In this document: one piece after another, positions 1 through 64,000 of the stretch
How positions within the stretch are numbered: position 1 is the stretch's first letter
Layout of the letters: each line of letters starts with the position of its first letter
Source: Alphaproteobacteria bacterium
GTDB lineage: Bacteria > Pseudomonadota > Alphaproteobacteria > MPNO01 > UBA830
DNA: 64,000 bases
NCBI GenBank assembly: GCA_965243135.1
Contig: OZ251539.1
Location: 1,152,001 to 1,216,000, forward strand
Direction: 5' to 3'
Notes under the pieces: model-generated
The model's database searches: none
Seen by the model: only the letters and a program-made list of their open reading frames with translations
What the model was told of the DNA's origin: nothing
Program-made: the position numbers and the translations under genes

Positions 1-104
1 AGGGCTACGCGGACAAGTACCGCCATCTCGGTCGTTCGGTCCACCTGATCGGGGTGGAGTTCAGCCGCGAGGAGCGCAACGTCGTCGGATGCGAGACCGC
101 CTGA
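1..104 (+). CDS. 3' end of an AAA-ATPase/PD-(D/E)XK nuclease paralog (partial, starts before the window)
   Basis: Frame from nt 3 reads GYADKYRHLGRSVHLIGVEFSREERNVVGCETA*, matching the C-terminus GYADKYRRPGVPVHLIGIEFGREERNIVGFEFETV* of the genes ending at 61654 and 63455. Confidence 0.85.
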   Translation, partial: GYADKYRHLGRSVHLIGVEFSREERNVVGCETA

Positions 105-317
105 ACGGCTTCCCGTCGGACACGGCCGCCTCCGCGAAAGAACGCCGCTCGCGACGCGGGTTCGGGCTGCGCTCCGTCGAAGGTGGCAGCGCTCGTTGCT
201 CGCGCGGCGCTCGACCGGTAAGCGCCTGAAAAGTCGCGGGAAGGCGTCCGCCCGGAGGGCCGGCGTAAGGCGCTGCGGCTGCGAAGAGCGCCGCGCAGCG
301 GCCTTCGGGGAGGGACG

Positions 318-374
318 CTTGACTCGCCTGCCTTGCGTGCTGACCGGCTGTGTTGCGCTTCGGAATTGACAGGG
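318..374 (+). repeat. Dispersed element copy A (internally shortened)
   Basis: CTTGACTCGCCTGCCT...GCTGACCGGCTGTGTTGCGCTTCGGAATTGA aligns to copies B, C and D. Confidence 0.65.
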
Positions 375-560
375 TGGCTTCCGGGCCGGAGCCCACACCC
401 GACCAAGCGTCGTGCGCGGGTGCGGTCCTCGAACCCGGCTGCGGCTTCCACCCCGACGGAACGTGGTGCAAATGCCAGGACAGGGTCGGCTAATGTTCGG
501 CTTGCCCCGTGCGCCCGTCTGACGGCGCGCATCGACAGGCAGTTGCGCAGGTTGCGCTGC

Positions 561-643
561 CTTTGACCGGCGGCTAACCCACCACGGTCTGCCCACACGA
601 CGGAGATCGCCGACCGTCGCGTTGCGCTTCAAAGTTGACGGGA
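561..643 (+). repeat. Dispersed element copy B (~83 bp)
   Basis: CTTTGACCGGCGGCTAACCCACC...GATCGCCGACCGTCGCGTTGCGCTTCAAAGTTGA is colinear with the reverse complement of 45856-45940. Confidence 0.7.
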
Positions 644-685
644 ACTCGTCTTTCGGAAGCGGAATAGTACGCCCCCTATCAACTC

Positions 686-710
686 GGATCGGTTGGCCGG
701 TGAGTCAAGG
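686..710 (-). repeat. Dispersed element copy E (partial, TTGAC end only, inverted relative to B)
   Basis: Reverse complement CCTTGACTCACCGGCCAACCGATCC versus copy D CCTTGACTCGCCGGCCTACTCATCC. Confidence 0.6.
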
Positions 711-825
711 TGTCGCCACGGGCGCAAAGGGCGGCCGCCAAGTGTATTCTGGAGCCGGAGACGCGGAAAACGGAGTGCGCCGAGGCGCGACGGCACCTAA
801 TGGAAAACGCAGGTTCCTGAGACCT

Positions 826-1569
826 ATGGACTGGAAGGATGAAGGCTTCGTGCTGTCGGCCCGCAAGCACGGAGAAAACTCCGCCATCGTCATGCTGCTC
901 ACCCGGGACAACGGACGCCACGCGGGACTCGTGCGCGGCGGCGGGAGCCGGCGCGCGCGGGGCGTGTACCAGACGGGGAATCTGGTCAGCGCGCGATGGC
1001 GGGCGCGCCTTGACGAACATCTCGGCGCCTATTCCTGCGAATTGCTGTACCCCTACGCGGCGCAACTGTTGGGCGAACCGCTGCAACTCCTGGCTCTGGC
1101 TTCGGCGGCGGCGACGCTTGACCAGTTGTTGCCCGAACGCGCGCCGCATCCGGAGGCGTTTGACGCGTTCCGCGCGGTGCTGGAAGCGTTTCGGGCCGAG
1201 GACGGCTGGCTGGAGGACTTCGTGCGATGGGAACTGTCGCTGCTGTCCGCGCTCGGTTACGGCCTCGATCTGTCGCGATGCGCCGCCACGGGCGTCGTCG
1301 ACGGCTTGACGTATGTTTCTCCCCGCACCGGCCGCGCCGTTTCCGCCGCGGCCGGCGAGCCTTGGCGCGGCAGGCTCCTGAAACTTCCTTCCTTTCTGAC
1401 GCAGGATGCCCGCGGCGGAGCGACTCCGGAAATCTCGGACGGGCTGGCGTTGACCGGACACTTTCTCGCCCGTTGCGCCAAGGAAACCGCGGCGCGGCCG
1501 CTGCCCGGGGCGCGTGCGCGACTAATTGACAGGCTGCGCAAAACCTCTACAATATCTGGTATTATCTAA
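826..1569 (+). CDS. recO: DNA repair protein RecO
   Basis: MDWKDEGFVLSARKHGE N-terminus, LGYGLDLSRCAATG and YVSPRTGRAVS motifs; start moved to ATG 826. Confidence 0.95.
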   Translation: MDWKDEGFVLSARKHGENSAIVMLLTRDNGRHAGLVRGGGSRRARGVYQTGNLVSARWRARLDEHLGAYSCELLYPYAAQLLGEPLQLLALASAAATLDQLLPERAPHPEAFDAFRAVLEAFRAEDGWLEDFVRWELSLLSALGYGLDLSRCAATGVVDGLTYVSPRTGRAVSAAAGEPWRGRLLKLPSFLTQDARGGATPEISDGLALTGHFLARCAKETAARPLPGARARLIDRLRKTSTISGII

Positions 1570-1584
1570 CCTCGGAGAGATCCG

Positions 1585-3819
1585 ATGACGACCGATTTGA
1601 TCGCCTCGCCGCGGATCGAGAACGTCCCGTTCGCGGATGCGCTGGGCGAACGCTATCTGGCCTACGCGCTTTCGACCATCACGTCGCGGTCGCTTCCCGA
1701 CGTGCGCGACGGCCTCAAACCCGTTCAGAGGCGCCTGCTTTTCGCCATGCGGCAACTCCGGCTCGACCCCGCTTCGGGCTTCAAGAAATGCGCGCGCGTC
1801 GTGGGCGACGTGATCGGAAAGTACCATCCTCACGGCGACGTCGCGGTCTACGACGCCCTCGTGCGCCTGGCGCAGGATTTCTCGGTTCGCTATCCGCTGA
1901 TCGACGGGCAGGGCAACTTCGGCAACGTCGACGGCGACAACGCCGCGGCCATGCGCTACACGGAAGCGCGGCTGACGGATTACGCGATCGCCGTGCTCGA
2001 CGGGATCGACGAGGACGCCGTCGACTTCCGCGAAAATTACGACGGTTCGGAGGACGAACCCGCGTTGCTGCCGGCGAGCGTGCCGAACCTTCTGTGCAAC
2101 GGGGCCATGGGCATCGCCGTCGGAATGGCGACCAGCATACCCCCGCACAACCTGGAGGAGGTGTGCAACGCGTTGCTGCACCTCCTTAAATTTCCGAACG
2201 CCACTATCGCGAAACTCGTCGAACTCGTCCCCGGCCCCGACTTTCCCACCGGCGGGTTGCTGGTCGAGGAGCGCGGCGCGGTCGCCGAAGCCTACGCCGC
2301 TGGACGCGGTTCGTTCCGGCATCGCGCCCGCTGGCGCAAGGAGGAGCTGCCTCGCGGCCAGTACCAGATCGTGGTCACCGAGATTCCCTATCAGGTGTCC
2401 AAGGGACGGCTCGTCGAAAAAATCGCCGATCAGCTCAACGCGAAGAAATTGTCGCTGCTGGGCGACCTGCGCGACGAGAGCGCGGAGGATACGCGGTTGA
2501 TTCTCGAACCGCGCAGCCGTTCCGTGGACGCGGAAATGCTGATGGAGCAGATGTTCCGCCTGACCGACCTCGAGGCCCGCGTTTCTCTGAACATGAACGT
2601 GCTGGATTCGCGAATGGTGCCGCGGGTCATGAGCCTCCGCGAGGTGTTGCGCGCTTTTCTCGATCACCGCGAAGAAGTGCTCGTAAGGCGGGCGCGGCAT
2701 CGCCTCGCGAAAATCGAACATCGCCTCGAGGTGCTCGACGGTTATCTTGTCGCCTATCTCAATCTCGACGAGGTGATCCGCATCATTCGCGAGGAGGACG
2801 AACCCAAATCCGTGATGATCGGCAAATGGGGGCTTAGCGACGTTCAGGCCGAGGCGATTCTCAATATGCGCCTGCGCGCGTTGCGCCGCCTGGAAGAGAT
2901 CGCGATCGAAGAGGAACACCGGAAACTGTCGGCCGAACGGCGCGACCTTCAGGAGATGTTGGCCGACGCCGGAAAACGGAAGGCGGCGATCGCCGCCGAG
3001 ATCGGCGAAATTCGCAAGCGCTTCGGCAAGAAGACGGCGCTGGGCGCGCGGCGCACCGGCATCGAGGACGCGCCGCCGCCCGTCGACGTGCCGCCGCACG
3101 CCTTGATCGAGCGGGAGCCGATCACCGTCATTTGTTCCGAGAAGGGATGGATTCGGGCGGCGAGGGGGCATCTGGCGGATCCGGGAGGCGTCAAATACAA
3201 GGAGGGCGACCGGGAGCGCTTCGTCCTCCCGGCGGAGACGACCGACAGGATCCTGATTTTCGCGACCAACGGCCGCTTCTACACGCTCGGCGCGGACAGG
3301 CTGCCGGGCGCGCGCGGCCACGGCGAGCCCGTGCGCCTGATGGTGGATCTGCCCAACGACCAGGACGTCGTGGCGTTGTTCGTTCACCGGCCCGGCGAAA
3401 GGCTGGTCGTCGCTTCGGCGGACGGACGGGGATTCGTCGTATCCGAAGACGAGGTGGTCGCACAGACCAAGAACGGCAAGCAGGTGCTTAATCTCGGGAA
3501 GCAGGGGGAGGCGGCGGCGTGCGCTCCCGTGCGAGGGGACGCCGTCGCGGTGATCGGCGAAAATCGCAAGATTTTGGCGTTTCCGCTGTCGGAACTGCCG
3601 GAGATGAGCCGCGGCCGCGGCGTGAAGATGCAGAGCTATCGGGATGGCGGGCTGTCGGACGTCACGACCTTCGAACTGAAGAAGGGCCTGTCGTGGAAGA
3701 CGGGGGCGGGAATGCGCACCGAAAGCGACCTCGAAGGCTATGTGGGCCGGCGCGGCCAGGCCGGCCGCGTCGCCATGCGGGGGTTTCCGAGAAGCAACCG
3801 CTTCGGGAACTACGCGTAG
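1585..3819 (+). CDS. parC: DNA topoisomerase IV subunit A
   Basis: [34 protein letters not shown]; 744 aa; recO-parC adjacency. Confidence 0.95.
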
Positions 3820-3825
3820 ACCCGG

Positions 3826-6477
3826 TCAGAAATTCAGGGAGATGTCGCGGTGGACCGACAGGCAGCTCGCGATTTCCGCCGCGGCGTCGCTGTTCAGGCG
3901 CGGTTGCGAGCGGAGCCCGATGGTGTCCCTGATCGCCGTTTCGTAGGAGGACAAGCCGGGCTGCAGTTCGGCCGCCGCCCGGCGCCGCCACTCGACTTCC
4001 GCGGCGTAGCGCTCGAGACCGTCCGCGAGTTCCCGGGCGGCGCGTTTCTCGTCGGGCGTCCGGCGGGCGAGCGCCCGGCGCGCGCGCGAGAAGCGCGATT
4101 TCACCGACGAAGTCCCCTCGATTCCCTCGAACGACCGTTCCGCCGCCTTGAAGCGCTCCGCCGCCTCCGCCGACGGCATGCTGCCGATGACCGTCCTCAG
4201 CGCCGCGAGCTCGTCGCCGATCGCCGCCAGCGCTTCCGCCCCGCCGACGATCCCGAGCGCTTCCGATACCGGTTCGTAGGCGTCGTCGACGGTCCGCCGA
4301 TAAAGTCGCCGCGCCCGGTCCGCCGCCTTGGCGAGCGCAAGATAGGTCTTGCGGGCCTCCTCCCATTCTTCCGGCAGCGACGCCTCGAGCGCGGCGATCT
4401 CGCGCCGGATCTCTTCAAGCCGCGATCGTTGCGCGGATGCCCCGGCGCCGTCTCTTTCCAGTCGGCGCATCCGGTCTTCGACGTCTTCCGCCTCCGTCGC
4501 GAGCTTGCGAATTCGGGTCTGAAGCCTGCGCACCGTGCGATGCAGGGGCTTGTAACCGGGCACGAAGGCGTTCAACTCCGCGTCCGAGGACCGCACCAGG
4601 GCAACTTGTTCGAAGGTCCGGCCTGCGGTTTCGAAACTTTCGGCGAGCTTCGAACGCAGGGATTTCGGAAGATACGAGATGTCCAGCCTCTTCGTCGACT
4701 CGATCGCGTTCAGCAGGGTTTCGCCGCGCGCGTCGTACTGCCTGAACAGCATGTCTTCGAGACATAACTGAAGACGGGGGTTCTTGGGCGGAGGCGCCGT
4801 TTCCGAAGTCAGATAGACCCTGTTGGGCAGATAGTTCACGAGACCCGGCCACACGCCGACGATCGCGAGTCCCGCGAGTTGCAGAACGATGAACGGAACC
4901 ACTCCGGCGTACATCTGGATCGTCTTGACCGAAGGCGGCGCGACCCCGCGGAGATAAAAGAGCGCGAAGCCGAACGGCGGCGTCAGAAAGGAGGTCTGCA
5001 TGTTGACGCCGATCATCACGCCGAGCCAGACGGCAGTCACGTTCGCGGACGTGTCGGCGAGCAGAATCGGCGCGATGATCGGCACGACGACCACGGCGAT
5101 TTCGATGAAATCGAGAAAGAAGCCGAGGATGAAGATCACGGCCATTACCACGACGAACTTCGCGATGAAGCCGCCGGGCAACCCGAACAGGAAATCCCGG
5201 ACGAGATCTTCGCCGCCGAACGCCCGGAAGGCTGCGGTCAGCATCGCGGCGCCGAGCAGGATGATGAAGACCAGCGACGTGGTCTTGGCGGTTTCGATCA
5301 TGACGTGGCGCAGCGTTTCGTCGATGGCGTAGGTTCGCCACAGGCTCCAGGCCACGGCGGCCAGCAACGCCGCGACCGCGGCGGCGGCGAGGATCACGCC
5401 TATCCACTCGGACTGCGTCCGCGTGTTCTTTATGTTGATGTCGTAGAAGTTCAGCAGGAGCACGATGGCGGCGACGGCGCCGAGAGCGAGCAGCGCCGGC
5501 CGGAACGCGCCTTTCCTGTCCGCCGTCAACCGGTATCCCGCCATGACGACCGCGCCGACCGCGCCGATCGCGCCGGCCTGGTTCACGGTGGCGACGCCCA
5601 TGATGATGGAGCCGAGCACGATGAAGATGAGCGCGAGCGGCGGAACCAGCGACAACGCGACCTTCGTCAGGAAGCGGATGTCCATTTGCCCCTGGAACGG
5701 GACGGGAGGAGCGATCTTCGGCCGGATCAGCGAGGACAGCAGAATGTAGACCATGTACAACCCGACGAGAACGAGGCCGGGGAGCAGAGCGCCGAGAAAC
5801 ATGTCGCCGGCGCTGGTGGACGTCAGGCTGAACTCCGAGGGCAGGGCGAATTGTCCGGTCGCCTGCTTGTATTCCGCCTGGCGCAGCGTGCTCGCCTGGT
5901 CGGTGGCGCTCGCCAGCTGATCCGCGAGGATGATCAGAACGATCGAGGGCGGAATGATCTGCCCGAGCGTGCCGGACGCGCTGATCGTGCCCGTGGCGAG
6001 CGCTTTCGAGTAATTGGCGCGCAGCATCACCGGCAGGGAGATAAGCCCCATGGCGACGACGGTGGCGCCCACGATGCCGGTCGTCGCGGCGAGCAGCGCG
6101 CCGACGAAGACGACGGCGATGCCGAGCCCGCCCGGAATCGGGCCGAACAACTGCGCCATCGTGACGAGCAGGTCCTCCGCCACCTTGGACCGTTCCAGCA
6201 TGATGCCCATGAAGACGAACAGGGGAATCGCGATCAGCGTGTCGCGTTCGACCTCCCAGTAGACGCCGCGAAAGTTCGTGACGCCGGCATCCAGCCATTG
6301 CTGCGGTCCGCCGTGGAGAAAATAGGCGTCCGGGTTGCCGGCGAAGAGGTATCCGCACAGAGCCGCCAGGCCGATCGACAGGATCGCCGAGCCGGGCAGG
6401 GCGAAGGCCACGGGATATCCCGAAGCGAGCGCGGCGACCATCGTGCCGATCAGAATTACGAGAAAGAAGATTTCCAC
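3826..6477 (-). CDS. TRAP transporter large permease (DctM) with long soluble C-terminal extension
   Basis: GTLGQIIPPSIVLIIL and QTSFLTPPFGFALFYLRG motifs; 883 aa. Confidence 0.9.
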   Translation of the reverse strand: MEIFFLVILIGTMVAALASGYPVAFALPGSAILSIGLAALCGYLFAGNPDAYFLHGGPQQWLDAGVTNFRGVYWEVERDTLIAIPLFVFMGIMLERSKVAEDLLVTMAQLFGPIPGGLGIAVVFVGALLAATTGIVGATVVAMGLISLPVMLRANYSKALATGTISASGTLGQIIPPSIVLIILADQLASATDQASTLRQAEYKQATGQFALPSEFSLTSTSAGDMFLGALLPGLVLVGLYMVYILLSSLIRPKIAPPVPFQGQMDIRFLTKVALSLVPPLALIFIVLGSIIMGVATVNQAGAIGAVGAVVMAGYRLTADRKGAFRPALLALGAVAAIVLLLNFYDINIKNTRTQSEWIGVILAAAAVAALLAAVAWSLWRTYAIDETLRHVMIETAKTTSLVFIILLGAAMLTAAFRAFGGEDLVRDFLFGLPGGFIAKFVVVMAVIFILGFFLDFIEIAVVVVPIIAPILLADTSANVTAVWLGVMIGVNMQTSFLTPPFGFALFYLRGVAPPSVKTIQMYAGVVPFIVLQLAGLAIVGVWPGLVNYLPNRVYLTSETAPPPKNPRLQLCLEDMLFRQYDARGETLLNAIESTKRLDISYLPKSLRSKLAESFETAGRTFEQVALVRSSDAELNAFVPGYKPLHRTVRRLQTRIRKLATEAEDVEDRMRRLERDGAGASAQRSRLEEIRREIAALEASLPEEWEEARKTYLALAKAADRARRLYRRTVDDAYEPVSEALGIVGGAEALAAIGDELAALRTVIGSMPSAEAAERFKAAERSFEGIEGTSSVKSRFSRARRALARRTPDEKRAARELADGLERYAAEVEWRRRAAAELQPGLSSYETAIRDTIGLRSQPRLNSDAAAEIASCLSVHRDISLNF

Positions 6478-6486
6478 GGACGGCGC

Positions 6487-7497
6487 CTACGTCGCGCGTT
6501 GGCCGGCGGACGAGGCCCCGGGCTCTCCGGCGAGAACGGCCGCGTTGCGGAGGGCGTATCCAAGGAACTGCATCAGCATGCTGAGCGCGTAGACCAGCAG
6601 GAACCCGGCCATCAGGTATTTGACGTACATGCCGTAGCCGCTCTGCGAGACTTCGTAGCTGAGAAGCGGAGCGTTGATCAGGTTCGACTTGTCCCACATG
6701 CCGGAGGTCAGGATGATCCAGCAAAGCGGCACGCCGAGGAGGACGGAGCCGGCGACGTTCGACAACGCCTTGCCGCGCGCGCTGAAACCGGCGTAGAGGA
6801 TGTCGACGCGCACATGGCCTTCCTCGATCAACGTATAGGCGCTCGCGAACAGGAAGAGGGCGGCGTACCAGAAACGCACGAGGTCGCCCATGAACGCCTG
6901 CTCGTAGGAAAAGATGAACCGCGCCAGCACGATCTGGAATTCCGCCAGCACGATCAGAAGGGCGAGCCAGGTGAAGCCGAGGGATCTCGAGAAAAACGCG
7001 ATCGCCAGCGCGACGCCGATGAGGGGGTAATGGACGAAATCGCCGCGGTACTGGGACCGTCCGAGATCCTTCGCCGCCTCCTGTCCGACGACGTCGGCGA
7101 GGATGCCCTCCACGCGAAGGAAGGAAATCGTCATGTCCGCGAGGCCGACCAGCAGGACGCCCCAGAACGCGGCGCGGACGATGTAGGCGGCGAAGCCCGC
7201 CAGAACGGCGGCGTCGTCCGCCAGCGACCGTTTGCGGCTCGCGAACGCGATGGCGATCAGGAGCGCCGCCGCATAGAGAAGAAGCTGCGTCCAACCCAGC
7301 CGCGCCGCCGCGCCGTCGAGCGGCGGCGCTTCGCCGCCGGACCAGCCGAGATGGGCGAACAGGTTTTCGATCCCGGGCCAACCGCGCCAGTGGATCAGGT
7401 AGTTGTTGATCGAAAAGGCGATCGCGAAGCCGGCGACGGCAAGGGCGGCGGCCCGCAGGAAGGGGCTTCCTCTCGCGAAGGCGGAAAGGGGGGCCAT
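6487..7497 (-). CDS. TRAP transporter small permease (DctQ, N-terminally extended)
   Basis: SAYTLIEEGHVRVDILY DctQ motif; lies between dctP- and dctM-like genes. Confidence 0.88.
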   Translation of the reverse strand: MAPLSAFARGSPFLRAAALAVAGFAIAFSINNYLIHWRGWPGIENLFAHLGWSGGEAPPLDGAAARLGWTQLLLYAAALLIAIAFASRKRSLADDAAVLAGFAAYIVRAAFWGVLLVGLADMTISFLRVEGILADVVGQEAAKDLGRSQYRGDFVHYPLIGVALAIAFFSRSLGFTWLALLIVLAEFQIVLARFIFSYEQAFMGDLVRFWYAALFLFASAYTLIEEGHVRVDILYAGFSARGKALSNVAGSVLLGVPLCWIILTSGMWDKSNLINAPLLSYEVSQSGYGMYVKYLMAGFLLVYALSMLMQFLGYALRNAAVLAGEPGASSAGQRAT

Positions 7498-7532
7498 GCT
7501 TTCAGGCGCCTCGCGACGGCCGGCGGCGGTCG

Positions 7533-7563
7533 CGGATAGCGGAGCCGGAGACTCCGCTATCCG
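7533..7563. terminator. Intercistronic stem-loop after the TRAP solute-binding gene
   Basis: Perfect 12-bp stem CGGATAGCGGAG/CTCCGCTATCCG with 7-nt loop and no U-tract; more likely an mRNA stabiliser or attenuator. Confidence 0.55.
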
Positions 7564-7581
7564 GTCACATGACGCGCTTTC

Positions 7582-8706
7582 CTAGACGCCGAGAACGCGG
7601 TTGCGCTGGGCGATGTAGGCCTGGTCGGAGATCTTCGACCAGCCGCCGAGATCCTTGCGGGCCGCAAGGAAACTTTCGTGGATGCGCTTCGCGAGGTCGC
7701 TGTGCGCCACGACCGTTTCGAAGACCTCGTCGGCCGCTTCGCCGAAGCTGTCGTAGACGTCGTCGTTGAACTCGCGGAGCTTGACTCCGTGTTCCGAAAC
7801 CAGCTTGGCCAGCGCCGCGCCGTTCTTGGCGTTGTATTCGGACATCATCACGTCGTTTTCCATGCCCGCCGCGGCTTCGACGAGGATCCGGTCCGACTTC
7901 GTGAGCTTGCCCCACCACGACGCGTTCATCCCGAGCGCCAGCATCGCTCCCGGCTCGTGCATGCCCGGATAGTAGTAGTACTTGGCCGCTTCGTAGAACT
8001 TCATGAAGCTGTCGTTCCAGGGACCGACCCATTCCGTCGCGTCGATCGCGCCCGAAACCAGGTTCTCGTAGATCTGGCCGCCCGGGAGCGAAACCGGCGA
8101 GGCGCCGAGCTTGGCCATCACGTCGCCGCCGAGGCCGGGAATGCGCATCTTCAGCCCCTTGAGATCGTCGGAGGAGTTGATCTCCTTGTTGAACCAGCCG
8201 CCCATCTGGACGCCGGTGTTGCCGCACATCACGCCCTTGAGGCCGAATTCGCCGGCGAGCTCGTCCCACAGCTCCTGACCGCCGCCGAAGCGAATCCAGG
8301 CGTTGATTTCGGTGTAGGTGAGGCCGAACGGCACCGCCGTGAAGTACGCCCAGCCGGGATGCTTGCCCTTCCAGTAATAGTCGGCGGCGTGGTAGGCCTG
8401 CGCGTTGCCGGACGCCACCGCGTCGAAGGAATCGAACGCGCCGACGCGCTCGTTCGCGGCGAAATACTGCACCTTGATCCGGCCTTCGGTCATCTCTTCG
8501 ACGCGCTTGGCGAAGCGTTGCGCTCCGGTGCCGAGGCCGGGAAAGTCGCGCGGCCACGTCGTGACGATCGTCATCTCGTTGGTTTTCTGCGCGACGGCCG
8601 GCGCGGGAAAGCTGGAGGCGGCCGCGACGCCCGCGCCCGCAAGAGCCGCGCCCTTGATGAAGGAACGGCGGCCGGCTTCCCCGGCCCCACTCTTTTTCGA
8701 TGTCAT
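7582..8706 (-). CDS. TRAP solute-binding protein (TakP/DctP type, Tat signal)
   Basis: RRSFIKG Tat motif, GNTGVQMGGWFNKEI, GLKMRIPGLGG, DATEWVGP; C-terminal part of the 1296-aa ORF. Confidence 0.92.
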   Translation of the reverse strand: MTSKKSGAGEAGRRSFIKGAALAGAGVAAASSFPAPAVAQKTNEMTIVTTWPRDFPGLGTGAQRFAKRVEEMTEGRIKVQYFAANERVGAFDSFDAVASGNAQAYHAADYYWKGKHPGWAYFTAVPFGLTYTEINAWIRFGGGQELWDELAGEFGLKGVMCGNTGVQMGGWFNKEINSSDDLKGLKMRIPGLGGDVMAKLGASPVSLPGGQIYENLVSGAIDATEWVGPWNDSFMKFYEAAKYYYYPGMHEPGAMLALGMNASWWGKLTKSDRILVEAAAGMENDVMMSEYNAKNGAALAKLVSEHGVKLREFNDDVYDSFGEAADEVFETVVAHSDLAKRIHESFLAARKDLGGWSKISDQAYIAQRNRVLGV

Positions 8707-8783
8707 GTCTTGATTTCTCCCTGTTTGCCCACGCCCCTGCGGGCGGGATCGCGCAGGCATGTTAATTCGCCGGTTTACGGCGA

Positions 8784-9524
8784 TCAACTCCGAAACCCGC
8801 CGGAGCTTCGCGAGTCGAGAACCCTCCAGCCGTCGTCCCGCAGCGCTTCGAGCGGCCGGAAGCGCGCCTTGTAAGCCATCTTTTCCAGCCCTTCGATCCA
8901 GTAGCCGAGATAAACGAACGACAGGCCGAGTTCGCGCGCGCGCCGGACCATCCACAGGATCATGAAGGTGCCCATGCTGCGTCCGCCCGGATCGAAGAAA
9001 CTGTAAACGGCGGAAAGCGCGTCGCGCAACCTGTCCATCAGCATGACCCCCGCCAACGCTCCGTCCGGGTTTCGGAACTCGACCGCGCGCGAGGTCACCG
9101 GCGAGCGCTCGATCATCGCCCGGTACTCCTCGAAACTCATGGCCGACATCTCGCCGCCGCCGTGGCGCGTCCGCTGGTAGAGCGAGAACAGGCGATACTG
9201 TTCCGCCGTCGCGACGGCCTCCAGGTCGGCGGCCGTCAGGCCGGCGTTCTCCCTCAGAACGCGCCGCTGGGAGCGCGCGGCCTCGAATTCGCCGACGACG
9301 ATCCGCACCGGCACGCAGGCGTCGCAGCCGGGGCAGGCGGGCCGGTAGGCGAGCTCGTAGCTTCGGCGGAAACCGGCGCGGGACAGCCGCTCGTAGGCTT
9401 CCTCGGCGTCCGGTCCCGCGAGCTCCGTCACCACCTTGCGTTCCGTCCGGCCCTCGAGATAAGGGCAGGGCAGCAGGCGGGTTCCGAAGAAATACCGGCT
9501 GGGTCGAGCGAGCGGCTGGTTCAT
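8784..9524 (-). CDS. ate: Arginyl-tRNA-protein transferase / Asp-Glu leucyltransferase (Ate/Bpt)
   Basis: PCPYLEGRTERK, GFRRS, YRPACPGCDAC, SAVYSFFDP, YLGYWI..KMAYK. Confidence 0.92.
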   Translation of the reverse strand: MNQPLARPSRYFFGTRLLPCPYLEGRTERKVVTELAGPDAEEAYERLSRAGFRRSYELAYRPACPGCDACVPVRIVVGEFEAARSQRRVLRENAGLTAADLEAVATAEQYRLFSLYQRTRHGGGEMSAMSFEEYRAMIERSPVTSRAVEFRNPDGALAGVMLMDRLRDALSAVYSFFDPGGRSMGTFMILWMVRRARELGLSFVYLGYWIEGLEKMAYKARFRPLEALRDDGWRVLDSRSSGGFRS

Positions 9525-9596
9525 GCGCGGTGACGCTTGTGGGACGGCGCAGTATAGGAGTTGCCGCGTCCGCGCGAAAGGCGTTCGCCGCCCGGC

Positions 9597-11372
9597 TCAA
9601 CCGTTTTCCGACCGCGCCATGACGTAGGAGCCGGGCGCGTCCTCGATCGCCCGCAGCGCCCCGGCGCCCGGTTCGCGCGCCGGGGCGTCGCCGCCGCCGT
9701 GCCGCTCGACCCACTTGTTCCAGTCGGGCCACCACGATCCGTCGCGCTCGGTCGCGCCGTCGAACCAGTCCTGCGCCTTCGCGGGCGTCTTCGGATTCGC
9801 GCGGTAGGAATAACGTCCCGCGGCGGGCGGGTTCACGACGCCCGCGATGTGCCCCGACGACGCCAGCACGAACCTGGCGCGTCCGCCGTACAGCTTCGCG
9901 CCCGCGTACACGGATCGCCACGGGGCGATATGGTCTTCCTTGGACGCGAGAACGTAGAGCGGCGTCCGGACCCGGCCGAGATCGATGGGAACGCCGCCGA
10001 GCGCGATGCCGCCGGGCCGCGTCAGCGCGTTCTCGCGGTACATGTTGCGAAGATAGAAGGAATGCATGGCGGCGGGCATCCGCGTCGCGTCGGAGTTCCA
10101 GAACAGGAGGTCGAACGGAAAGGGCTCCTTTCCCATCAGGTAGTTGTTCACGACGAAGGACCAGATCAGGTCGTTGGCGCGAAGCATGTTGAAGGTGGCC
10201 GCCATGTCCGCGCCTTCGAGATACCCCTTCTCCGACATGCGCTCCTCGAGCCTGGCGATCTGCTCCTCGTCGATGAACACGCCGAGTTCGCCGGGCTCCT
10301 CGAAATCCACCAGAGTGGCGAAAAACGTGGCGCTCGCCGCCCGGGAATCGCCTTTGCCCGCCATGTAGGCGAGGGTCGTCGCCGTCAGCGTGCCGCCGAT
10401 GCAGTAGCCGATCAGGTTGACCTTGTCCGCCCCGGTCGCCTCGACGGCGGCGTCGATCGCCGCAAGCGGCCCTTCGAACATGTAGTCCTCGAAAGTCTTG
10501 TCCGCGAGGTCGCCGTCGGGATTGACCCAGGAGATCATGAACACCGTATGCCCCTGCTCGACGGCCCATTTGACGAAGGAGTTCTTCTCCCGCAGGTCGA
10601 GAACGTAGAACTTGTTGATCCACGGCGGCACGATCAGAAGCGGCCTCTCGCGCACCTTTTCCGTGCGGGGCGCGTACTGGATCAACTGCATCAGGTCGTT
10701 CTGAAAGATCACCTTGCCGGGCGAGGCGGCGACCGACTCGCCGATCTTGAACGCGTCTTCGTCGACCATCTTGACGCGCAGCCGTCCCTTGCCCCTCTCG
10801 AGATCGTCGAGCAGATTCGAGAGCCCCCTGGTGAGGTTCTGGCCCTTGCTGTCGATGGTCTCGCGGAGGACTTCGGGGTTGGTCAGGACGAAGTTGGTGG
10901 GCGCCAGGGCGTCCGCGAACTGGCGCGTGTAGAAGTCGACCTTGCGCAGGGTTTCCTTGTCCAGCCCGGAGGTCTCGCGCACGGTGTCGATCATCCACCG
11001 CGACGTCAGCAGGTAGGATTGCTTGATGAAATCGAAAACCGGGTTTTCCTCCCAGTCGGCATGGAGGAAGCGCCGGTCGTTCTCGTCGGGACGGTGCAGG
11101 GGCTCGGCCTCCCGTCCGGACGCGCGGCCCGCGGCATGCCCCCAGAGTTCCATGTATCCGTTCCACAGGTCGATCTGCGCCTGGGCCAGCCGCGCCGGAT
11201 CGGCCAGCATCCGCGAGGACATTTCGACGAACGCGCTGCCGACGTTGAGCGGGTCGCCTTCGCAGCGCGCCATGAAGTCGCTCACGATGCGCCGGCTCCG
11301 TTCCGCGATTTCGCGAATCGCCGCGGTCAGTTCCGCGGCGTCCGGGGCCGGTTCCGCGTTGTCTTTGGTCAT
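9597..11372 (-). CDS. phaC: Class I polyhydroxyalkanoate synthase
   Basis: PPWINKFYVLDL, GYCIGG lipase box, EDHIAPW, SGHIAGVVNPP, GSWWPDW. Confidence 0.95.
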   Translation of the reverse strand: MTKDNAEPAPDAAELTAAIREIAERSRRIVSDFMARCEGDPLNVGSAFVEMSSRMLADPARLAQAQIDLWNGYMELWGHAAGRASGREAEPLHRPDENDRRFLHADWEENPVFDFIKQSYLLTSRWMIDTVRETSGLDKETLRKVDFYTRQFADALAPTNFVLTNPEVLRETIDSKGQNLTRGLSNLLDDLERGKGRLRVKMVDEDAFKIGESVAASPGKVIFQNDLMQLIQYAPRTEKVRERPLLIVPPWINKFYVLDLREKNSFVKWAVEQGHTVFMISWVNPDGDLADKTFEDYMFEGPLAAIDAAVEATGADKVNLIGYCIGGTLTATTLAYMAGKGDSRAASATFFATLVDFEEPGELGVFIDEEQIARLEERMSEKGYLEGADMAATFNMLRANDLIWSFVVNNYLMGKEPFPFDLLFWNSDATRMPAAMHSFYLRNMYRENALTRPGGIALGGVPIDLGRVRTPLYVLASKEDHIAPWRSVYAGAKLYGGRARFVLASSGHIAGVVNPPAAGRYSYRANPKTPAKAQDWFDGATERDGSWWPDWNKWVERHGGGDAPAREPGAGALRAIEDAPGSYVMARSENG

Positions 11373-11456
11373 GCCGGAATCCTCTGCTGCGCGCTTCGCA
11401 AGGATAGCGTATAATGGCCGGCGGGTCGCCGGGAAGATGCGGGAAACTACGCCGTT

Positions 11457-11810
11457 TTGCTGCAGCGCACAATATCGGAGGGCGGCCCGCGGGCCGCGGC
11501 GGAGGGCTGGAGGGCGCTTCGCTTCGGGGCGGCGCGTCTCGTCGTCGCGTTGGCGCTGGTTCCGGCGGGTTGCGCGCGCGACGGGCCTCCGGAGGAGGGC
11601 GTCCGTCCGATTCCCGGGGCCGGCAGGCCCTTTCCGGACCTGTCCACGGTGCCGGAACGCCCGCGGACCGGCGACGCGGAACGCCGCAGAATGATGGAGA
11701 AGCTCGAGTCGGACCGGGAAGAAGCCGAAAGAATCAGGGAGCGGAACGAACGCTCGTCCGCTTCCGGACCGGCGACCGCGCCCGGCAGGAAAAGGGACGA
11801 TGGACCGTAA
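11457..11810 (+). CDS. Hypothetical lipoprotein
   Basis: Hydrophobic stretch ending AGC, then PFPDLSTVPERP; overlaps the next start; true start uncertain. Confidence 0.5.
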   Translation: MLQRTISEGGPRAAAEGWRALRFGAARLVVALALVPAGCARDGPPEEGVRPIPGAGRPFPDLSTVPERPRTGDAERRRMMEKLESDREEAERIRERNERSSASGPATAPGRKRDDGP

Positions 11811-13014
11811 CTTTCACCGCATCAAGCTCTTGCCTCCCTACGTGTTCGCGGAGGTGAACGACATGAAGGCGCGCGCCCGCGCCGAAGGACGGGACGTGAT
11901 CGACTTCGGCATGGGCAATCCCGATTTGCCGACGCCGCAGCACATCGTCGAGAAGCTTGCCGAAGCGGCGAACAATCCGCGGACTCACCGATACTCGTCG
12001 TCGCGCGGCATACCGGGGCTGCGGCGGGCCAACGCCGCCTATTACGCGCGCCGGTTCGGCGTGGACGTCGACCCCGAGACGGAAACCATCGTCACGCTCG
12101 GGTCGAAGGAGGGATTCGCCAATCTTGCGCAGGCGATCGCGGCCCCGGGAGACGCCGTCGCGGTTCCCAACCCGACCTATCCCATTCACGCCTTCGGCTT
12201 CATCCTGGCGGGCGCGACCCTCCGTCACGTCCGGATGGAGCCGGGCCTCGACTTCATGGCCGAACTCGACCGCGCCGTGCGATACAGCATTCCGGCGCCG
12301 CTCGCCGTCGTGCTGAACTATCCCTCCAACCCGACCGCGGAGGTCGTCGGTCTCGATTTCTACGAGGAAGTCGTCCGCTTCTGCGCGGCGCGCGGAATAA
12401 TCGTCATTTCCGATCTCGCGTACGCGGAGATCTATTTCGAAGGAGACCCGCCCCCCTCCATCCTGCAGGTGCCCGGCGCGAGGGACGTCGCGGTCGAGTT
12501 CACGTCCATGAGCAAGACCTATTCGATGCCCGGATGGCGAATCGGGTTCGCGACCGGCAACGCCGACATCATCGCCGCGCTCGCGCGGATCAAGTCGTAT
12601 CTCGACTACGGCGCGTTCACGCCCATCCAGGTCGCGGCGTCGGCAGCCCTCAACGGTCCGCAGGACTGCGTCGACGAGGCGCGGGACGCGTACCGCCGCC
12701 GCCGCGACGTTCTCGTGGAGTGCTTCGGGCAGGCCGGCTGGGAGGTGCCGCCGCCCGCCGCGACGATGTTCGCCTGGGCGCCGATCCCGGAACCCTTCGC
12801 CCGTCTCGGTTCGCTCGAGTTCTCCAAGCTGCTGCTGGCCGAAGCCCAGGTCGCGGTTTCGCCCGGGGTCGGGTTCGGCGAGTTCGGCGAAGGCTTCGTG
12901 CGGATCGCGCTTGTCGAGAACGGCCAGCGGATCAGGCAGGCCGCCCGCAACGTCAAGAAGTTCATCGCCAGCGTCGACGCCGAGCGTGCGGTCCGGCACG
13001 CCGCCGTTTCTTGA
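11800..13014 (+). CDS. PLP class I/II aminotransferase (AlaC / LL-DAP aminotransferase type)
   Basis: LPPYVFAEVN, IDFGMGNPD, SMSKTYSMPGWRIGF, KSYLDYGAFTPIQVA. Confidence 0.92.
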   Translation: MDRNFHRIKLLPPYVFAEVNDMKARARAEGRDVIDFGMGNPDLPTPQHIVEKLAEAANNPRTHRYSSSRGIPGLRRANAAYYARRFGVDVDPETETIVTLGSKEGFANLAQAIAAPGDAVAVPNPTYPIHAFGFILAGATLRHVRMEPGLDFMAELDRAVRYSIPAPLAVVLNYPSNPTAEVVGLDFYEEVVRFCAARGIIVISDLAYAEIYFEGDPPPSILQVPGARDVAVEFTSMSKTYSMPGWRIGFATGNADIIAALARIKSYLDYGAFTPIQVAASAALNGPQDCVDEARDAYRRRRDVLVECFGQAGWEVPPPAATMFAWAPIPEPFARLGSLEFSKLLLAEAQVAVSPGVGFGEFGEGFVRIALVENGQRIRQAARNVKKFIASVDAERAVRHAAVS

Positions 13015-14303
13015 TCCCCCCCCTTCGGGTCGCTGTCGCCGGCCTCGGCACGGTCGGCGCGGCGGTCGTCGACATTCTGCGCTCGAAGCGGGATCTGATC
13101 GCGGCGCGTTGCGGCAGGCTTGTCGACGTGACCGCCGTGTCGGCTCGCGACCGCCGTCGCCGCCGGGAAATCGACCTGTCCGGCTGCGTCTGGTTCGACG
13201 ACGCCGCCGCGATGGCCGCGCAGGCGGATGCCGACGTCGTCGTGGAGCTGATCGGCGGCGAGGACGGCGTCGCGAAAGCGGTTTGCGAAAGCGCTCTCGC
13301 CGCGGGCCGCGACCTGGTGACGGCGAACAAGGCGCTGCTCGCCCGTCACGGCGCGGCGCTCGCCCGCGCGGCCGAAGCGGCGGGAGCGGGCCTCGGCTAC
13401 GAAGCTTCGGTCGCGGGCGGCATTCCGGCGATCAAGGCGCTGCGGGAAGGCTTCGCGGGCAATCGCGTGTCGAGGATACACGGCATTCTCAACGGCACCT
13501 GCAATTACATTCTGACGGCGATGCGGGAGACCGGCCGGAACTTCCCCGAAATCCTCGCGGACGCCCAGCGCCTCGGCTACGCCGAGGCGGATCCGGGATT
13601 CGACATCGACGGCATCGACGCGGCGCACAAGCTCGCGCTTCTCGCCGCCGCGGCGTTCGGCCGCGAAGTGGACTTCCGCGGCGTCCATGTCGAGGGGATA
13701 CGCCGGGTCACCGTCGGCGATATCGAGTTCGCGGGGGAACTGGGCTACCGCGTCAAACTGCTCGGGATAGCCGAGGAAACGGAGGAGGGCGTCGAACAGA
13801 GGGTCCATCCCTGCATGGTGCCGGTCGACGCCCCGCTGGCCCATGTCGAGGGCGTCTTCAACGCCGTCGTCGTCGAGGGGGATTCCGTGGGCAGGGGCAT
13901 GCTGGAGGGACGCGGCGCGGGGGCCGGGCCGACCGCGTCCGCCGTCGTCTCCGACATCGTCGACTTCGCGAGAGGTGTTCGCCTGCCGGCGTTCTCGCTT
14001 CCGGCGTCGCGGTTGCGGCCGGCCCGCGCGGTGCCCATGGGCCAGCGGACGGGCCCCTGCTACGTGCGGCTGTCGGTCGTCGACCGGCCCGGCGTGATCG
14101 CCGACGTCTCGGCGGCGCTTCGCGACGAGCGGGTGTCCGTGGAATCCTTCATTCAGAGAGCGCGCTCGCCGGAGGAGTCGGTGCCGGTGGTGCTCACCCT
14201 TCACGAGGCGCGCGAGGACTCCGTGCGGCGCGCGCTCGACCGAATCGGGGCCTTGGACACGGTTTTGGAACGACCCTGTATGATCAGGATAGAAAATCTT
14301 TGA
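13011..14303 (+). CDS. hom: Homoserine dehydrogenase with ACT domain
   Basis: GLGTVG, VTANKALLA, YEASVAGGIP, GILNGTCNYIL, GAGAGPTASAV; probable TTG start overlapping the upstream stop. Confidence 0.93.
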   Translation: MIPPLRVAVAGLGTVGAAVVDILRSKRDLIAARCGRLVDVTAVSARDRRRRREIDLSGCVWFDDAAAMAAQADADVVVELIGGEDGVAKAVCESALAAGRDLVTANKALLARHGAALARAAEAAGAGLGYEASVAGGIPAIKALREGFAGNRVSRIHGILNGTCNYILTAMRETGRNFPEILADAQRLGYAEADPGFDIDGIDAAHKLALLAAAAFGREVDFRGVHVEGIRRVTVGDIEFAGELGYRVKLLGIAEETEEGVEQRVHPCMVPVDAPLAHVEGVFNAVVVEGDSVGRGMLEGRGAGAGPTASAVVSDIVDFARGVRLPAFSLPASRLRPARAVPMGQRTGPCYVRLSVVDRPGVIADVSAALRDERVSVESFIQRARSPEESVPVVLTLHEAREDSVRRALDRIGALDTVLERPCMIRIENL

Positions 14304-14323
14304 ACAGCGGGAGTGCAGTCGGG

Positions 14324-15313
14324 ATGCCGGAAGACGACAGGATGGACCGGAATCTGGCGCTGGAAGCCGTCCGGGTGACCGAGGCGGCGGCCCTGTCCGC
14401 CTCGCGCCTGATGGGCCGCGGCGACGAGCGCGCGGCGGACCAGGTCGCGGTGGACGCGATGCGGGAGGCGCTCGGCAGCCTCGACATCGCGGGCACCGTC
14501 GTGATCGGCGAAGGAGAGCGCGACGAAGCCCCGATGCTGTTCATCGGAGAGGAGGTCGGCACCGGGAAGGGACCGAAGATCGATATCGCCCTCGATCCCT
14601 TGGAGGGCACCACGATCACGGCGAAGGGCCTGACGAACGCCCTGTCCGTGATCGCCATGGCCGAGCGGGGAAACTTCCTCTATTCCCCCGACATATACAT
14701 GGACAAGATCGCGGTCGGAGGCGGATTGCCGGAGGGCGTGGTCGATCTCGACCGGGAGCCCCGCGAAAATCTCGAGCGCCTCGCCGCGGCGAAGGGATGC
14801 GGCGTCGAGGATCTGGTCGCCTGCATCCTCGACCGGCCGCGTCACGAGGAGCTGATCGCAAGGGTCCGCGAAGCGGGCGCCCGCATCATGCTCATCTCGG
14901 ACGGGGACATTTCGGGGGTCATCGCGACGTCCGAGGACGCGAGCGGAATCGATATCTATCTCGGCAGCGGCGGCGCGCCGGAAGGCGTGCTCGCGGCCGC
15001 CGCGCTGCGTTGCATCGGCGGTCAGATGCAGGGCCGCCTGGTGTTCCGCAACAACGACGAACGCGCCCGCGCCGAGCGCTGCGGCATCGCCGACTTCGAC
15101 CGCAAGTACGGCCTTCTCGATCTGGCCAAGGGCGACGTGATGTTCGCGGCGACCGGCGTGACGAACGGCACGATGCTCAACGGCGTCCGCCGATTCTCCG
15201 GCGGCGCCAAGACCCATTCGCTGGTGATGCGTTCCAAATCGGGAACCGTGCGCTACGTCGAAGCCACCCACAACTTCGACCGGAAGACGGGTTTCGACCC
15301 GATGGATTCGTGA
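14324..15313 (+). CDS. glpX: Fructose-1,6-bisphosphatase class II
   Basis: LEAVRVTEAAA, VIGEGERDEAPML, DPLEGTT, GGAPEGVLAAAAL. Confidence 0.95.
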   Translation: MPEDDRMDRNLALEAVRVTEAAALSASRLMGRGDERAADQVAVDAMREALGSLDIAGTVVIGEGERDEAPMLFIGEEVGTGKGPKIDIALDPLEGTTITAKGLTNALSVIAMAERGNFLYSPDIYMDKIAVGGGLPEGVVDLDREPRENLERLAAAKGCGVEDLVACILDRPRHEELIARVREAGARIMLISDGDISGVIATSEDASGIDIYLGSGGAPEGVLAAAALRCIGGQMQGRLVFRNNDERARAERCGIADFDRKYGLLDLAKGDVMFAATGVTNGTMLNGVRRFSGGAKTHSLVMRSKSGTVRYVEATHNFDRKTGFDPMDS

Positions 15314-15344
15314 AGCGCCCGGCGGGCTTGCGCGAAGGAAGGCG

Positions 15345-17135
15345 ATGAGGGCGGAGCCCGCCGCGGCGGCTTCGCTCAAGGTCGAGCGATCCCTCGGCGG
15401 CAAGCGCTGGCGATGGCGCCTGTCGGACGAACGCCGGGCGCTTGCCATCTCGCAGCGCCACGGCCTGCCGGAGCTCCTCGGACGCGTCCTTGCGGCGCGC
15501 GGCGTCGAGATTCCCGACGTGGAAGAGTTCCTGTCGCCCAGGCTGCGGGATCTGTTGCCCGACCCCTCCCATCTTCTGGACATGGATCGGGCGGCGGCGC
15601 GCATTGTCGAGGCGATTTCCGCGGGCGAACGGATCGGGGTGATCGCCGATTACGACGTCGACGGCGCCGCGTCCGCGGCGCTGCTCGTCAGGTTTTTCGC
15701 GGCCTTGGGACGCGAAATCGCCGTTTACGTGCCTGACCGCCTCAAGGAGGGATACGGTCCCAACGCGCCGGCGTTCATGAAGCTGAAGGACGAGGGCGTT
15801 TCCCTCGCGATCACCGTGGATTGCGGCACGACGGCCTTCGGACCTCTCGAAGCGGCATCGGAGGCCGGCCTCGACGTGATCGTGGTCGACCATCACGTGT
15901 CGGAGCCGCGGCTCCCGGAGGCCTTGGCGGTCGTCAATCCCAACCGGCTCGACGAGGAGAGCCCGGTCGGCCAGCTCTGCGCAGCCGGCGTGACTTTTCT
16001 GCTGGTCGTCGCCGTCAACCGGGCCTTGCGCGAGGCTTGGTGGTACGGCGAGGGGCACGACGAGCCCGATCTCATGAACTGGCTCGATCTGGTGGCGTTG
16101 GCGACGGTCGCCGACGTGGTGCCGCTGACGGGCCTGAACCGCGCTATCGTCAGGCGCGGGCTGGCCGTAATGGCGCGGCGCCGCAATCGGGGTCTCGCCT
16201 CGCTGGCGGACGTGGCGAAGATCAGGTCGCCGCCGGACGCCTGGCATCTCGGCTTCGCGTTCGGACCGCGGGTCAACGCCGGAGGGCGGGTCGGAGAGGC
16301 GGGTCTCGGCGTTCGCCTGCTCACGACGGACGATCGCGACGAAGCCGGCGCCATCGCCGTCCGCCTCGACGAGTACAACAAGCAACGCCAGGAAATCGAA
16401 ACCTCGGTGTTCGAGGCCGCGCAGGCGCGCGCCGAGTCCGCGGCCGAAAACGGCGCGCCTCTGATCCTGGTGGCCTCGGAGGGCTGGCATCCCGGCGTTA
16501 TCGGAATCGTGGCGGGACGCCTGAAGGATCTGTTCGGCGTTCCCGTCTGCGTGGTCGCTCTGGAAAACGGCCTGGGAAGAGGATCGGGGCGTTCGGTTCG
16601 CGGGGTGGACCTGGGACCCGCCGTAATCGCGGCCGGACAGGCCGGGCTTTTGATTAACGGCGGCGGGCACAAGATGGCCGCGGGCTTCACCGCGCGGGAG
16701 GACCGGCTTCTCGAATTGCGCGATTTTCTGATCGCGCACGTCGCGAAACAGCTCGGCGGCGCGCCGCTCGTTCCGGATCTCAGAATGGACGGCACCTTGC
16801 TTCCCGGCGGGGCGACGGTCGACCTCATCCGGAAACTGGACGCCGCCGGACCCTTCGGATCGGGCAATCCGCGCCCGCGGTTCGTTCTTCCGACGGTGAA
16901 GCCGATCGGCGCGAGGGTGGTGGGCAACGGTCACGTGAGCTGCGTTCTCGCCGCGGCGGAAGGCGGCGGACGGCTCAAGGCGGTCGCTTTCCGGGAAGCG
17001 GGAACCGCTCTCGGCAATGCGCTTCTCAACAGAAACGGCAGCCTTCTCCATGTCGCGGGCTACCTGAAGGTGGATACGTGGCTCGATCGCGAAACGCCGC
17101 AACTGACGATCGAGGACGCCGCGTGGGCAAGATAG
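15345..17135 (+). CDS. recJ: ssDNA exonuclease RecJ
   Basis: DYDVDG, TVDCG, DHH, GSGRS, GGHKMAAG motifs. Confidence 0.95.
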   Translation: MRAEPAAAASLKVERSLGGKRWRWRLSDERRALAISQRHGLPELLGRVLAARGVEIPDVEEFLSPRLRDLLPDPSHLLDMDRAAARIVEAISAGERIGVIADYDVDGAASAALLVRFFAALGREIAVYVPDRLKEGYGPNAPAFMKLKDEGVSLAITVDCGTTAFGPLEAASEAGLDVIVVDHHVSEPRLPEALAVVNPNRLDEESPVGQLCAAGVTFLLVVAVNRALREAWWYGEGHDEPDLMNWLDLVALATVADVVPLTGLNRAIVRRGLAVMARRRNRGLASLADVAKIRSPPDAWHLGFAFGPRVNAGGRVGEAGLGVRLLTTDDRDEAGAIAVRLDEYNKQRQEIETSVFEAAQARAESAAENGAPLILVASEGWHPGVIGIVAGRLKDLFGVPVCVVALENGLGRGSGRSVRGVDLGPAVIAAGQAGLLINGGGHKMAAGFTAREDRLLELRDFLIAHVAKQLGGAPLVPDLRMDGTLLPGGATVDLIRKLDAAGPFGSGNPRPRFVLPTVKPIGARVVGNGHVSCVLAAAEGGGRLKAVAFREAGTALGNALLNRNGSLLHVAGYLKVDTWLDRETPQLTIEDAAWAR

Positions 17136-17209
17136 AAGCGCCGGTCTTGAACCCCCGCAGGTCTCGTTTAGGCTGAGAGACGGGCGCGGGCGGGATCCGG
17201 GGACGGCGC

Positions 17210-17833
17210 GTGGTCGCAGGTTGCAAGCACTCGGCATGGCGGCGCATGCGGCGCGGCCTGCGGCTGCGGCTGGTGATTCCGATGATTCGGTCGCGCCAGC
17301 CTCCGGAATACACGGCGCGCGGAGTGGCCGTCGGGCTGATGTGGGCGTTCACGCCGACTTTCGGAGTGCAGATGGCCCTGACCTGCATTCACTGGTACGT
17401 CGCGCGCACGTTCTTCAAGAGGGATTTCAACGTGATCATGGCCATGAGCTGGACATGGATCACCAATCTGTTCACCGTGGCCCCGGCCTATTACGCGTTC
17501 TTTCTGCTGGGCCAGGTCATCCTCGGCCGCTGGCACGACCTTTCCGGCTATCGGAGCTTCCTCACGTTCTGGCGCACGGCGATGGGCGACGCCGGCGGCG
17601 ACCCGACCAGCATGGAAGCCTGGGGCACGTATTTCTCGGTGATCGTCCGCGGCTGGGGCCTGGCGATGGCGGTGGGCTCGGTTCCGATCGCTCTTCTGGC
17701 TTACTTCGTCGGCTATCGCTGGACGCTCAGGGCCGTTCGGCGGTGGCGCAGCATGCGGGGCCGAAGCGCCGCGCGGGCCGGCGGCGGTCCCGCAAAGCCG
17801 GACGGCGGCTCCGAAACCCGGGTCGGGAGGTAA
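17210..17833 (+). CDS. DUF2062-family membrane protein
   Basis: PPEYTARGVAVGLMWAFTPTFGVQM and TWITN pattern; start uncertain. Confidence 0.75.
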   Translation: MVAGCKHSAWRRMRRGLRLRLVIPMIRSRQPPEYTARGVAVGLMWAFTPTFGVQMALTCIHWYVARTFFKRDFNVIMAMSWTWITNLFTVAPAYYAFFLLGQVILGRWHDLSGYRSFLTFWRTAMGDAGGDPTSMEAWGTYFSVIVRGWGLAMAVGSVPIALLAYFVGYRWTLRAVRRWRSMRGRSAARAGGGPAKPDGGSETRVGR

Positions 17834-17955
17834 GGCGCGGACGCCGGTTCGCCGACGGGCGGTGCGGCGGGATATTCGGCGTCGCGGCCTGATTTCGCGG
17901 AAAGCTCCGCGACCGCTTGATTGCCGGCGGCTTACGGTATATTTCTACCGGCGAC

Positions 17956-18031
17956 GACCCCATCGTCTAGAGGCCTAGGACATCACCCTTTCAAGGTGAA
18001 GACACGGGTTCGACTCCCGTTGGGGTCGCCA
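17956..18031 (+). tRNA. tRNA-Glu (TTC)
   Basis: Acceptor stem GACCCCA/TGGGGTC, anticodon arm TCACC-CTTTCAA-GGTGA, T-loop GGTTCGACTCC, encoded CCA; 76 nt. Confidence 0.96.
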
Positions 18032-18084
18032 GTTCTGGAGTTGCCGCGCCGCCGACCGGAAAGGCGGCGCCGTCCGGGGGCGGC

Positions 18085-18360
18085 ATGACCGATTACTGGC
18101 TCAACAAGCTGATGTTCGATCTTCAGGGGCCCGGCGGCAAGGAGCGATGGGCGGAAGACCGGGAGGAGACGGTCGACCGCTACCCGCTGTCGCCGGAAGT
18201 CCGCCGCGCCCTGCTGGAGGACGATCTGGACGTCATCCAGCCGCTCGTCAATCCGTATCTCCTCCGGTTCTACCTGTTGATCAACGGCTATGACGACGAA
18301 GGCTCCATCAAGGCGTTGAGCGATATCGGGCGGCGTCGGCAGGAGGCGATCCGTGGCTGA
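18085..18360 (+). CDS. Extradiol dioxygenase small subunit (LigA-like)
   Basis: YWLNKLMFDL, YPLSPEVRRALL, VNPYLL pattern; overlaps the LigB-like gene. Confidence 0.7.
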   Translation: MTDYWLNKLMFDLQGPGGKERWAEDREETVDRYPLSPEVRRALLEDDLDVIQPLVNPYLLRFYLLINGYDDEGSIKALSDIGRRRQEAIRG

Positions 18361-19219
18361 ATTCGCAGGGGCGTTCGCGGCGGGGCACGGTCCGAACATC
18401 GCTCGCGGATGGACGAGTCTCAAGTCCGAAACGCGGGAGTGGATCCTGGACCGCTACGGCGAACTGGGACGCCGGCTGAAGGCCGCGGCGCCCGACGTGC
18501 TTCTCGTCCAGTCCAACGACCATTGGGTCAATTTCTTTCTCGACAACATGCCGGCGTTCTGCATCGGGATCGGCGACGAGCACGACGGCCCTCCGGAACC
18601 CTTCATGAAGCCGGTGTTCGCCCACGAGACATGGCCGGGACACGCCGCGCTCGGCCGCCACGTTCTCGATCACGCGCTCGCCTCGGAATTCGATCCGTCC
18701 TATACGATGCGGGTCAAGCTGGATCACGGAATTTGCGTGCCTCTCTGGCAGATGGGGATCCTCCCCGACGTTCCGGTCGTGCCGTTGTTCATCAACCTGA
18801 TGGAAGAACCGTTTCCGACCCCCGCGCGCTGCATCAAGTGGGGCCGCATGATCCGCGAGGCGGTCGAGAGCTTTCCGGAGAACATCCGGGTGGCCATGCT
18901 CGGCACCGGCGGGCTGAGCCATTCGATCGGCGAGACCACCATGGGATGGATCGACGAGCCGTTCGATCATGCCTGCATGGAGCTTTTCCGGTCCGCTTCC
19001 GACGAGAAATTCGCGTCCGACCTGGACCGGATGCTGTCCGCCACCGGCAACGGCGGGGCCGAGTTGCGGAACTGGCTGATCGTGCACGCGGCCGCCGGCG
19101 GCCGCGGCTTCGACCTGGTCGGCTACGCGCCGGTTCCCGAGATTCTGATCGGCTGCGCCCTCGCGGAGTGGAGGACCGCGGAATCGGGCAGGCAGCCTTC
19201 GCCGCAAGTTCCGGGGTAA
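18353..19219 (+). CDS. Class III extradiol ring-cleavage dioxygenase large subunit (LigB family)
   Basis: AGHGP, NDHWVNFFLDNMPAFCIG, LDHG, GTGGLSH, GAELRNW. Confidence 0.88.
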   Translation: MAEFAGAFAAGHGPNIARGWTSLKSETREWILDRYGELGRRLKAAAPDVLLVQSNDHWVNFFLDNMPAFCIGIGDEHDGPPEPFMKPVFAHETWPGHAALGRHVLDHALASEFDPSYTMRVKLDHGICVPLWQMGILPDVPVVPLFINLMEEPFPTPARCIKWGRMIREAVESFPENIRVAMLGTGGLSHSIGETTMGWIDEPFDHACMELFRSASDEKFASDLDRMLSATGNGGAELRNWLIVHAAAGGRGFDLVGYAPVPEILIGCALAEWRTAESGRQPSPQVPG

Positions 19220-19417
19220 GGTTCGTCCGCGTTCGAGCGCGGAGACCGGCTGCCGACGTTCCGGCCTCGAGCGCGGCGACTCCGAAGGCCGCGAACGTCC
19301 GGCGGCGGAAGTCCGGCGACGGCGCGCGGGCGAGGCGGACGGCGCCTTCCTTCTTGAAGGGAAGCCCCGGCATGGGGTATCCCTCGCCCGTCCGCTCCTG
19401 AATTCTGGAACCCGACC

Positions 19418-19819
19418 ATGGCCGAGCGCCCGGACGTTCGAAGCAGGATAATGCGCGCGGTCGGGAGCAGGGACACCGGGCCGGAGTTGGCCGTGCGCCG
19501 CCTGACGCATGCGATGGGATATCGTTACCGGCTTCACCGGAGAGACCTGCCCGGCACCCCGGACATGGTCTTTCCCGCCCGGCGGAAAGTGATCTTCGTT
19601 CATGGTTGTTTCTGGCATATGCACTCTTGTCCGAGAGGGCGGGTTCCGAAAACGAGGCAGGACTACTGGCTCCCGAAACTCGAGCGCAACAGGGAGAGGG
19701 ACGCGGAGAACGCGGCCCGCCTCCTCGAGATGGGTTGGGAGGCGCTCGTGGTCTGGGAATGCGAAATCGCGGAGCTCGACTCGGTTCGGTCGTGTATCGC
19801 GGCGTTTCTGGAAAGCTGA
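19418..19819 (+). CDS. vsr: Very-short-patch repair endonuclease
   Basis: RSRIMRAV..RDTGPE, DLPGTPD, FVHGCFWH, KLERNRERD, VVWECE. Confidence 0.93.
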   Translation: MAERPDVRSRIMRAVGSRDTGPELAVRRLTHAMGYRYRLHRRDLPGTPDMVFPARRKVIFVHGCFWHMHSCPRGRVPKTRQDYWLPKLERNRERDAENAARLLEMGWEALVVWECEIAELDSVRSCIAAFLES

Positions 19820-19880
19820 CGGCGTCGGAGGAACCGGCCGCTCCGCGGCGTAGGAGTCGTCGGCGACCGGCCCGCGCATG

Positions 19881-19910
19881 TTGACCTGTCCCGGCTGGTT
19901 CCTGTAGTCT
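19881..19910 (+). promoter_or_regulatory. Putative sigma70 promoter for pcm-tolC
   Basis: TTGACC-N18-TAGTCT. Confidence 0.45.
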
Positions 19911-19985
19911 GAACGGCATGAGAAACCGTGAAGGGCGGTTCCCTGCGCCGCAAGATTCCCGCTGCCGGAACGGGGAAGTCGAGGG

Positions 19986-20645
19986 ATGAGGGATTCGCAG
20001 TCCCTGCGCCGGACGATGGTGGACACGCAGTTGCGCACCAACAAGGTGACGGATGCGCGCCTGCTCGCGGCGATGGCCGAGGTGCCGCGCGAACTCTTCG
20101 TCCCCGAGGCGTATCGCGAACTTGCGTATATCGACGAAGACATTCCGCTCGGCGGAGGGCGATATCTGCTCGAGCCGATGGTCTTCGCGCGGCTGGCGCA
20201 AGCGGCGGAAATCGGCGGCGACGACGTGATTCTTGATGTGGGATGCGCGACCGGATACTCGTCGATCGTGCTCGGACGGCTCGCGCGCGCCGTCGTCGGC
20301 GTCGAATCGATACCGGAATTCGTGCAGTCCGCGAACGAAAACCTGCGAAAGGCGGATCAGGACAACGTTGTCTTCGAAAGCGGGGCCCTCTCCGAAGGCT
20401 GGTCGGCCCAGGCGCCCTACGACGTCGTGTTCGTCAACGGCGCCGTAGAGCGGATTCCCGAGCGGCTGGCGGAACAACTCGCGGAAAAAGGCCGTTTGTG
20501 CGCCGTCGCGCGGCCGGAAGCGGGACCGGGCCGTGCGGAAATCGTCATCCGGTCGAACGCCCGGCTGTCTCGCCGGTCGCTGTTCGACGCCAACGTGCCT
20601 GCGCTCGCCGAGTTCGCGCTGAACAAGGGGTTCGTGTTTCAATGA
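19986..20645 (+). CDS. Protein-L-isoaspartate O-methyltransferase-like protein
   Basis: MVDTQLR, VPRELFVP, LDVGCATGYS, APYDV; position upstream of tolC. Confidence 0.9.
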   Translation: MRDSQSLRRTMVDTQLRTNKVTDARLLAAMAEVPRELFVPEAYRELAYIDEDIPLGGGRYLLEPMVFARLAQAAEIGGDDVILDVGCATGYSSIVLGRLARAVVGVESIPEFVQSANENLRKADQDNVVFESGALSEGWSAQAPYDVVFVNGAVERIPERLAEQLAEKGRLCAVARPEAGPGRAEIVIRSNARLSRRSLFDANVPALAEFALNKGFVFQ

Positions 20646-21988
20646 AAAAATTCGCGGGCGCCGTGGGCCTTGCCGCCGCGTTGGCAGGCTTCGAAGCGCA
20701 AGCCCAGACGCTCCAGGACGCGCTCGTCAACGCCTATCGGAACAACCCCGGACTTCTCGCGGCCAGGGCCAGGCTGAGATCCGTCGACGAAAGGCAGCCC
20801 GAGCTCCTGGCGGCGGCGTTTCCGGGGGTCGACTTTGTCGGTTCCTACGGCTGGAGGCGCTTTGACGACAATTCCGGAACCGGTTTCGCCTCGGGCTCGT
20901 CGACGACTTCGCCCGCCACGGCGTCGCTGACCGTGACGCAGCTGCTGTATGCCGGCGGCGTGACCAGGGCGGCGTTGATGCAGGCCCAGAGCAACGTCAA
21001 GGCGGAACGCGCCAATCTGTTCGCGACGGAGCAGAATACGCTCCTCGCCGCCGTCACCGCCTACGCGGACGTGGTCCGGGAGCAGGCGGTCCTGGAACTC
21101 AACGTCGGCAACGAACGGGTGCTGGAGCGGCAACTGGAGGCGACGCGCGACCGGTTCGCGGTCGGCGAGTTGACCCGCACCGACGTCGCGCAGGCGGAAT
21201 CCCGTCTTTCCCGGGCGCGCGCCGACAAGATTGCGGCCGAGGGCAGACTGACCGACTCGCGGGCCAATTACGCCAACGTCGTCGGCGGGCCGCTCGGCGT
21301 TCTTAGCCCTGCGGAGCCGCTGAAGGACCTGCCGGCGACTCTGGAAGAAGCGATCGAGAGCGGGAGGAAGGGCAGTTTCGAGGTCCGGCGGGCGCGGCAT
21401 TCGGAAGATGCGGCGCGCCGCGGAATCCGGATAAACGCCGGAGCGTCGTACCCGAGGGTTTCGGTGTCCAGCGAGCTGTCGACCGACAGGGAGCAGGGCA
21501 ATCGCCGAACGAGTCGCAGCAACGATTTCTCGGTCACCGCCAGACTGACCATGCCCCTTTACGATGGGGGCGCGGTTAGCGCGCGCATGCGCATGGCCGG
21601 GCAGGTGGCGTCGCAACGCCGCGAGGAGTACGCCCAGGCGGTCAGGAACGCGGTCGAGGCCGCGACCGAGGCTTGGCAGCTTTTGCAATCCACGCGCGCC
21701 CAGATCAGGGCGATCGCGGCGAGCGTCGCCGCCGCCGAGATCGCGCTCGAGGGCGTGCGGCAGGAAACCGACGTCGGGTCGCGCACGGTCCTCGACGTTC
21801 TCGATGCGGAACAGGAACTGCTCGACGCCAGGGTGAGCCTCGTTCGCGCGCAGCACGACGAACTGGTCGCAACCTACCGGCTGCGCCGGGCGGTGGGCAC
21901 GCTCACCGCCGAAGACCTCGGCCTTCCCGTGGAGCTGTACGATGCAGGCAGCCGTTACGACGGATCGAGCCTATGGTGGTTGCGATGA
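20642..21988 (+). CDS. tolC: TolC-family outer membrane channel
   Basis: Signal peptide, AYRNNP, RFAVGELTRTDVAQAESRL, VGSRTVLDVLDAEQEL. Confidence 0.9.
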   Translation: MKKFAGAVGLAAALAGFEAQAQTLQDALVNAYRNNPGLLAARARLRSVDERQPELLAAAFPGVDFVGSYGWRRFDDNSGTGFASGSSTTSPATASLTVTQLLYAGGVTRAALMQAQSNVKAERANLFATEQNTLLAAVTAYADVVREQAVLELNVGNERVLERQLEATRDRFAVGELTRTDVAQAESRLSRARADKIAAEGRLTDSRANYANVVGGPLGVLSPAEPLKDLPATLEEAIESGRKGSFEVRRARHSEDAARRGIRINAGASYPRVSVSSELSTDREQGNRRTSRSNDFSVTARLTMPLYDGGAVSARMRMAGQVASQRREEYAQAVRNAVEAATEAWQLLQSTRAQIRAIAASVAAAEIALEGVRQETDVGSRTVLDVLDAEQELLDARVSLVRAQHDELVATYRLRRAVGTLTAEDLGLPVELYDAGSRYDGSSLWWLR

Positions 21989-22078
21989 CCGGTCCCTGCG
22001 GCGCGGCAGGGTCCGGCCAACGGCATTCGACCGGGGCGTAACGCGGGCGCGGTCCCGCGAGCGAAAGGTCGCGTATCC

Positions 22079-22474
22079 ATGAACGGAGAAAAGGCCGGCC
22101 AGTCGATAGAAGGGGCCTTCGAGTCGATCCGGCGGATCATGGCCGAAGACGAGGCCGTCGCGCCGACTACGCCGCCGGAGGAGGGGGTTCTCGAACTGAC
22201 CGACCTCGCCCCGCCGGACGGGGACGCCGCGGACGACCGGGCGCGGCTTCTGTCCGAAGCCGCGAAAGCGGCTTCGACGTCGTCGTTCGGGACGCTCGTC
22301 TCCGAGGTCGCGTCCCGCCGCGACGCTGCTGACTCCTCGGCCGAGGACATGGTGAAGGAGATGATGCGGCCCATGATCCGGGAATGGCTCGACGCCAATC
22401 TTCCGGCTTTGGTCGAAGGGCTTGTGGAACGGGAAATCAGGCGCCTTGCGGAGACGGCCGAGGACCGCGCCTGA
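22079..22474 (+). CDS. popZ: PopZ/DUF2497 polar organising protein
   Basis: SIRRIMAED N-terminal helix, EMMRPMIREWLDANLPALVE C-terminus; tolC-popZ-valS synteny. Confidence 0.82.
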   Translation: MNGEKAGQSIEGAFESIRRIMAEDEAVAPTTPPEEGVLELTDLAPPDGDAADDRARLLSEAAKAASTSSFGTLVSEVASRRDAADSSAEDMVKEMMRPMIREWLDANLPALVEGLVEREIRRLAETAEDRA

Positions 22475-22787
22475 CGCGCGGCCCCGACGCGGACTGCAGG
22501 CAGTGCGCCCTCGTTCCGCCTCGAGGAGAGATCGCGGGGCGGCGACCGCCGCGGCTTCGAGAGAGGGGCGCGGCGTCGTCGGGACGATCCGCTTCGGACG
22601 CGTTGCCGCGCCCGCCAAAACCGTTTTCGCAAGAGGGTTGCGGCGTTCCCTTTGGCGAAGGCTCCGGAACGCGCGCTTCTTTCCGCCGGAACGTCGTTGC
22701 CCTTTCCGCCGCGAAAGGCGATAAACCGGCATTGCGCTCCGCCGCCGCGCCCGCCCCGAGGCGGCGCGCGGCGCCGAACTCCGGAAG

Positions 22788-25493
22788 TTGACGGACATGG
22801 ACAAGACCTACCGGCCCGAAGAGGTCGAAGGAAGAATTTACGACGCATGGGAGACGAGCGGCGCGTTCGCTTGCGGCCATACGCGAACCGGCGCAGGGAC
22901 CGGCGATTCCTACGCGATCGTCATTCCGCCGCCCAACGTCACCGGCAGCCTTCACATGGGGCATGCGCTCAACAACACGCTGCAGGACATCCTGGTGAGG
23001 TTCGAGCGCATGCGGGGCCGCGACGTGCTGTGGCAGCCCGGCACCGATCATGCCGGAATCGCCACGCAAATGGTGGTCGAACGGCAACTCGCCGAAAAGG
23101 GAATCGGACTCGCCAGGGACGGAAGCGAACGCGGCGAGGGACGGGCGCTGCTGGGCCGCGACGAGTTCGTCGACCGCGTCTGGGAATGGAAAGCGGAGAG
23201 CGGCGACGCGATCACCCGCCAGCTGCGGCGGCTCGGCGCGTCCGCCGACTGGAGCCGCGAACGCTTCACCATGGACGACGGCCTCTCGAAAGCGGTGATC
23301 CGCGTCTTCGTGGACTTGTACCGCGAGGGCCTGCTGTACAAGGACCGGCGCCTCGTGAACTGGGACCCGAAGTTTCACACCGCGATTTCCGACCTCGAAG
23401 TGGAGGCGCGGGAAATCGACGGAAACCTCTGGCACATCGACTATCCCGTCGAAGGCGAACCCGACGGCTTCATTACGGTGGCGACCACGCGCCCGGAAAC
23501 CATGTTCGGCGACACCGGCGTCGCCGTCCATCCCGAGAACCCGAAATGGCGCCGTTTCGTCGGGAAGTCGGCGGTCCTGCCGCTGGTCGGCCGCAGGATC
23601 CCCATCGTCGCGGACGAGTATTCGGATCCCGAGAAGGGCAGCGGCGCGGTCAAGATCACCCCGGCTCACGACTTCAACGACTTCGAAGTCGGGAAGCGCC
23701 ACGGACTCGAAACGATCAACATCATGACGCCGGACGCCCGCCTGAACGACAACGTTCCCGAAAAGTATCGCGGCGCGGACAGATTCGAGGCGCGGAAGCG
23801 GGTGGTCGCGGACCTGAAGGCCGCCGGACTGATGTCCCTCGAGGAAGATCACGCCCACACCGTTCCCCACGGAGACCGGTCGGGCGTGCCGATCGAGCCG
23901 TTCCTGACGGAGCAGTGGTACGTGAACGCGCAGGCGCTCGCGCAGCCGGCCATCGAGGCGGTCGAGCGGGGCGAGACCGCGTTCGTGCCGAAACAGTGGG
24001 AAAAGACGTACTTCCACTGGATGCGGAACATCGAGCCGTGGTGCGTCTCGCGGCAGCTGTGGTGGGGCCATCGCGTGCCGGCGTGGTACGGGCCCGACGG
24101 CGAAACCTTCGTCGAACCGACGGAGGACGAGGCGCGCGGCGCGGCGCGCGCGCATTACGGGCGGGACGTCGCGCTCGAACGCGACCCCGACGTGCTCGAC
24201 ACCTGGTTTTCCTCGGCGCTGTGGCCGTTCTCGACGCTCGGATGGCCGGAAAAGGCGCCGGAACTGGGCCACCACTACCCGACCGCGGTGCTCGTCACCG
24301 GATTCGACATCATCTTCTTCTGGGTCGCCCGCATGATGATGATGGGACTTCACTTCATGGACGGTGTGCCCTTCCGCGAGGTCTACATCCATGCCCTGGT
24401 CCGCGACGAGCACGGCCGGAAGATGTCGAAGAGCAAGGGCAACGTGCTCGATCCCCTCGAGCTTATCGACCGTTACGGCGCGGATTCCCTGCGCTTCACG
24501 CTGACGGCGCTGGCGGCTCAGGGGCGCGACGTGCGGCTGTCGACCGGCCGGCTCGAGGGATATCGCAATTTCGTGACCAAGATCTGGAACGCCGCCCGCT
24601 TCGCCCGGATGAACGGATGTTCGCCGGTCGCGGATTTCGACCCGTCGGCCTGCGCGATGACGGTCAACCGCTGGATCGTCGCCGAAACCGTCAAGGCCGG
24701 CGCCGACATCGTCTCGGCTCTCGAGGGGTATCGTTTCAACGATGCGGCGCACGCCGCGCACAGGTTCGTGTGGCACCGGTTCTGCGACTGGTATCTCGAA
24801 TTCACGAAACCGGTCCTGCAGGGGGAAGAGGGGAAGGAAAGGGAAGAAGTCAGGGCGGTGACGTCGTGGGTTCTCGACCAGGCGCTTCATTTCCTGCATC
24901 CGGTCATGCCGTTCGTCACGGAGGAACTGTGGGCGAAACTGGCGACCGAAGAGGGCCGCGACGGCCTGCTGATCCGGCGGCCCTGGCCGGTTCTGGACGA
25001 GTCCTTGCGCGCGCCGGACGCGGAGGACGAGATGGACTGGGCGATCCGGCTGGTCGGCGGAATCCGCAGCGCCCGTTCGGAAACGGGCGTCCCGCCGTCG
25101 GCGGAGTTGCCGATGACGCTGGTGAACGCCTCGGAATCGACGAAGGAAAGGCTGGAAACCCACATGGCCCAGATCCTTCGGCTGGCGAGGCTGTCCGGCG
25201 TCTCGCATGCGGACGCCGCCCCGGCGGGCGCGATCCAGCTTGTGGTGGACGAGGCGACGGCGGCGCTGCCCATCGGCGGCGCCGTCGACATCGGCGGGGA
25301 AATCCGCCGGCTCGACAAGGCGCTGAAGAAGGCCGACGCGGAAATCGGCAAGATCGAGGGGAAACTCGCCAACGAAGGCTTTCTCGCCAAGGCGCCGCCC
25401 GAGGTCGTCGAAAAGCAGCGCGAGCGCGCCGCCGAAATCCGGCGGTCGCGCGAGAAACTGGCCGAGGCGAAGGAACGCCTCGCCTCCCTTTGA
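22788..25493 (+). CDS. valS: Valine--tRNA ligase
   Basis: PPPNVTGSLHMGHA, KMSKSKGN, C-terminal coiled coil. Confidence 0.97.
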   Translation: MTDMDKTYRPEEVEGRIYDAWETSGAFACGHTRTGAGTGDSYAIVIPPPNVTGSLHMGHALNNTLQDILVRFERMRGRDVLWQPGTDHAGIATQMVVERQLAEKGIGLARDGSERGEGRALLGRDEFVDRVWEWKAESGDAITRQLRRLGASADWSRERFTMDDGLSKAVIRVFVDLYREGLLYKDRRLVNWDPKFHTAISDLEVEAREIDGNLWHIDYPVEGEPDGFITVATTRPETMFGDTGVAVHPENPKWRRFVGKSAVLPLVGRRIPIVADEYSDPEKGSGAVKITPAHDFNDFEVGKRHGLETINIMTPDARLNDNVPEKYRGADRFEARKRVVADLKAAGLMSLEEDHAHTVPHGDRSGVPIEPFLTEQWYVNAQALAQPAIEAVERGETAFVPKQWEKTYFHWMRNIEPWCVSRQLWWGHRVPAWYGPDGETFVEPTEDEARGAARAHYGRDVALERDPDVLDTWFSSALWPFSTLGWPEKAPELGHHYPTAVLVTGFDIIFFWVARMMMMGLHFMDGVPFREVYIHALVRDEHGRKMSKSKGNVLDPLELIDRYGADSLRFTLTALAAQGRDVRLSTGRLEGYRNFVTKIWNAARFARMNGCSPVADFDPSACAMTVNRWIVAETVKAGADIVSALEGYRFNDAAHAAHRFVWHRFCDWYLEFTKPVLQGEEGKEREEVRAVTSWVLDQALHFLHPVMPFVTEELWAKLATEEGRDGLLIRRPWPVLDESLRAPDAEDEMDWAIRLVGGIRSARSETGVPPSAELPMTLVNASESTKERLETHMAQILRLARLSGVSHADAAPAGAIQLVVDEATAALPIGGAVDIGGEIRRLDKALKKADAEIGKIEGKLANEGFLAKAPPEVVEKQRERAAEIRRSREKLAEAKERLASL

Positions 25494-25514
25494 CGCGGGC
25501 GGACGAAACGGGAC

Positions 25515-26408
25515 ATGGCTCCGGTCCGCATCGGCGCTTCCGAAAGGGGCGGAACTTTCTGGTTGCAGGGCGAGGCCCTTGCCGGGGTTCTCGAGCGCCG
25601 CCGCGGGATTCGCTGCCGCGTGGTCGAAGCCGCCCGGGCGAGCGTCGAAAACGCCCGGTCCCTGCATGAGGGCCGGATCGATTTCGGCTTCATGGCGTCC
25701 AACTGGATCGGACGGGCGAAGGACGGCGCGCCGCCGTTCGACGCGCCGATGGACGTTCGCATGGTGGCGCCGGCCAATACCGGCGCGATGTTCTTCATCG
25801 TCCGCGCCGACGGCGATTTGAGGAACGTCCGCGAACTGGCCGGCAAACGCGTGTCGATCGGACCCGAGAACAGCGGCATGGCGCAGCACGCCCATGCAGT
25901 CTTCGGGGCGCTGGGCATCCGGCAAGTCGCGCCGGTCCATCTTTCCTTCGCGGACGGGGGCGCGGCTCTCGAAGCGGGCGAGGTGGACGCCCAGTGGCAA
26001 TGCCCGTACCCGAATCCCGTAATGCGCGATCTCAGCCTCCGCCTCGACGTGCGCGTGCTCGACTACGGTCCGGGCGAAGTCGAACGGGTCATTCGGGAGG
26101 TAGGCTTCTACAGGCCCGCGGTCATGCCGGCCGGGGTCTTTCGGGGCGCGAGCCGCGAGACCGCGCAACTCGCGGTCGTCAACGTCGTCGCCGCCCACGC
26201 CCGCCAGGATCCGGAGACGGTCCGGGCGTTGGTCGCCGCCATGCTTGGCGGTCTCGACGAGCTCGCCGCGGCGAACGCCCTGTTCGCGGGACTTGACGAG
26301 TTGTTCGAACCGTTGCGCGCGGCGGGACCGCAGGCTCTGGAGTTCGGCGGGGTTCCGCTGCATCCCGGCGCGGCGGCCGCTTACCGGGAGGCCGGATACC
26401 TGGACTGA
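25515..26408 (+). CDS. TAXI-family TRAP solute-binding protein (no permease adjacent)
   Basis: GGTF, ASVEN, GKRVSIGPENSG, PLHPGAAAAYRE. Confidence 0.8.
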   Translation: MAPVRIGASERGGTFWLQGEALAGVLERRRGIRCRVVEAARASVENARSLHEGRIDFGFMASNWIGRAKDGAPPFDAPMDVRMVAPANTGAMFFIVRADGDLRNVRELAGKRVSIGPENSGMAQHAHAVFGALGIRQVAPVHLSFADGGAALEAGEVDAQWQCPYPNPVMRDLSLRLDVRVLDYGPGEVERVIREVGFYRPAVMPAGVFRGASRETAQLAVVNVVAAHARQDPETVRALVAAMLGGLDELAAANALFAGLDELFEPLRAAGPQALEFGGVPLHPGAAAAYREAGYLD

Positions 26409-26537
26409 CGGGGAGGGCTTGTTCGCGCCGTCCGCCGCGAGGCGCGGACGATGCCCGAAATCCTCGCGGGGACCGCGAGTCTATGCACGGCGAAGCCGAA
26501 GCGTTATGGTTCCGTCGAGCGCAAACCGGAGGCGAGG

Positions 26538-28286
26538 ATGTCAAACGGGGCCGGCAAGTCCAGGAAGAAACGGCGGTTCGACAAGAGCAAGCTGCCGAGC
26601 CGTCATACCACGGTCGGCCCGGAGAGGGCGCCGCACCGCAGCTATCTCTACGCGATGGGGCTGACGCAGAGGCAGATCGAGCAACCTCTCGTCGGCGTCG
26701 CGACCTGCTGGAACGAGGCGGCGCCGTGCAACATTTCTCTTTCCCGCCAGGCCCAGGCGGCCAAGCGCGGCGTGACCTCGGCCGGCGGCACGCCGCGCGA
26801 ATTCACGACGATCACCGTCACGGACGGGATCGCGATGGGCCACGAGGGCATGAAGTCGTCCCTCGTCTCGCGGGAGATCATCGCCGATTCGATCGAACTC
26901 ACGATGCGCGGCCATTGCTACGACGCGATGGTGGGGCTCGCCGGGTGCGACAAGTCGCTGCCCGGCATGATGATGGCCATGGTGCGGCTCGACGTTCCGT
27001 CGGTATTCGTCTACGGCGGCACCATACTGCCGGGCAAGTTCCAGGGCCGCCCCGTGACCGTCATCGACGTGTTCGAGGGAGTGGGCAAGTTCGCGGCCGG
27101 CGGCATGAGCGAAGCCGAGCTGCGCGAGCTCGAAAGCGTCGCGTGTCCTTGCGAGGGGTCTTGCGGCGGCCAGTATACGGCCAACACCATGGCTTGCGTT
27201 GCCGAGGCCATCGGCCTCGCGCTGCCGGGATCGTCGGGAGCCCCCGCGGCGTACAAGTCGCGAGACGGCATGGTCCGGGCGTCCGGGGTCGCGGTGATGG
27301 ATCTGCTCGAGAAGAACGTGCGACCGCGCGCGATCGTGACTCGGGAGGCGCTCGAGAACGCGGCCGTCGTCGTCGCCGCCACGGGCGGATCGACCAATGC
27401 CGGCTTGCACCTGCCCGCGATCGCGAACGAGGCCGGAATCAGGTTCACGCTCGACGACGTCGCGCGGATATTCAGGAAGACCCCGTATCTGGCGGACCTG
27501 ATGCCGGGCGGCAAGTACACGGCCGCGGACATGCACCGCGCGGGCGGCGTGCCCGTCGTCATCAAGGAACTGCTGGACAATGGCCTGCTGCACGGCGACT
27601 GCTTGACGGCGACCGGCAAGACGCTCGCGGAAAATCACGCGGGACGCGAATTCCCGGAGAAGCAGAAGGTGTTCTACCGGGTCAGGGACGCGCTGTCGCC
27701 GACCGGCGGCGTGGTCGGCCTCAAGGGCACGCTCGCGCCCGAGGGCGCGATCGTGAAGGTCGCCGGAATGACGAATCTGGTCTTTCGCGGACCGGCGCGC
27801 GTGTTCGATTGCGAGGAAGACGCGTTCGACGCGGTGGTCAACGGCCGGGTCAAGGAAGGCGAGGTGATCGTCGTCCGGTACGAAGGCCCCCGGGGCGGTC
27901 CCGGAATGCGGGAGATGCTTTCGACGACGGCGGCGATATACGGCCGCGGGCTGGGAGACAAAATAGCCCTGATCACCGATGGACGATTCTCCGGCGCCAC
28001 GCGCGGCTTCTGCATCGGCCACGTCGGCCCGGAAGCCGCCGTCGGCGGCCCGATCGGCCTGTTGCGGAACGGCGACGTCATCGCGATCGACGCCCGCAAG
28101 GGCAAGCTCGACGTCGAACTGTCCGAGGAAGAACTCGAACGCCGTCGCGCCAGATGGAAACCGCGCAAGCACGACAGCCGGTCGGGTGCGCTGTGGCGGT
28201 ACGCCCAGACGGTGGGAAGCGCTAGGGAAGGAGCGGTGGTTCATCCCGGCGCGAAGGCCGAGGTTCGCGCCTACGCCGACATCTGA
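26538..28286 (+). CDS. ilvD: Dihydroxy-acid dehydratase
   Basis: [44 protein letters not shown]. Confidence 0.96.
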
Positions 28287-28484
28287 TCACCGGCGGCGAA
28301 ACGCCGCGACCGCGCGCCGCAGGACCCAGGTCAACAGCCCGGCGAAGCCGAAGACCAGGACCGGACCGGCGAGGGAGGCGGCGTCCCGAATCTGTCCGTT
28401 GGCGAACTGCACGATGGCCCACGCCAGGCCGAAGCAGAGGCCGATCGCGACGTGACGCAGAATTTCCTTCGCGACCGGAGGCAC
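28287..28484 (-). CDS. Small two-helix membrane protein
   Basis: Two hydrophobic segments; fills the gap exactly, co-oriented after xth. Confidence 0.55.
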   Translation of the reverse strand: MPPVAKEILRHVAIGLCFGLAWAIVQFANGQIRDAASLAGPVLVFGFAGLLTWVLRRAVAAFRRR

Positions 28485-28487
28485 GAT

Positions 28488-29276
28488 TCACGCGTTGAGC
28501 GCGCACCAGACCGGCGCGTGATCCGACGCTTTCGGTCTGCCGCGGGGCTTCCGGTCGATGTCGCAGTCCTCCAGACGGTCGGCCGCCTGCGGCGACAGCA
28601 GCAAATGGTCGATTCGGACCCCGAAATCCTGCTGCCACGCGCCGCCCTGATAGTCCCAGAAGGTGTATTTGTGCGGTTCGTCGTGGACGACGCGGTAGGC
28701 GTCGGTCAGGCCCAGATGGACGATCCGCCGCCAGCGGTTCCGGGCTTCGGAGCGGCATAGCGCATCGTCGGCCCATTTTTCCGGGTCGTGGACGTCCCGG
28801 TCGTCGGGGACGACGTTGTAGTCGCCGCCGAAGACGATCGCCTCGTCGAGCGTCAGCCGCTCGCGCGCGTGCGCGTGGAGGCGCTCCATCCAGCGGAGTT
28901 TGTAGTCGAATTTTTCGCCGGGAGCGGGGTTCCCGTTGGGCGCGTAGACGGAAGCGACGCGCACGCCGCCGGTGAACGCCTCGATGTAGCGCGCCTGCGC
29001 GTCGCCGTCGTCGCCGGGCAGGCCGCGCGCGGTATCCTCGATCGGCGTCTTCGACAGGACGGCGACGCCGTTGAAATTCTTTTGCCCGTGGATTTCGACG
29101 TTGTAGCCCCGGTCTTCGATCTCGAGGGCGGGGAAGGTCTGGTCCGTCGCCTTGATCTCCTGAAGGAGAGCGATGTCCGGCGCGAATTCGTCCAGCCATT
29201 CCAGGACGCGCGGCAGGCGGGCGCGTATGGAGTTGACGTTCCAGGTTGCGATTTTCAGCAAGAACGGCTCCCGCAA
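28488..29276 (-). CDS. xth: Exodeoxyribonuclease III
   Basis: IATWNVNS, LQEIK, GDYN, RIDHLL, SDHAPV. Confidence 0.95.
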   Translation of the reverse strand: MREPFLLKIATWNVNSIRARLPRVLEWLDEFAPDIALLQEIKATDQTFPALEIEDRGYNVEIHGQKNFNGVAVLSKTPIEDTARGLPGDDGDAQARYIEAFTGGVRVASVYAPNGNPAPGEKFDYKLRWMERLHAHARERLTLDEAIVFGGDYNVVPDDRDVHDPEKWADDALCRSEARNRWRRIVHLGLTDAYRVVHDEPHKYTFWDYQGGAWQQDFGVRIDHLLLSPQAADRLEDCDIDRKPRGRPKASDHAPVWCALNA

Positions 29277-29294
29277 TTCCCGAGGAAAGGGCTT

Positions 29295-29636
29295 TCAGAA
29301 AATCGCGAAGGAGGTTCCGCAGCCGCAGGTGGACACCGCGTTCGGGTTCTCGATCGAAAAATACGAGCCGATCAGTTCGTCCCTGTATCCGATTTCGGAG
29401 CCGGCGAGATATGCCCACGACGTGTCGTCGATGACCACCCGGGCGCCTTCGCGTTCGATCAGGTGATCGTCGTCTTCGACCCGGTCGTCGAAGGTGAAGC
29501 TGTACTGGAAGCCGGAGCATCCGCCGCCGCCGACGGCGACGCGCAGCGTCCGGTTCCCCTGTTCGGCGGCGAGCTGCCGGAGTCGCTTCACGGCCGAGTC
29601 GCTCAGCGTCACCGTGGCGTTTTGTCCGTCGGGCAT
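29295..29636 (-). CDS. erpA: Fe-S cluster insertion protein ErpA/IscA
   Basis: GGGCSGFQY, NPNA..TCGCGTSF; GGAGG before ATG 29636. Confidence 0.9.
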   Translation of the reverse strand: MPDGQNATVTLSDSAVKRLRQLAAEQGNRTLRVAVGGGGCSGFQYSFTFDDRVEDDDHLIEREGARVVIDDTSWAYLAGSEIGYRDELIGSYFSIENPNAVSTCGCGTSFAIF

Positions 29637-29739
29637 TCGATCCTCCCAAGGAAGCATTTAGGGGCGTCGGCGCGGACAGTCAATAGGCGCGGGGAGGCGC
29701 CGGCCCTTCGCGCGTTCCCGCCGCGCGTTCGCAAGCCGA

Positions 29740-29768
29740 TTGCCGCCCGCCGGAACGGCGGTTAGTTT
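29740..29768 (+). promoter_or_regulatory. Putative sigma70 promoter, leaderless dgt mRNA
   Basis: TTGCCG-N17-TAGTTT-N6-ATG, no Shine-Dalgarno. Confidence 0.45.
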
Positions 29769-29774
29769 CCCGGC

Positions 29775-30941
29775 ATGAATGGAACGTTGCCATGCCGCGC
29801 GCCTTACGCCTGCGATCCGGCGCGAAGCCGCGGCCGCGCCCACGAAGAACCGGAAAGCCCCATGCGGACCGTCTATCAGAGGGACCGCGACCGCATCATT
29901 CATTCCGTAGCCTTCCGGCGGCTGGAGTACAAGACGCAGGTTTTCGTCAACCACGAAGGCGACCATTACCGGACACGCCTGACCCACAGCCTCGAAGTCG
30001 CGCAGATCGCCCGCTCCCTGTCGCGGTCCCTGTCGGTCGACGAGGATCTCGTGGAGGCGCTGGCGCTCGCCCACGACCTGGGGCACACGCCGTTCGGACA
30101 CGCCGGCGGAGATGCGCTCGACGAGGCCATGAGGCCCTACGGCGGCTTCGACCACAATGGCCAGACCCTGCGCGTCATCACGCTGCTGGAGGCGCGTTAC
30201 GCGGCCTTCGACGGGCTGAACCTGACTTGGGAGACGCTCGACGGACTGGTCAAGCATAACGGGCCGCTGCGCGAACCGCTGCCTTGGGCGGTCGCGGAGT
30301 GCGCCGCCGGAAGCGATCTCGAACTGAACGCCTGGTCCGGCGTCGAAGCCCAGGTCGCGGCGCTGGCCGACGATATCGCCTACCATTCTCACGACATCGA
30401 CGACGGATTGCGGGCGGGCCTCTTCTCCGTGCGCGATCTAGAGGAAGTGCCGGTCGTCGGACCCATCGTCGCCGAGGTGAGGAGGCAGCATCCCGATCTC
30501 GAAGATTCCAGGATGTTCCACGAGATCGGGAGGCGCCTCATCGATCGTCTTGTCTCCGACCTGCTCGCGACCACCCGCGAGCGCCTCCTGGAGGCGCGGC
30601 CCGCGACCGTCGAAGAAGTGCGCGCCTGGGGCGGGCCTCTGGTCGGATTTTCGAAGCGGCTGGAAGCGGAGAACCGGGTTCTCAAGGATTTCCTTCGGCA
30701 ACGCATGTATCGTCATCATCGCGTCAACCGCATGACCGCCAAGGCGAAGCGGGTCGTCGCCGACCTGTTCGACATCTTCATGAGCGAGCCGAAGTGCCTG
30801 CCGGTCGAATGGCGAACTCCGGACGGCGCGGGGGACATCGACCGCGCGCGCCGCGTGTCGGACTACATCGCCGGCATGACGGATCGCTTCGCGCTCGCCG
30901 AGCATTATCGCCTCTTCGATCTTTACGAGGGGAATAAATGA
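29775..30941 (+). CDS. dgt: dGTP triphosphohydrolase
   Basis: [38 protein letters not shown]. Confidence 0.95.
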
Positions 30942-32686
30942 ACGTATTCAAGGCATTCCGGCAAGAAATCGAAAAAATCGCGGAACGGATGTCGGACCGC
31001 GGCGAGTTGCCCCCGGATCTGCCGCTGGACCGGATAACCGTGGAGCCCCCGCGCGACCCGGCGCATGGCGACGTTTCGTCCAACGTCGCCATGGTTCTCG
31101 CCGGACCGGCCAAGCGCAAGCCGCGCGACCTCGCGGAAGGCGTCGCGGCGGCGCTCCGCGAGAACCCTGACGTGGAGGCCGCCGAGGTCGCCGGCCCGGG
31201 ATTCGTCAATCTTCGCGTCGAAAACGGCTTCTGGCAGGCGCGGGTCGCCGACGTCCTCGAGGCCGGCAGGTCCTATGGCGACAGCGACGTCGGCGGCGGG
31301 CGGCGCGTCAACGTGGAATACGTTTCGGCGAATCCCACCGGCCCGATGCATGTCGGCCACGCCCGCGGCGCCGTGATCGGCGACGTTCTGGCGACGCTGC
31401 TCGGGAAGGCCGGCTACCAAGTCACGCGCGAATACTACGTCAACGACGCCGGCGCGCAGATCGAGGCCCTCGCCCGGTCGGCGCTGCTGCGCTACCGCGA
31501 GGCGCTCGGCGAGAGCGTCGGCGAAATTCCCCCCGGACTCTATCCCGGCGAGTACCTCGTCCCGGTCGGGAAGGCCCTTGCGGATCGCGACGGCGACAGG
31601 TGGGTCGCCGCGCCGGAGGACGAGGCGCTGGCCGCCGCGGGCGACTTCGCTGTCGCCGCGATGATGGCCGCGATCCGGGAGGATCTGGCGGCCCTCGGAA
31701 TCGCGCACGACGTCTTCCGCTCCGAGCGCGACCTTCACGACAGCGTCTCAGCGGTGGTCGGGGAACTGCGGCGGCGCGGCCTCGTTTACGTCGGCACGCT
31801 CGATCCGCCGAAGGGCCGCAAGCCCGACGACTGGGAGGAGCGCGAACAGCTGCTGTTCCGTTCCACGGAGTTCGGCGACGACATCGACCGGCCGTTGAGA
31901 AAATCGGGCGGAGACTGGACGTATTTCGCGGCCGACATGGCTTACCACCTCGACAAGTTCAGGCGCGGCTTCGACCTTATGGTCGATGTCTGGGGAGCCG
32001 ACCACAAGGGCTATATCGGACGAATGCAGGCCGCGGTCGCGGCGGTCGCCGACGGCGAGGCCAGGCTCGACGTGCGGATCTGCAACCTCGTCAATCTTTT
32101 CGAAAAGGGACGTCCGGTGAAGATGTCGAAGCGGAGCGGGACGTTCGTCACGCTTCGCGAAGTCGTCGACGAGGTCGGTCGGGACGTCGTGCGCTTCATG
32201 ATGCTCACGCGAGGCAACGACGCGCCCCTCGACTTCGACCTCGAGCGGTCGCTCGAACAGTCCAGGGACAACCCGGTCTTCTACGTTCAGTACGCGCACG
32301 CTCGCGCTTGTTCCGTCCTGCGCAACGTTCGCGACGTCTTTCCGCGCCTCGCGCTCGAAGATTCGGCGCTCGCGGCGGCCGACATGTCCGCGGTGGACGA
32401 CGAGGCGGAGCTCGCCCTGATCCGGTCGCTCGCGGGATGGCCCAGGCTCGTGGAGGCGGCGGCGTCGGCTCGCGAACCGCACCGCGTCGCCTATTATCTT
32501 CATCATGTGGCCGCCGCGTTTCACGGACTGTGGAACAAGGGCAACGAGACGGCGGGCCTTCGGTTCATCGTGCCGGACGACGAGGAACTCACACGCGCCC
32601 GCCTGGCTCTGGTCCGGGCGACCGCCCTTGTCATCGCGTCCGGCTTGCAGATTATGGGGGTCGAGCCGGTCGAGGAGATGCGCTGA
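30938..32686 (+). CDS. argS: Arginine--tRNA ligase
   Basis: [34 protein letters not shown]. Confidence 0.97.
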
Positions 32687-33432
32687 TGGCCGAAGACGAA
32701 AACGCAGGGCCGAACGCCGGGCGCTCCGCAAGGTTCGTCGGCAGGACCGCTCGGAGCCGTCGGCTGATGGGGACGCTCGCCGCCGTCGCGGTCGTCTGCG
32801 GAGTCGGCGCGATGATGGTCTACGCCTACAACAAGGGCAGGCAGCACGGCGCGGCGGGCGAGCCGCCGATCATCAGGGCGCAGGAAGGGCCGATAAAGGT
32901 TCGGCCCGAAGAGCCGGGCGGCATGACGGTGCCCGACCGGGACAAGGAGGTGTTCACCCGCCTGGAGACCGGCGAAAGGCCTGCCAACGTGGAGCGGCTT
33001 CTGCCGCCGCCGGACAGTCCGGTGGAGCGTCCGTCCGCGGCGCCGGAAACCGCCCCCGAAACGGCGGCGGCCGTCCAACCCGCGCCGACCGCGGATTCAT
33101 CGTCCGATCAGGAAGTCCGGCGAATGGAAATCCGGTCCGGGTACGAAATCGTGCTGCGGAAGAAGCCGCCGCCTCCGCCCGCCGCCAGGGCGTTCGCCGT
33201 GCAGATCGCGTCGCTGAAGTCCGAAGCGGCGGCCCGCGCGCGGTGGAGCGACCTGAATCGCCGTCATCCCGATCTTCTGCGCGGGCTTTCGCTCAGCGTC
33301 GATCGCGTGGCGTCGGAAAAAGGAGCTCGGTACCGCCTGCGCGCCGGACCCTTGCCCGACCGCGCCGCGGCCAAGCGCCTGTGCGATCGACTCACCGAGC
33401 GCGAGATCGGTTGCCTGATCGTCCGTCCATGA
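32686..33432 (+). CDS. SPOR-domain (FtsN-like) cell division protein
   Basis: Single TM, PIKVRPEEPGGM, C-terminal VQIASL..YRLRAGP..C SPOR domain; argS-SPOR-nagZ synteny. Confidence 0.85.
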   Translation: MAEDENAGPNAGRSARFVGRTARSRRLMGTLAAVAVVCGVGAMMVYAYNKGRQHGAAGEPPIIRAQEGPIKVRPEEPGGMTVPDRDKEVFTRLETGERPANVERLLPPPDSPVERPSAAPETAPETAAAVQPAPTADSSSDQEVRRMEIRSGYEIVLRKKPPPPPAARAFAVQIASLKSEAAARARWSDLNRRHPDLLRGLSLSVDRVASEKGARYRLRAGPLPDRAAAKRLCDRLTEREIGCLIVRP

Positions 33433-33442
33433 GCCTCGGCGC

Positions 33443-34507
33443 GTGACGGCGGCCCTGGTCTTTGGATGCGCCGGACGGGTTCTCGGGAAGGACGAACGCT
33501 CGTTCTTCCGGGACGTCGATCCGTTGGGCTTCATTCTTTTCGCGAGGAACGTCGAATCTCCGGATCAGGTGCGCAAGCTGGTCGACGATCTGCGCGGGGC
33601 GGTTTCGCGCGCCGACGCGCCCGTCCTGATCGATCAGGAAGGGGGGAGGGTGCAGCGGCTCGGCCCGCCGCTCTGCCCGGCCCGGCCCGCCATGCGCAGG
33701 TTCGGGGAAGGCATGCCGCGCGATCCGGAGAACGCGGTTCTCTGCGCCGAGCTGAACGCCCGCCTCGTCGCCGCGGACCTCGCGGCGCTGGGAATCGACG
33801 TGAACTGCGCTCCGGTTCTCGATCTTCAGGCTCCCGGCGGCCATGAAGTGATCGGCGACCGCGCCTTTTCCGGCGATCCCGAAACGGTCGCGCGCCTGGG
33901 AGCTGCGGTCTGCCGCGGCCTGGCGGCCGGCGGGGTGGTGCCCGTGGTGAAGCATCTGCCCGGCCACGGACGCGCCGGGGCGGACAGTCATCGGGAGCTC
34001 CCCCGGGTGCAAGCGTCGCTCGACCTGCTGGCGAGGACCGACTTCGCGCCGTTCGCGGCGCTTAACGGCGCGCCCGCGGGCATGACCGCGCATGTCGCCT
34101 ACGAAGCCGTCGACCCCGGCCGCCCCGGCAGCGTCTCGGAGGCCGTGATCGGCGGCATCGTCCGGTCCCGGATCGGTTTCGACGGCCTGCTGTTTTCCGA
34201 CGACCTGTGCATGGACGCCCTTGCCGGAGGACCCGCGGAGAGAGTGGAAGCCGCGTTGCGGGCGGGTTGCGACGTGGCCCTTCACTGCAGCGGCGATCTC
34301 GAGAGCATGCGGTCGGCGGCCGCCGACCGCCGGGATCTCGCGCCGGCCGCCCGCGAAAGATTGCGGCGCGCGCGCGCCGCGGCGTCGTTCGGAGACTTCG
34401 ACCGGCAGGATGCGCAACGGCGCGTCGACGAGTTCCTGCGCGTTGGCGAGAATCGGCGGGGCGGCTATAGTCGCGGACAGGCTGGAATCACGGTTCGCGA
34501 GCGATGA
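33443..34507 (+). CDS. nagZ: Beta-N-acetylhexosaminidase
   Basis: IDQEGGRVQR, KHLPGHG..DSH, SDDL. Confidence 0.93.
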   Translation: MTAALVFGCAGRVLGKDERSFFRDVDPLGFILFARNVESPDQVRKLVDDLRGAVSRADAPVLIDQEGGRVQRLGPPLCPARPAMRRFGEGMPRDPENAVLCAELNARLVAADLAALGIDVNCAPVLDLQAPGGHEVIGDRAFSGDPETVARLGAAVCRGLAAGGVVPVVKHLPGHGRAGADSHRELPRVQASLDLLARTDFAPFAALNGAPAGMTAHVAYEAVDPGRPGSVSEAVIGGIVRSRIGFDGLLFSDDLCMDALAGGPAERVEAALRAGCDVALHCSGDLESMRSAAADRRDLAPAARERLRRARAAASFGDFDRQDAQRRVDEFLRVGENRRGGYSRGQAGITVRER

Positions 34508-35280
34508 ATCCAGAAGCGGACAGTTTCGAGGAAGATTTCCCGCGGCAGGATCTCGTGCTCGATCTCGACGGGTTCGAGGGGCCGATCGATCTGCTCCTCA
34601 ACCTCGCCCGCCAGCAGAAGGTGGACCTCTCCCGCATCTCGATCCTCCGGCTCGCGGAGCAATACCTCGATTTCATCGCCGCCGCGCGGCGGCTGCGGCT
34701 CGAGATCGCCGCCGACTATCTGGTGATGGCCGCATGGCTCGCTTACCTCAAGTCGAGGCTGTTGCTGCCCGAGCCGGAGCCCGGAGAGGAGGCGTCCGCT
34801 CCGGAACTCGCCGACGCGCTGGCGTTGCGGCTCAGGCGGCTCGACGCCATGCGGAACGCGGGAGAGAATCTGCTCCAGAGGCCGCGCCTCGGCCGGGACG
34901 TGTTCGCCCGGGGAGCGCCGGAAGGCATCGAGGTCTTCCAGACCCACGTCTACGAGGTGTCGCTGTTCGATCTGCTGAAGGCGTACGGCGACAACCGGCG
35001 CCGGGCCGATTCCTCGCAACTGACCATCGAGACCTCGAAGCTCTATTCGCTGAGCGACGCTCTGGAGCGGTTGTCGCGGCAGATCGGCCATACCGTCGAA
35101 TGGACGTCCCTGGCGGCGTTCTTCCCGGAGGAGTTGACGGACGCTCTGGTCTTCCGGTCCGCGGTCGCGTCCACTCTTGCGGCGAGCCTGGAGCTCGTGC
35201 GGGACGGAAAGGCCGCGATCCGTCAGTCGAACGCTTTCGGTCCCATCCAGATCCGTGGCAAGGAGGCCGCGAATGGTTGA
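34504..35280 (+). CDS. scpA: Segregation/condensation protein A
   Basis: FEGPIDLLL, ADYLVMAAWLAYLKSRLLLP. Confidence 0.95.
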   Translation: MNPEADSFEEDFPRQDLVLDLDGFEGPIDLLLNLARQQKVDLSRISILRLAEQYLDFIAAARRLRLEIAADYLVMAAWLAYLKSRLLLPEPEPGEEASAPELADALALRLRRLDAMRNAGENLLQRPRLGRDVFARGAPEGIEVFQTHVYEVSLFDLLKAYGDNRRRADSSQLTIETSKLYSLSDALERLSRQIGHTVEWTSLAAFFPEELTDALVFRSAVASTLAASLELVRDGKAAIRQSNAFGPIQIRGKEAANG

Positions 35281-35887
35281 AATCACGCAGGAAACGAGGA
35301 TCGTCGAGGCGTTGCTGTTCGCGGCGACGCAACCGGTGAGCGAATCCTTTCTCGCCGAGCGCCTGCCGGAGGACGCGGATGTCGCGCAGGTGCTTGCGGA
35401 GCTGAAGGCGCTGTACGACGGCCGGGGCGTCAATCTCGTTCGCGTCGCCGGGGCGTGGTCGATGCGCACGGCGCCCGACCTGTCGCCTCATCTCCGCATC
35501 GAGCGGAAGGTGACGCGCAAGCCCTCGCGGGCGGCCGTGGAATCCCTGGCGATCATCGCCTATCACCAGCCGGTGACGCGCGGCGACGTGGAGGAGATCC
35601 GGGGCGTTTCGGTCAGCAAGGGCTCGTTCGACGTGCTTCTGGAAGCGGGCTGGATCAAGCCGGTCGGCCGTCGCCAGACCCCGGGCCGGCCGACCACCTG
35701 GGGCACCACCGCCGCGTTCCTGGAGGAGTTCGGCCTCGATTCCCTCGCCGATCTTCCCGGCGTCGACGAATTGAAGGCGTCCGGGCTTCTGGACGCGCGG
35801 CCGGCCGGCGCGATCGTCAGCGAGACCGGAACTCTCTTTTCCGGGGAGCGGCCGCTGTCCGAGACCGACGATCTCGCGACGACCTGA
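35273..35887 (+). CDS. scpB: Segregation/condensation protein B
   Basis: [29 protein letters not shown]. Confidence 0.95.
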
Positions 35888-36985
35888 ATGCCGCGCGCGC
35901 CCGAATCTTCGCCCGCGGCGGGCGACGGACACGCTCCGGGGCTCGTGCTCGCGGAGGTGAGCCACGCCGTCGGGCAGCAGGCGATCCTGAAGCGGGTGAA
36001 CCTCGACGTCGCGCCCGGAGAGATACTCTGCCTGCTCGGTCCGTCGGGATGCGGCAAGACGACGACGCTTCGCCTCATCGCCGGCCTCGAGGCGCTGCAG
36101 GCCGGCAGCATCGAATGGAACGGCGCCGTTCTCGCGGACCGGACGGGCGGTCTTCTGCCGGAGGAAAGGGGAGTCAGCCTGCTGTTCCAGGACTATGCGC
36201 TCTTTCCTCATCTCACGGCGGCGGAAAACGTCGCCTTCGGCCTTGCCGGCCTTTCGCGGGCCGAAAAGGACGCCCGCGTCCGGGAGGTTCTCGATCAGGT
36301 CGGAATGCTGGAATTCGCCGACCGCTACCCGCGTTTTCTTTCCGGCGGCGAGCAGCAGAGAATCGCGCTCGCGCGGGCGCGGGCGCCGAAGCCCCGGATC
36401 CTTCTGCTCGACGAGCCGTTTTCGAGCCTCGACACCAGGTTGCGCACGCAGACCCGCGATCTCTGCCTGCACATCCTCAAGCGGTCCCGGTCCGCCTCGC
36501 TGATCGTCACCCACGACGCGGAGGAGGCGATGTTCATGGGCGACCGGATCGCGGTGATGCGGGAGGGAACCGTCGTCCAGGCCGGGAGTCCGGAGGAATT
36601 GTACTTTCATCCGGCGGACCGTTTCGTCGCGGGGCTGTTCGGCGAGTTGAACAAGATCCGGGGCCGGGTCCGGGAAGGGCACGTGGAGACGCCGATCGGA
36701 CGGGTCTGCTCTCCGGGCATCCGCGAGGGCGCGGCGGCGGACGTGCTGATCCGGCCCGAGGCGATCGGCATCGCGCCCCGCTCCGACGCCGGCGCTTCGG
36801 GCGTCGTCGTGGCGGCGCGCTTGCTGGGGGGATCGACCCTTCTGCATCTCGCGGTCGCCGACGCCGAGGCGGGAGAGCTTCACCTGCATTCCCGCGTGCC
36901 TGGGTTCGCGTTGCCGCCCGAGGGAATGATCGTCGGGATCAGGCTGGAAAGCCGGAGCGTGTTCGTCTTTCCCGCGGACCGCTAG
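35888..36985 (+). CDS. ABC transporter ATP-binding protein (FbpC/PotA-like)
   Basis: [34 protein letters not shown]. Confidence 0.9.
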
Positions 36986-37050
36986 AGCCGTTGCGGCGAC
37001 CGGTTCTTTCTGCGATTATCGGCTCTGGCAGTCAATCGGGAGCGCCTCCA

Positions 37051-37284
37051 ATGGGAACCTTCAGCATATGGCACTGGCTCGTCGTGCTCGTCGTCGTGCT
37101 TGTCCTGTTCGGCGGCGGCGGCAAGTTGTCCCGCCTGATGGGCGACGCCGCTCGCGGCATCACCGCCTTCAAGAAAGGCCTGAAGGAGGATGCCGAAACG
37201 GGCAAGGTCGGCCAGGACAAGGCGCTGGACTCCTCGGAGACGATCGTCGACGGCGCGAAGAAGGACGAAACGGCGAAAGGTTGA
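37051..37284 (+). CDS. tatA: Twin-arginine translocase TatA
   Basis: [19 protein letters not shown]. Confidence 0.92.
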
Positions 37285-37323
37285 CGTTGCCCGCGGACAG
37301 CGGGCCTGGAGGAACGCCCGGCC

Positions 37324-37692
37324 ATGCTTGACATCGGCGGCTGGGAATTTCTGATGATCGTCGTGCTCGGCATAATCATCATCGGACCCAAAGAGCTTCC
37401 CGGCGCGATCAGAACCATCAACGCGTTCGTGCGAAAGGCGCGGGGCATGGCTCGCGACTTCCAGTCGGGGATCGAGGAGATGGCGCAGGAAGCGGAACTC
37501 GACAAGCTCAAGGACCAACTCGTCGGCGACACCGTCGGCATCGAACGGCAGATCGAGGAAACGATCGATCCGGACGGCGAGATTCGCGCGATCGGGCGAT
37601 CCGACTGGGAGGACGACGATCGGGCTCCCGAAGACGGCTCGGAGGAGGACGAACGGAGAGAGGGCGGAGTCAGGAGCGATCCCGCCGCATGA
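37324..37692 (+). CDS. tatB: Twin-arginine translocase TatB
   Basis: MLDIGGWE..IGPKELP. Confidence 0.92.
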   Translation: MLDIGGWEFLMIVVLGIIIIGPKELPGAIRTINAFVRKARGMARDFQSGIEEMAQEAELDKLKDQLVGDTVGIERQIEETIDPDGEIRAIGRSDWEDDDRAPEDGSEEDERREGGVRSDPAA

Positions 37693-38486
37693 ACGACCGC
37701 GATATCGAAGACAAGCGAATGCCGCTGCTCGATCATCTGGTCGAGCTGCGCACCCGCCTGATCTATTCCTTCGCCGGTTTCGTCGTGCTGTTCATCGGCA
37801 GCTTCGTTTTCGCCCAGGAGATCTACGATTTCTTCGTTCGGCCGCTCGCCCGCGCGCTGGAGGACCGCGAGGGCGCGCGCATGATCTTCACTGCGCTGTA
37901 CGAGCCGTTCCTCGCCCAGATCAAGGTCGCCTTCTACACCGGACTGTTTCTGGCCTTTCCGGTGATCTCCATCCAGATGTGGCTTTTCGTCGCGCCCGGG
38001 CTCTACCGCAACGAAAAGCGGGCGTTCCTGCCGTTTCTCGTCGCCACGCCGATATTGTTCTTTCTGGGCGGCGCGCTGGTCTATTTCTTCATCATGCCGC
38101 TGGCCTGGGAGTTCTTCCTCAACTTCCAGACGACGCCGGGGGAGACCGCGCTTCCGGTCGAAGTCGAACCCAAGGTCGACCAGTATCTGTCGCTCGTGCT
38201 GCGCCTGATTTTCGCGTTCGGAATCGCTTTCGAACTGCCGGTGCTGCTGATCCTCATGGCGCGGGTCGGCCTGGTCACCGCCGACGGGCTCGCCGCGAAG
38301 CGGCGCTACGCGATCGTGGGGGTGTTCGTGCTGGCCGCCGTTCTGACGCCGCCCGACGTCATCAGCCAGATCGGCCTCGCCGTGCCGATAATTCTCCTTT
38401 ACGAGGTGTCGATCTTCGGCGCGCGCATCATCGAGAAGAGGCGCGCCGCCGAGGAAGACGGAGAACCCGAGCGCGGAGCGGCCTGA
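37689..38486 (+). CDS. tatC: Twin-arginine translocase TatC
   Basis: MPLLDHLVELRTRL, FVAPGLY, TPPD. Confidence 0.95.
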   Translation: MNDRDIEDKRMPLLDHLVELRTRLIYSFAGFVVLFIGSFVFAQEIYDFFVRPLARALEDREGARMIFTALYEPFLAQIKVAFYTGLFLAFPVISIQMWLFVAPGLYRNEKRAFLPFLVATPILFFLGGALVYFFIMPLAWEFFLNFQTTPGETALPVEVEPKVDQYLSLVLRLIFAFGIAFELPVLLILMARVGLVTADGLAAKRRYAIVGVFVLAAVLTPPDVISQIGLAVPIILLYEVSIFGARIIEKRRAAEEDGEPERGAA

Positions 38487-38520
38487 GATTCGCGCGCAGA
38501 TGGGATAATACGGTCAGGCC

Positions 38521-39804
38521 ATGCATGACGTCAGATGGATTCGCGAGAACGCCGAAACCTTCGACGCCGGGCTCGCGCGGCGCGGGCTTTCGGCGTCGTC
38601 TCCCGGCATCCTCGCGCTCGACGGGGAGAGCCGCCGCCTGACCACCGAGTTGCAGGCGTTGCAGACCCGCCGCAACGAGGCGTCCCGCATGATCGGAGCG
38701 CTCAAGTCCAAGGGAGAGGACGCCGGGGAGCTTGTCTCCGAGGTCGCCGGGATCAAGGATCGGATGGCCGATCTCGAGGACGAACGGCAACGCGTCAAGG
38801 ACGATATCGCCGAGCAGCTGGAAGTCCTTCCCAACATTCCCGGGGACGACGTGCCGGACGGCGAGGACGAGAGCGCCAACGTCGAGCTCCGCGTCGTCGG
38901 CGAGAAGCCGTCCTTCGACTTCGCGCCTCGCGATCACGTCGATCTGGGCGAAGCTCTGGACTTGCTCGACTTCAAGGCGGCGTCCGGTCTGGCCGGATCG
39001 CGTTTCGTGGTGACGAAAGGCCTTGCCGCGCGAATGGAGCGCGCGCTCGCCTCGCTCATGCTCGACGTCCATACGGGCGAGTTCGGCTACACGGAGGTCA
39101 GTCCGCCGCTGCTCGTCAGGCGGGAGACGGTTTACGGAACCGGCCAGTTGCCGAAATTCGAGGACGATCTCTTCAGCACGGCCGACGGCCGCTGGCTGAT
39201 ACCGACGGCCGAGGTGCCCGTCACCAGCCTCGCGGCGAACGCCATACTCGCGGCGAGCGATCTGCCGCTGCGCTTCGCGGCGCATACCGCCTGCTTTCGA
39301 TCGGAGGCCGGCGCCGCCGGAAAGGACACGAGGGGCATGTTGCGCCAGCATCAGTTCTACAAGGTCGAACTGGTCAGCGTCGCCCATCCGGAGGCTTCGG
39401 AAGCGGAACTCGAACGCATGACCGGTTGCGCGGAGGAGATACTCCGGCGGCTCGGACTGCACTACCGCGTCGTCGCCCTGGCGACCGGAGACCTCGGTTT
39501 CGCGGCCCGCAAGACCTACGACCTGGAGGTATGGCTTCCCGGACAGGACCGCTATCGGGAGATCTCCAGCTGTTCCAACTGCGGCGATTTCCAGGCGCGG
39601 CGGATGGGCGCCCGGTTCCGGCCGGCCGGCGGAAAGGGAACCGCGTTCGTCCATACGCTCAACGGATCCGGCCTTGCAGTCGGGCGCACCCTGATCGCGG
39701 TTCTGGAGAACTATCAACGGAGCGACGGCTCCATCGCAATCCCCGAGGTCCTGCGGCCCTACATGGGCGGCGTCGAGGAGATTTTGGCGCCGGAGACGGC
39801 CTGA
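38521..39804 (+). CDS. serS: Serine--tRNA ligase
   Basis: [42 protein letters not shown]. Confidence 0.97.
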
Positions 39805-40571
39805 TGGAGTTTCGGCGAACGCGGATACTGGTCACCAACGACGACGGCATCAACGCGCCGGGGATCAAGATCCTCGAAAAAATCGCGAGGCGGCTCTCCA
39901 GCGACGTTTGGGTCGTCGCGCCGGAAACCGAGCAGAGCGGCGCCGGCCATTCGCTGACCCTCACGGCGCCGCTCAGGATTCGCCGCATTTCGCGGCGCAG
40001 ATTCGCCGTGAACGGCACCCCGACGGATTGCGTGCTGCTGGGCGTTCAGCACATCGTCGCCAGCCGTCGTCCCGAACTGATCCTTTCCGGCGTCAATGCC
40101 GGCGGCAATCTCGGAGAGGACATCACCTATTCCGGTACGGTCGCGGCGGCGATGGAGGGCGCGTTGCTCGGCATACGTTCGATCGCCCTGAGCCAGATGC
40201 GGATCTACGGCGAGAACGTCCGGTGGGGGCCTGCGCAAGGGCATGCGGAACGCGTCGTCCGAACGCTCGCTGCGCTGGACGTCCCGCTCAAGGTGTTGAT
40301 GAACGTGAACTTTCCCGACGTTCCGCCGGACGACGTGCGGAGCCCGGAAATCACCGTGCAAGGACGCAGAAAGATCGGCGACGCCGTCACCGTCGGCAGC
40401 GACCCGCGCGGCCACGGTTTCGTGTGGATCGGGACGGAGCGCGACGAGGATCCCTCGTTCGCTGGATCTGATCTGAAGGCCGTGAACGACGGCAGGATAT
40501 CGATCACGCCGCTCGGCATCGATTTCACGCATCGTCGCACCATTCCCGCGTTGAAGCGGGCTTTCCCGTGA
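39804..40571 (+). CDS. surE: 5'/3'-nucleotidase SurE
   Basis: ILVTNDDG, GTPTDCV, SGVNAG.N, YSGTVAAA. Confidence 0.95.
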   Translation: MEFRRTRILVTNDDGINAPGIKILEKIARRLSSDVWVVAPETEQSGAGHSLTLTAPLRIRRISRRRFAVNGTPTDCVLLGVQHIVASRRPELILSGVNAGGNLGEDITYSGTVAAAMEGALLGIRSIALSQMRIYGENVRWGPAQGHAERVVRTLAALDVPLKVLMNVNFPDVPPDDVRSPEITVQGRRKIGDAVTVGSDPRGHGFVWIGTERDEDPSFAGSDLKAVNDGRISITPLGIDFTHRRTIPALKRAFP

Positions 40572-41206
40572 TGTTCGAAGCGCACCGCATGCGCCTGCTC
40601 ATGGAGATGCGGGGGGACGGCGTTACCGATTCGCGCGTGCTGGGCGCCATCGAAAAGGTTCGCCGCGAGGTCTTCGTTCCGCCGACGTTCCGGGATCAGG
40701 CGTACGAGAACAGGCCGCTGCCCATCGGCAGCGGCCAGACCATCAGCCAGCCGTCCGTGGTGGCGTTCATGACGCAATCGCTCCAGGTCGGATCGCGCAT
40801 GAAGGTTCTGGAGATCGGCACCGGTTCGGGTTACCAGACCGCCGTGCTCGCGCAATTGTGCGGACGGGTCTATACGATCGAGCGAATCCGCGATCTGCTG
40901 ACCGAAGCGGAAGCGAGGTTCGCGGAACTGCGGATTTCCAATATCACGACCCGTCTTGGCGACGGAGCGCGGGGATGGCCGGAGCAGAACTCCTTCGACC
41001 GGATCATCGTCACCGCAGCTGCAAGCGACGAGGTGCCGAACGCGTTGTTCGAGCAGCTCGATCCCGACGGCGTCCTGATTGCGCCGGTTGGCGCCTCGCC
41101 GCACGACCAGCATCTATACAAGTTCACGTTCGATTCGGACGGCGCGATTGTCCGGGAAAGGCTGTGGCACGTCAGATTCGTGCCGCTGGTCGGAGGTGAT
41201 CCGTAA
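40568..41206 (+). CDS. pcm: Protein-L-isoaspartate O-methyltransferase
   Basis: GQTISQP, VLEIGTGSGYQ, FDRIIVTAA, VRFVPL. Confidence 0.95.
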   Translation: MMFEAHRMRLLMEMRGDGVTDSRVLGAIEKVRREVFVPPTFRDQAYENRPLPIGSGQTISQPSVVAFMTQSLQVGSRMKVLEIGTGSGYQTAVLAQLCGRVYTIERIRDLLTEAEARFAELRISNITTRLGDGARGWPEQNSFDRIIVTAAASDEVPNALFEQLDPDGVLIAPVGASPHDQHLYKFTFDSDGAIVRERLWHVRFVPLVGGDP

Positions 41207-42044
41207 CCGCCCGGCCGGGTTCGCGGTCCGTCGCCCGGGGCGAAAAGATCGGGCCGGTCGCGTCGTGGCCGCGATCGCGATCGCGGCAGGCGCCTGCGCG
41301 CCGATTCCCGAAACGGGGAGCGGGACGCCGCCGCTCCCGCCGCCGTCCGGAACGGTAGAGGTTCGGGAGGGAGATTCGCTCTCCAGGATCGCCCGGCGTC
41401 ACGGCGTATCGTTGCGCGATCTGATCGAGGTCAATCGGGCATCGCCGCCCTACAGGATTTATCCCGGCCAGAAACTGCGACTGCCGGGCCGATCCGCAAC
41501 CGCCGCCGAGGATCCGTCCCGGAACGGAGGCGGGCGCACCGCGCCTCGTTCGGCTTCCGGCGTTTCGACTGTCGAAAGCGGCGCTCCGGCCGAGGAGACG
41601 CTGGCGGAACGGTCGTCGGCGAACGCGGGATCCTCGAACGGCCTGCAGCCGCCGGAGGGAGGTCTCGACTTCATGTGGCCGCTCGAGGGAAGGATTCTGG
41701 CGCGCTACGGCCGGATCGGCGACGGCCGGCGCAACGACGGCATAAACATCGCGGGCCGTCGCGGCGATCCCGTTCGCGCGGTCGCCGACGGGACCGTGAG
41801 CTATGCAGGCAACGAAATCAGAGGATTCGGCAACCTGTTGCTGGTTCGGCACGCGAACGGCTGGATTTCCGCTTACGCCCACAACGAGCGGGTGCTGGTG
41901 CGGAAGGGAGAGCGCGTAAGGAAGGGGCAGGTCGTATCGAGAGTCGGAAGCACCGGAAACGTGGGCGGTCCGCAGTTGCATTTCGAGCTGCGCCGCAACG
42001 ATCGCCTCGTCGATCCCGAGCGCCATTTGCCGAGAATGAGATAG
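41196..42044 (+). CDS. LysM/M23 peptidoglycan peptidase-like lipoprotein (NlpD-like)
   Basis: Lipobox AAGAC, LysM VREGDSLSRIA, NDGINI, AYAHN, QLHFELR; start uncertain. Confidence 0.88.
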   Translation: MIRNRPAGFAVRRPGRKDRAGRVVAAIAIAAGACAPIPETGSGTPPLPPPSGTVEVREGDSLSRIARRHGVSLRDLIEVNRASPPYRIYPGQKLRLPGRSATAAEDPSRNGGGRTAPRSASGVSTVESGAPAEETLAERSSANAGSSNGLQPPEGGLDFMWPLEGRILARYGRIGDGRRNDGINIAGRRGDPVRAVADGTVSYAGNEIRGFGNLLLVRHANGWISAYAHNERVLVRKGERVRKGQVVSRVGSTGNVGGPQLHFELRRNDRLVDPERHLPRMR

Positions 42045-42334
42045 GCGGGCGAAGGATTGCGAGAAGGCCGAACCGGGCGCCGGGGGGTAACGTCCGGCCA
42101 CGGCGGGACGGCGTTCGATCGCGGCCGGCGCCCGCTTGCCAGACTGCCGCAGCCAAAACGCCGCATCGGGCCGTTGAAGCGCCCGTTCGGGGTTTCTCAC
42201 GGCGGATCCGCAAGTCACGAAAAGTTCACGGCATCTTCAAATGCCGGCAACCTTTCTCCGTCAGTAAGCTCGCGGTCGAGGGGGATACGCTGCGCCGCCC
42301 GCCCGCGAGAGCTTTCAGCGTGACAGGAGAACCC

Positions 42335-43215
42335 ATGAAGAATGCGGAAGATCGGCTTTCGCCGTCACCAACGGACTTCGAAATTCTTGCCGAAAAGGCG
42401 CTTTCGAGACGTCGTTTCCTTCAAACCGGCGGAGCGTTCGGCGCTGCGGTGTTCGCCGCAGGCGCGATCGGGCCTGCGGCTGCCGGCCGGGCTTCGAGGC
42501 CGTAACCGCGAATACGCTTGACACGGTCACCCTTCCCGAAGGTTACAGCTGGCACGTCGTCGCGAGCCGGGGCGATCCTCTCTGGTCCGATGCGCCCCCG
42601 TTCGATCTGGCGACTCGCGGCACCGGGGCCAGCCAGGAGCGCGCGATGGGGGACAACAACGACGGCATGGAACTCTTCAACGCCGACGGGCGGCCTTGCG
42701 GTCAACAACGAATACGTGAACACCGACATCGTCCACGGCAACCGCGTTTCCAGGAAACCCGAAACCGGGAACGACATCCGGAAGAGCAAGACGGGGCACG
42801 GGGTCACCGTGGCCGAAATTTCTCGGGCGAACGGAAAATGGTCCATCGTCAAGGACTCGCCCTTCAACCGCCGCATCACGGCGGATACGAGAATGGAGAT
42901 CACCGGGCCGGCGCACGGTCACGATCTGATCAAAACCGCGGCCGACGATGCGGGCGCTACAGCTTTGGGAACCTGGAACGACTGCGGGGGCGGCCGTGGG
43001 CCCTTGGGGAACGTATCTCGCTTGCGAGAAGAACTTCAATGGATATTTCTCAAGCAGCGATCCTGATTACAAGATACCGACGTCGTCGTTGAGGCGCTAC
43101 GGCGTCAAGACCAAGGATTGGGGTTACGGCTGGGCGCGAGAAGACGAGCGTTTCGACGTTTCCCGGCATCGCAACGAGCCTGATCGCTTTGGCTACGTTG
43201 TCGAGATCGATCCCC
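42335..43215 (+). pseudogene. phoX: PhoX-family alkaline phosphatase, frameshifted and 3'-truncated
   Basis: Tat motif SRRRFL, then MGDNNDGM, VNNEY, FNRRITA, PWGTYLACE.NF and FGYVVEIDP spread over frameshifts near 42490, 42690 and 42995; C-terminal half absent. Confidence 0.85.
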
Positions 43216-43238
43216 GGCGCTCCGCTCCGGATGGTGCC

Positions 43239-43279
43239 GATTGCCGACCACCTGTGTTGCGCTTCAAGCTCGAAAGCCC
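43239..43279 (+). repeat. Dispersed element copy C (left border of the AT-rich cassette)
   Basis: GATTGCCGACCACCTGTGTTGCGCTTCAAGCTCGAAAGCCC; 23/27 nt identical to the reverse complement of copy D. Confidence 0.75.
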
Positions 43280-43295
43280 AATCCGGGCCGCGACG

Positions 43296-43893
43296 TCAAA
43301 CGTTTATCGACGCCAGCCGATCTTGATAACCTTGATCTCTGATCTGATTCGAAATGAACGGATAGTAATCGTCAAGAAAATCCAAGGTGTAATGTTCATC
43401 GCGTAAATCACGAATAACGCCTACTCTTTCCTCAATAAATTGTTCGGAATTAAGTTGCAATACTTCTATCGTTCGTTGAATTTTATCCCTAATTGGTGTG
43501 TCGATATTGTTCCCAGGGCGAATCCAGAAATCGTCAAAATGTAGAATAAACCACTTATTTTCCATGTGGAAGGGATCCACGACGCCAATTTTATTGCCTT
43601 TGAAACTATTGACCTTCTTTCGGGCCAATCGAAAATTACACCATTCGAACGCTAGGCTTGGATATTGGTCTTTGGGCCAAAAATGATCTACAGATCTATC
43701 GTTTCCGGTCATTTGCAATGTCGTATAAGCACAGCGATTTGCATAGGCATTTCCTAAATGGCCCAATGCGAGACTCCAAAACCGATTATTCTTCCACATC
43801 CTCCCTGTAGTTACGCTCAAGAAACCTCAGACCGGGTTGCCGAACTTCTTCATCAAAAGAGGGATATTCCTGTTGCGGACAAACAAAAATCAT
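43296..43893 (-). pseudogene. HNH endonuclease (PtuB-like), frameshifted near 43810
   Basis: ATG 43893 overlaps the ATPase stop (ATGA) and reads MIFVCPQQEYPSFDEEVRQPGLRFLERN before a nearby stop; the body (CAYT, SVDHFWPK, LAFEWCNFRLA..VNSFK, VVDPF) is in another frame. Confidence 0.75.
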
Positions 43894-45758
43894 ATTTTTA
43901 CGTTCCTCTTCTCGGCAAAATACTTCCAACGAGCCCAAAAGGGATCGTCGGAACCAAGATATTTCAACAATTTCTCCGTGACGTTCAATATATCCAAGCG
44001 GATATCCTGCCCCTCTTCTCGTTGTCTTTCTTGTATCGCTCTCGCTTCTTCAATGGCTTCTTCCGCGCCCCGTGATCGAGCATGTTTCAAACCGAATACC
44101 GGAGACGTCAGCCATGAGGATATTTGACCGTATTTCTGATATTCGATCTCCTTCAATTTCACGTCTCCGTTAATTTCTTCTAGATGATAAAGACGATCCT
44201 TGTCGTCGGAAAAATCTCCCTCTAAGGAGGCCAATACCATCGGAGAATGCGTCGACGCGATAATTTGGATCTGCAATTTTTCGTCAAGCAGTTTTCCTAT
44301 CGTGAGCAAGGCAGGTAGAATGGTTCTTTGCCAGCGAGGATGCAGATGGGCCTCGGTCTCGTCAATGACGATTAACATTCTGCTTGTGGGTTGCCTTCCA
44401 GTTTTTTGAGACGCAAAGACATGATTGTCCCAAGACCATATAATCAAATAGGCAAGAAGAAGGATACGTTGTACGCCAGCAGACGCAAAACCAATCGGAA
44501 CTTCTCCATAAGGATGAATTATGGTTGGCATCCATCGCGGTTCTCCCAATACACGCTTCGGATTTCCAAAACGCAAAGTGCCAAGGTCCTCGGGGGAGAG
44601 ATGCTCTAAAGCTTTTTCCAAAAGAGGGAATAGTTCCAAGTTGGTGGACAACTGCCAGTTAAGCAAATCCCTGACGAGCCCTTCGATAATTCCCGTTTTT
44701 CCATCCCATATTTCTTTAGTGGTAAGATAGTTCAGGCTTTGAGTCGCATCTATCTGAATAGAATCCCGAAATGGGTCGAATATTGAAAACGAGCCGTCGA
44801 TGCGAACATATATTGATAGATTGGAGGTCCTCTGGTCAGAATCGGGCCAAGAGTGCGTTGTCCAGTCGAATACGCTACGGCAAGTTAAATTTTTTCCGTT
44901 CGTTGGCTTGAATCGATATTGAATGCGGGGGTCGGTTTTGGTGTTTTCATTAAGGGGATACGCCGGATTGCCGGCCCAATTTCCTGTGATGGTCCACCAA
45001 GAGACATTCAACAAAAACGACTTCCCCAATCCATTGTCGCCTGCGATCAAGGTTAGTCTCTTGCCGAAATCAAGCTCGAAAGAACGCGCTGGTCCAACGT
45101 TTTTAAGGTCGAGAGAAATCAAATGGGATCCTGCGTTCTTGGGCGCAAAGGGCGGTGAAGAAAAATAGTGCGCGATATTTTGCAGGCCTGCTGGGCGTTC
45201 TCCAAAATGAGGAAATGCGGGAAGGCTATCGGAAGTATCGCAAAAAAGGGCCGTTCGTTCCTCGTCAGTAATCTTGAATTTACGCAGAAATTTTTCCGCA
45301 ACATCCTGCAAGGTGTCCTCAGGGCTCCATTTTGCGTTTTTTCCTATCCAGATTGCAATAGGCAAGATCGGAACCTGTCGCGAGCGTCCCGAATCGATGA
45401 TTTGAACTAGTTTCTCGATATAATCGGGTTCCAATGTCCAAGACGGTTCTCCTGATTTATGTCGAACGATTGAATCAAAGGTACCGCGACCGTTTGTTGA
45501 ATGAATCCCGGGCGGCGAATATTTTAACGATACCCAGTATTTTTGTCCGAAGAAAGGTTGAAAAAATTTATCAGTGTCTGGATCTAGCCGGTGATACTCC
45601 ATAAGATGTCTCTGAGTAAGGCGATTCAAATGCTCAACGGACAATTCATCCGTCGAAATATTGTTCTTGATAGCAAGAAAGGTTATGCCGAAAAAAGGCT
45701 GAACAGTTTGACGGAGGTTCTGTATTGCCCAAACTATCAAATCATGGGATAGGTACAT
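43890..45758 (-). CDS. ABC/AAA_21-type ATPase (PtuA-like) with an extra ~220-aa N-terminal domain
   Basis: Walker A GDNGLGKS, signature-like ASAGVQR, Walker B IVIDETEAHLHPRWQR, STHSP; GGAGG before ATG 45758; visibly AT-rich. Confidence 0.85.
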   Translation of the reverse strand: MYLSHDLIVWAIQNLRQTVQPFFGITFLAIKNNISTDELSVEHLNRLTQRHLMEYHRLDPDTDKFFQPFFGQKYWVSLKYSPPGIHSTNGRGTFDSIVRHKSGEPSWTLEPDYIEKLVQIIDSGRSRQVPILPIAIWIGKNAKWSPEDTLQDVAEKFLRKFKITDEERTALFCDTSDSLPAFPHFGERPAGLQNIAHYFSSPPFAPKNAGSHLISLDLKNVGPARSFELDFGKRLTLIAGDNGLGKSFLLNVSWWTITGNWAGNPAYPLNENTKTDPRIQYRFKPTNGKNLTCRSVFDWTTHSWPDSDQRTSNLSIYVRIDGSFSIFDPFRDSIQIDATQSLNYLTTKEIWDGKTGIIEGLVRDLLNWQLSTNLELFPLLEKALEHLSPEDLGTLRFGNPKRVLGEPRWMPTIIHPYGEVPIGFASAGVQRILLLAYLIIWSWDNHVFASQKTGRQPTSRMLIVIDETEAHLHPRWQRTILPALLTIGKLLDEKLQIQIIASTHSPMVLASLEGDFSDDKDRLYHLEEINGDVKLKEIEYQKYGQISSWLTSPVFGLKHARSRGAEEAIEEARAIQERQREEGQDIRLDILNVTEKLLKYLGSDDPFWARWKYFAEKRNVKI

Positions 45759-45855
45759 TGTCGCCCTCCATAGCCTCATAGTAACGACAGATCGAATTAA
45801 AATCAATGCCAGGAGCGGAAAACATTAGATAACCCATACGGTTGCGTTGTGGCAG

Positions 45856-45940
45856 CCCCATCAGTTGTGAACCGCAACGCAGGCGGTCGGTAATTTCGGT
45901 CGGCAGACAGTATCGGGATGAGTAGGCCGGCGAGTCAAGG
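45856..45940 (-). repeat. Dispersed element copy D (right border, inverted; contains TTGACT-N18-GATACT facing the ATPase)
   Basis: Reverse complement reads CCTTGACTCGCCGGCCTACTCATCCCGATACTGTCTGCCGACCGAAATTACCGACCGCCTGCGTTGCGGTTCACAACTGA. Confidence 0.75.
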
Positions 45941-46487
45941 CGCCGGGGACGTCTGCTTCCTTTGACGAGAGGGTCTTCGTCCCGGTGAGCGGGCGGGAGC
46001 TGCACCGGGCGATCGCCGCCTTCGGGTTGGAGGCTACGGACCTTGCGCCGCGGCGCCTGCACCTCCAGGTACCGGGAAGGCGGTTCTCAAGGCCGTCGCG
46101 CCGGAGCGCGGGAACCTGCCGCTCCTCCGAATTGCTGCTTCGGTGCGAAGGAAACAAGCAAGGCTGCAAGCGCATCCGACATGCTTGACGCGAGGCGCAG
46201 GACGCTGAGGCGGCCCGCGGCGCGAGCGCCTCGTGGGGCGTTCGGCATGACCCGCTCGTTCGGTCGCGCGAGACGGGCTTCCGCTTCTTTGAGCGAAGAA
46301 GCTTCAGGGCCGCGACAGGGGGGTCGGTCGAAGCCATGCCAGCGGATGACCGAATCGACTCGCGAAACCCGGAGAAAGTTCAGCGGAACGGAAAAATGCG
46401 GAAACGCGAAATAGTGCGGGATCGTCCCGAACGGAAAGCCTTCTTCGATTGAATCGGCGGAAGATTTGCGTTATCGCTTGGTTCGTC

Positions 46488-47282
46488 ATGGATCGTCTTT
46501 CCCGACTCGAAAGCCAGAGCGTCTATATCTTGCGCGAGGCCTATAACCGCTTCGATCAGGTCGCCATGCTGTGGTCGCTCGGCAAGGACTCGAACGTCAT
46601 GGTCTGGCTCGCGAAGAAGGCGTTTCACGGCCATGTGCCGTTTCCGGTCGTTCATGTCGATACCGGCAGGAAGTTCCGCGAAATGTACGAGTTCCGCGAC
46701 GCTTACGCCCGCGAATGGGATCTGAACCTCGTGGTGGGCGATTGTCCGCCGATCGAGGAAATGGATCCGGACCTGCCGCCGGCCGCCCGCTCGGCTGCGC
46801 GAAAGACGGCGGGGTTGAAGGCGTTGAACGACGAATACGGCTGGACGGCCCTTTTCGCGGGCATTCGCAGGGACGAACAGGCGGTGCGGGCGAAAGAGCG
46901 CGTCTTCAGCCCGCGGAACGGCGACGCCGAGTGGGATTATCGCGATCAGCCGCCGGAGTTCTGGGACCAGTTCAACGCGGAATTTCCGCCGGGAACGCGG
47001 GTGCGGGTCCATCCGTTGCTGCAGTGGACGGAAATCGACGTCTGGCTTTACGTGCGCCGCGAGGGCATTCCGGTCGTTTCGCTGTACTTCTCGCGCGAAG
47101 GCAAGCGCTATCGTTCGCTCGGCGACAAGGACATCACGACGCCCGTCGAGAGCGAGGCCGCGACGATCGACGAAATCATCGCCGAACTGGAGACGACCCG
47201 TCAGCCGGAGCGGATGGGGCGGGTCATGGACCACGAGGCGGAGGACGCGTTCGAGCGTTTGCGCCGGCACGGCTACATGTGA
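46488..47282 (+). CDS. cysD: Sulfate adenylyltransferase subunit 2
   Basis: LESQSVYILREA, SLGKDS, GIRRDE..RAKERVFS, RYRSLG. Confidence 0.95.
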   Translation: MDRLSRLESQSVYILREAYNRFDQVAMLWSLGKDSNVMVWLAKKAFHGHVPFPVVHVDTGRKFREMYEFRDAYAREWDLNLVVGDCPPIEEMDPDLPPAARSAARKTAGLKALNDEYGWTALFAGIRRDEQAVRAKERVFSPRNGDAEWDYRDQPPEFWDQFNAEFPPGTRVRVHPLLQWTEIDVWLYVRREGIPVVSLYFSREGKRYRSLGDKDITTPVESEAATIDEIIAELETTRQPERMGRVMDHEAEDAFERLRRHGYM

Positions 47283-47288
47283 GCGGCC

Positions 47289-49142
47289 GTGGAACGTTCG
47301 TCTATCGATCTCGTCTTCGTCGGCCATGTCGATCACGGCAAGTCCACCCTGATCGGCCGCCTGCTGCACGATACCGGCGCCGTTTCCGAAGACCGGATCG
47401 CGGCCGTGCGGCGAGCGAGCGAACGGCGCGGCCGCGGCGTCGAATGGGCGTTTTTGCTCGACGCCCTGCAGGCCGAACGGGATCAGGGGGTCACCATCGA
47501 CGTCTCGCGCATACGTTTTCGCACGGAGAGGCGCGACTGCGTAATCGTCGACGCGCCGGGCCATCGGGAGTTTCTCAGGAACATGGTCACCGGGGCGGCC
47601 GATGCGGACGCGGCGGTGCTGGTGATCGACGTCGTGGAGGGAGTGAGGGAACAAACCCGCAGGCACGCCCATTTGCTTTCGCTTATGGGGGTTTCCCAGG
47701 TCGCCGTCTTGGTTACGAAGATGGATCTCGCGGGGTTCGAAGAAAAAGCCTTCCGCCGGGTCGAACGGGACGTCCGCGACTTCCTCGAACGGCTGGGAAC
47801 GACGCCCGGCGCCGTTCTGCCGGTATCGGCCGTTTCGGGAGACAACATCGTTGCCGCGAGCACGGCGATGAGCTGGTTCGGCGGCGACTGCGTGGTCTCG
47901 TTGCTTGATCGGCTGGAACCGCGTCGCCCCCTGCGCGATTTGCCGTTGCGGCTGCCGGTGCAGGACGTGCATCGATTCGACGACCGGCGCATCGTCGTCG
48001 GGCGGATCGAGTCCGGCGTGCTGCACGCTGGCGACCGTTTGCTCTTTTCGCCGTCGGGCCACGCCGCCGGGGTCAGGTCGATCGAGGCGTGGTCGGCGCC
48101 CGCGCCGCCGATCTCCGCGGAAGCCGGCGAGTCGACCGCGATCGTTCTCGACGAGGACATCTTCGTGGAGCGGGGCGAAGTCGTCAGTCACGCCGTCGAG
48201 GCCCCGTCGCTCACCAACGTTTTCCGGGCCCGCATGTTCTGGCTCGGAAGACGCGCGTTGAAGCCAGGTTCGGAACTGATTCTGCGCATCGGAACGGCTC
48301 GGCATCGCGCGACGCTCGCGGCGATCGACCGGGTCGTCGATTCGAAGTCGCTGGAGAGCCGGGAGGCGGCCGAAATCTCGCGCGACGATTGCGCCGAAGT
48401 GGTGTTGCGCACGCAAGGGCTGGTCGCTCTGGACGAGGCCAGAAACAACCCGCGCCTCGGTCGTTTCGTATTGGTGGACGATTATCGAACCGCGGGCGGC
48501 GGCACGATCTCGATGGAAGGATATCCGGACCAGCGCGAACTCGTGACCGTGCGGTCGACGAACGTCGCGTTGACGAAGAGCCACCTCGACCGCGCCGCCC
48601 GCTGGAACCGAAACGGCCACAAGGGCGGCGTGCTCTGGCTCACGGGGTTGTCCGGCGCCGGCAAGTCGACCCTCGCGCTCGGGGTGGAGCGCCGGCTGTT
48701 CGAGGCCGGGATTCAGGTTTACGTTCTGGACGGCGACAATGTCCGGCACGGGCTCACCGCCAATCTCGGATTCTCGCCGGAGGACCGGGCGGAGAACGTG
48801 CGCCGGGTGGGCGAGGTCGCGGCGCTGTTCGCGGATGCGGGCATCGTCGTCATCGCGTCTTTCATTTCGCCATACAGATCGGATCGCGAGCGCGCCCGGT
48901 CGGCGGCGGCCAACATGTTCCACGAGGTCTATATCAGGGCGGATTTGCAAACCTGCGAGGCGCGCGACCCGAAAGGGCTGTACAAACGGGCGCGCGCCGG
49001 AAAAATCCCTGATTTCACGGGGATTTCGGCTCCGTACGAGCCGCCCGAGACGCCCGATCTCACGATCGACACGACGGCCGCCGAGGTCGATGCATGCGTC
49101 CGCGAACTGGCCGACTACGCGAGGAAGGCGTTTCGCATTTAA
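47289..49142 (+). CDS. cysNC: Bifunctional sulfate adenylyltransferase subunit 1 / APS kinase
   Basis: GHVDHGKST, DAPGH, then WLTGLSGAGKST, LDGDNVR, RDPKGLY. Confidence 0.93.
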   Translation: MERSSIDLVFVGHVDHGKSTLIGRLLHDTGAVSEDRIAAVRRASERRGRGVEWAFLLDALQAERDQGVTIDVSRIRFRTERRDCVIVDAPGHREFLRNMVTGAADADAAVLVIDVVEGVREQTRRHAHLLSLMGVSQVAVLVTKMDLAGFEEKAFRRVERDVRDFLERLGTTPGAVLPVSAVSGDNIVAASTAMSWFGGDCVVSLLDRLEPRRPLRDLPLRLPVQDVHRFDDRRIVVGRIESGVLHAGDRLLFSPSGHAAGVRSIEAWSAPAPPISAEAGESTAIVLDEDIFVERGEVVSHAVEAPSLTNVFRARMFWLGRRALKPGSELILRIGTARHRATLAAIDRVVDSKSLESREAAEISRDDCAEVVLRTQGLVALDEARNNPRLGRFVLVDDYRTAGGGTISMEGYPDQRELVTVRSTNVALTKSHLDRAARWNRNGHKGGVLWLTGLSGAGKSTLALGVERRLFEAGIQVYVLDGDNVRHGLTANLGFSPEDRAENVRRVGEVAALFADAGIVVIASFISPYRSDRERARSAAANMFHEVYIRADLQTCEARDPKGLYKRARAGKIPDFTGISAPYEPPETPDLTIDTTAAEVDACVRELADYARKAFRI

Positions 49143-49155
49143 GGGGCGGCGCGCT

Positions 49156-50007
49156 TCATGCGCCGGGCAGCTTCTTGCCCGTTTTTCCGGCGAGGTTCTG
49201 TATGAACTGCCAGGCGACCCTGCCTGATCGCGCGCCTCTGGTCATGGACCATTCGATCGCTTCGGCGCGAAGAACGGCCTGATCGATTTCTATTCCGAAA
49301 CGATCGACGTACCGGTCGAGGATCTCGAAGAAGGTGTTCTGGTCGCAGGCGTGGAAGCCGAGCCACAGGCCGAACCTGTCGGAAAGCGAGACCTTCTCCT
49401 GCACCGCCTCTCCCGGATTGATTCCGGTCGAACGCTCGTTCTCGATCATGTCGCGCGGCATGAGGTGGCGCCTGTTCGAGGTCGCGTAGAAGACGACGTT
49501 TTCCGGCCGTCCCTCGATGCCGCCCTCGAGCATGGCCTTCAGCGACTTGTAAGTGGCGTCGTTCGCGTCGAACGACAAATCGTCGCAGAACAGGATGAAG
49601 CGCCGGGCGTTTCCCCGCAGGAGGCCAAGCAGCCGAGGAAGAGAGGAGAGATCTTCGCGATGAATCTCCACCAAGGCCAGCGCGCCGTTCGTTTCGGCTG
49701 CCACCGCCCCGTGAACGGACTTCACGAGCGAACTCTTCCCCATGCCTCGCGCGCCCCAGAGGAGAGCGTTGTTCGCCGGGAGGCCGCGCGCGAACCAGCG
49801 CGTGTTCTCAAGCAGCGTGTCCCGCGCCCTGTCGATGCCGACGAGCAGTTCGAGATCGAGGCGGCATACCGCGGCGACCGGAATCAGGGCGCCGGCGTCC
49901 GCTTGCCAGATGAACGCTTCGGCCTCGTCGCCGACGATTCCGTTGGGCTGCGGCGGCGCAAGCCGGTCCAGGGCGTCGGCGATGCGCCTCAACAGGTCTT
50001 CGTTCAT
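49156..50007 (-). CDS. DUF815-family AAA ATPase
   Basis: LLWGARGMGKSSLVK, FCDDLSF, YATSNRRHL, SLSDRFGLWLGF. Confidence 0.9.
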   Translation of the reverse strand: MNEDLLRRIADALDRLAPPQPNGIVGDEAEAFIWQADAGALIPVAAVCRLDLELLVGIDRARDTLLENTRWFARGLPANNALLWGARGMGKSSLVKSVHGAVAAETNGALALVEIHREDLSSLPRLLGLLRGNARRFILFCDDLSFDANDATYKSLKAMLEGGIEGRPENVVFYATSNRRHLMPRDMIENERSTGINPGEAVQEKVSLSDRFGLWLGFHACDQNTFFEILDRYVDRFGIEIDQAVLRAEAIEWSMTRGARSGRVAWQFIQNLAGKTGKKLPGA

Positions 50008-50466
50008 CGAAAAATTCGCAGGTTGGAAGGGTCGCGAAACCTAACACACGCTCTTCGACGGTCAACGCCGGCGCGGCTCGCGCGCCGTCAACGGACGACC
50101 GGTCCATCCGCCCCGTTCGGCTTGGAACGCTCCCGGACCGGGGAGGCGCTCGGCCGGCGCGAACGCTCCCGGGTCGCCGGCGCCGCCGGAACGCTGGGAT
50201 GCGCCGTGCGGCCGTCGGCTTCCGCGCGGCGCGGCTGCCGTTCGCTTAGCCGAACCTTTCGCCGTTCTCCTGCGAGGATCGTACGGGCCGGAAGGACGGC
50301 GGCTTCTCGCGCCGACGAGGCCGGCAGGCGCGCGGTTCGGCCGGAGATGTCCGCGAGGTCGACGGCCGTCGTCCAAAGGCCGGAAACGACGCGGTTTGAG
50401 TCCTCGCTTGCAAGCCGTCGGCATACGGCTATATTCCGCCAACCTTAAGCGAGCGCGGAGAACGTC

Positions 50467-50907
50467 ATGCTCATTTCACCGGCCTGGGCGCAGGGATCCG
50501 GCGGGTTCGGTCTGGAAGGACTCGGGGGATTTCTCCCGATCATCCTGATTTTCGTCGTCTTTTATTTCCTGCTGATTCGTCCGCAGCAGAAAAAGGCTAA
50601 GGACCATCGGCAAATGATCTCCGATCTCCGCCGCGGCGACCGGGTGGTCACCAATGGCGGGTTGATCGGCACGATCGTTCGCGTTCCCAACGAAAGCGAG
50701 CTCATTCTCGAGATCGCTGAAGACGTCAAGGTGCGGGTCATGCGCGGAATGATTGCGGAGAGCCGGTCCAAGGGAAGGCCGGCGTTGTCGAAGAAGGCGG
50801 CCCGCGAAGCCGAACCCGAGGATTACGACGAGGACTTCGACGACGAGGAGGAATACGAAGAAGAAGAGGAGGAGAAGGCTTCCTCCGGAAAATCCGGCAG
50901 AAAGTAG
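50467..50907 (+). CDS. yajC: Preprotein translocase YajC
   Basis: FYFLLIRPQQKK, GDRVVTNGG. Confidence 0.95.
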   Translation: MLISPAWAQGSGGFGLEGLGGFLPIILIFVVFYFLLIRPQQKKAKDHRQMISDLRRGDRVVTNGGLIGTIVRVPNESELILEIAEDVKVRVMRGMIAESRSKGRPALSKKAAREAEPEDYDEDFDDEEEYEEEEEEKASSGKSGRK

Positions 50908-50941
50908 CGTTCGCGCAAGCCGCTCGGGTAGTTCGGTTTCC

Positions 50942-52534
50942 ATGGTTTACTTCGCCAGATGGAAAATGATTCTCGTCGCAGTGGTCTGCGCGCTGGGTCT
51001 GGCCTTCGCCGCGCCCAACCTGCTGCCTCTGTTCGGAAAGGATTCCGAGTCGGTGCCGTCGTGGCTTCCGAATCAGCAAATCAATCTCGGGCTTGATCTC
51101 CAGGGCGGCTCCCATCTGTTGCTGGAGGTGGACGTGGGATCGGTCATCCGGGAGCGCCTGGAAGGCATGGTCGACGGCGTCCGGGACGCGCTGCGCCGCG
51201 CGTCTCCCCGCATCGGCTACACGCGAATCGGCGTCAGGGGGAATTGCGCCGGCTTCGACCTGCGCGATCAGGAAGACGCCGGGCGCGCCCGGCGCGCGCT
51301 CGCCGATCTCGCGGCGAATTCGGAGATCGTCGTGGACGGCGCCGCCGTCACGATCTGCATGACCGAGCAGGGACGCAACGACGTGCAGACGTCGGCGGTT
51401 CAGCAGTCGATCGAGATCGTGCGCCGGCGCATCGACGAAACCGGCACGAGGGAGCCGACGATCCAGCGGCAGGGCGCCGACCGGATTCTCGTGCAGTTGC
51501 CCGGCGTCAAGGATCCCGAACGGATCAAGCGCCTTCTGGGCAAGACGGCGAAACTCACCTTCCATCTCCTGGACCGCAACGATACCGCGGCGGCAAGCTG
51601 CGGACCGGGACGGCGGGCGCCGCCCGGGAGCATGTGCCTGCCTTCCGACGACGAGCGCGATGTCAACGGCGATCCCATACAGTATCTCGCCAAGCGGCGG
51701 GTGATGGTGAGCGGCGACACGCTGGTGGACGCCCAAGGGACCTTCCAGGACGCGCAACCGGTGGTTTCCTTCCGTTTCGACGCGGTGGGCGCCCGCCGTT
51801 TCGGCGACGTGACGCGCAAGAACGTAGGCCAGCCCTTCGCGATCGTCCTCGACCGCAAGGTGATAAGCGCGCCGGTCATCCGCGAGCCCATTCTCGGCGG
51901 CAGCGGCGTCATTTCGGGCAATTTCACCGTCCAGTCGGCTCAGGATCTCGCCCTGTTGCTGCGGGCGGGCGCGTTGCCGGCTCCGCTGACGGTGCTCGAG
52001 GAGCGCACGGTCGGCGCGGAGCTCGGCGCCGATTCCATCGCCGCGGGAAGGGTCGCGAGCATTTTGTCCATCGTTCTCGTGATCGGCTTCATGGCCGCGG
52101 CCTACGGCATGTTCGGCGCGATGGCCAATGTCGCGCTGGCGCTCAACATGATCCTGATCGCCGCCGTTCTGTCCACGTTGCAGGCGACGCTGACGTTGCC
52201 GGGCATCGCGGGCATCGTGCTGACGATCGGCATGGCGGTGGACGCCAACGTCCTGATTTTCGAGCGGATTCGCGAAGAGGCGCGCAACGGGCGAACGCCT
52301 ATCTCGGCGGTGGATTCCGGCTACCGGCGGGCGCTGACCACGATCATCGACGCCAACATCACCACGTTGATCGCGGCGATTCTGCTGTATCTTTTCGGCT
52401 CCGGCCCGGTGAAAGGGTTCGCCGTCACGCTCGCGATCGGACTGGTGACGTCGATGTTCACCGCGATCATGGTGACGCGGATGATGGTCGTCACCTGGCT
52501 GCATCGCCGCAAGCCCCGAACGCTGCCGCTTTAG
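50942..52534 (+). CDS. secD: Protein translocase SecD
   Basis: LGLDLQGG, LRAGALPAP, IGMAVDANVLIFERIREE. Confidence 0.96.
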   Translation: MVYFARWKMILVAVVCALGLAFAAPNLLPLFGKDSESVPSWLPNQQINLGLDLQGGSHLLLEVDVGSVIRERLEGMVDGVRDALRRASPRIGYTRIGVRGNCAGFDLRDQEDAGRARRALADLAANSEIVVDGAAVTICMTEQGRNDVQTSAVQQSIEIVRRRIDETGTREPTIQRQGADRILVQLPGVKDPERIKRLLGKTAKLTFHLLDRNDTAAASCGPGRRAPPGSMCLPSDDERDVNGDPIQYLAKRRVMVSGDTLVDAQGTFQDAQPVVSFRFDAVGARRFGDVTRKNVGQPFAIVLDRKVISAPVIREPILGGSGVISGNFTVQSAQDLALLLRAGALPAPLTVLEERTVGAELGADSIAAGRVASILSIVLVIGFMAAAYGMFGAMANVALALNMILIAAVLSTLQATLTLPGIAGIVLTIGMAVDANVLIFERIREEARNGRTPISAVDSGYRRALTTIIDANITTLIAAILLYLFGSGPVKGFAVTLAIGLVTSMFTAIMVTRMMVVTWLHRRKPRTLPL

Positions 52535-52546
52535 GAGGAGGGACGC

Positions 52547-53488
52547 ATGCGACTGGTCAGCCTCGTTCCCGTCGGCACCAGGATCGACTTCCTGAGGTTC
52601 CGGAAGCTGGCGGGAGCCTTGTCGCTTCTGCTTTGCGTTCTTTCCGCGGGCCTTTTTCTGGGCAAGGGGCTCAACTACGGAATAGATTTCAGGGGCGGAA
52701 TCCTGCTCGAGATCCGGACGCAGGGACCGGCCGACATGGCGCAACTGAGGCTCACGCTGGGCGCTCTCGGGCTTGGGGAGGTGCAACTTCAGGAGTTCGG
52801 GCGCGACACCGACGTCCTGATTCGCATCGAGAAGCAGGAGGGCGGCGAAAAGGCGCAGTTGCGCGCCGTCGAAGTCGCGAAGCAGGCTTTGGGCGACGAC
52901 GTGAGTTACCGGCGCACGGAATTCGTGGGTCCGAAAGTCGGCGGCGAGCTCATCGAAGCGGGCGTGACCGCCGTGCTGCTGGCGCTGGTCGCCATGCTGA
53001 TCTACATCTGGTTCCGCTTCGAATGGCAGTTCGGCGTCGGCGCGGTGGCCGCTTTGCTGCACGACGTCGTGATGACCATCGGGATCTTTTCGCTTCTCGG
53101 GCTGGAGTTCAACCTTTCGACGGTGGCGGCGATTCTGACCATTGCGGGCTACTCCATCAACGACACCGTCGTCGTCTACGACCGGGTGCGGGAGAACCTG
53201 CGCAAGTACAAGCAGATGCCGCTGGAAGAATTGCTGAACTTCTCGGTCAACGGAACCCTGTCGCGGACGCTGCTGACCAGCGTGACGACGCTGATCGCGC
53301 TCTGCGCGCTGTTCTTCGTGGGCGGAGAGGTCATCAAGGGGTTCAGCTTCGCGATGATCTGGGGCGTTCTGGTCGGAACCTACTCCTCGGTTTTCATCGC
53401 GGTGCCGCTGCTGGTCTATATGAACTTGCGCCGGTCCGGCCTGATCGTCGGCGATTCGGAAGACGCGGCGGAAACGTCGGCGAGCTGA
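52547..53488 (+). CDS. secF: Protein translocase SecF
   Basis: GIDFRGG, GYSINDTVVVYDRVREN, GTYSSVFIA. Confidence 0.96.
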   Translation: MRLVSLVPVGTRIDFLRFRKLAGALSLLLCVLSAGLFLGKGLNYGIDFRGGILLEIRTQGPADMAQLRLTLGALGLGEVQLQEFGRDTDVLIRIEKQEGGEKAQLRAVEVAKQALGDDVSYRRTEFVGPKVGGELIEAGVTAVLLALVAMLIYIWFRFEWQFGVGAVAALLHDVVMTIGIFSLLGLEFNLSTVAAILTIAGYSINDTVVVYDRVRENLRKYKQMPLEELLNFSVNGTLSRTLLTSVTTLIALCALFFVGGEVIKGFSFAMIWGVLVGTYSSVFIAVPLLVYMNLRRSGLIVGDSEDAAETSAS

Positions 53489-53548
53489 GCGGTCGCCGCG
53501 AGGATTCGGGCGCCGCGGACATTCGCGGACGCGCCCGCCTCGGGGAGC

Positions 53549-54781
53549 TCATCCGAAATCGGGGTGCGCGAACGCGCCTCGTATCGCGTCGCAATCCCGT
53601 TCCGCGACGCCCTCCGAGCGGGCGATCCGGTGCCAGCCGTTCCGCACGGTCGTCTCCATTTCCGTCGCGATCGCCTCCGCCTGACGGCGGTCGAGCAGGA
53701 ACCGCTCGCATTGCGAAAGGATATTGCCGCGATCGGCGCGGCAGCCTTTGTCGCCGCAAATCAGCGCGAACTCTCTCCGCTCGGGCCGGGCGGAAGGCGC
53801 GAGACCGTAGGCCGGAGACAGTTCCCAATCGCGGTTCATGGCCAAGATCGCGTTCTTTCGCGGATGATCGCCGAAGTTGGAGATGAGCGCGTTGAAGCAC
53901 ATCCGCCGGAACAGCTCTTCCGCTTGCCTTTTCGGATTCCCGCAGACGCGGCGGATCTCCTCCGCAAGAAGCATGTAGGACCAATGTTCGCGCGGGGCGC
54001 CCGCTCGAAGCAGGGTCGATCCGCTCGCCATGCGGGCGCGGAGATAACCGCTCTCCGACGGTTCCCGATCGAAACGCTTGACAAGGAGCGCGTCGCGCCC
54101 GGCAACCGAAACCGCCTTGCTCTCCGCCGTCGTCAGGCCGCATTCGCGGCCGAGCAGGAGCATCGCCCGTTCGACCCTTGCGCGGTTCCACAGGTCGTCG
54201 GGTCGATTGAACTTGGCGATCCAGAGGCCGTCGTCGTCTTCCACCACGGCCTTCGGCCGCGCGCCGCCCATCGACGTTCCGAGAAGCGGCGACTCTTCGG
54301 CCTGCGCGGCCGCCTCGTCGAACGGAAGATTTTCTTCGTTGACGACGGCGTCGGCCAACGCCTGAAGTTTCTCCAGGTCCTGCGTCCGGGCGAAGGGTCG
54401 GCGGGGCGCGGGCGGCTTCGGCTCGAGACCGAAACCGAGGGCGCCCGCCCGGTCGTCCGGCGAGTTCAGAAGATAGTCGATTTCGTTCGGTCGCCCTCCT
54501 TGGCGTTCGATCAGTCGCCGGCCCCAGCGGCCCGGTCCGGCGTCGCGCAGCGCCCCGAAGACGCCCATGGTCGCAAAGGTGCCGGGCGCCAGCTTGAGTT
54601 CCGACGGATCGAGCTCGACGGCGTCGCGCCGTTCGCGGTAGCTCCTCCCGTAAACGAACCGGCCGGCGTAAGTTCCGCGCTGGCCCTCCGTCAGATCAAA
54701 CCGCCCGGCCGTAACGGCCGTCGTCCGGCCGGGCAGGGTGACGTAAACGTAGCAGGCGGTCGGCCCGGCCTCAGAAGTCAT
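53549..54781 (-). CDS. hipA: HipA-family toxin kinase (catalytic residues substituted)
   Basis: GTSMGGARPKA, WIAKF, VKRFDR, ELFRRMCFN; has NFGDHPRK and AYGL in place of NxDDHxRN and AYDL. Confidence 0.85.
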   Translation of the reverse strand: MTSEAGPTACYVYVTLPGRTTAVTAGRFDLTEGQRGTYAGRFVYGRSYRERRDAVELDPSELKLAPGTFATMGVFGALRDAGPGRWGRRLIERQGGRPNEIDYLLNSPDDRAGALGFGLEPKPPAPRRPFARTQDLEKLQALADAVVNEENLPFDEAAAQAEESPLLGTSMGGARPKAVVEDDDGLWIAKFNRPDDLWNRARVERAMLLLGRECGLTTAESKAVSVAGRDALLVKRFDREPSESGYLRARMASGSTLLRAGAPREHWSYMLLAEEIRRVCGNPKRQAEELFRRMCFNALISNFGDHPRKNAILAMNRDWELSPAYGLAPSARPERREFALICGDKGCRADRGNILSQCERFLLDRRQAEAIATEMETTVRNGWHRIARSEGVAERDCDAIRGAFAHPDFG

Positions 54782-55112
54782 CGTCCAACTCTTTCGGCGT
54801 GCCGACCCGCGCGGTCTCCCGCGAATGCGCGAGCGCTCTCGCTTTCTCGTTCTGCAACGGGTCGGCAATGTCGGGGAACTGGTCCACGAGGTCCAGCGCC
54901 CAGAGCAACGCGACGTAGATCGCGATGCTGCCGGAAGGCTTGCCTTTTTCGGCGTCCGAAACCGCGCGCCTTCCCACGCCTATTTTTTCGGCGATCTCGA
55001 TGAGGGTGAGGTTGCGTCGGAGCCGGGCCATTCGAAGGCTGGTGCCGAGCTTCTTTATGGCGCGTTCAACGGGGTAGGGCGGCGCGGCGGACAGGCAATT
55101 GAGGGATCTCAT
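54771..55112 (-). CDS. XRE-family HTH antitoxin (HipB-like)
   Basis: LRMARLRRNLT..EIAEKIGV..VSDAEKG; overlaps the hipA start. Confidence 0.85.
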   Translation of the reverse strand: MRSLNCLSAAPPYPVERAIKKLGTSLRMARLRRNLTLIEIAEKIGVGRRAVSDAEKGKPSGSIAIYVALLWALDLVDQFPDIADPLQNEKARALAHSRETARVGTPKELDDDF

Positions 55113-55242
55113 GGCGCGTTCCTTCGGGACGGACATTGGCATCTTCGGACAGCATCCGCAATTTCTCGGGACGCTTCAAGCGCGGCGCAGGAGCCGAAGC
55201 GGCGGCCCCGGCGCGCAAGCCCCCGAGACCGCAGGTCTTCCC

Positions 55243-55274
55243 AAAGAAAAACGCCCCGCAATAGCGGGGCGTTT
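55243..55274 (-). terminator. Rho-independent terminator of the puuD-like gene
   Basis: AAACGCCCCGC-AATA-GCGGGGCGTTT hairpin with a T-run on the minus strand. Confidence 0.75.
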
Positions 55275-55313
55275 CGCCAACGCAACCGTCTCGCCGTCGG
55301 GCGAGGAGCCGGA

Positions 55314-55919
55314 TCAGAACAAGTTCTGCGCCGACACCATCGCGTAGAGCATCGGAATGGACAGCATCGTGTTGGTCCGGGAGAAAAGCATTGCGGTGCG
55401 CCCCGCCTTCGCTTTTTCGTCCGCGTCCACCTGAACGATGCCGAGCGCTTTCTTCTGGTTCGGCCAGATGACGAACCAGACGTTGAACCACATGATCGCG
55501 CCCAGCCACATGCCGATGCCGATCGCCGTGTGTTTCGCAACGCCGTCCGCAAGGCCGATGGCGATGGCTTCGCCGAGATAGCCGTTCAGCCAGGCGAGGA
55601 TGAGGCCCGTGACGATCGTGGCCATGGCTCCCCAGCGGAACCAGAATAGAGCCGCGGGAGCGATCACGCCGGTGACCGCCGGTTTCTGCTCGTCCGGGAT
55701 TTTCCCCATGTTGGGGATCTGGACGAAATTGAAGTACCAGAGCAGGCCGATCCACATCACGCCGCTCAGTACGTGCAGCCAACGGAACAGGAAGGACCAC
55801 CAGCCCCGATCGAGCGCGAGCCCGGCATCGTGCCAGCCTACGAGAACGATGACGAGGACGATGGCGAGCACCACGCCCGCAATGATCGTGTTGGTCAGGT
55901 CGGAGAGAATTTTTGCCAT
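55314..55919 (-). CDS. Urate oxidase N-terminal domain membrane protein (PuuD-like)
   Basis: RWLHVLSGVMWIGLLWYFN, WFRWGA, NVWFVIWPNQKK, SRTNTMLSIPML; no cytochrome c domain. Confidence 0.8.
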   Translation of the reverse strand: MAKILSDLTNTIIAGVVLAIVLVIVLVGWHDAGLALDRGWWSFLFRWLHVLSGVMWIGLLWYFNFVQIPNMGKIPDEQKPAVTGVIAPAALFWFRWGAMATIVTGLILAWLNGYLGEAIAIGLADGVAKHTAIGIGMWLGAIMWFNVWFVIWPNQKKALGIVQVDADEKAKAGRTAMLFSRTNTMLSIPMLYAMVSAQNLF

Positions 55920-56225
55920 CGACAGACCCCTCTTCTCATAATTCAGGTGGCGGAATGTTAACTGCAATCAATGCTTCGTTCAACGCCGAGAAAAATCCCG
56001 AAAAATCAGACACTTGGGAGTTAGGATCGCAGAAAATTGATACAAATCAACGAGTTAATTCGATGCGGCCGCTTCGGCGCCGTTCATTTGGGCAAAGGCG
56101 ATTCGCAAGACTCGGTCGCGTCCGGCGCCGGTCCGCGCGCTCCGCCGCCGATTCCGGCCGCGCAGCGTTCGCGCGGCGCCCGGTCGCCGCCGCATGGCCA
56201 TGAGGCAAATATCCGGCGGCCGCCG

Positions 56226-56897
56226 TCACCCGCCGCGCCTTCTCGCGGCCCGCAGCCGTTCAAGCCTTTCGCCGAGGAACGCTTCGGTCGCGACCGCAAA
56301 GCGGTCGAAAGGGCCGAGCGCGGCCGACGCCGGACCGGATTTCCGGATTTTCGCCATTTGGCGACGGGTGGTTCTCCGCTGCCGGTCGATGAATTTCCTC
56401 AACCCTGGATGCGCATCGCCGGTCGCGGCATCCATCTCCGAAGCTTCCGAGACGCGGCCGAGCACGTCGTCGTATACGGGCTGCGCCGCCGGTTCGCCGG
56501 CGTCGCCGCGATCGACAGCGTGCCGATCCAGCAGGTCCTGGGGCATCAGGTGCGGAAGGGAAGGCATGCGGAGAACGGACGCGACGAGGAAGGCCGCGGC
56601 GAACCGCGCTTCCGCCGCGGGTCTGAGCGTCGGCGCTTCGCATGCCTCGGCCGCGATCGTTCCGAGGGTCACTCCGCCGAACTGGGACAAGGTCATCAGT
56701 TCGCTCAGACGCTGCACGTTGGCCCCGGATTCGATTTTCTCGGCCGCCTGGCGCACGCGAGCCACCATGCTTCCGTAAGGTTCGGGGGGCGCGACCTCGG
56801 AATCCCGGATCGCCGCCGCGACGGCCGCCAACGCCGCGTCCGCCCTGTCGTCGGACAGCGCTCCCGGCGCGGGAAGAAGATCTGCGATGAACGTCAT
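56226..56897 (-). CDS. Hypothetical helical protein, possibly a divergent squalene/phytoene synthase fold
   Basis: Typical protein composition; LMPQDLLDRHAV resembles the YLPxD.L..xGV motif. Confidence 0.5.
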   Translation of the reverse strand: MTFIADLLPAPGALSDDRADAALAAVAAAIRDSEVAPPEPYGSMVARVRQAAEKIESGANVQRLSELMTLSQFGGVTLGTIAAEACEAPTLRPAAEARFAAAFLVASVLRMPSLPHLMPQDLLDRHAVDRGDAGEPAAQPVYDDVLGRVSEASEMDAATGDAHPGLRKFIDRQRRTTRRQMAKIRKSGPASAALGPFDRFAVATEAFLGERLERLRAARRRGG

Positions 56898-56956
56898 CCC
56901 GAAATGTCTATCGCAAGACTATGCGGCATGGAATGCCGCGCGTAGACTGCGGCCGC

Positions 56957-57793
56957 ATGGCTTCGGAGCGAAGATACTGCGCGGACAGGGCGCGCGCGTA
57001 CGATTACGACAGGTATTTCGCTTCCGTTCTGGCGCCGCCTGAAGTCCGAGCCGGGTTGAACGCCCTCTACGCCTTCAATCTTGAAATCGCATCGACTCGG
57101 GAACGGGTCAGCGAGGCGGCGATCGGCGAGATGCGCCTTCAGTGGTGGCGGGACGCCATCGGGGAGATCTACGCCGCCCGCCCGCCCGCGCATGCGGTCG
57201 CCACCGAACTTGCGCGCGCGATAGAGCTTCGCGAGTTGCCGCGCGACGCCTTCGAGCGGATGATCGACGCGCGTTCGCTCGACCTCGGCGACGCGCCGCC
57301 GGAAGACCTGTCGGCGGTCGAGGGTTACGCCGCCGCCACGGCCGGCGAGTTGGCGGCGCTGGCTTTCCGCGTCTGCGATAGCGCGCCGCCGCCTTCCGCC
57401 GTCGCGCAAGCGGGAACCGCGTGGGGGCTGGCGGGTCTGCTGCGCGCAACTCCCCATCATGCCGCCGAAGCGCGGGTCATGATTCCCCGCGACGCGCTGA
57501 ACGAGACCGGAGTCCCGCCCGAGGACCTCGCTTCCGTCGGCTCGCTCAGGTCGGCAGGACCGGCGGCCGCCCCGATGGCGCGACGGGCGCGCGAACTGTT
57601 GCAGGCGAGCCGCGGCGAACTGCGGAGGATCGGCCGCGCGGCCCGGCCGGCTTTCTGCTATCTCGGGGCGGCCGCTTTGTATCTCGAAAGGCTTCGCAAG
57701 TCGGGCGACGATCCGTTCGCCGCCGGTCTCGAACCGTCGCGTCTGGTTCGGCAATTGGCCGTGGTTCGCGCCGGATTTACCGGCAGGGTCTGA
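56957..57793 (+). CDS. Phytoene/squalene synthase-family protein (NDUFAF6-like)
   Basis: YDYDRY, ALYAFNLEIA, GEMRLQWWRDAI, YAAATAG. Confidence 0.88.
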   Translation: MASERRYCADRARAYDYDRYFASVLAPPEVRAGLNALYAFNLEIASTRERVSEAAIGEMRLQWWRDAIGEIYAARPPAHAVATELARAIELRELPRDAFERMIDARSLDLGDAPPEDLSAVEGYAAATAGELAALAFRVCDSAPPPSAVAQAGTAWGLAGLLRATPHHAAEARVMIPRDALNETGVPPEDLASVGSLRSAGPAAAPMARRARELLQASRGELRRIGRAARPAFCYLGAAALYLERLRKSGDDPFAAGLEPSRLVRQLAVVRAGFTGRV

Positions 57794-57800
57794 CGCGCCG

Positions 57801-59147
57801 TCAGGCGGCGGCATTTTCCGCCGCCATTCGCCAGCGATCGAGATCGGCGAGCGCGCGCTCGGAATAGGCTTTTTTTCTCTCGCGGCCCCGGCGGCGCTTT
57901 TCCAGCGGCGGAAACAGTCCGAAATTGACGTTCATGGGCTGGAAAGTCCCGCTTTCCGCGCTTCGGGTGATGTGCTCGAGCAGGGCGCCGAGGGCGGTGG
58001 TGCGCGGCGGCGGAGGCAGGCGTTCGCGCGCCGCGAAGCGGCCCGCAAGAAGGCCTGTCGCCGCGCTTTCGACGTAGCCCTCCACGCCGGTGATCTGGCC
58101 CGCGAAGCGAAGCCTGGGCATCGCCTTGAGACGCAACTTGCCGTCCAGCAGGCTGGGCGAGTTCAGGAAAGTGTTGCGGTGGATGCCGCCCAGCCGTGCG
58201 AAGGACGCGAGTTCCAACCCCGGAATGGCGGAGAAGATGCGCTTCTGCTCTCCATGCCTGAGCTTGGTCTGAAAGCCGACCATATTGTAGAGGGTGCCCG
58301 GCTTGTTGTCCCGGCGCAGTTGCGCGACGGCGTACGCCCTCTGGCCTGTATGCGGGTTCGTGAGGCCGACGGGCTTCATCGGGCCGTAGCGCAACGCGTC
58401 TTCGCCGCGCTCCGCCAGCACCTCGATCGGCAGGCATCCCTCGAAATAAGGCGTGTCCTTCTCCCATTCCCGGAATACGGTTTTTTCGGCTCCCTTCAGG
58501 GCCGCGACGAAGGCGAGATACCGCTCCTTGTCCAGAGGACAGTTGATGTAGTCGGCGCCCGTGCCGCCGGGTCCGGCCTTGTCGTAGCGCGACTGGAACC
58601 ACGCCTTGCCGAGATCTATCGAATCCCGGTGCACGATCGGCGCGATGGCGTCGAAGAAGGCGAGGGCGTTCTCGCCCGTGAGTTCGCGGATCGCCTCGGC
58701 GAGGGCCGGCGAAGTCAGCGGGCCTGTGGCGACGATCACGCTCGTCCAATCCTCGGGCGGCAGCCCGGCCACCTCGCCGCGGTCGACGTCGACCAGCGGT
58801 TCGCGCTCGAGCGTCCGGGTCACCTCCTGCGAAAAAGCGTCGCGGTCGACCGCGAGCGCGCCGCCGGCCGGGACCTGGTGCGCATCGGCGGCGCGCAGTA
58901 TCAGCGACCCGCATCTCCGCAATTCCTCGTGCAGCAGTCCGACCGCGTTATGCTCCGCATCGTCGGAGCGGAAGGAATTGGAGCAAACCAGTTCCGCCAG
59001 CCCGTCCGTGCGATGCACTTCGGTGGCGCGCAGGGGGCGCATTTCGTGGAGAACCGAGGGAACGCCCGCGCGGGCGAGTTGCCACGCCGCCTCCGCTCCG
59101 GCAAGCCCGCCGCCGACCACGTGAACGGGAGTCGCGCACCGTTTCAT
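57801..59147 (-). CDS. trmFO: tRNA m5U54 methyltransferase TrmFO
   Basis: [51 protein letters not shown]. Confidence 0.96.
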
Positions 59148-60076
59148 CCGTTGGACCTCCGCGAAAGTTTTCATCTTAGCTTCGCGACCGCTTCATGAGG
59201 AGCGTTCCGTCCCCGGCGCGCCGGGCGGTTCGGTCCCCGCGGCATGCCTTGGAACTTCCTCGCGGCGTCGACGGCTTCCGGCACCGGTACGGCGAGGCCG
59301 GAGCGCCTGCGCAAATGGCGTCGGCGCGTTCAGTTCCGCGACGGGAAAGGAGAGTCGAAGGCGCAGGCGGCGATTCCCGCCGCGCCCGGACGGGACTCGC
59401 GTTCGGCAACGCCACGCGCGAGCGTCGAGGTTTGCCGCGGCGGGCGTCCTCTCGGCGCGGCCGAACGCGTCGGGCGGCTTCTCCCGTTCCCGACCAGCGC
59501 GTGTCGCTTCGCGAGCGTCCGGTTCACGTTCAACGCTGCCAGCGGCGGTCCCCTCATGCGTTGCCCGGACTCGGTCGATGGCGGCCTCGCGGTCAAGGCC
59601 GGCTATCCGGAAGATTGCGTCAGCGGCGATACGCCGCGTTCGGTCGATAACCTTCCAGCGACGATTTTCGCAAACTCTCTTGCAGAACGCGAATTTCGTC
59701 CGGCTACCGTCAAAACGCGCGAATCGTCGGCGGGACGGCGTTTCGCTTTTCCGGGCCGCCGGCCGCCAGCGCCGGTCCGCGACTCGGAGAATTTTTCGCG
59801 GCGCGCCCTCTTCGGAAGTTCGGAATCAGGAGGCGGAAGGCCGCCGGGTTCCGCCTTCGAGCCGCAACGCTTGCGTCGCGCCGGGTTTGCGGCGCGGGAG
59901 CTACGCGCGGGGCGCTTGAAGGCGCCAGCTCCGCCACCCTGCGGAGCTGCCAGCGACCCCGCCATCGCAGAACCGCGGCTGATGAAGCGACTGAACTCCA
60001 GGCGGCGGTTCCGCTGAACGAGAGCGTTCCGCTTCATCCGCTCGTCCGGCCGAGCGAGGCGGACTCCGCCTCCTCC

Positions 60077-60105
60077 TTGACGGCTCCGGCGTGGCGGCCT
60101 ACCCT
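60077..60105 (+). promoter_or_regulatory. sigma70-like promoter of array copy 1 (leaderless)
   Basis: TTGACG-N17-TACCCT-N6-ATG, same geometry at 61873-61901 and 63584-63612. Confidence 0.6.
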
Positions 60106-60111
60106 TTTGGG

Positions 60112-61654
60112 ATGACGAAACGCATGCTTCCGACCGGCATGACCTCCCTCCGGGAAATCCGGAAAATGGACTGCTACTACGTCGACAAGACGGAGCACGC
60201 GCGCCGCCTCGTCGAGAGGGGCAAGTACAATTTCCTGTCGCGTCCGCGCCGGTTCGGCAAGAGCCTGCTGGTGGACACGCTGCAGGAGTTGTTCGAGGGA
60301 AGCGAGGAGTTGTTCCGGGGCCTCGCCGTGCACGACGGGTGGGACTGGTCGGCGCGTCATCCGGTCGTGCGGCTGGATTTCAGCGGCGTGGGCCGTTTCG
60401 ACGGCCCGGACGGTGTCCGGGGAACCGTGGAAAGGCAACTGGCGGCGACGGAGAGGCGCGCCGGCCTCGAACCGGGCCCCGCCGGGGCGGCGGTCCGTTT
60501 CCACGAATTGATCGAGGCCCTGCACGAGCGCACCGGGCAGCAGACGGTCGTTCTGGTGGACGAACAAGCCGATCCTGGACGCGCTCGGCGACCGGGAACT
60601 GGCGCTGGCCAACCGCGATTTTCTGCGCAGCCTGTACGGGGTGATCAAGGCCTGCGACAGGCAGCTCCGTTTCGTTTTCCTGACGGGAGTGAGCAGGTTC
60701 TCGCGGGCGGGCGTGTTCTCGGGCCTGAACAACCTGCGCGACGTCACCCTCGACCCGCGTTTCGGCACTATCTGCGGCTATACCGACGACGAGCTGGACG
60801 CGGTCTTCGCCCCGGAACTGGAGGGTCTGGACCGGGACAAGGTACGGAGCTGGTACAACGGCTACAACTGGCGCGGGCCGGAGAGGGTCTACAACCCGTT
60901 CGACATTCTCCTTCTCTTCGAAACGCGCGAGTTCGAGGAGCACTGGTTCCAGACCGGCACTCCGACCTTCCTCGCCGACCTTCTGTCGCGGCGCCGGGTC
61001 GCGGCGCCGGACCTGGAGGGCGCGATCGCGAACGCCACGCTGCTGTCGGCCCTCGACGTCGACCGCGTTCCCGTCGAGACGTTTTTGTTCCAGGCCGGTT
61101 ATCTCACCATCGCCGACGAGAAGCGGGACGGGGACGCGCTCCTCTACCGGCTGGACTACCCGAACCAGGAGGTGAAGCGCAGCCTGAACGAGCTCCTGCT
61201 GCAGACGATGGCGCCGGACGTCGCGGTCGCGGCGGAGAGCCAGGAGTTGCGCCGCCTGATGCGCGTGAACGACTTCGCGGGCCTCGAGCGGCAGTTCCGG
61301 GCGTTGCTGGCGAGCATCCCCAACGAGTGGTACGCGAACACGGACCTGGCGGGCTACGAGGCGCACTACGCGAGCGTGTTCTACTCGCACTTCGTGGCGG
61401 CGGGGATGGACGTCCGCGCGGAGGAGAGCACGGCTCGCGGCCGCTCGGACCTGACGGTCCTGTACGGCGGCCGCGTCTATCTGTTCGAGTTCAAGGTCGC
61501 GGACGGGAAGCCGGAAGGGCGGGCGCTGGCGCAGATTCGGGAGCGCGGCTACGCGGACAAGTACCGGCGTCCGGGCGTTCCGGTTCACCTGATCGGGATC
61601 GAGTTCGGCCGGGAGGAGCGCAACATCGTCGGGTTCGAGTTCGAGACCGTCTGA
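60112..61654 (+). pseudogene. AAA-ATPase-like + PD-(D/E)XK nuclease, copy 1 (5-nt deletion frameshift)
   Basis: YYVDKT and SRPRRFGKS motifs; GACGA-ACAAG versus GACGAGTACGACAAG in copy 2, at about 60563. Confidence 0.85.
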
Positions 61655-61872
61655 AGCCGGGCACCGGACGGGTTGGACGTCCCGTCTGGACATTTCGGCA
61701 GGCGGCGGCGCCTCCGCGACAGGCACCGGTAGATCGCGTCGCAGGTCGCCATGCTCCTCGTCGAGGACGGCCGTTGTTTCCGCCGGGTCGCCGCCTTGCG
61801 CGTCGGCAGCTTGACGGGACGCGCTGCCGAGGGAAAGCGCGGCCCGGCGTTCGGCTGGACTCCGTCTCCTCC

Positions 61873-61901
61873 TTGACGGCTTCGGCATGGCGGCTTACCC
61901 T
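61873..61901 (+). promoter_or_regulatory. sigma70-like promoter of array copy 2 (leaderless)
   Basis: TTGACG-N17-TACCCT-N6-ATG. Confidence 0.6.
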
Positions 61902-61907
61902 TTTCGG

Positions 61908-63455
61908 ATGACGAGACGCATGCTTCCGACCGGCATGTCCTCCCTCCGGACGATCCGGGAGCTGGACTGCTACTACGTCGACAAGACCGCCCATGTGCGC
62001 CGCCTCGTCGAGAGGGGCAGGTACTATTTCCTGTCGCGTCCGCGCCGGTTCGGCAAGACCCTTTTGGTGGACACGCTGCAGGAGTTGTTCGAGGGAAGCG
62101 AGGAGTTGTTCCGGGGCCTCGCCGTGCACGACGGGTGGGACTGGTCGGCGCGCCATCCGGTCGTGCGGCTGGATTTCAGCGGCGTGGGCCGCTTCGACGG
62201 CCCGGACGGGGTTCGGGAGACCGTGGAAGCGCAGCTGGAAGAGACGGAGATGCAGGCCGGCCTCGAACCGGGCCCCGCCGGGGCGGCGATCCGTTTCCGG
62301 CGCCTGATAAGGACGCTGCACGAGCGCACCGGGCAGCGGGCGGTCGTTCTGGTGGACGAGTACGACAAGCCGATCCTGGACGCGCTCGGCGACCGGGAAC
62401 TGGCGCTGGCCAACCGCGACTTCCTGCACAGCCTGTACGGGGTGATCAAGGCCTGCGACAGGCAGCTCCGTTTCGTTTTCCTGACGGGAGTGAGCAAGTT
62501 CTCGCAGGCGGGCGTGTTCTCGGGCCTGAACAACCTGCGCGACATCACCCTCGACCCGCGTTTCGGCGCCATGTGCGGTTACACGGACGCGGAGCTGGAC
62601 GCGGTCTTCGCCCCGGAACTCGAAGGCCTGAACCGGGACAAGGTCCGCCGCTGGTACAACGGCTACAACTGGCGCGGGCCGGAGAGGGTCTACAACCCGT
62701 TCGACATTCTCCTTCTCTTCGAAACGCGCGAGTTCGAGGAGCACTGGTTCCAGACAGGCACGCCGACCTTCCTCGCCGACCTTCTGTCGCGTCGCCGGGT
62801 CTCGGCGCCGGACCTGGAGGGCGCGATCGCGAACGCCACCCTGCTGTCGGCCCTCGACGTCGACCGCATTCCCGTCGAGACGCTGCTGTTCCAGACCGGT
62901 TATCTGACCATCGTCGACGAGAAACGGGACGGGGACGCGCTCCTCTACCGGCTGGACTACCCGAACCGGGAGGTGAAGCGCAGCCTGAACGAGCTCCTGC
63001 TGCAGACGATGGTGCCGGACGTCGCGGTCGCCGCGGAGAGCAGGGAGTTGCGCCACCTGATGCGGACGAACGACTTCGCGGGCCTCGAGCGGCAGTTCCG
63101 GGCATTGCTGGCGAGCATCCCGAACGAGTGGTACGCGAACACGGGCCTGGCGGGCTACGAGGCGCACTATGCGAGCGTGTTCTACTCGCACTTCGTTGCG
63201 GCGGGGATGGACGTCCGCGCCGAGGAGAGCACGGCGCGCGGCCGCTCGGACCTGACGGTCCTGTACGACGGCGGCGTCTACCTGTTCGAGTTCAAGGTCG
63301 CGGACGGGAAGCCGGAAGGGCGAGCGCTGGCGCAGATTCGGGAGCGCGGCTATGCGGACAAGTACCGGCGTCCGGGCGTGCCGGTCCACCTGATCGGCAT
63401 CGAGTTCGGCCGGGAGGAGCGCAACATCGTCGGGTTCGAGTTCGAGACCGTCTGA
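61908..63455 (+). CDS. AAA-ATPase-like + PD-(D/E)XK nuclease, copy 2 (intact)
   Basis: YYVDKT, RPRRFGKT, DEYDKP, FSGLNN, YNPF, EAHY, GRSDL..FEFK, QIRERGY. Confidence 0.9.
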   Translation: MTRRMLPTGMSSLRTIRELDCYYVDKTAHVRRLVERGRYYFLSRPRRFGKTLLVDTLQELFEGSEELFRGLAVHDGWDWSARHPVVRLDFSGVGRFDGPDGVRETVEAQLEETEMQAGLEPGPAGAAIRFRRLIRTLHERTGQRAVVLVDEYDKPILDALGDRELALANRDFLHSLYGVIKACDRQLRFVFLTGVSKFSQAGVFSGLNNLRDITLDPRFGAMCGYTDAELDAVFAPELEGLNRDKVRRWYNGYNWRGPERVYNPFDILLLFETREFEEHWFQTGTPTFLADLLSRRRVSAPDLEGAIANATLLSALDVDRIPVETLLFQTGYLTIVDEKRDGDALLYRLDYPNREVKRSLNELLLQTMVPDVAVAAESRELRHLMRTNDFAGLERQFRALLASIPNEWYANTGLAGYEAHYASVFYSHFVAAGMDVRAEESTARGRSDLTVLYDGGVYLFEFKVADGKPEGRALAQIRERGYADKYRRPGVPVHLIGIEFGREERNIVGFEFETV

Positions 63456-63583
63456 AGCCGGGAGCCGTCGACGTCCCGTTCGGACATTTCGGCAGGTGCC
63501 GCCTCCGTGCGCGCCGACGGCTTGACGGGACGCGCTGCCGAGGGAAAGCGCGGCCCGGCGTTCGGCCGGACTCCGTCTCCTCC

Positions 63584-63612
63584 TTGACGGCTCCGGCATG
63601 GCGGCCTACCCT
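63584..63612 (+). promoter_or_regulatory. sigma70-like promoter of array copy 3 (leaderless)
   Basis: TTGACG-N17-TACCCT-N6-ATG. Confidence 0.6.
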
Positions 63613-63618
63613 CTTCGG

Positions 63619-64000
63619 ATGACGAGACGCATGCTTCCGACCGGCTTGACCTCCCTCCGGAAAATCCGGACGAGGGACTGCTACTACGTCGACAAGACGG
63701 ACCATGTGCGTCGTCTCGCCGAAGGGGGCGATTACTATTTCCTGTCGCGTCCGCGCCGGTTCGGCAAGACCCTGCTGGTGGACACGCTGCAGAAGCTGTT
63801 CGAGGGAAGCGAGGAGCCGTTCCGGGGCCTCGCCATACACGACGGGTGGGACTGGTCGGCGCGCCATCCGGTCGTGCGGCTGGATTTCAGCGGCGTGGGC
63901 CGTTTCGACGGCCCGGACGGGGTTCGGGGAACCGTGGAAGCGCAGTTGGAAGAGACGGAGATGCAGGCTGGCCTCGAACCGGGCCCCGCCGGGGCGGCGA
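63619..64000 (+). CDS. AAA-ATPase-like + PD-(D/E)XK nuclease, copy 3 (partial, runs off the window)
   Basis: MTRRMLPTGLTSLRKIRTRDCYYVDKT..SRPRRFGKT. Confidence 0.88.
   Translation, partial: MTRRMLPTGLTSLRKIRTRDCYYVDKTDHVRRLAEGGDYYFLSRPRRFGKTLLVDTLQKLFEGSEEPFRGLAIHDGWDWSARHPVVRLDFSGVGRFDGPDGVRGTVEAQLEETEMQAGLEPGPAGAA

Follow-up and report, generated by a model that had tools for sequence, protein, structure and literature searches.

The locus is built around an AT-rich island (43270-45860) within the window, as the whole 64-kb stretch of DNA analysed here is called. The GC content of the island is 41-49%, compared with about 65% in its flanks, and both of its genes are encoded on the minus strand. 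ptuA (43890-45806) codes for a Septu AAA ATPase, matches the PADLOC profile PDLC00270 from end to end (profile 1-627 of 627, E 2.6e-189) and carries the Pfam domains AAA_15, AAA_21 and AAA_23. Translation probably starts from the ATG at 45758, the profile match beginning at residue 17 of the open reading frame (ORF). ptuB (43296-43820, likely start ATG 43801-43799) codes for a Septu HNH nuclease, residues 8-167 of which align with positions 33-194 of 198 of the PADLOC profile PDLC00348 (E 2.7e-42); NCBIfam PtuB and TIGR02646 are matched as well, both under their cut-offs. The two genes lie side by side on the same strand, separated by a gap of 69-88 nt, in keeping with a Septu gene pair. Judged by these profile matches, the cargo is Septu PtuA plus PtuB, a foreign low-GC pair seated in a dead, truncated phoX gene. 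It shares with Septu the match of both genes to PADLOC profiles, one of them full-length, and their adjacent arrangement on one strand, differs by sequence divergence only, and is a predicted system, known here from its genes.

Searches for relatives of PtuA, aimed at defining the native borders of the island, returned distant homologues. Among plasmids, 10 records were found, each <60% identical and aligned over less than 80% of the query, the closest showing <=40% identity over two thirds of PtuA. Metagenome contigs contributed 1 distant locus. The AT-rich stretch in front of the ptuA start (45759-45853, minus strand) occurs as a single copy in the genome and is taken as the island's own upstream region. 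The surrounding genes (38.5-49.1 kb) comprise surE, pcm, an M23/LysM peptidase, the phoX remnant, cysD and cysN/C. As had been noted from the sequence, no transposase or integrase adjoins the cargo: a domain search detected none in the ORFs of 38.5-49.1 kb, and the closest IS30-like transposase fragment lies outside the 64-kb window.

On its ptuA side the island is bordered by the right arm (45854-45950, minus strand). Profile matches, a promoter scan and homology to the right end of an intact IS identify this arm as what is left of the right end of an IS30-family IS, with no transposase. Its terminal inverted repeat occupies about 45854-45895 on the minus strand. The nhmmer profile of the repeat family described below is matched at model positions 26-119 (E 1.7e-17) and a second family profile, an Infernal sequence profile, with E 8.7e-20, the profile match to the IS end stopping at 45856; with both programs, the similarity to the IS right end takes in the terminal repeat. 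The promoter claimed for this arm is indeed present: TTGACT-N18-GATACT occupies 45938-45909 of the minus strand (-35 hexamer 45938-45933, -10 hexamer 45914-45909), faces the ATPase gene and agrees with the consensus at 9/12 positions. Both hexamers are intact in the promoter scan, and an alignment of 25 family copies shows some of its highest conservation at the -35 and the key -10 positions. No terminator-like site was found by promoter/terminator scan on the minus strand from 45909 to 45758. Transcripts from this promoter would run into ptuA-ptuB, alongside those of any promoter of the island itself. Between the right arm and cysD lies a high-GC spacer (45951-46448, strand unassigned) with two ORFs lacking Pfam matches; its sole matches are 150-nt stretches with 72-76% identity to two other loci.

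The right arm is one of many copies in the source genome, as the sequence-only reading had anticipated, with 103 profile matches at E<=1e-3 (nhmmer) and 128 at E<=0.01 (Infernal). Within the window a further copy is located at 563-655 on the plus strand (nhmmer E 1.7e-7, Infernal E 9.3e-10), together with weaker partial matches at 338-375 on the plus strand (E 4e-4 and 1.2e-4, respectively) and 686-720 on the minus strand (E 2.5e-4 and 5.7e-3). By sequence homology, this repeat family is the last ~100-105 nt of an IS30-family IS, consisting of an outward promoter and the right terminal inverted repeat. The cognate IS30 transposase that had been postulated is encoded elsewhere in the genome by one intact IS (genome ~329612-331076), which is similar to the remnants from the transposase gene to the tip. 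The transposase matches NF033563 over profile positions 1-267 of 267 (E 2.2e-82, 276.8 bits against a cut-off of 80) and carries HTH_38 and rve domains. In a local alignment, the left terminal repeat of the intact IS pairs with the reverse complement of the right end; these matching termini, in combination with the IS30-family transposase, bear out the noted resemblance to IS30 ends. The left end of the IS has a sharp outer edge common to 7-8 copies, and TTA flanks the intact IS on both sides, an agreement that in this one intact copy has a chance of about 1 in 64.

Apart from the intact copy, the census comprises >100 right-end and about 45 left-end remnants (a ratio of about 2.5 : 1), and a transposase remnant is kept in only 3/88 copies. 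Many remnants begin at nearly the same left edge, a short way upstream of the -35 hexamer. Neither the excess of right ends nor the common left edge is obviously predicted by random deletion, and an excess of single right ends is missing in two other genomes with related ISs. In several copies the terminal repeat harbours another IS, always at the same position, which makes the tip a target of recombination for one element at the least. Two loci share a 615-nt unit, 98.5% identical, made up of promoter, tip and an ORF of 131 aa; this unit begins at the left edge of the element and ends within a second tip motif. Rfam returned 0 matches at E<=1 for window positions 42000-47000 and ten good copies, and RNAalifold found no consensus structure in 59 copies.

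The intact IS appears to represent an IS30 subgroup in which a tail of 200-330 nt after the transposase gene carries a hairpin module and a predicted complete outward sigma-70-type promoter, placed about 55-60 nt inside the right terminal inverted repeat. Among related IS groups from other phyla, 4/6 have tails of 210-326 nt, with promoter-like hexamers and the same hairpin motif recognized by eye. With the ends joined in a circular transposition intermediate, this promoter would direct transcription across the junction and into the transposase gene; from a chromosomal copy, transcription would proceed into whatever adjoins the tip. The right arm would correspond to the last ~100 nt of such an IS after loss of the transposase gene and left end, and the remnants as a whole may be debris of an old, lineage-specific expansion. 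BLAST of a 171-nt copy gave matches in 0/40 genomes, and an exact degenerate terminal-repeat pattern was found in 0 stretches of a species collection from which the source genome itself was possibly left out. With the sequence profile, 0/4 same-genus genomes and, among 21 other genomes of the taxonomic family, 2 marginal matches were recorded.

For IS30 elements, the accounts in PMC9333248 and PMC9330008 describe a junction promoter, insertion beside the element's own terminal repeats or into hot spots, and deletions removing IS copies. In common with IS30, ISAba125 and ISApl1, the intact IS has an IS30-model DDE transposase, inverted repeats of about 26-30 nt at its termini, what is probably a target duplication of 3 bp (judged from the one intact copy) and, as far as described in these two sources, outward-facing promoter elements at the right end. 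However, its -35/-10 pair is complete and lies in a long tail, whereas for IS30 and ISAba125 PMC9330008 describes only a -35 hexamer in the terminal repeat. A further difference is that nearly all copies in the source genome consist of one end only and lack the transposase. A truncated ISAba125 is the usual element in front of blaNDM. Fusion promoters of ISAba125 are described in PMC9330008 upstream of aph(3')-VI, blaNDM-1 and blaADC, and there, as predicted for the present locus, an IS30-family right end upstream of a foreign gene supplies promoter sequence. The difference is that here a phage-defence pair takes the place of the resistance gene and the promoter is complete instead of hybrid, its use being predicted.

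On the ptuB side, the island abuts a phoX pseudogene remnant (42367-43213, plus strand), which is frameshifted and breaks off near position 224 of 515 in the Pfam profile. PF05787 is matched on two overlapping ORFs in different frames, tblastn pieces are spread over three frames, and no other phoX pieces were found in the source genome. At the DNA level, a 73% match to a same-genus phoX ends at 43213. It is followed by a phoX-like tail (43214-43295, plus strand), which holds the left arm, with an inverted-repeat-like patch at 43239/43240-43266 and a family profile match at 43239-43277. This match covers profile positions 80-118 only (nhmmer, E 0.0057), and the left arm is missing among the 128 Infernal matches at E<=0.01. 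Its best single match is 26/27 to the family copy at genome position 310144 (E 7e-6; 2.3e-4 in a second search). Same-genus PhoX aligns in frame through the left arm to 43277, with phoX-like sequence on both sides; the weight placed on the tail comes from PhoX alignments and rough arithmetic. Since the phoX-like frame resumes after the patch with a spacing within one codon, the patch replaces phoX sequence and is not added to it. The left arm is described as a 27-38-nt inverted-repeat-like patch in the phoX remnant, compared with a stump of ~100 nt on the right, and could be a short conversion patch or an IS-end mosaic junction.

The cargo had been described as tightly bracketed by inverted copies of an ~85-bp element. 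The inverted match is real, 43240-43266 agreeing with the reverse complement of 45868-45894 at 23/27 positions, but it is 27 nt long: across 5 nt on either side ungapped identity drops to 0/10. The match withstands comparison with a shuffled background, in that 0/200 shuffles of the two border zones reached 23 (best 20). As for the tight fit, ptuA does start near the right arm, its likely ATG at 45758 being about 97 nt from the tip, but the ptuB stop (43296-43298) is 30 nt away from 43266 and not 16. No transposase-like sequence was found near either arm; the arms are not a complete IS, and the arm pair is no working transposon.

Beyond this locus, the expected enrichment of family copies at the borders of low-GC DNA was observed on the side faced by the promoter (21/95; opposite side 4/95, random windows 6%). 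An enrichment beside low-GC DNA is also seen for left ends of this IS (7/42), which points to an insertion preference or co-location with foreign DNA and not to delivery. Much of the low-GC cargo of the family looks defence-related, and in 16/19 scorable low-GC cases the first cargo ORF runs in the direction of the promoter (own ORF calls; two-sided binomial p about 0.004). This co-orientation hints at selection or a directed process, beyond debris. Long ORFs directly after the tip occur in 20/95 copies and at 21.5% of random positions, a comparison made without gene calls and hence uninformative.

The proposal that the arms delimit a capture unit, either a MITE-bounded mini composite transposon or a recombinase-site cassette delivering genes, is not supported: the second inverted repeat is missing and only 1/21 cargos is bracketed. 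In 42 copies, the left edge scored 6.2 against the right end as a second MITE terminal repeat (shuffles 6.65 +/- 1.3) and matched the left-end consensus no better than shuffles; no target duplication was seen by eye at four printed copies. An integron-like or recombinase-site cassette was rejected on account of the missing recombinase domain in 38.5-49.1 kb, the lack of a shared far-end site and the lack of an Rfam family. No conserved sequence was found at the far ends of the 21 cargos, many of which abut other multi-copy ISs. No empty-site allele was seen either: contigs of 4 runs over 41500-48000 bridge both junctions with no island-skipping joint, one of the runs being without cover left of 43670, a gap that does not count as evidence. 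Same-genus genomes have ~70% identity, are not syntenic at the locus and yield a phoX match in one only.

Taken together, the locus is best read as an IS30-family right-end remnant with an outward promoter, lying beside a foreign Septu pair, and as transposon debris instead of a new capture device; a rough probability of 0.7 is assigned to this reading. A composite origin is an unlikely alternative. It supposes that two inverted IS30-family copies, with their right (inside) ends facing the Septu genes, moved as a unit into phoX, and that deletion of both IS bodies later left a stump of ~100 nt on one side and of ~30 nt on the other. Composites of the Tn6330/ISApl1 type do lose their flanking IS copies. 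Both arm tips are turned towards the cargo, as expected for the inside ends of two flanking ISs in inverted orientation, the similarity of the arm pair exceeds chance, Tn6330 with ISApl1 provides an IS30-family precedent (described in PMC6349718), and non-transpositional deletions removing IS30 copies are on record in PMC9333248. However, the phoX frame resumes past the left patch within one codon, no transposase remnant was found near either arm, no target duplication can be defined and the outer IS ends are missing. An extant composite transposon was rejected, two flanking ISs not being present, and in 20/21 low-GC cargos just one side carries an arm, the single far-end family match being the window's own.

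It is improbable, too, that the promoter and terminal repeat constitute a working capture-and-expression platform, a docking site at which foreign genes are inserted and then transcribed, whether the route is one-ended transposition of the ISEcp1 kind or recombination at the tip. The asymmetric low-GC enrichment past the tip, the co-orientation in 16/19 cases, the defence-type cargo, the 615-nt unit at two loci and the other IS at its fixed terminal-repeat site would all suit such a platform. Against it stand the enrichment of left ends, which lack an outward promoter (7/42), and the failure to find a conserved far-end site or a linked recombinase or transposase. Second tip motifs beyond the cargo do occur 25 times in direct and 13 times in inverted orientation against 13.8 expected per orientation, yet an upstream control gives 22-24, and no general rule emerges. 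Moreover, with the family missing from 4 same-genus genomes no gain could be watched, and no empty site was seen. ISEcp1 itself (IS1380 family) likewise has, according to PMC9330008, a complete outward promoter near its right end, which drives adjoining captured genes, but it has kept its left end and its transposase, and employs a surrogate right end on the far side of the cargo; none of these was found here, and an ISEcp1-like transposition unit was rejected. That the arms are chance similarities or native untranslated regions of the Septu operon would suit the shortness of the left arm and its absence from one of two profile searches, but is hardly credible given that none of the shuffles reaches 23/27, that the left arm matches a family copy at E 7e-6, and that the right arm, high-GC sequence beside a low-GC cargo, recurs before >100 unrelated genes, which refutes the idea for this arm.

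Overall the locus is ordinary, apart from a possible reuse of its promoter. A tentative and rather doubtful extension holds that the 100-plus transposase-less right ends serve as lineage-specific portable promoters, kept by selection or spread via terminal-repeat recombination, to switch on AT-rich acquired genes, many of them for phage defence, which would otherwise be poorly expressed in a genome of 65% GC. On this view, the promoter's purine-rich tip lies a little upstream of many start codons. As with the putative mobile promoters described in PMC3575422, highly similar promoter regions precede unrelated genes in one genome; compared with that description, the source of the promoter is here an IS end, and the copies carry the terminal repeat of that IS.

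In conclusion, a seemingly tidy cassette with inverted borders turns out to be a standard Septu island, seated in a dead phoX gene, with an IS30-family stump at its side, and a previously unannotated repeat family with >100 copies in the source genome can now be named. The corresponding IS30 subgroup, which is found in several phyla and appears to carry a complete outward promoter in a long post-transposase tail, should be of interest to transposon specialists. What one genome retains are for the most part the ends that bear the promoter, and these frequently point in the same direction as foreign defence genes. Should the stumps turn out to drive those genes, this would amount to a genome-wide reuse of IS ends as promoters for acquired immunity genes.

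The right arm of the low-GC island (45854–45950, minus strand) is, judged by its sequence, a clear member of a dispersed repeat family of the source genome. Short-word BLAST with the borders as query identified dozens of matching places throughout the 6.10 Mb, single-contig genome. A first family profile, built from 11 good copies, gave 137 matches at E≤1, of which 103 reached E≤1e-3, and a second, sequence-only Infernal profile of 25 copies gave 128 matches at E≤0.01, bearing out the many copies anticipated by the sequence-only reading. The right arm aligns with the first profile over model positions 26–119 (E 1.7e-17) and with the Infernal profile at E 8.7e-20. Elsewhere on the contig, a diverged copy is situated ahead of each of five tandem paralogues of about 520–530 aa (1280000–1289200), and a tRNA-like 3' end, read by eye, precedes another copy (5353131–5353300) by about 45 nt.

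Upstream sequence common to some family copies, extending up to 800 nt, encodes an IS30-like transposase. By tblastn a single intact transposase gene was found at genome positions 329626–330756, together with about a dozen broken pieces. The intact protein contains HTH_38 and rve domains and aligns full-length with the IS30 family model (E 2.2e-82). The likeness of the termini to IS30 noted initially holds, and a cognate transposase is present elsewhere in the genome. About 15 nt upstream of the intact frame lies a sequence aligning with the family's 3' end in reverse complement, and TTA flanks this one intact copy on either side. Seven to eight copies share this left IS end, and its outer edge is sharply defined. 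Since some family copies extend into the IS30-like transposase gene and the intact copy has a matching opposite end, we assign the family to the right end of an IS30-family IS of about 1.47 kb.

From inside out, this right end comprises a hairpin module, the promoter TTGACT-N18-(C/G)ATA(C/A)T, a leader of about 55–60 nt and, outermost, the right terminal repeat. Among the columns that vary little or not at all in an alignment of 25 copies are the −35 hexamer, two −10 positions and GTTGA near the tip. In the right arm, a promoter scan located TTGACT-N18-GATACT at 45938–45909 on the minus strand, as had been read by eye, and the arm is interpreted as the stump of an IS30-family right end whose predicted outward promoter is intact. 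Two papers (PMC9333248, PMC9330008) describe for IS30 a junction promoter arising when the ends join, insertion at hot spots or beside the element's own repeats, and frequent deletions. We infer that a complete outward promoter would serve the circular intermediate. In several copies a different IS of about 1.1–1.3 kb is found at one fixed position inside the IS30 terminal repeat (genome 3562982, 2768555, 3733207 and, more diverged, 1395030), after which the rest of the tip resumes with an apparent 3-bp duplication. This pattern suggests that the other IS may target the IS30 terminal repeat.

At the left border, the inverted-repeat-like patch (43239/43240–43266) matches the right border at 23/27 positions in inverted orientation, exceeding the best inverted 27-mer match of 20 scored in 200 shuffles of both border zones. 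The match stops there, the five flanking bases per side contributing 0/10 identities, so that the arms cannot be regarded as inverted copies of an element of about 85 bp. The left arm fits only the last third of the first profile (to 43277; E 0.0057) and is absent among the 128 Infernal matches at E≤0.01. The copy at genome 310144 is its top single match, at 26/27 positions (E 7e-6, or 2.3e-4 with a longer query). Left of the island lies phoX, broken by frame changes, of which at least three are apparent between 42367 and 43213 relative to same-genus PhoX. The DNA match to same-genus phoX ends at 43213, the protein-level alignment continues to 43277, and a nucleotide alignment places phoX-like sequence on both sides of the patch with the frame kept and one additional codon. 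The 19–27 nt between these phoX-like stretches find their match in the IS repeat, not in the relative's phoX. No further phoX pieces were found in the genome, and the remnant apparently terminates no more than a few bases from the stop codon of ptuB. By rough arithmetic, the IS-repeat likeness and the phoX likeness both look non-random, and the most fitting description of the left arm is a putative mosaic with a short inverted-repeat-like patch.

The island between the arms (43270–45860) has a GC content of 41–49% compared with about 65% genome-wide, in agreement with its description as AT-rich, and contains two minus-strand ORFs. The 638-aa ORF matches the PADLOC profile for PtuA end to end (E 2.6e-189; profile 1–627/627), starting at residue 17, and the 174-aa ORF matches PtuB (E 2.7e-42), which sustains the proposed ATPase-HNH defence cargo. 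Pfam returned AAA domains only, in the larger protein, and zero matches for the smaller. On these profile matches the gene pair is identified as Septu, the likely start codons being the ATGs at 45758 (ptuA) and 43801 (ptuB). A genome-wide comparison found one copy of the island. Contigs of four sequencing runs, placed on the locus at ≥90% likeness, bridge both junctions (43222–43692, 45713–46016, 45750–45997) and contain no joint skipping the island; therefore, the arm-Septu arrangement is common to strains about 1–2% apart. In two runs (X4, X7) the contigs have 8 additional bases behind 43809, in the gap separating the ptuA stop from the likely start of ptuB, and contigs labelled sponge metagenome (two runs) match 30/30 bins of 41500–48000, mostly at 95–99+% likeness.

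Low-GC DNA (<55% GC over 600 nt) lies beyond the right-end tip in 21/95 copies, compared with 4/95 on the inner side and 6.0% of 20,000 random windows (binomial p 2e-7; paired Wilcoxon p 7e-8), so the expected enrichment at low-GC borders is present. Outside left-end tips the same test gave 7/42 (p 0.012). Enrichment at both ends fits an AT-rich target preference or co-location of IS and islands in the flexible genome, and, since both ends show it, is at odds with delivery by the end that bears the promoter. By our own ORF calls, window included, the first sizeable cargo ORF has the promoter's direction in 16 cases and the opposite one in 3 (two-sided p about 0.004 by our arithmetic); the remaining 2 have none, or one that is too short. 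Pfam matches were obtained for 10 of the 27 cargo ORFs scanned: a DNA methylase, two Mrr-like nucleases (one slightly below cut-off), a helicase with PLD nuclease, GmrSD, an AAA_15/21-DUF3696 ATPase, an M78 peptidase, an ion channel and one ORF with weak repeat matches. Of 10 cargo ORFs run against PADLOC, 4 gave matches to the candidate systems PDC-M65 and PDC-M33.

A capture unit, whether composite transposon or recombinase-site cassette, is not supported: only one of 21 low-GC cargos, that of the window, has a family match at its far end, the 21 far ends compared have no common sequence, and a co-oriented transposase remnant lies within 1.2 kb upstream in only 3/88 copies. Many cargo far ends adjoin other multi-copy ISs. 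A two-ended element fares no better, the left edges of 42 well-matched copies being no more similar to their own right end or the left-end consensus than shuffles (6.2 versus 6.65 ± 1.3). Left-end matches number 46 in the genome and mostly occur alone. Two loci, 4192171–4192800 and 3085632–3085010, share at 98.5% identity a 615-nt unit that combines promoter, terminal repeat and a 131-aa ORF and reaches from the element's left edge into a second, partial tip motif; at least one right-end-plus-gene unit has thus been duplicated en bloc.

Several phyla contribute the closest transposases of the species collection, at 45–59% identity. Comparing copies within each of six genomes defined the IS ends of these relatives. 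The tail from the end of the transposase match to the IS end measures 210–326 nt in four of the six groups and 10–47 nt in the other two. In two relatives followed to the stop codon, one of them short-tailed, the transposase frame reaches, or nearly reaches, the IS end. Records L039, L048, L051 and L090, public metagenome-assembled genomes, represent a subgroup of IS30 elements that occurs in several phyla and has a non-coding tail of 200–330 nt past the transposase gene, for which literature searches touching on the subject yielded no paper. Read by eye, promoter-like hexamers occur in at least two long tails (L039, L090) and the hairpin motif of the source genome's IS in those of L039 and L048. 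In two other genomes compared, the related ISs either are for the most part full-length (19 copies, with few fragments) or leave fragments in which a left and a right end often pair close together. The surplus of lone right ends is therefore a feature of the source genome. The right-end architecture itself is not peculiar to it.
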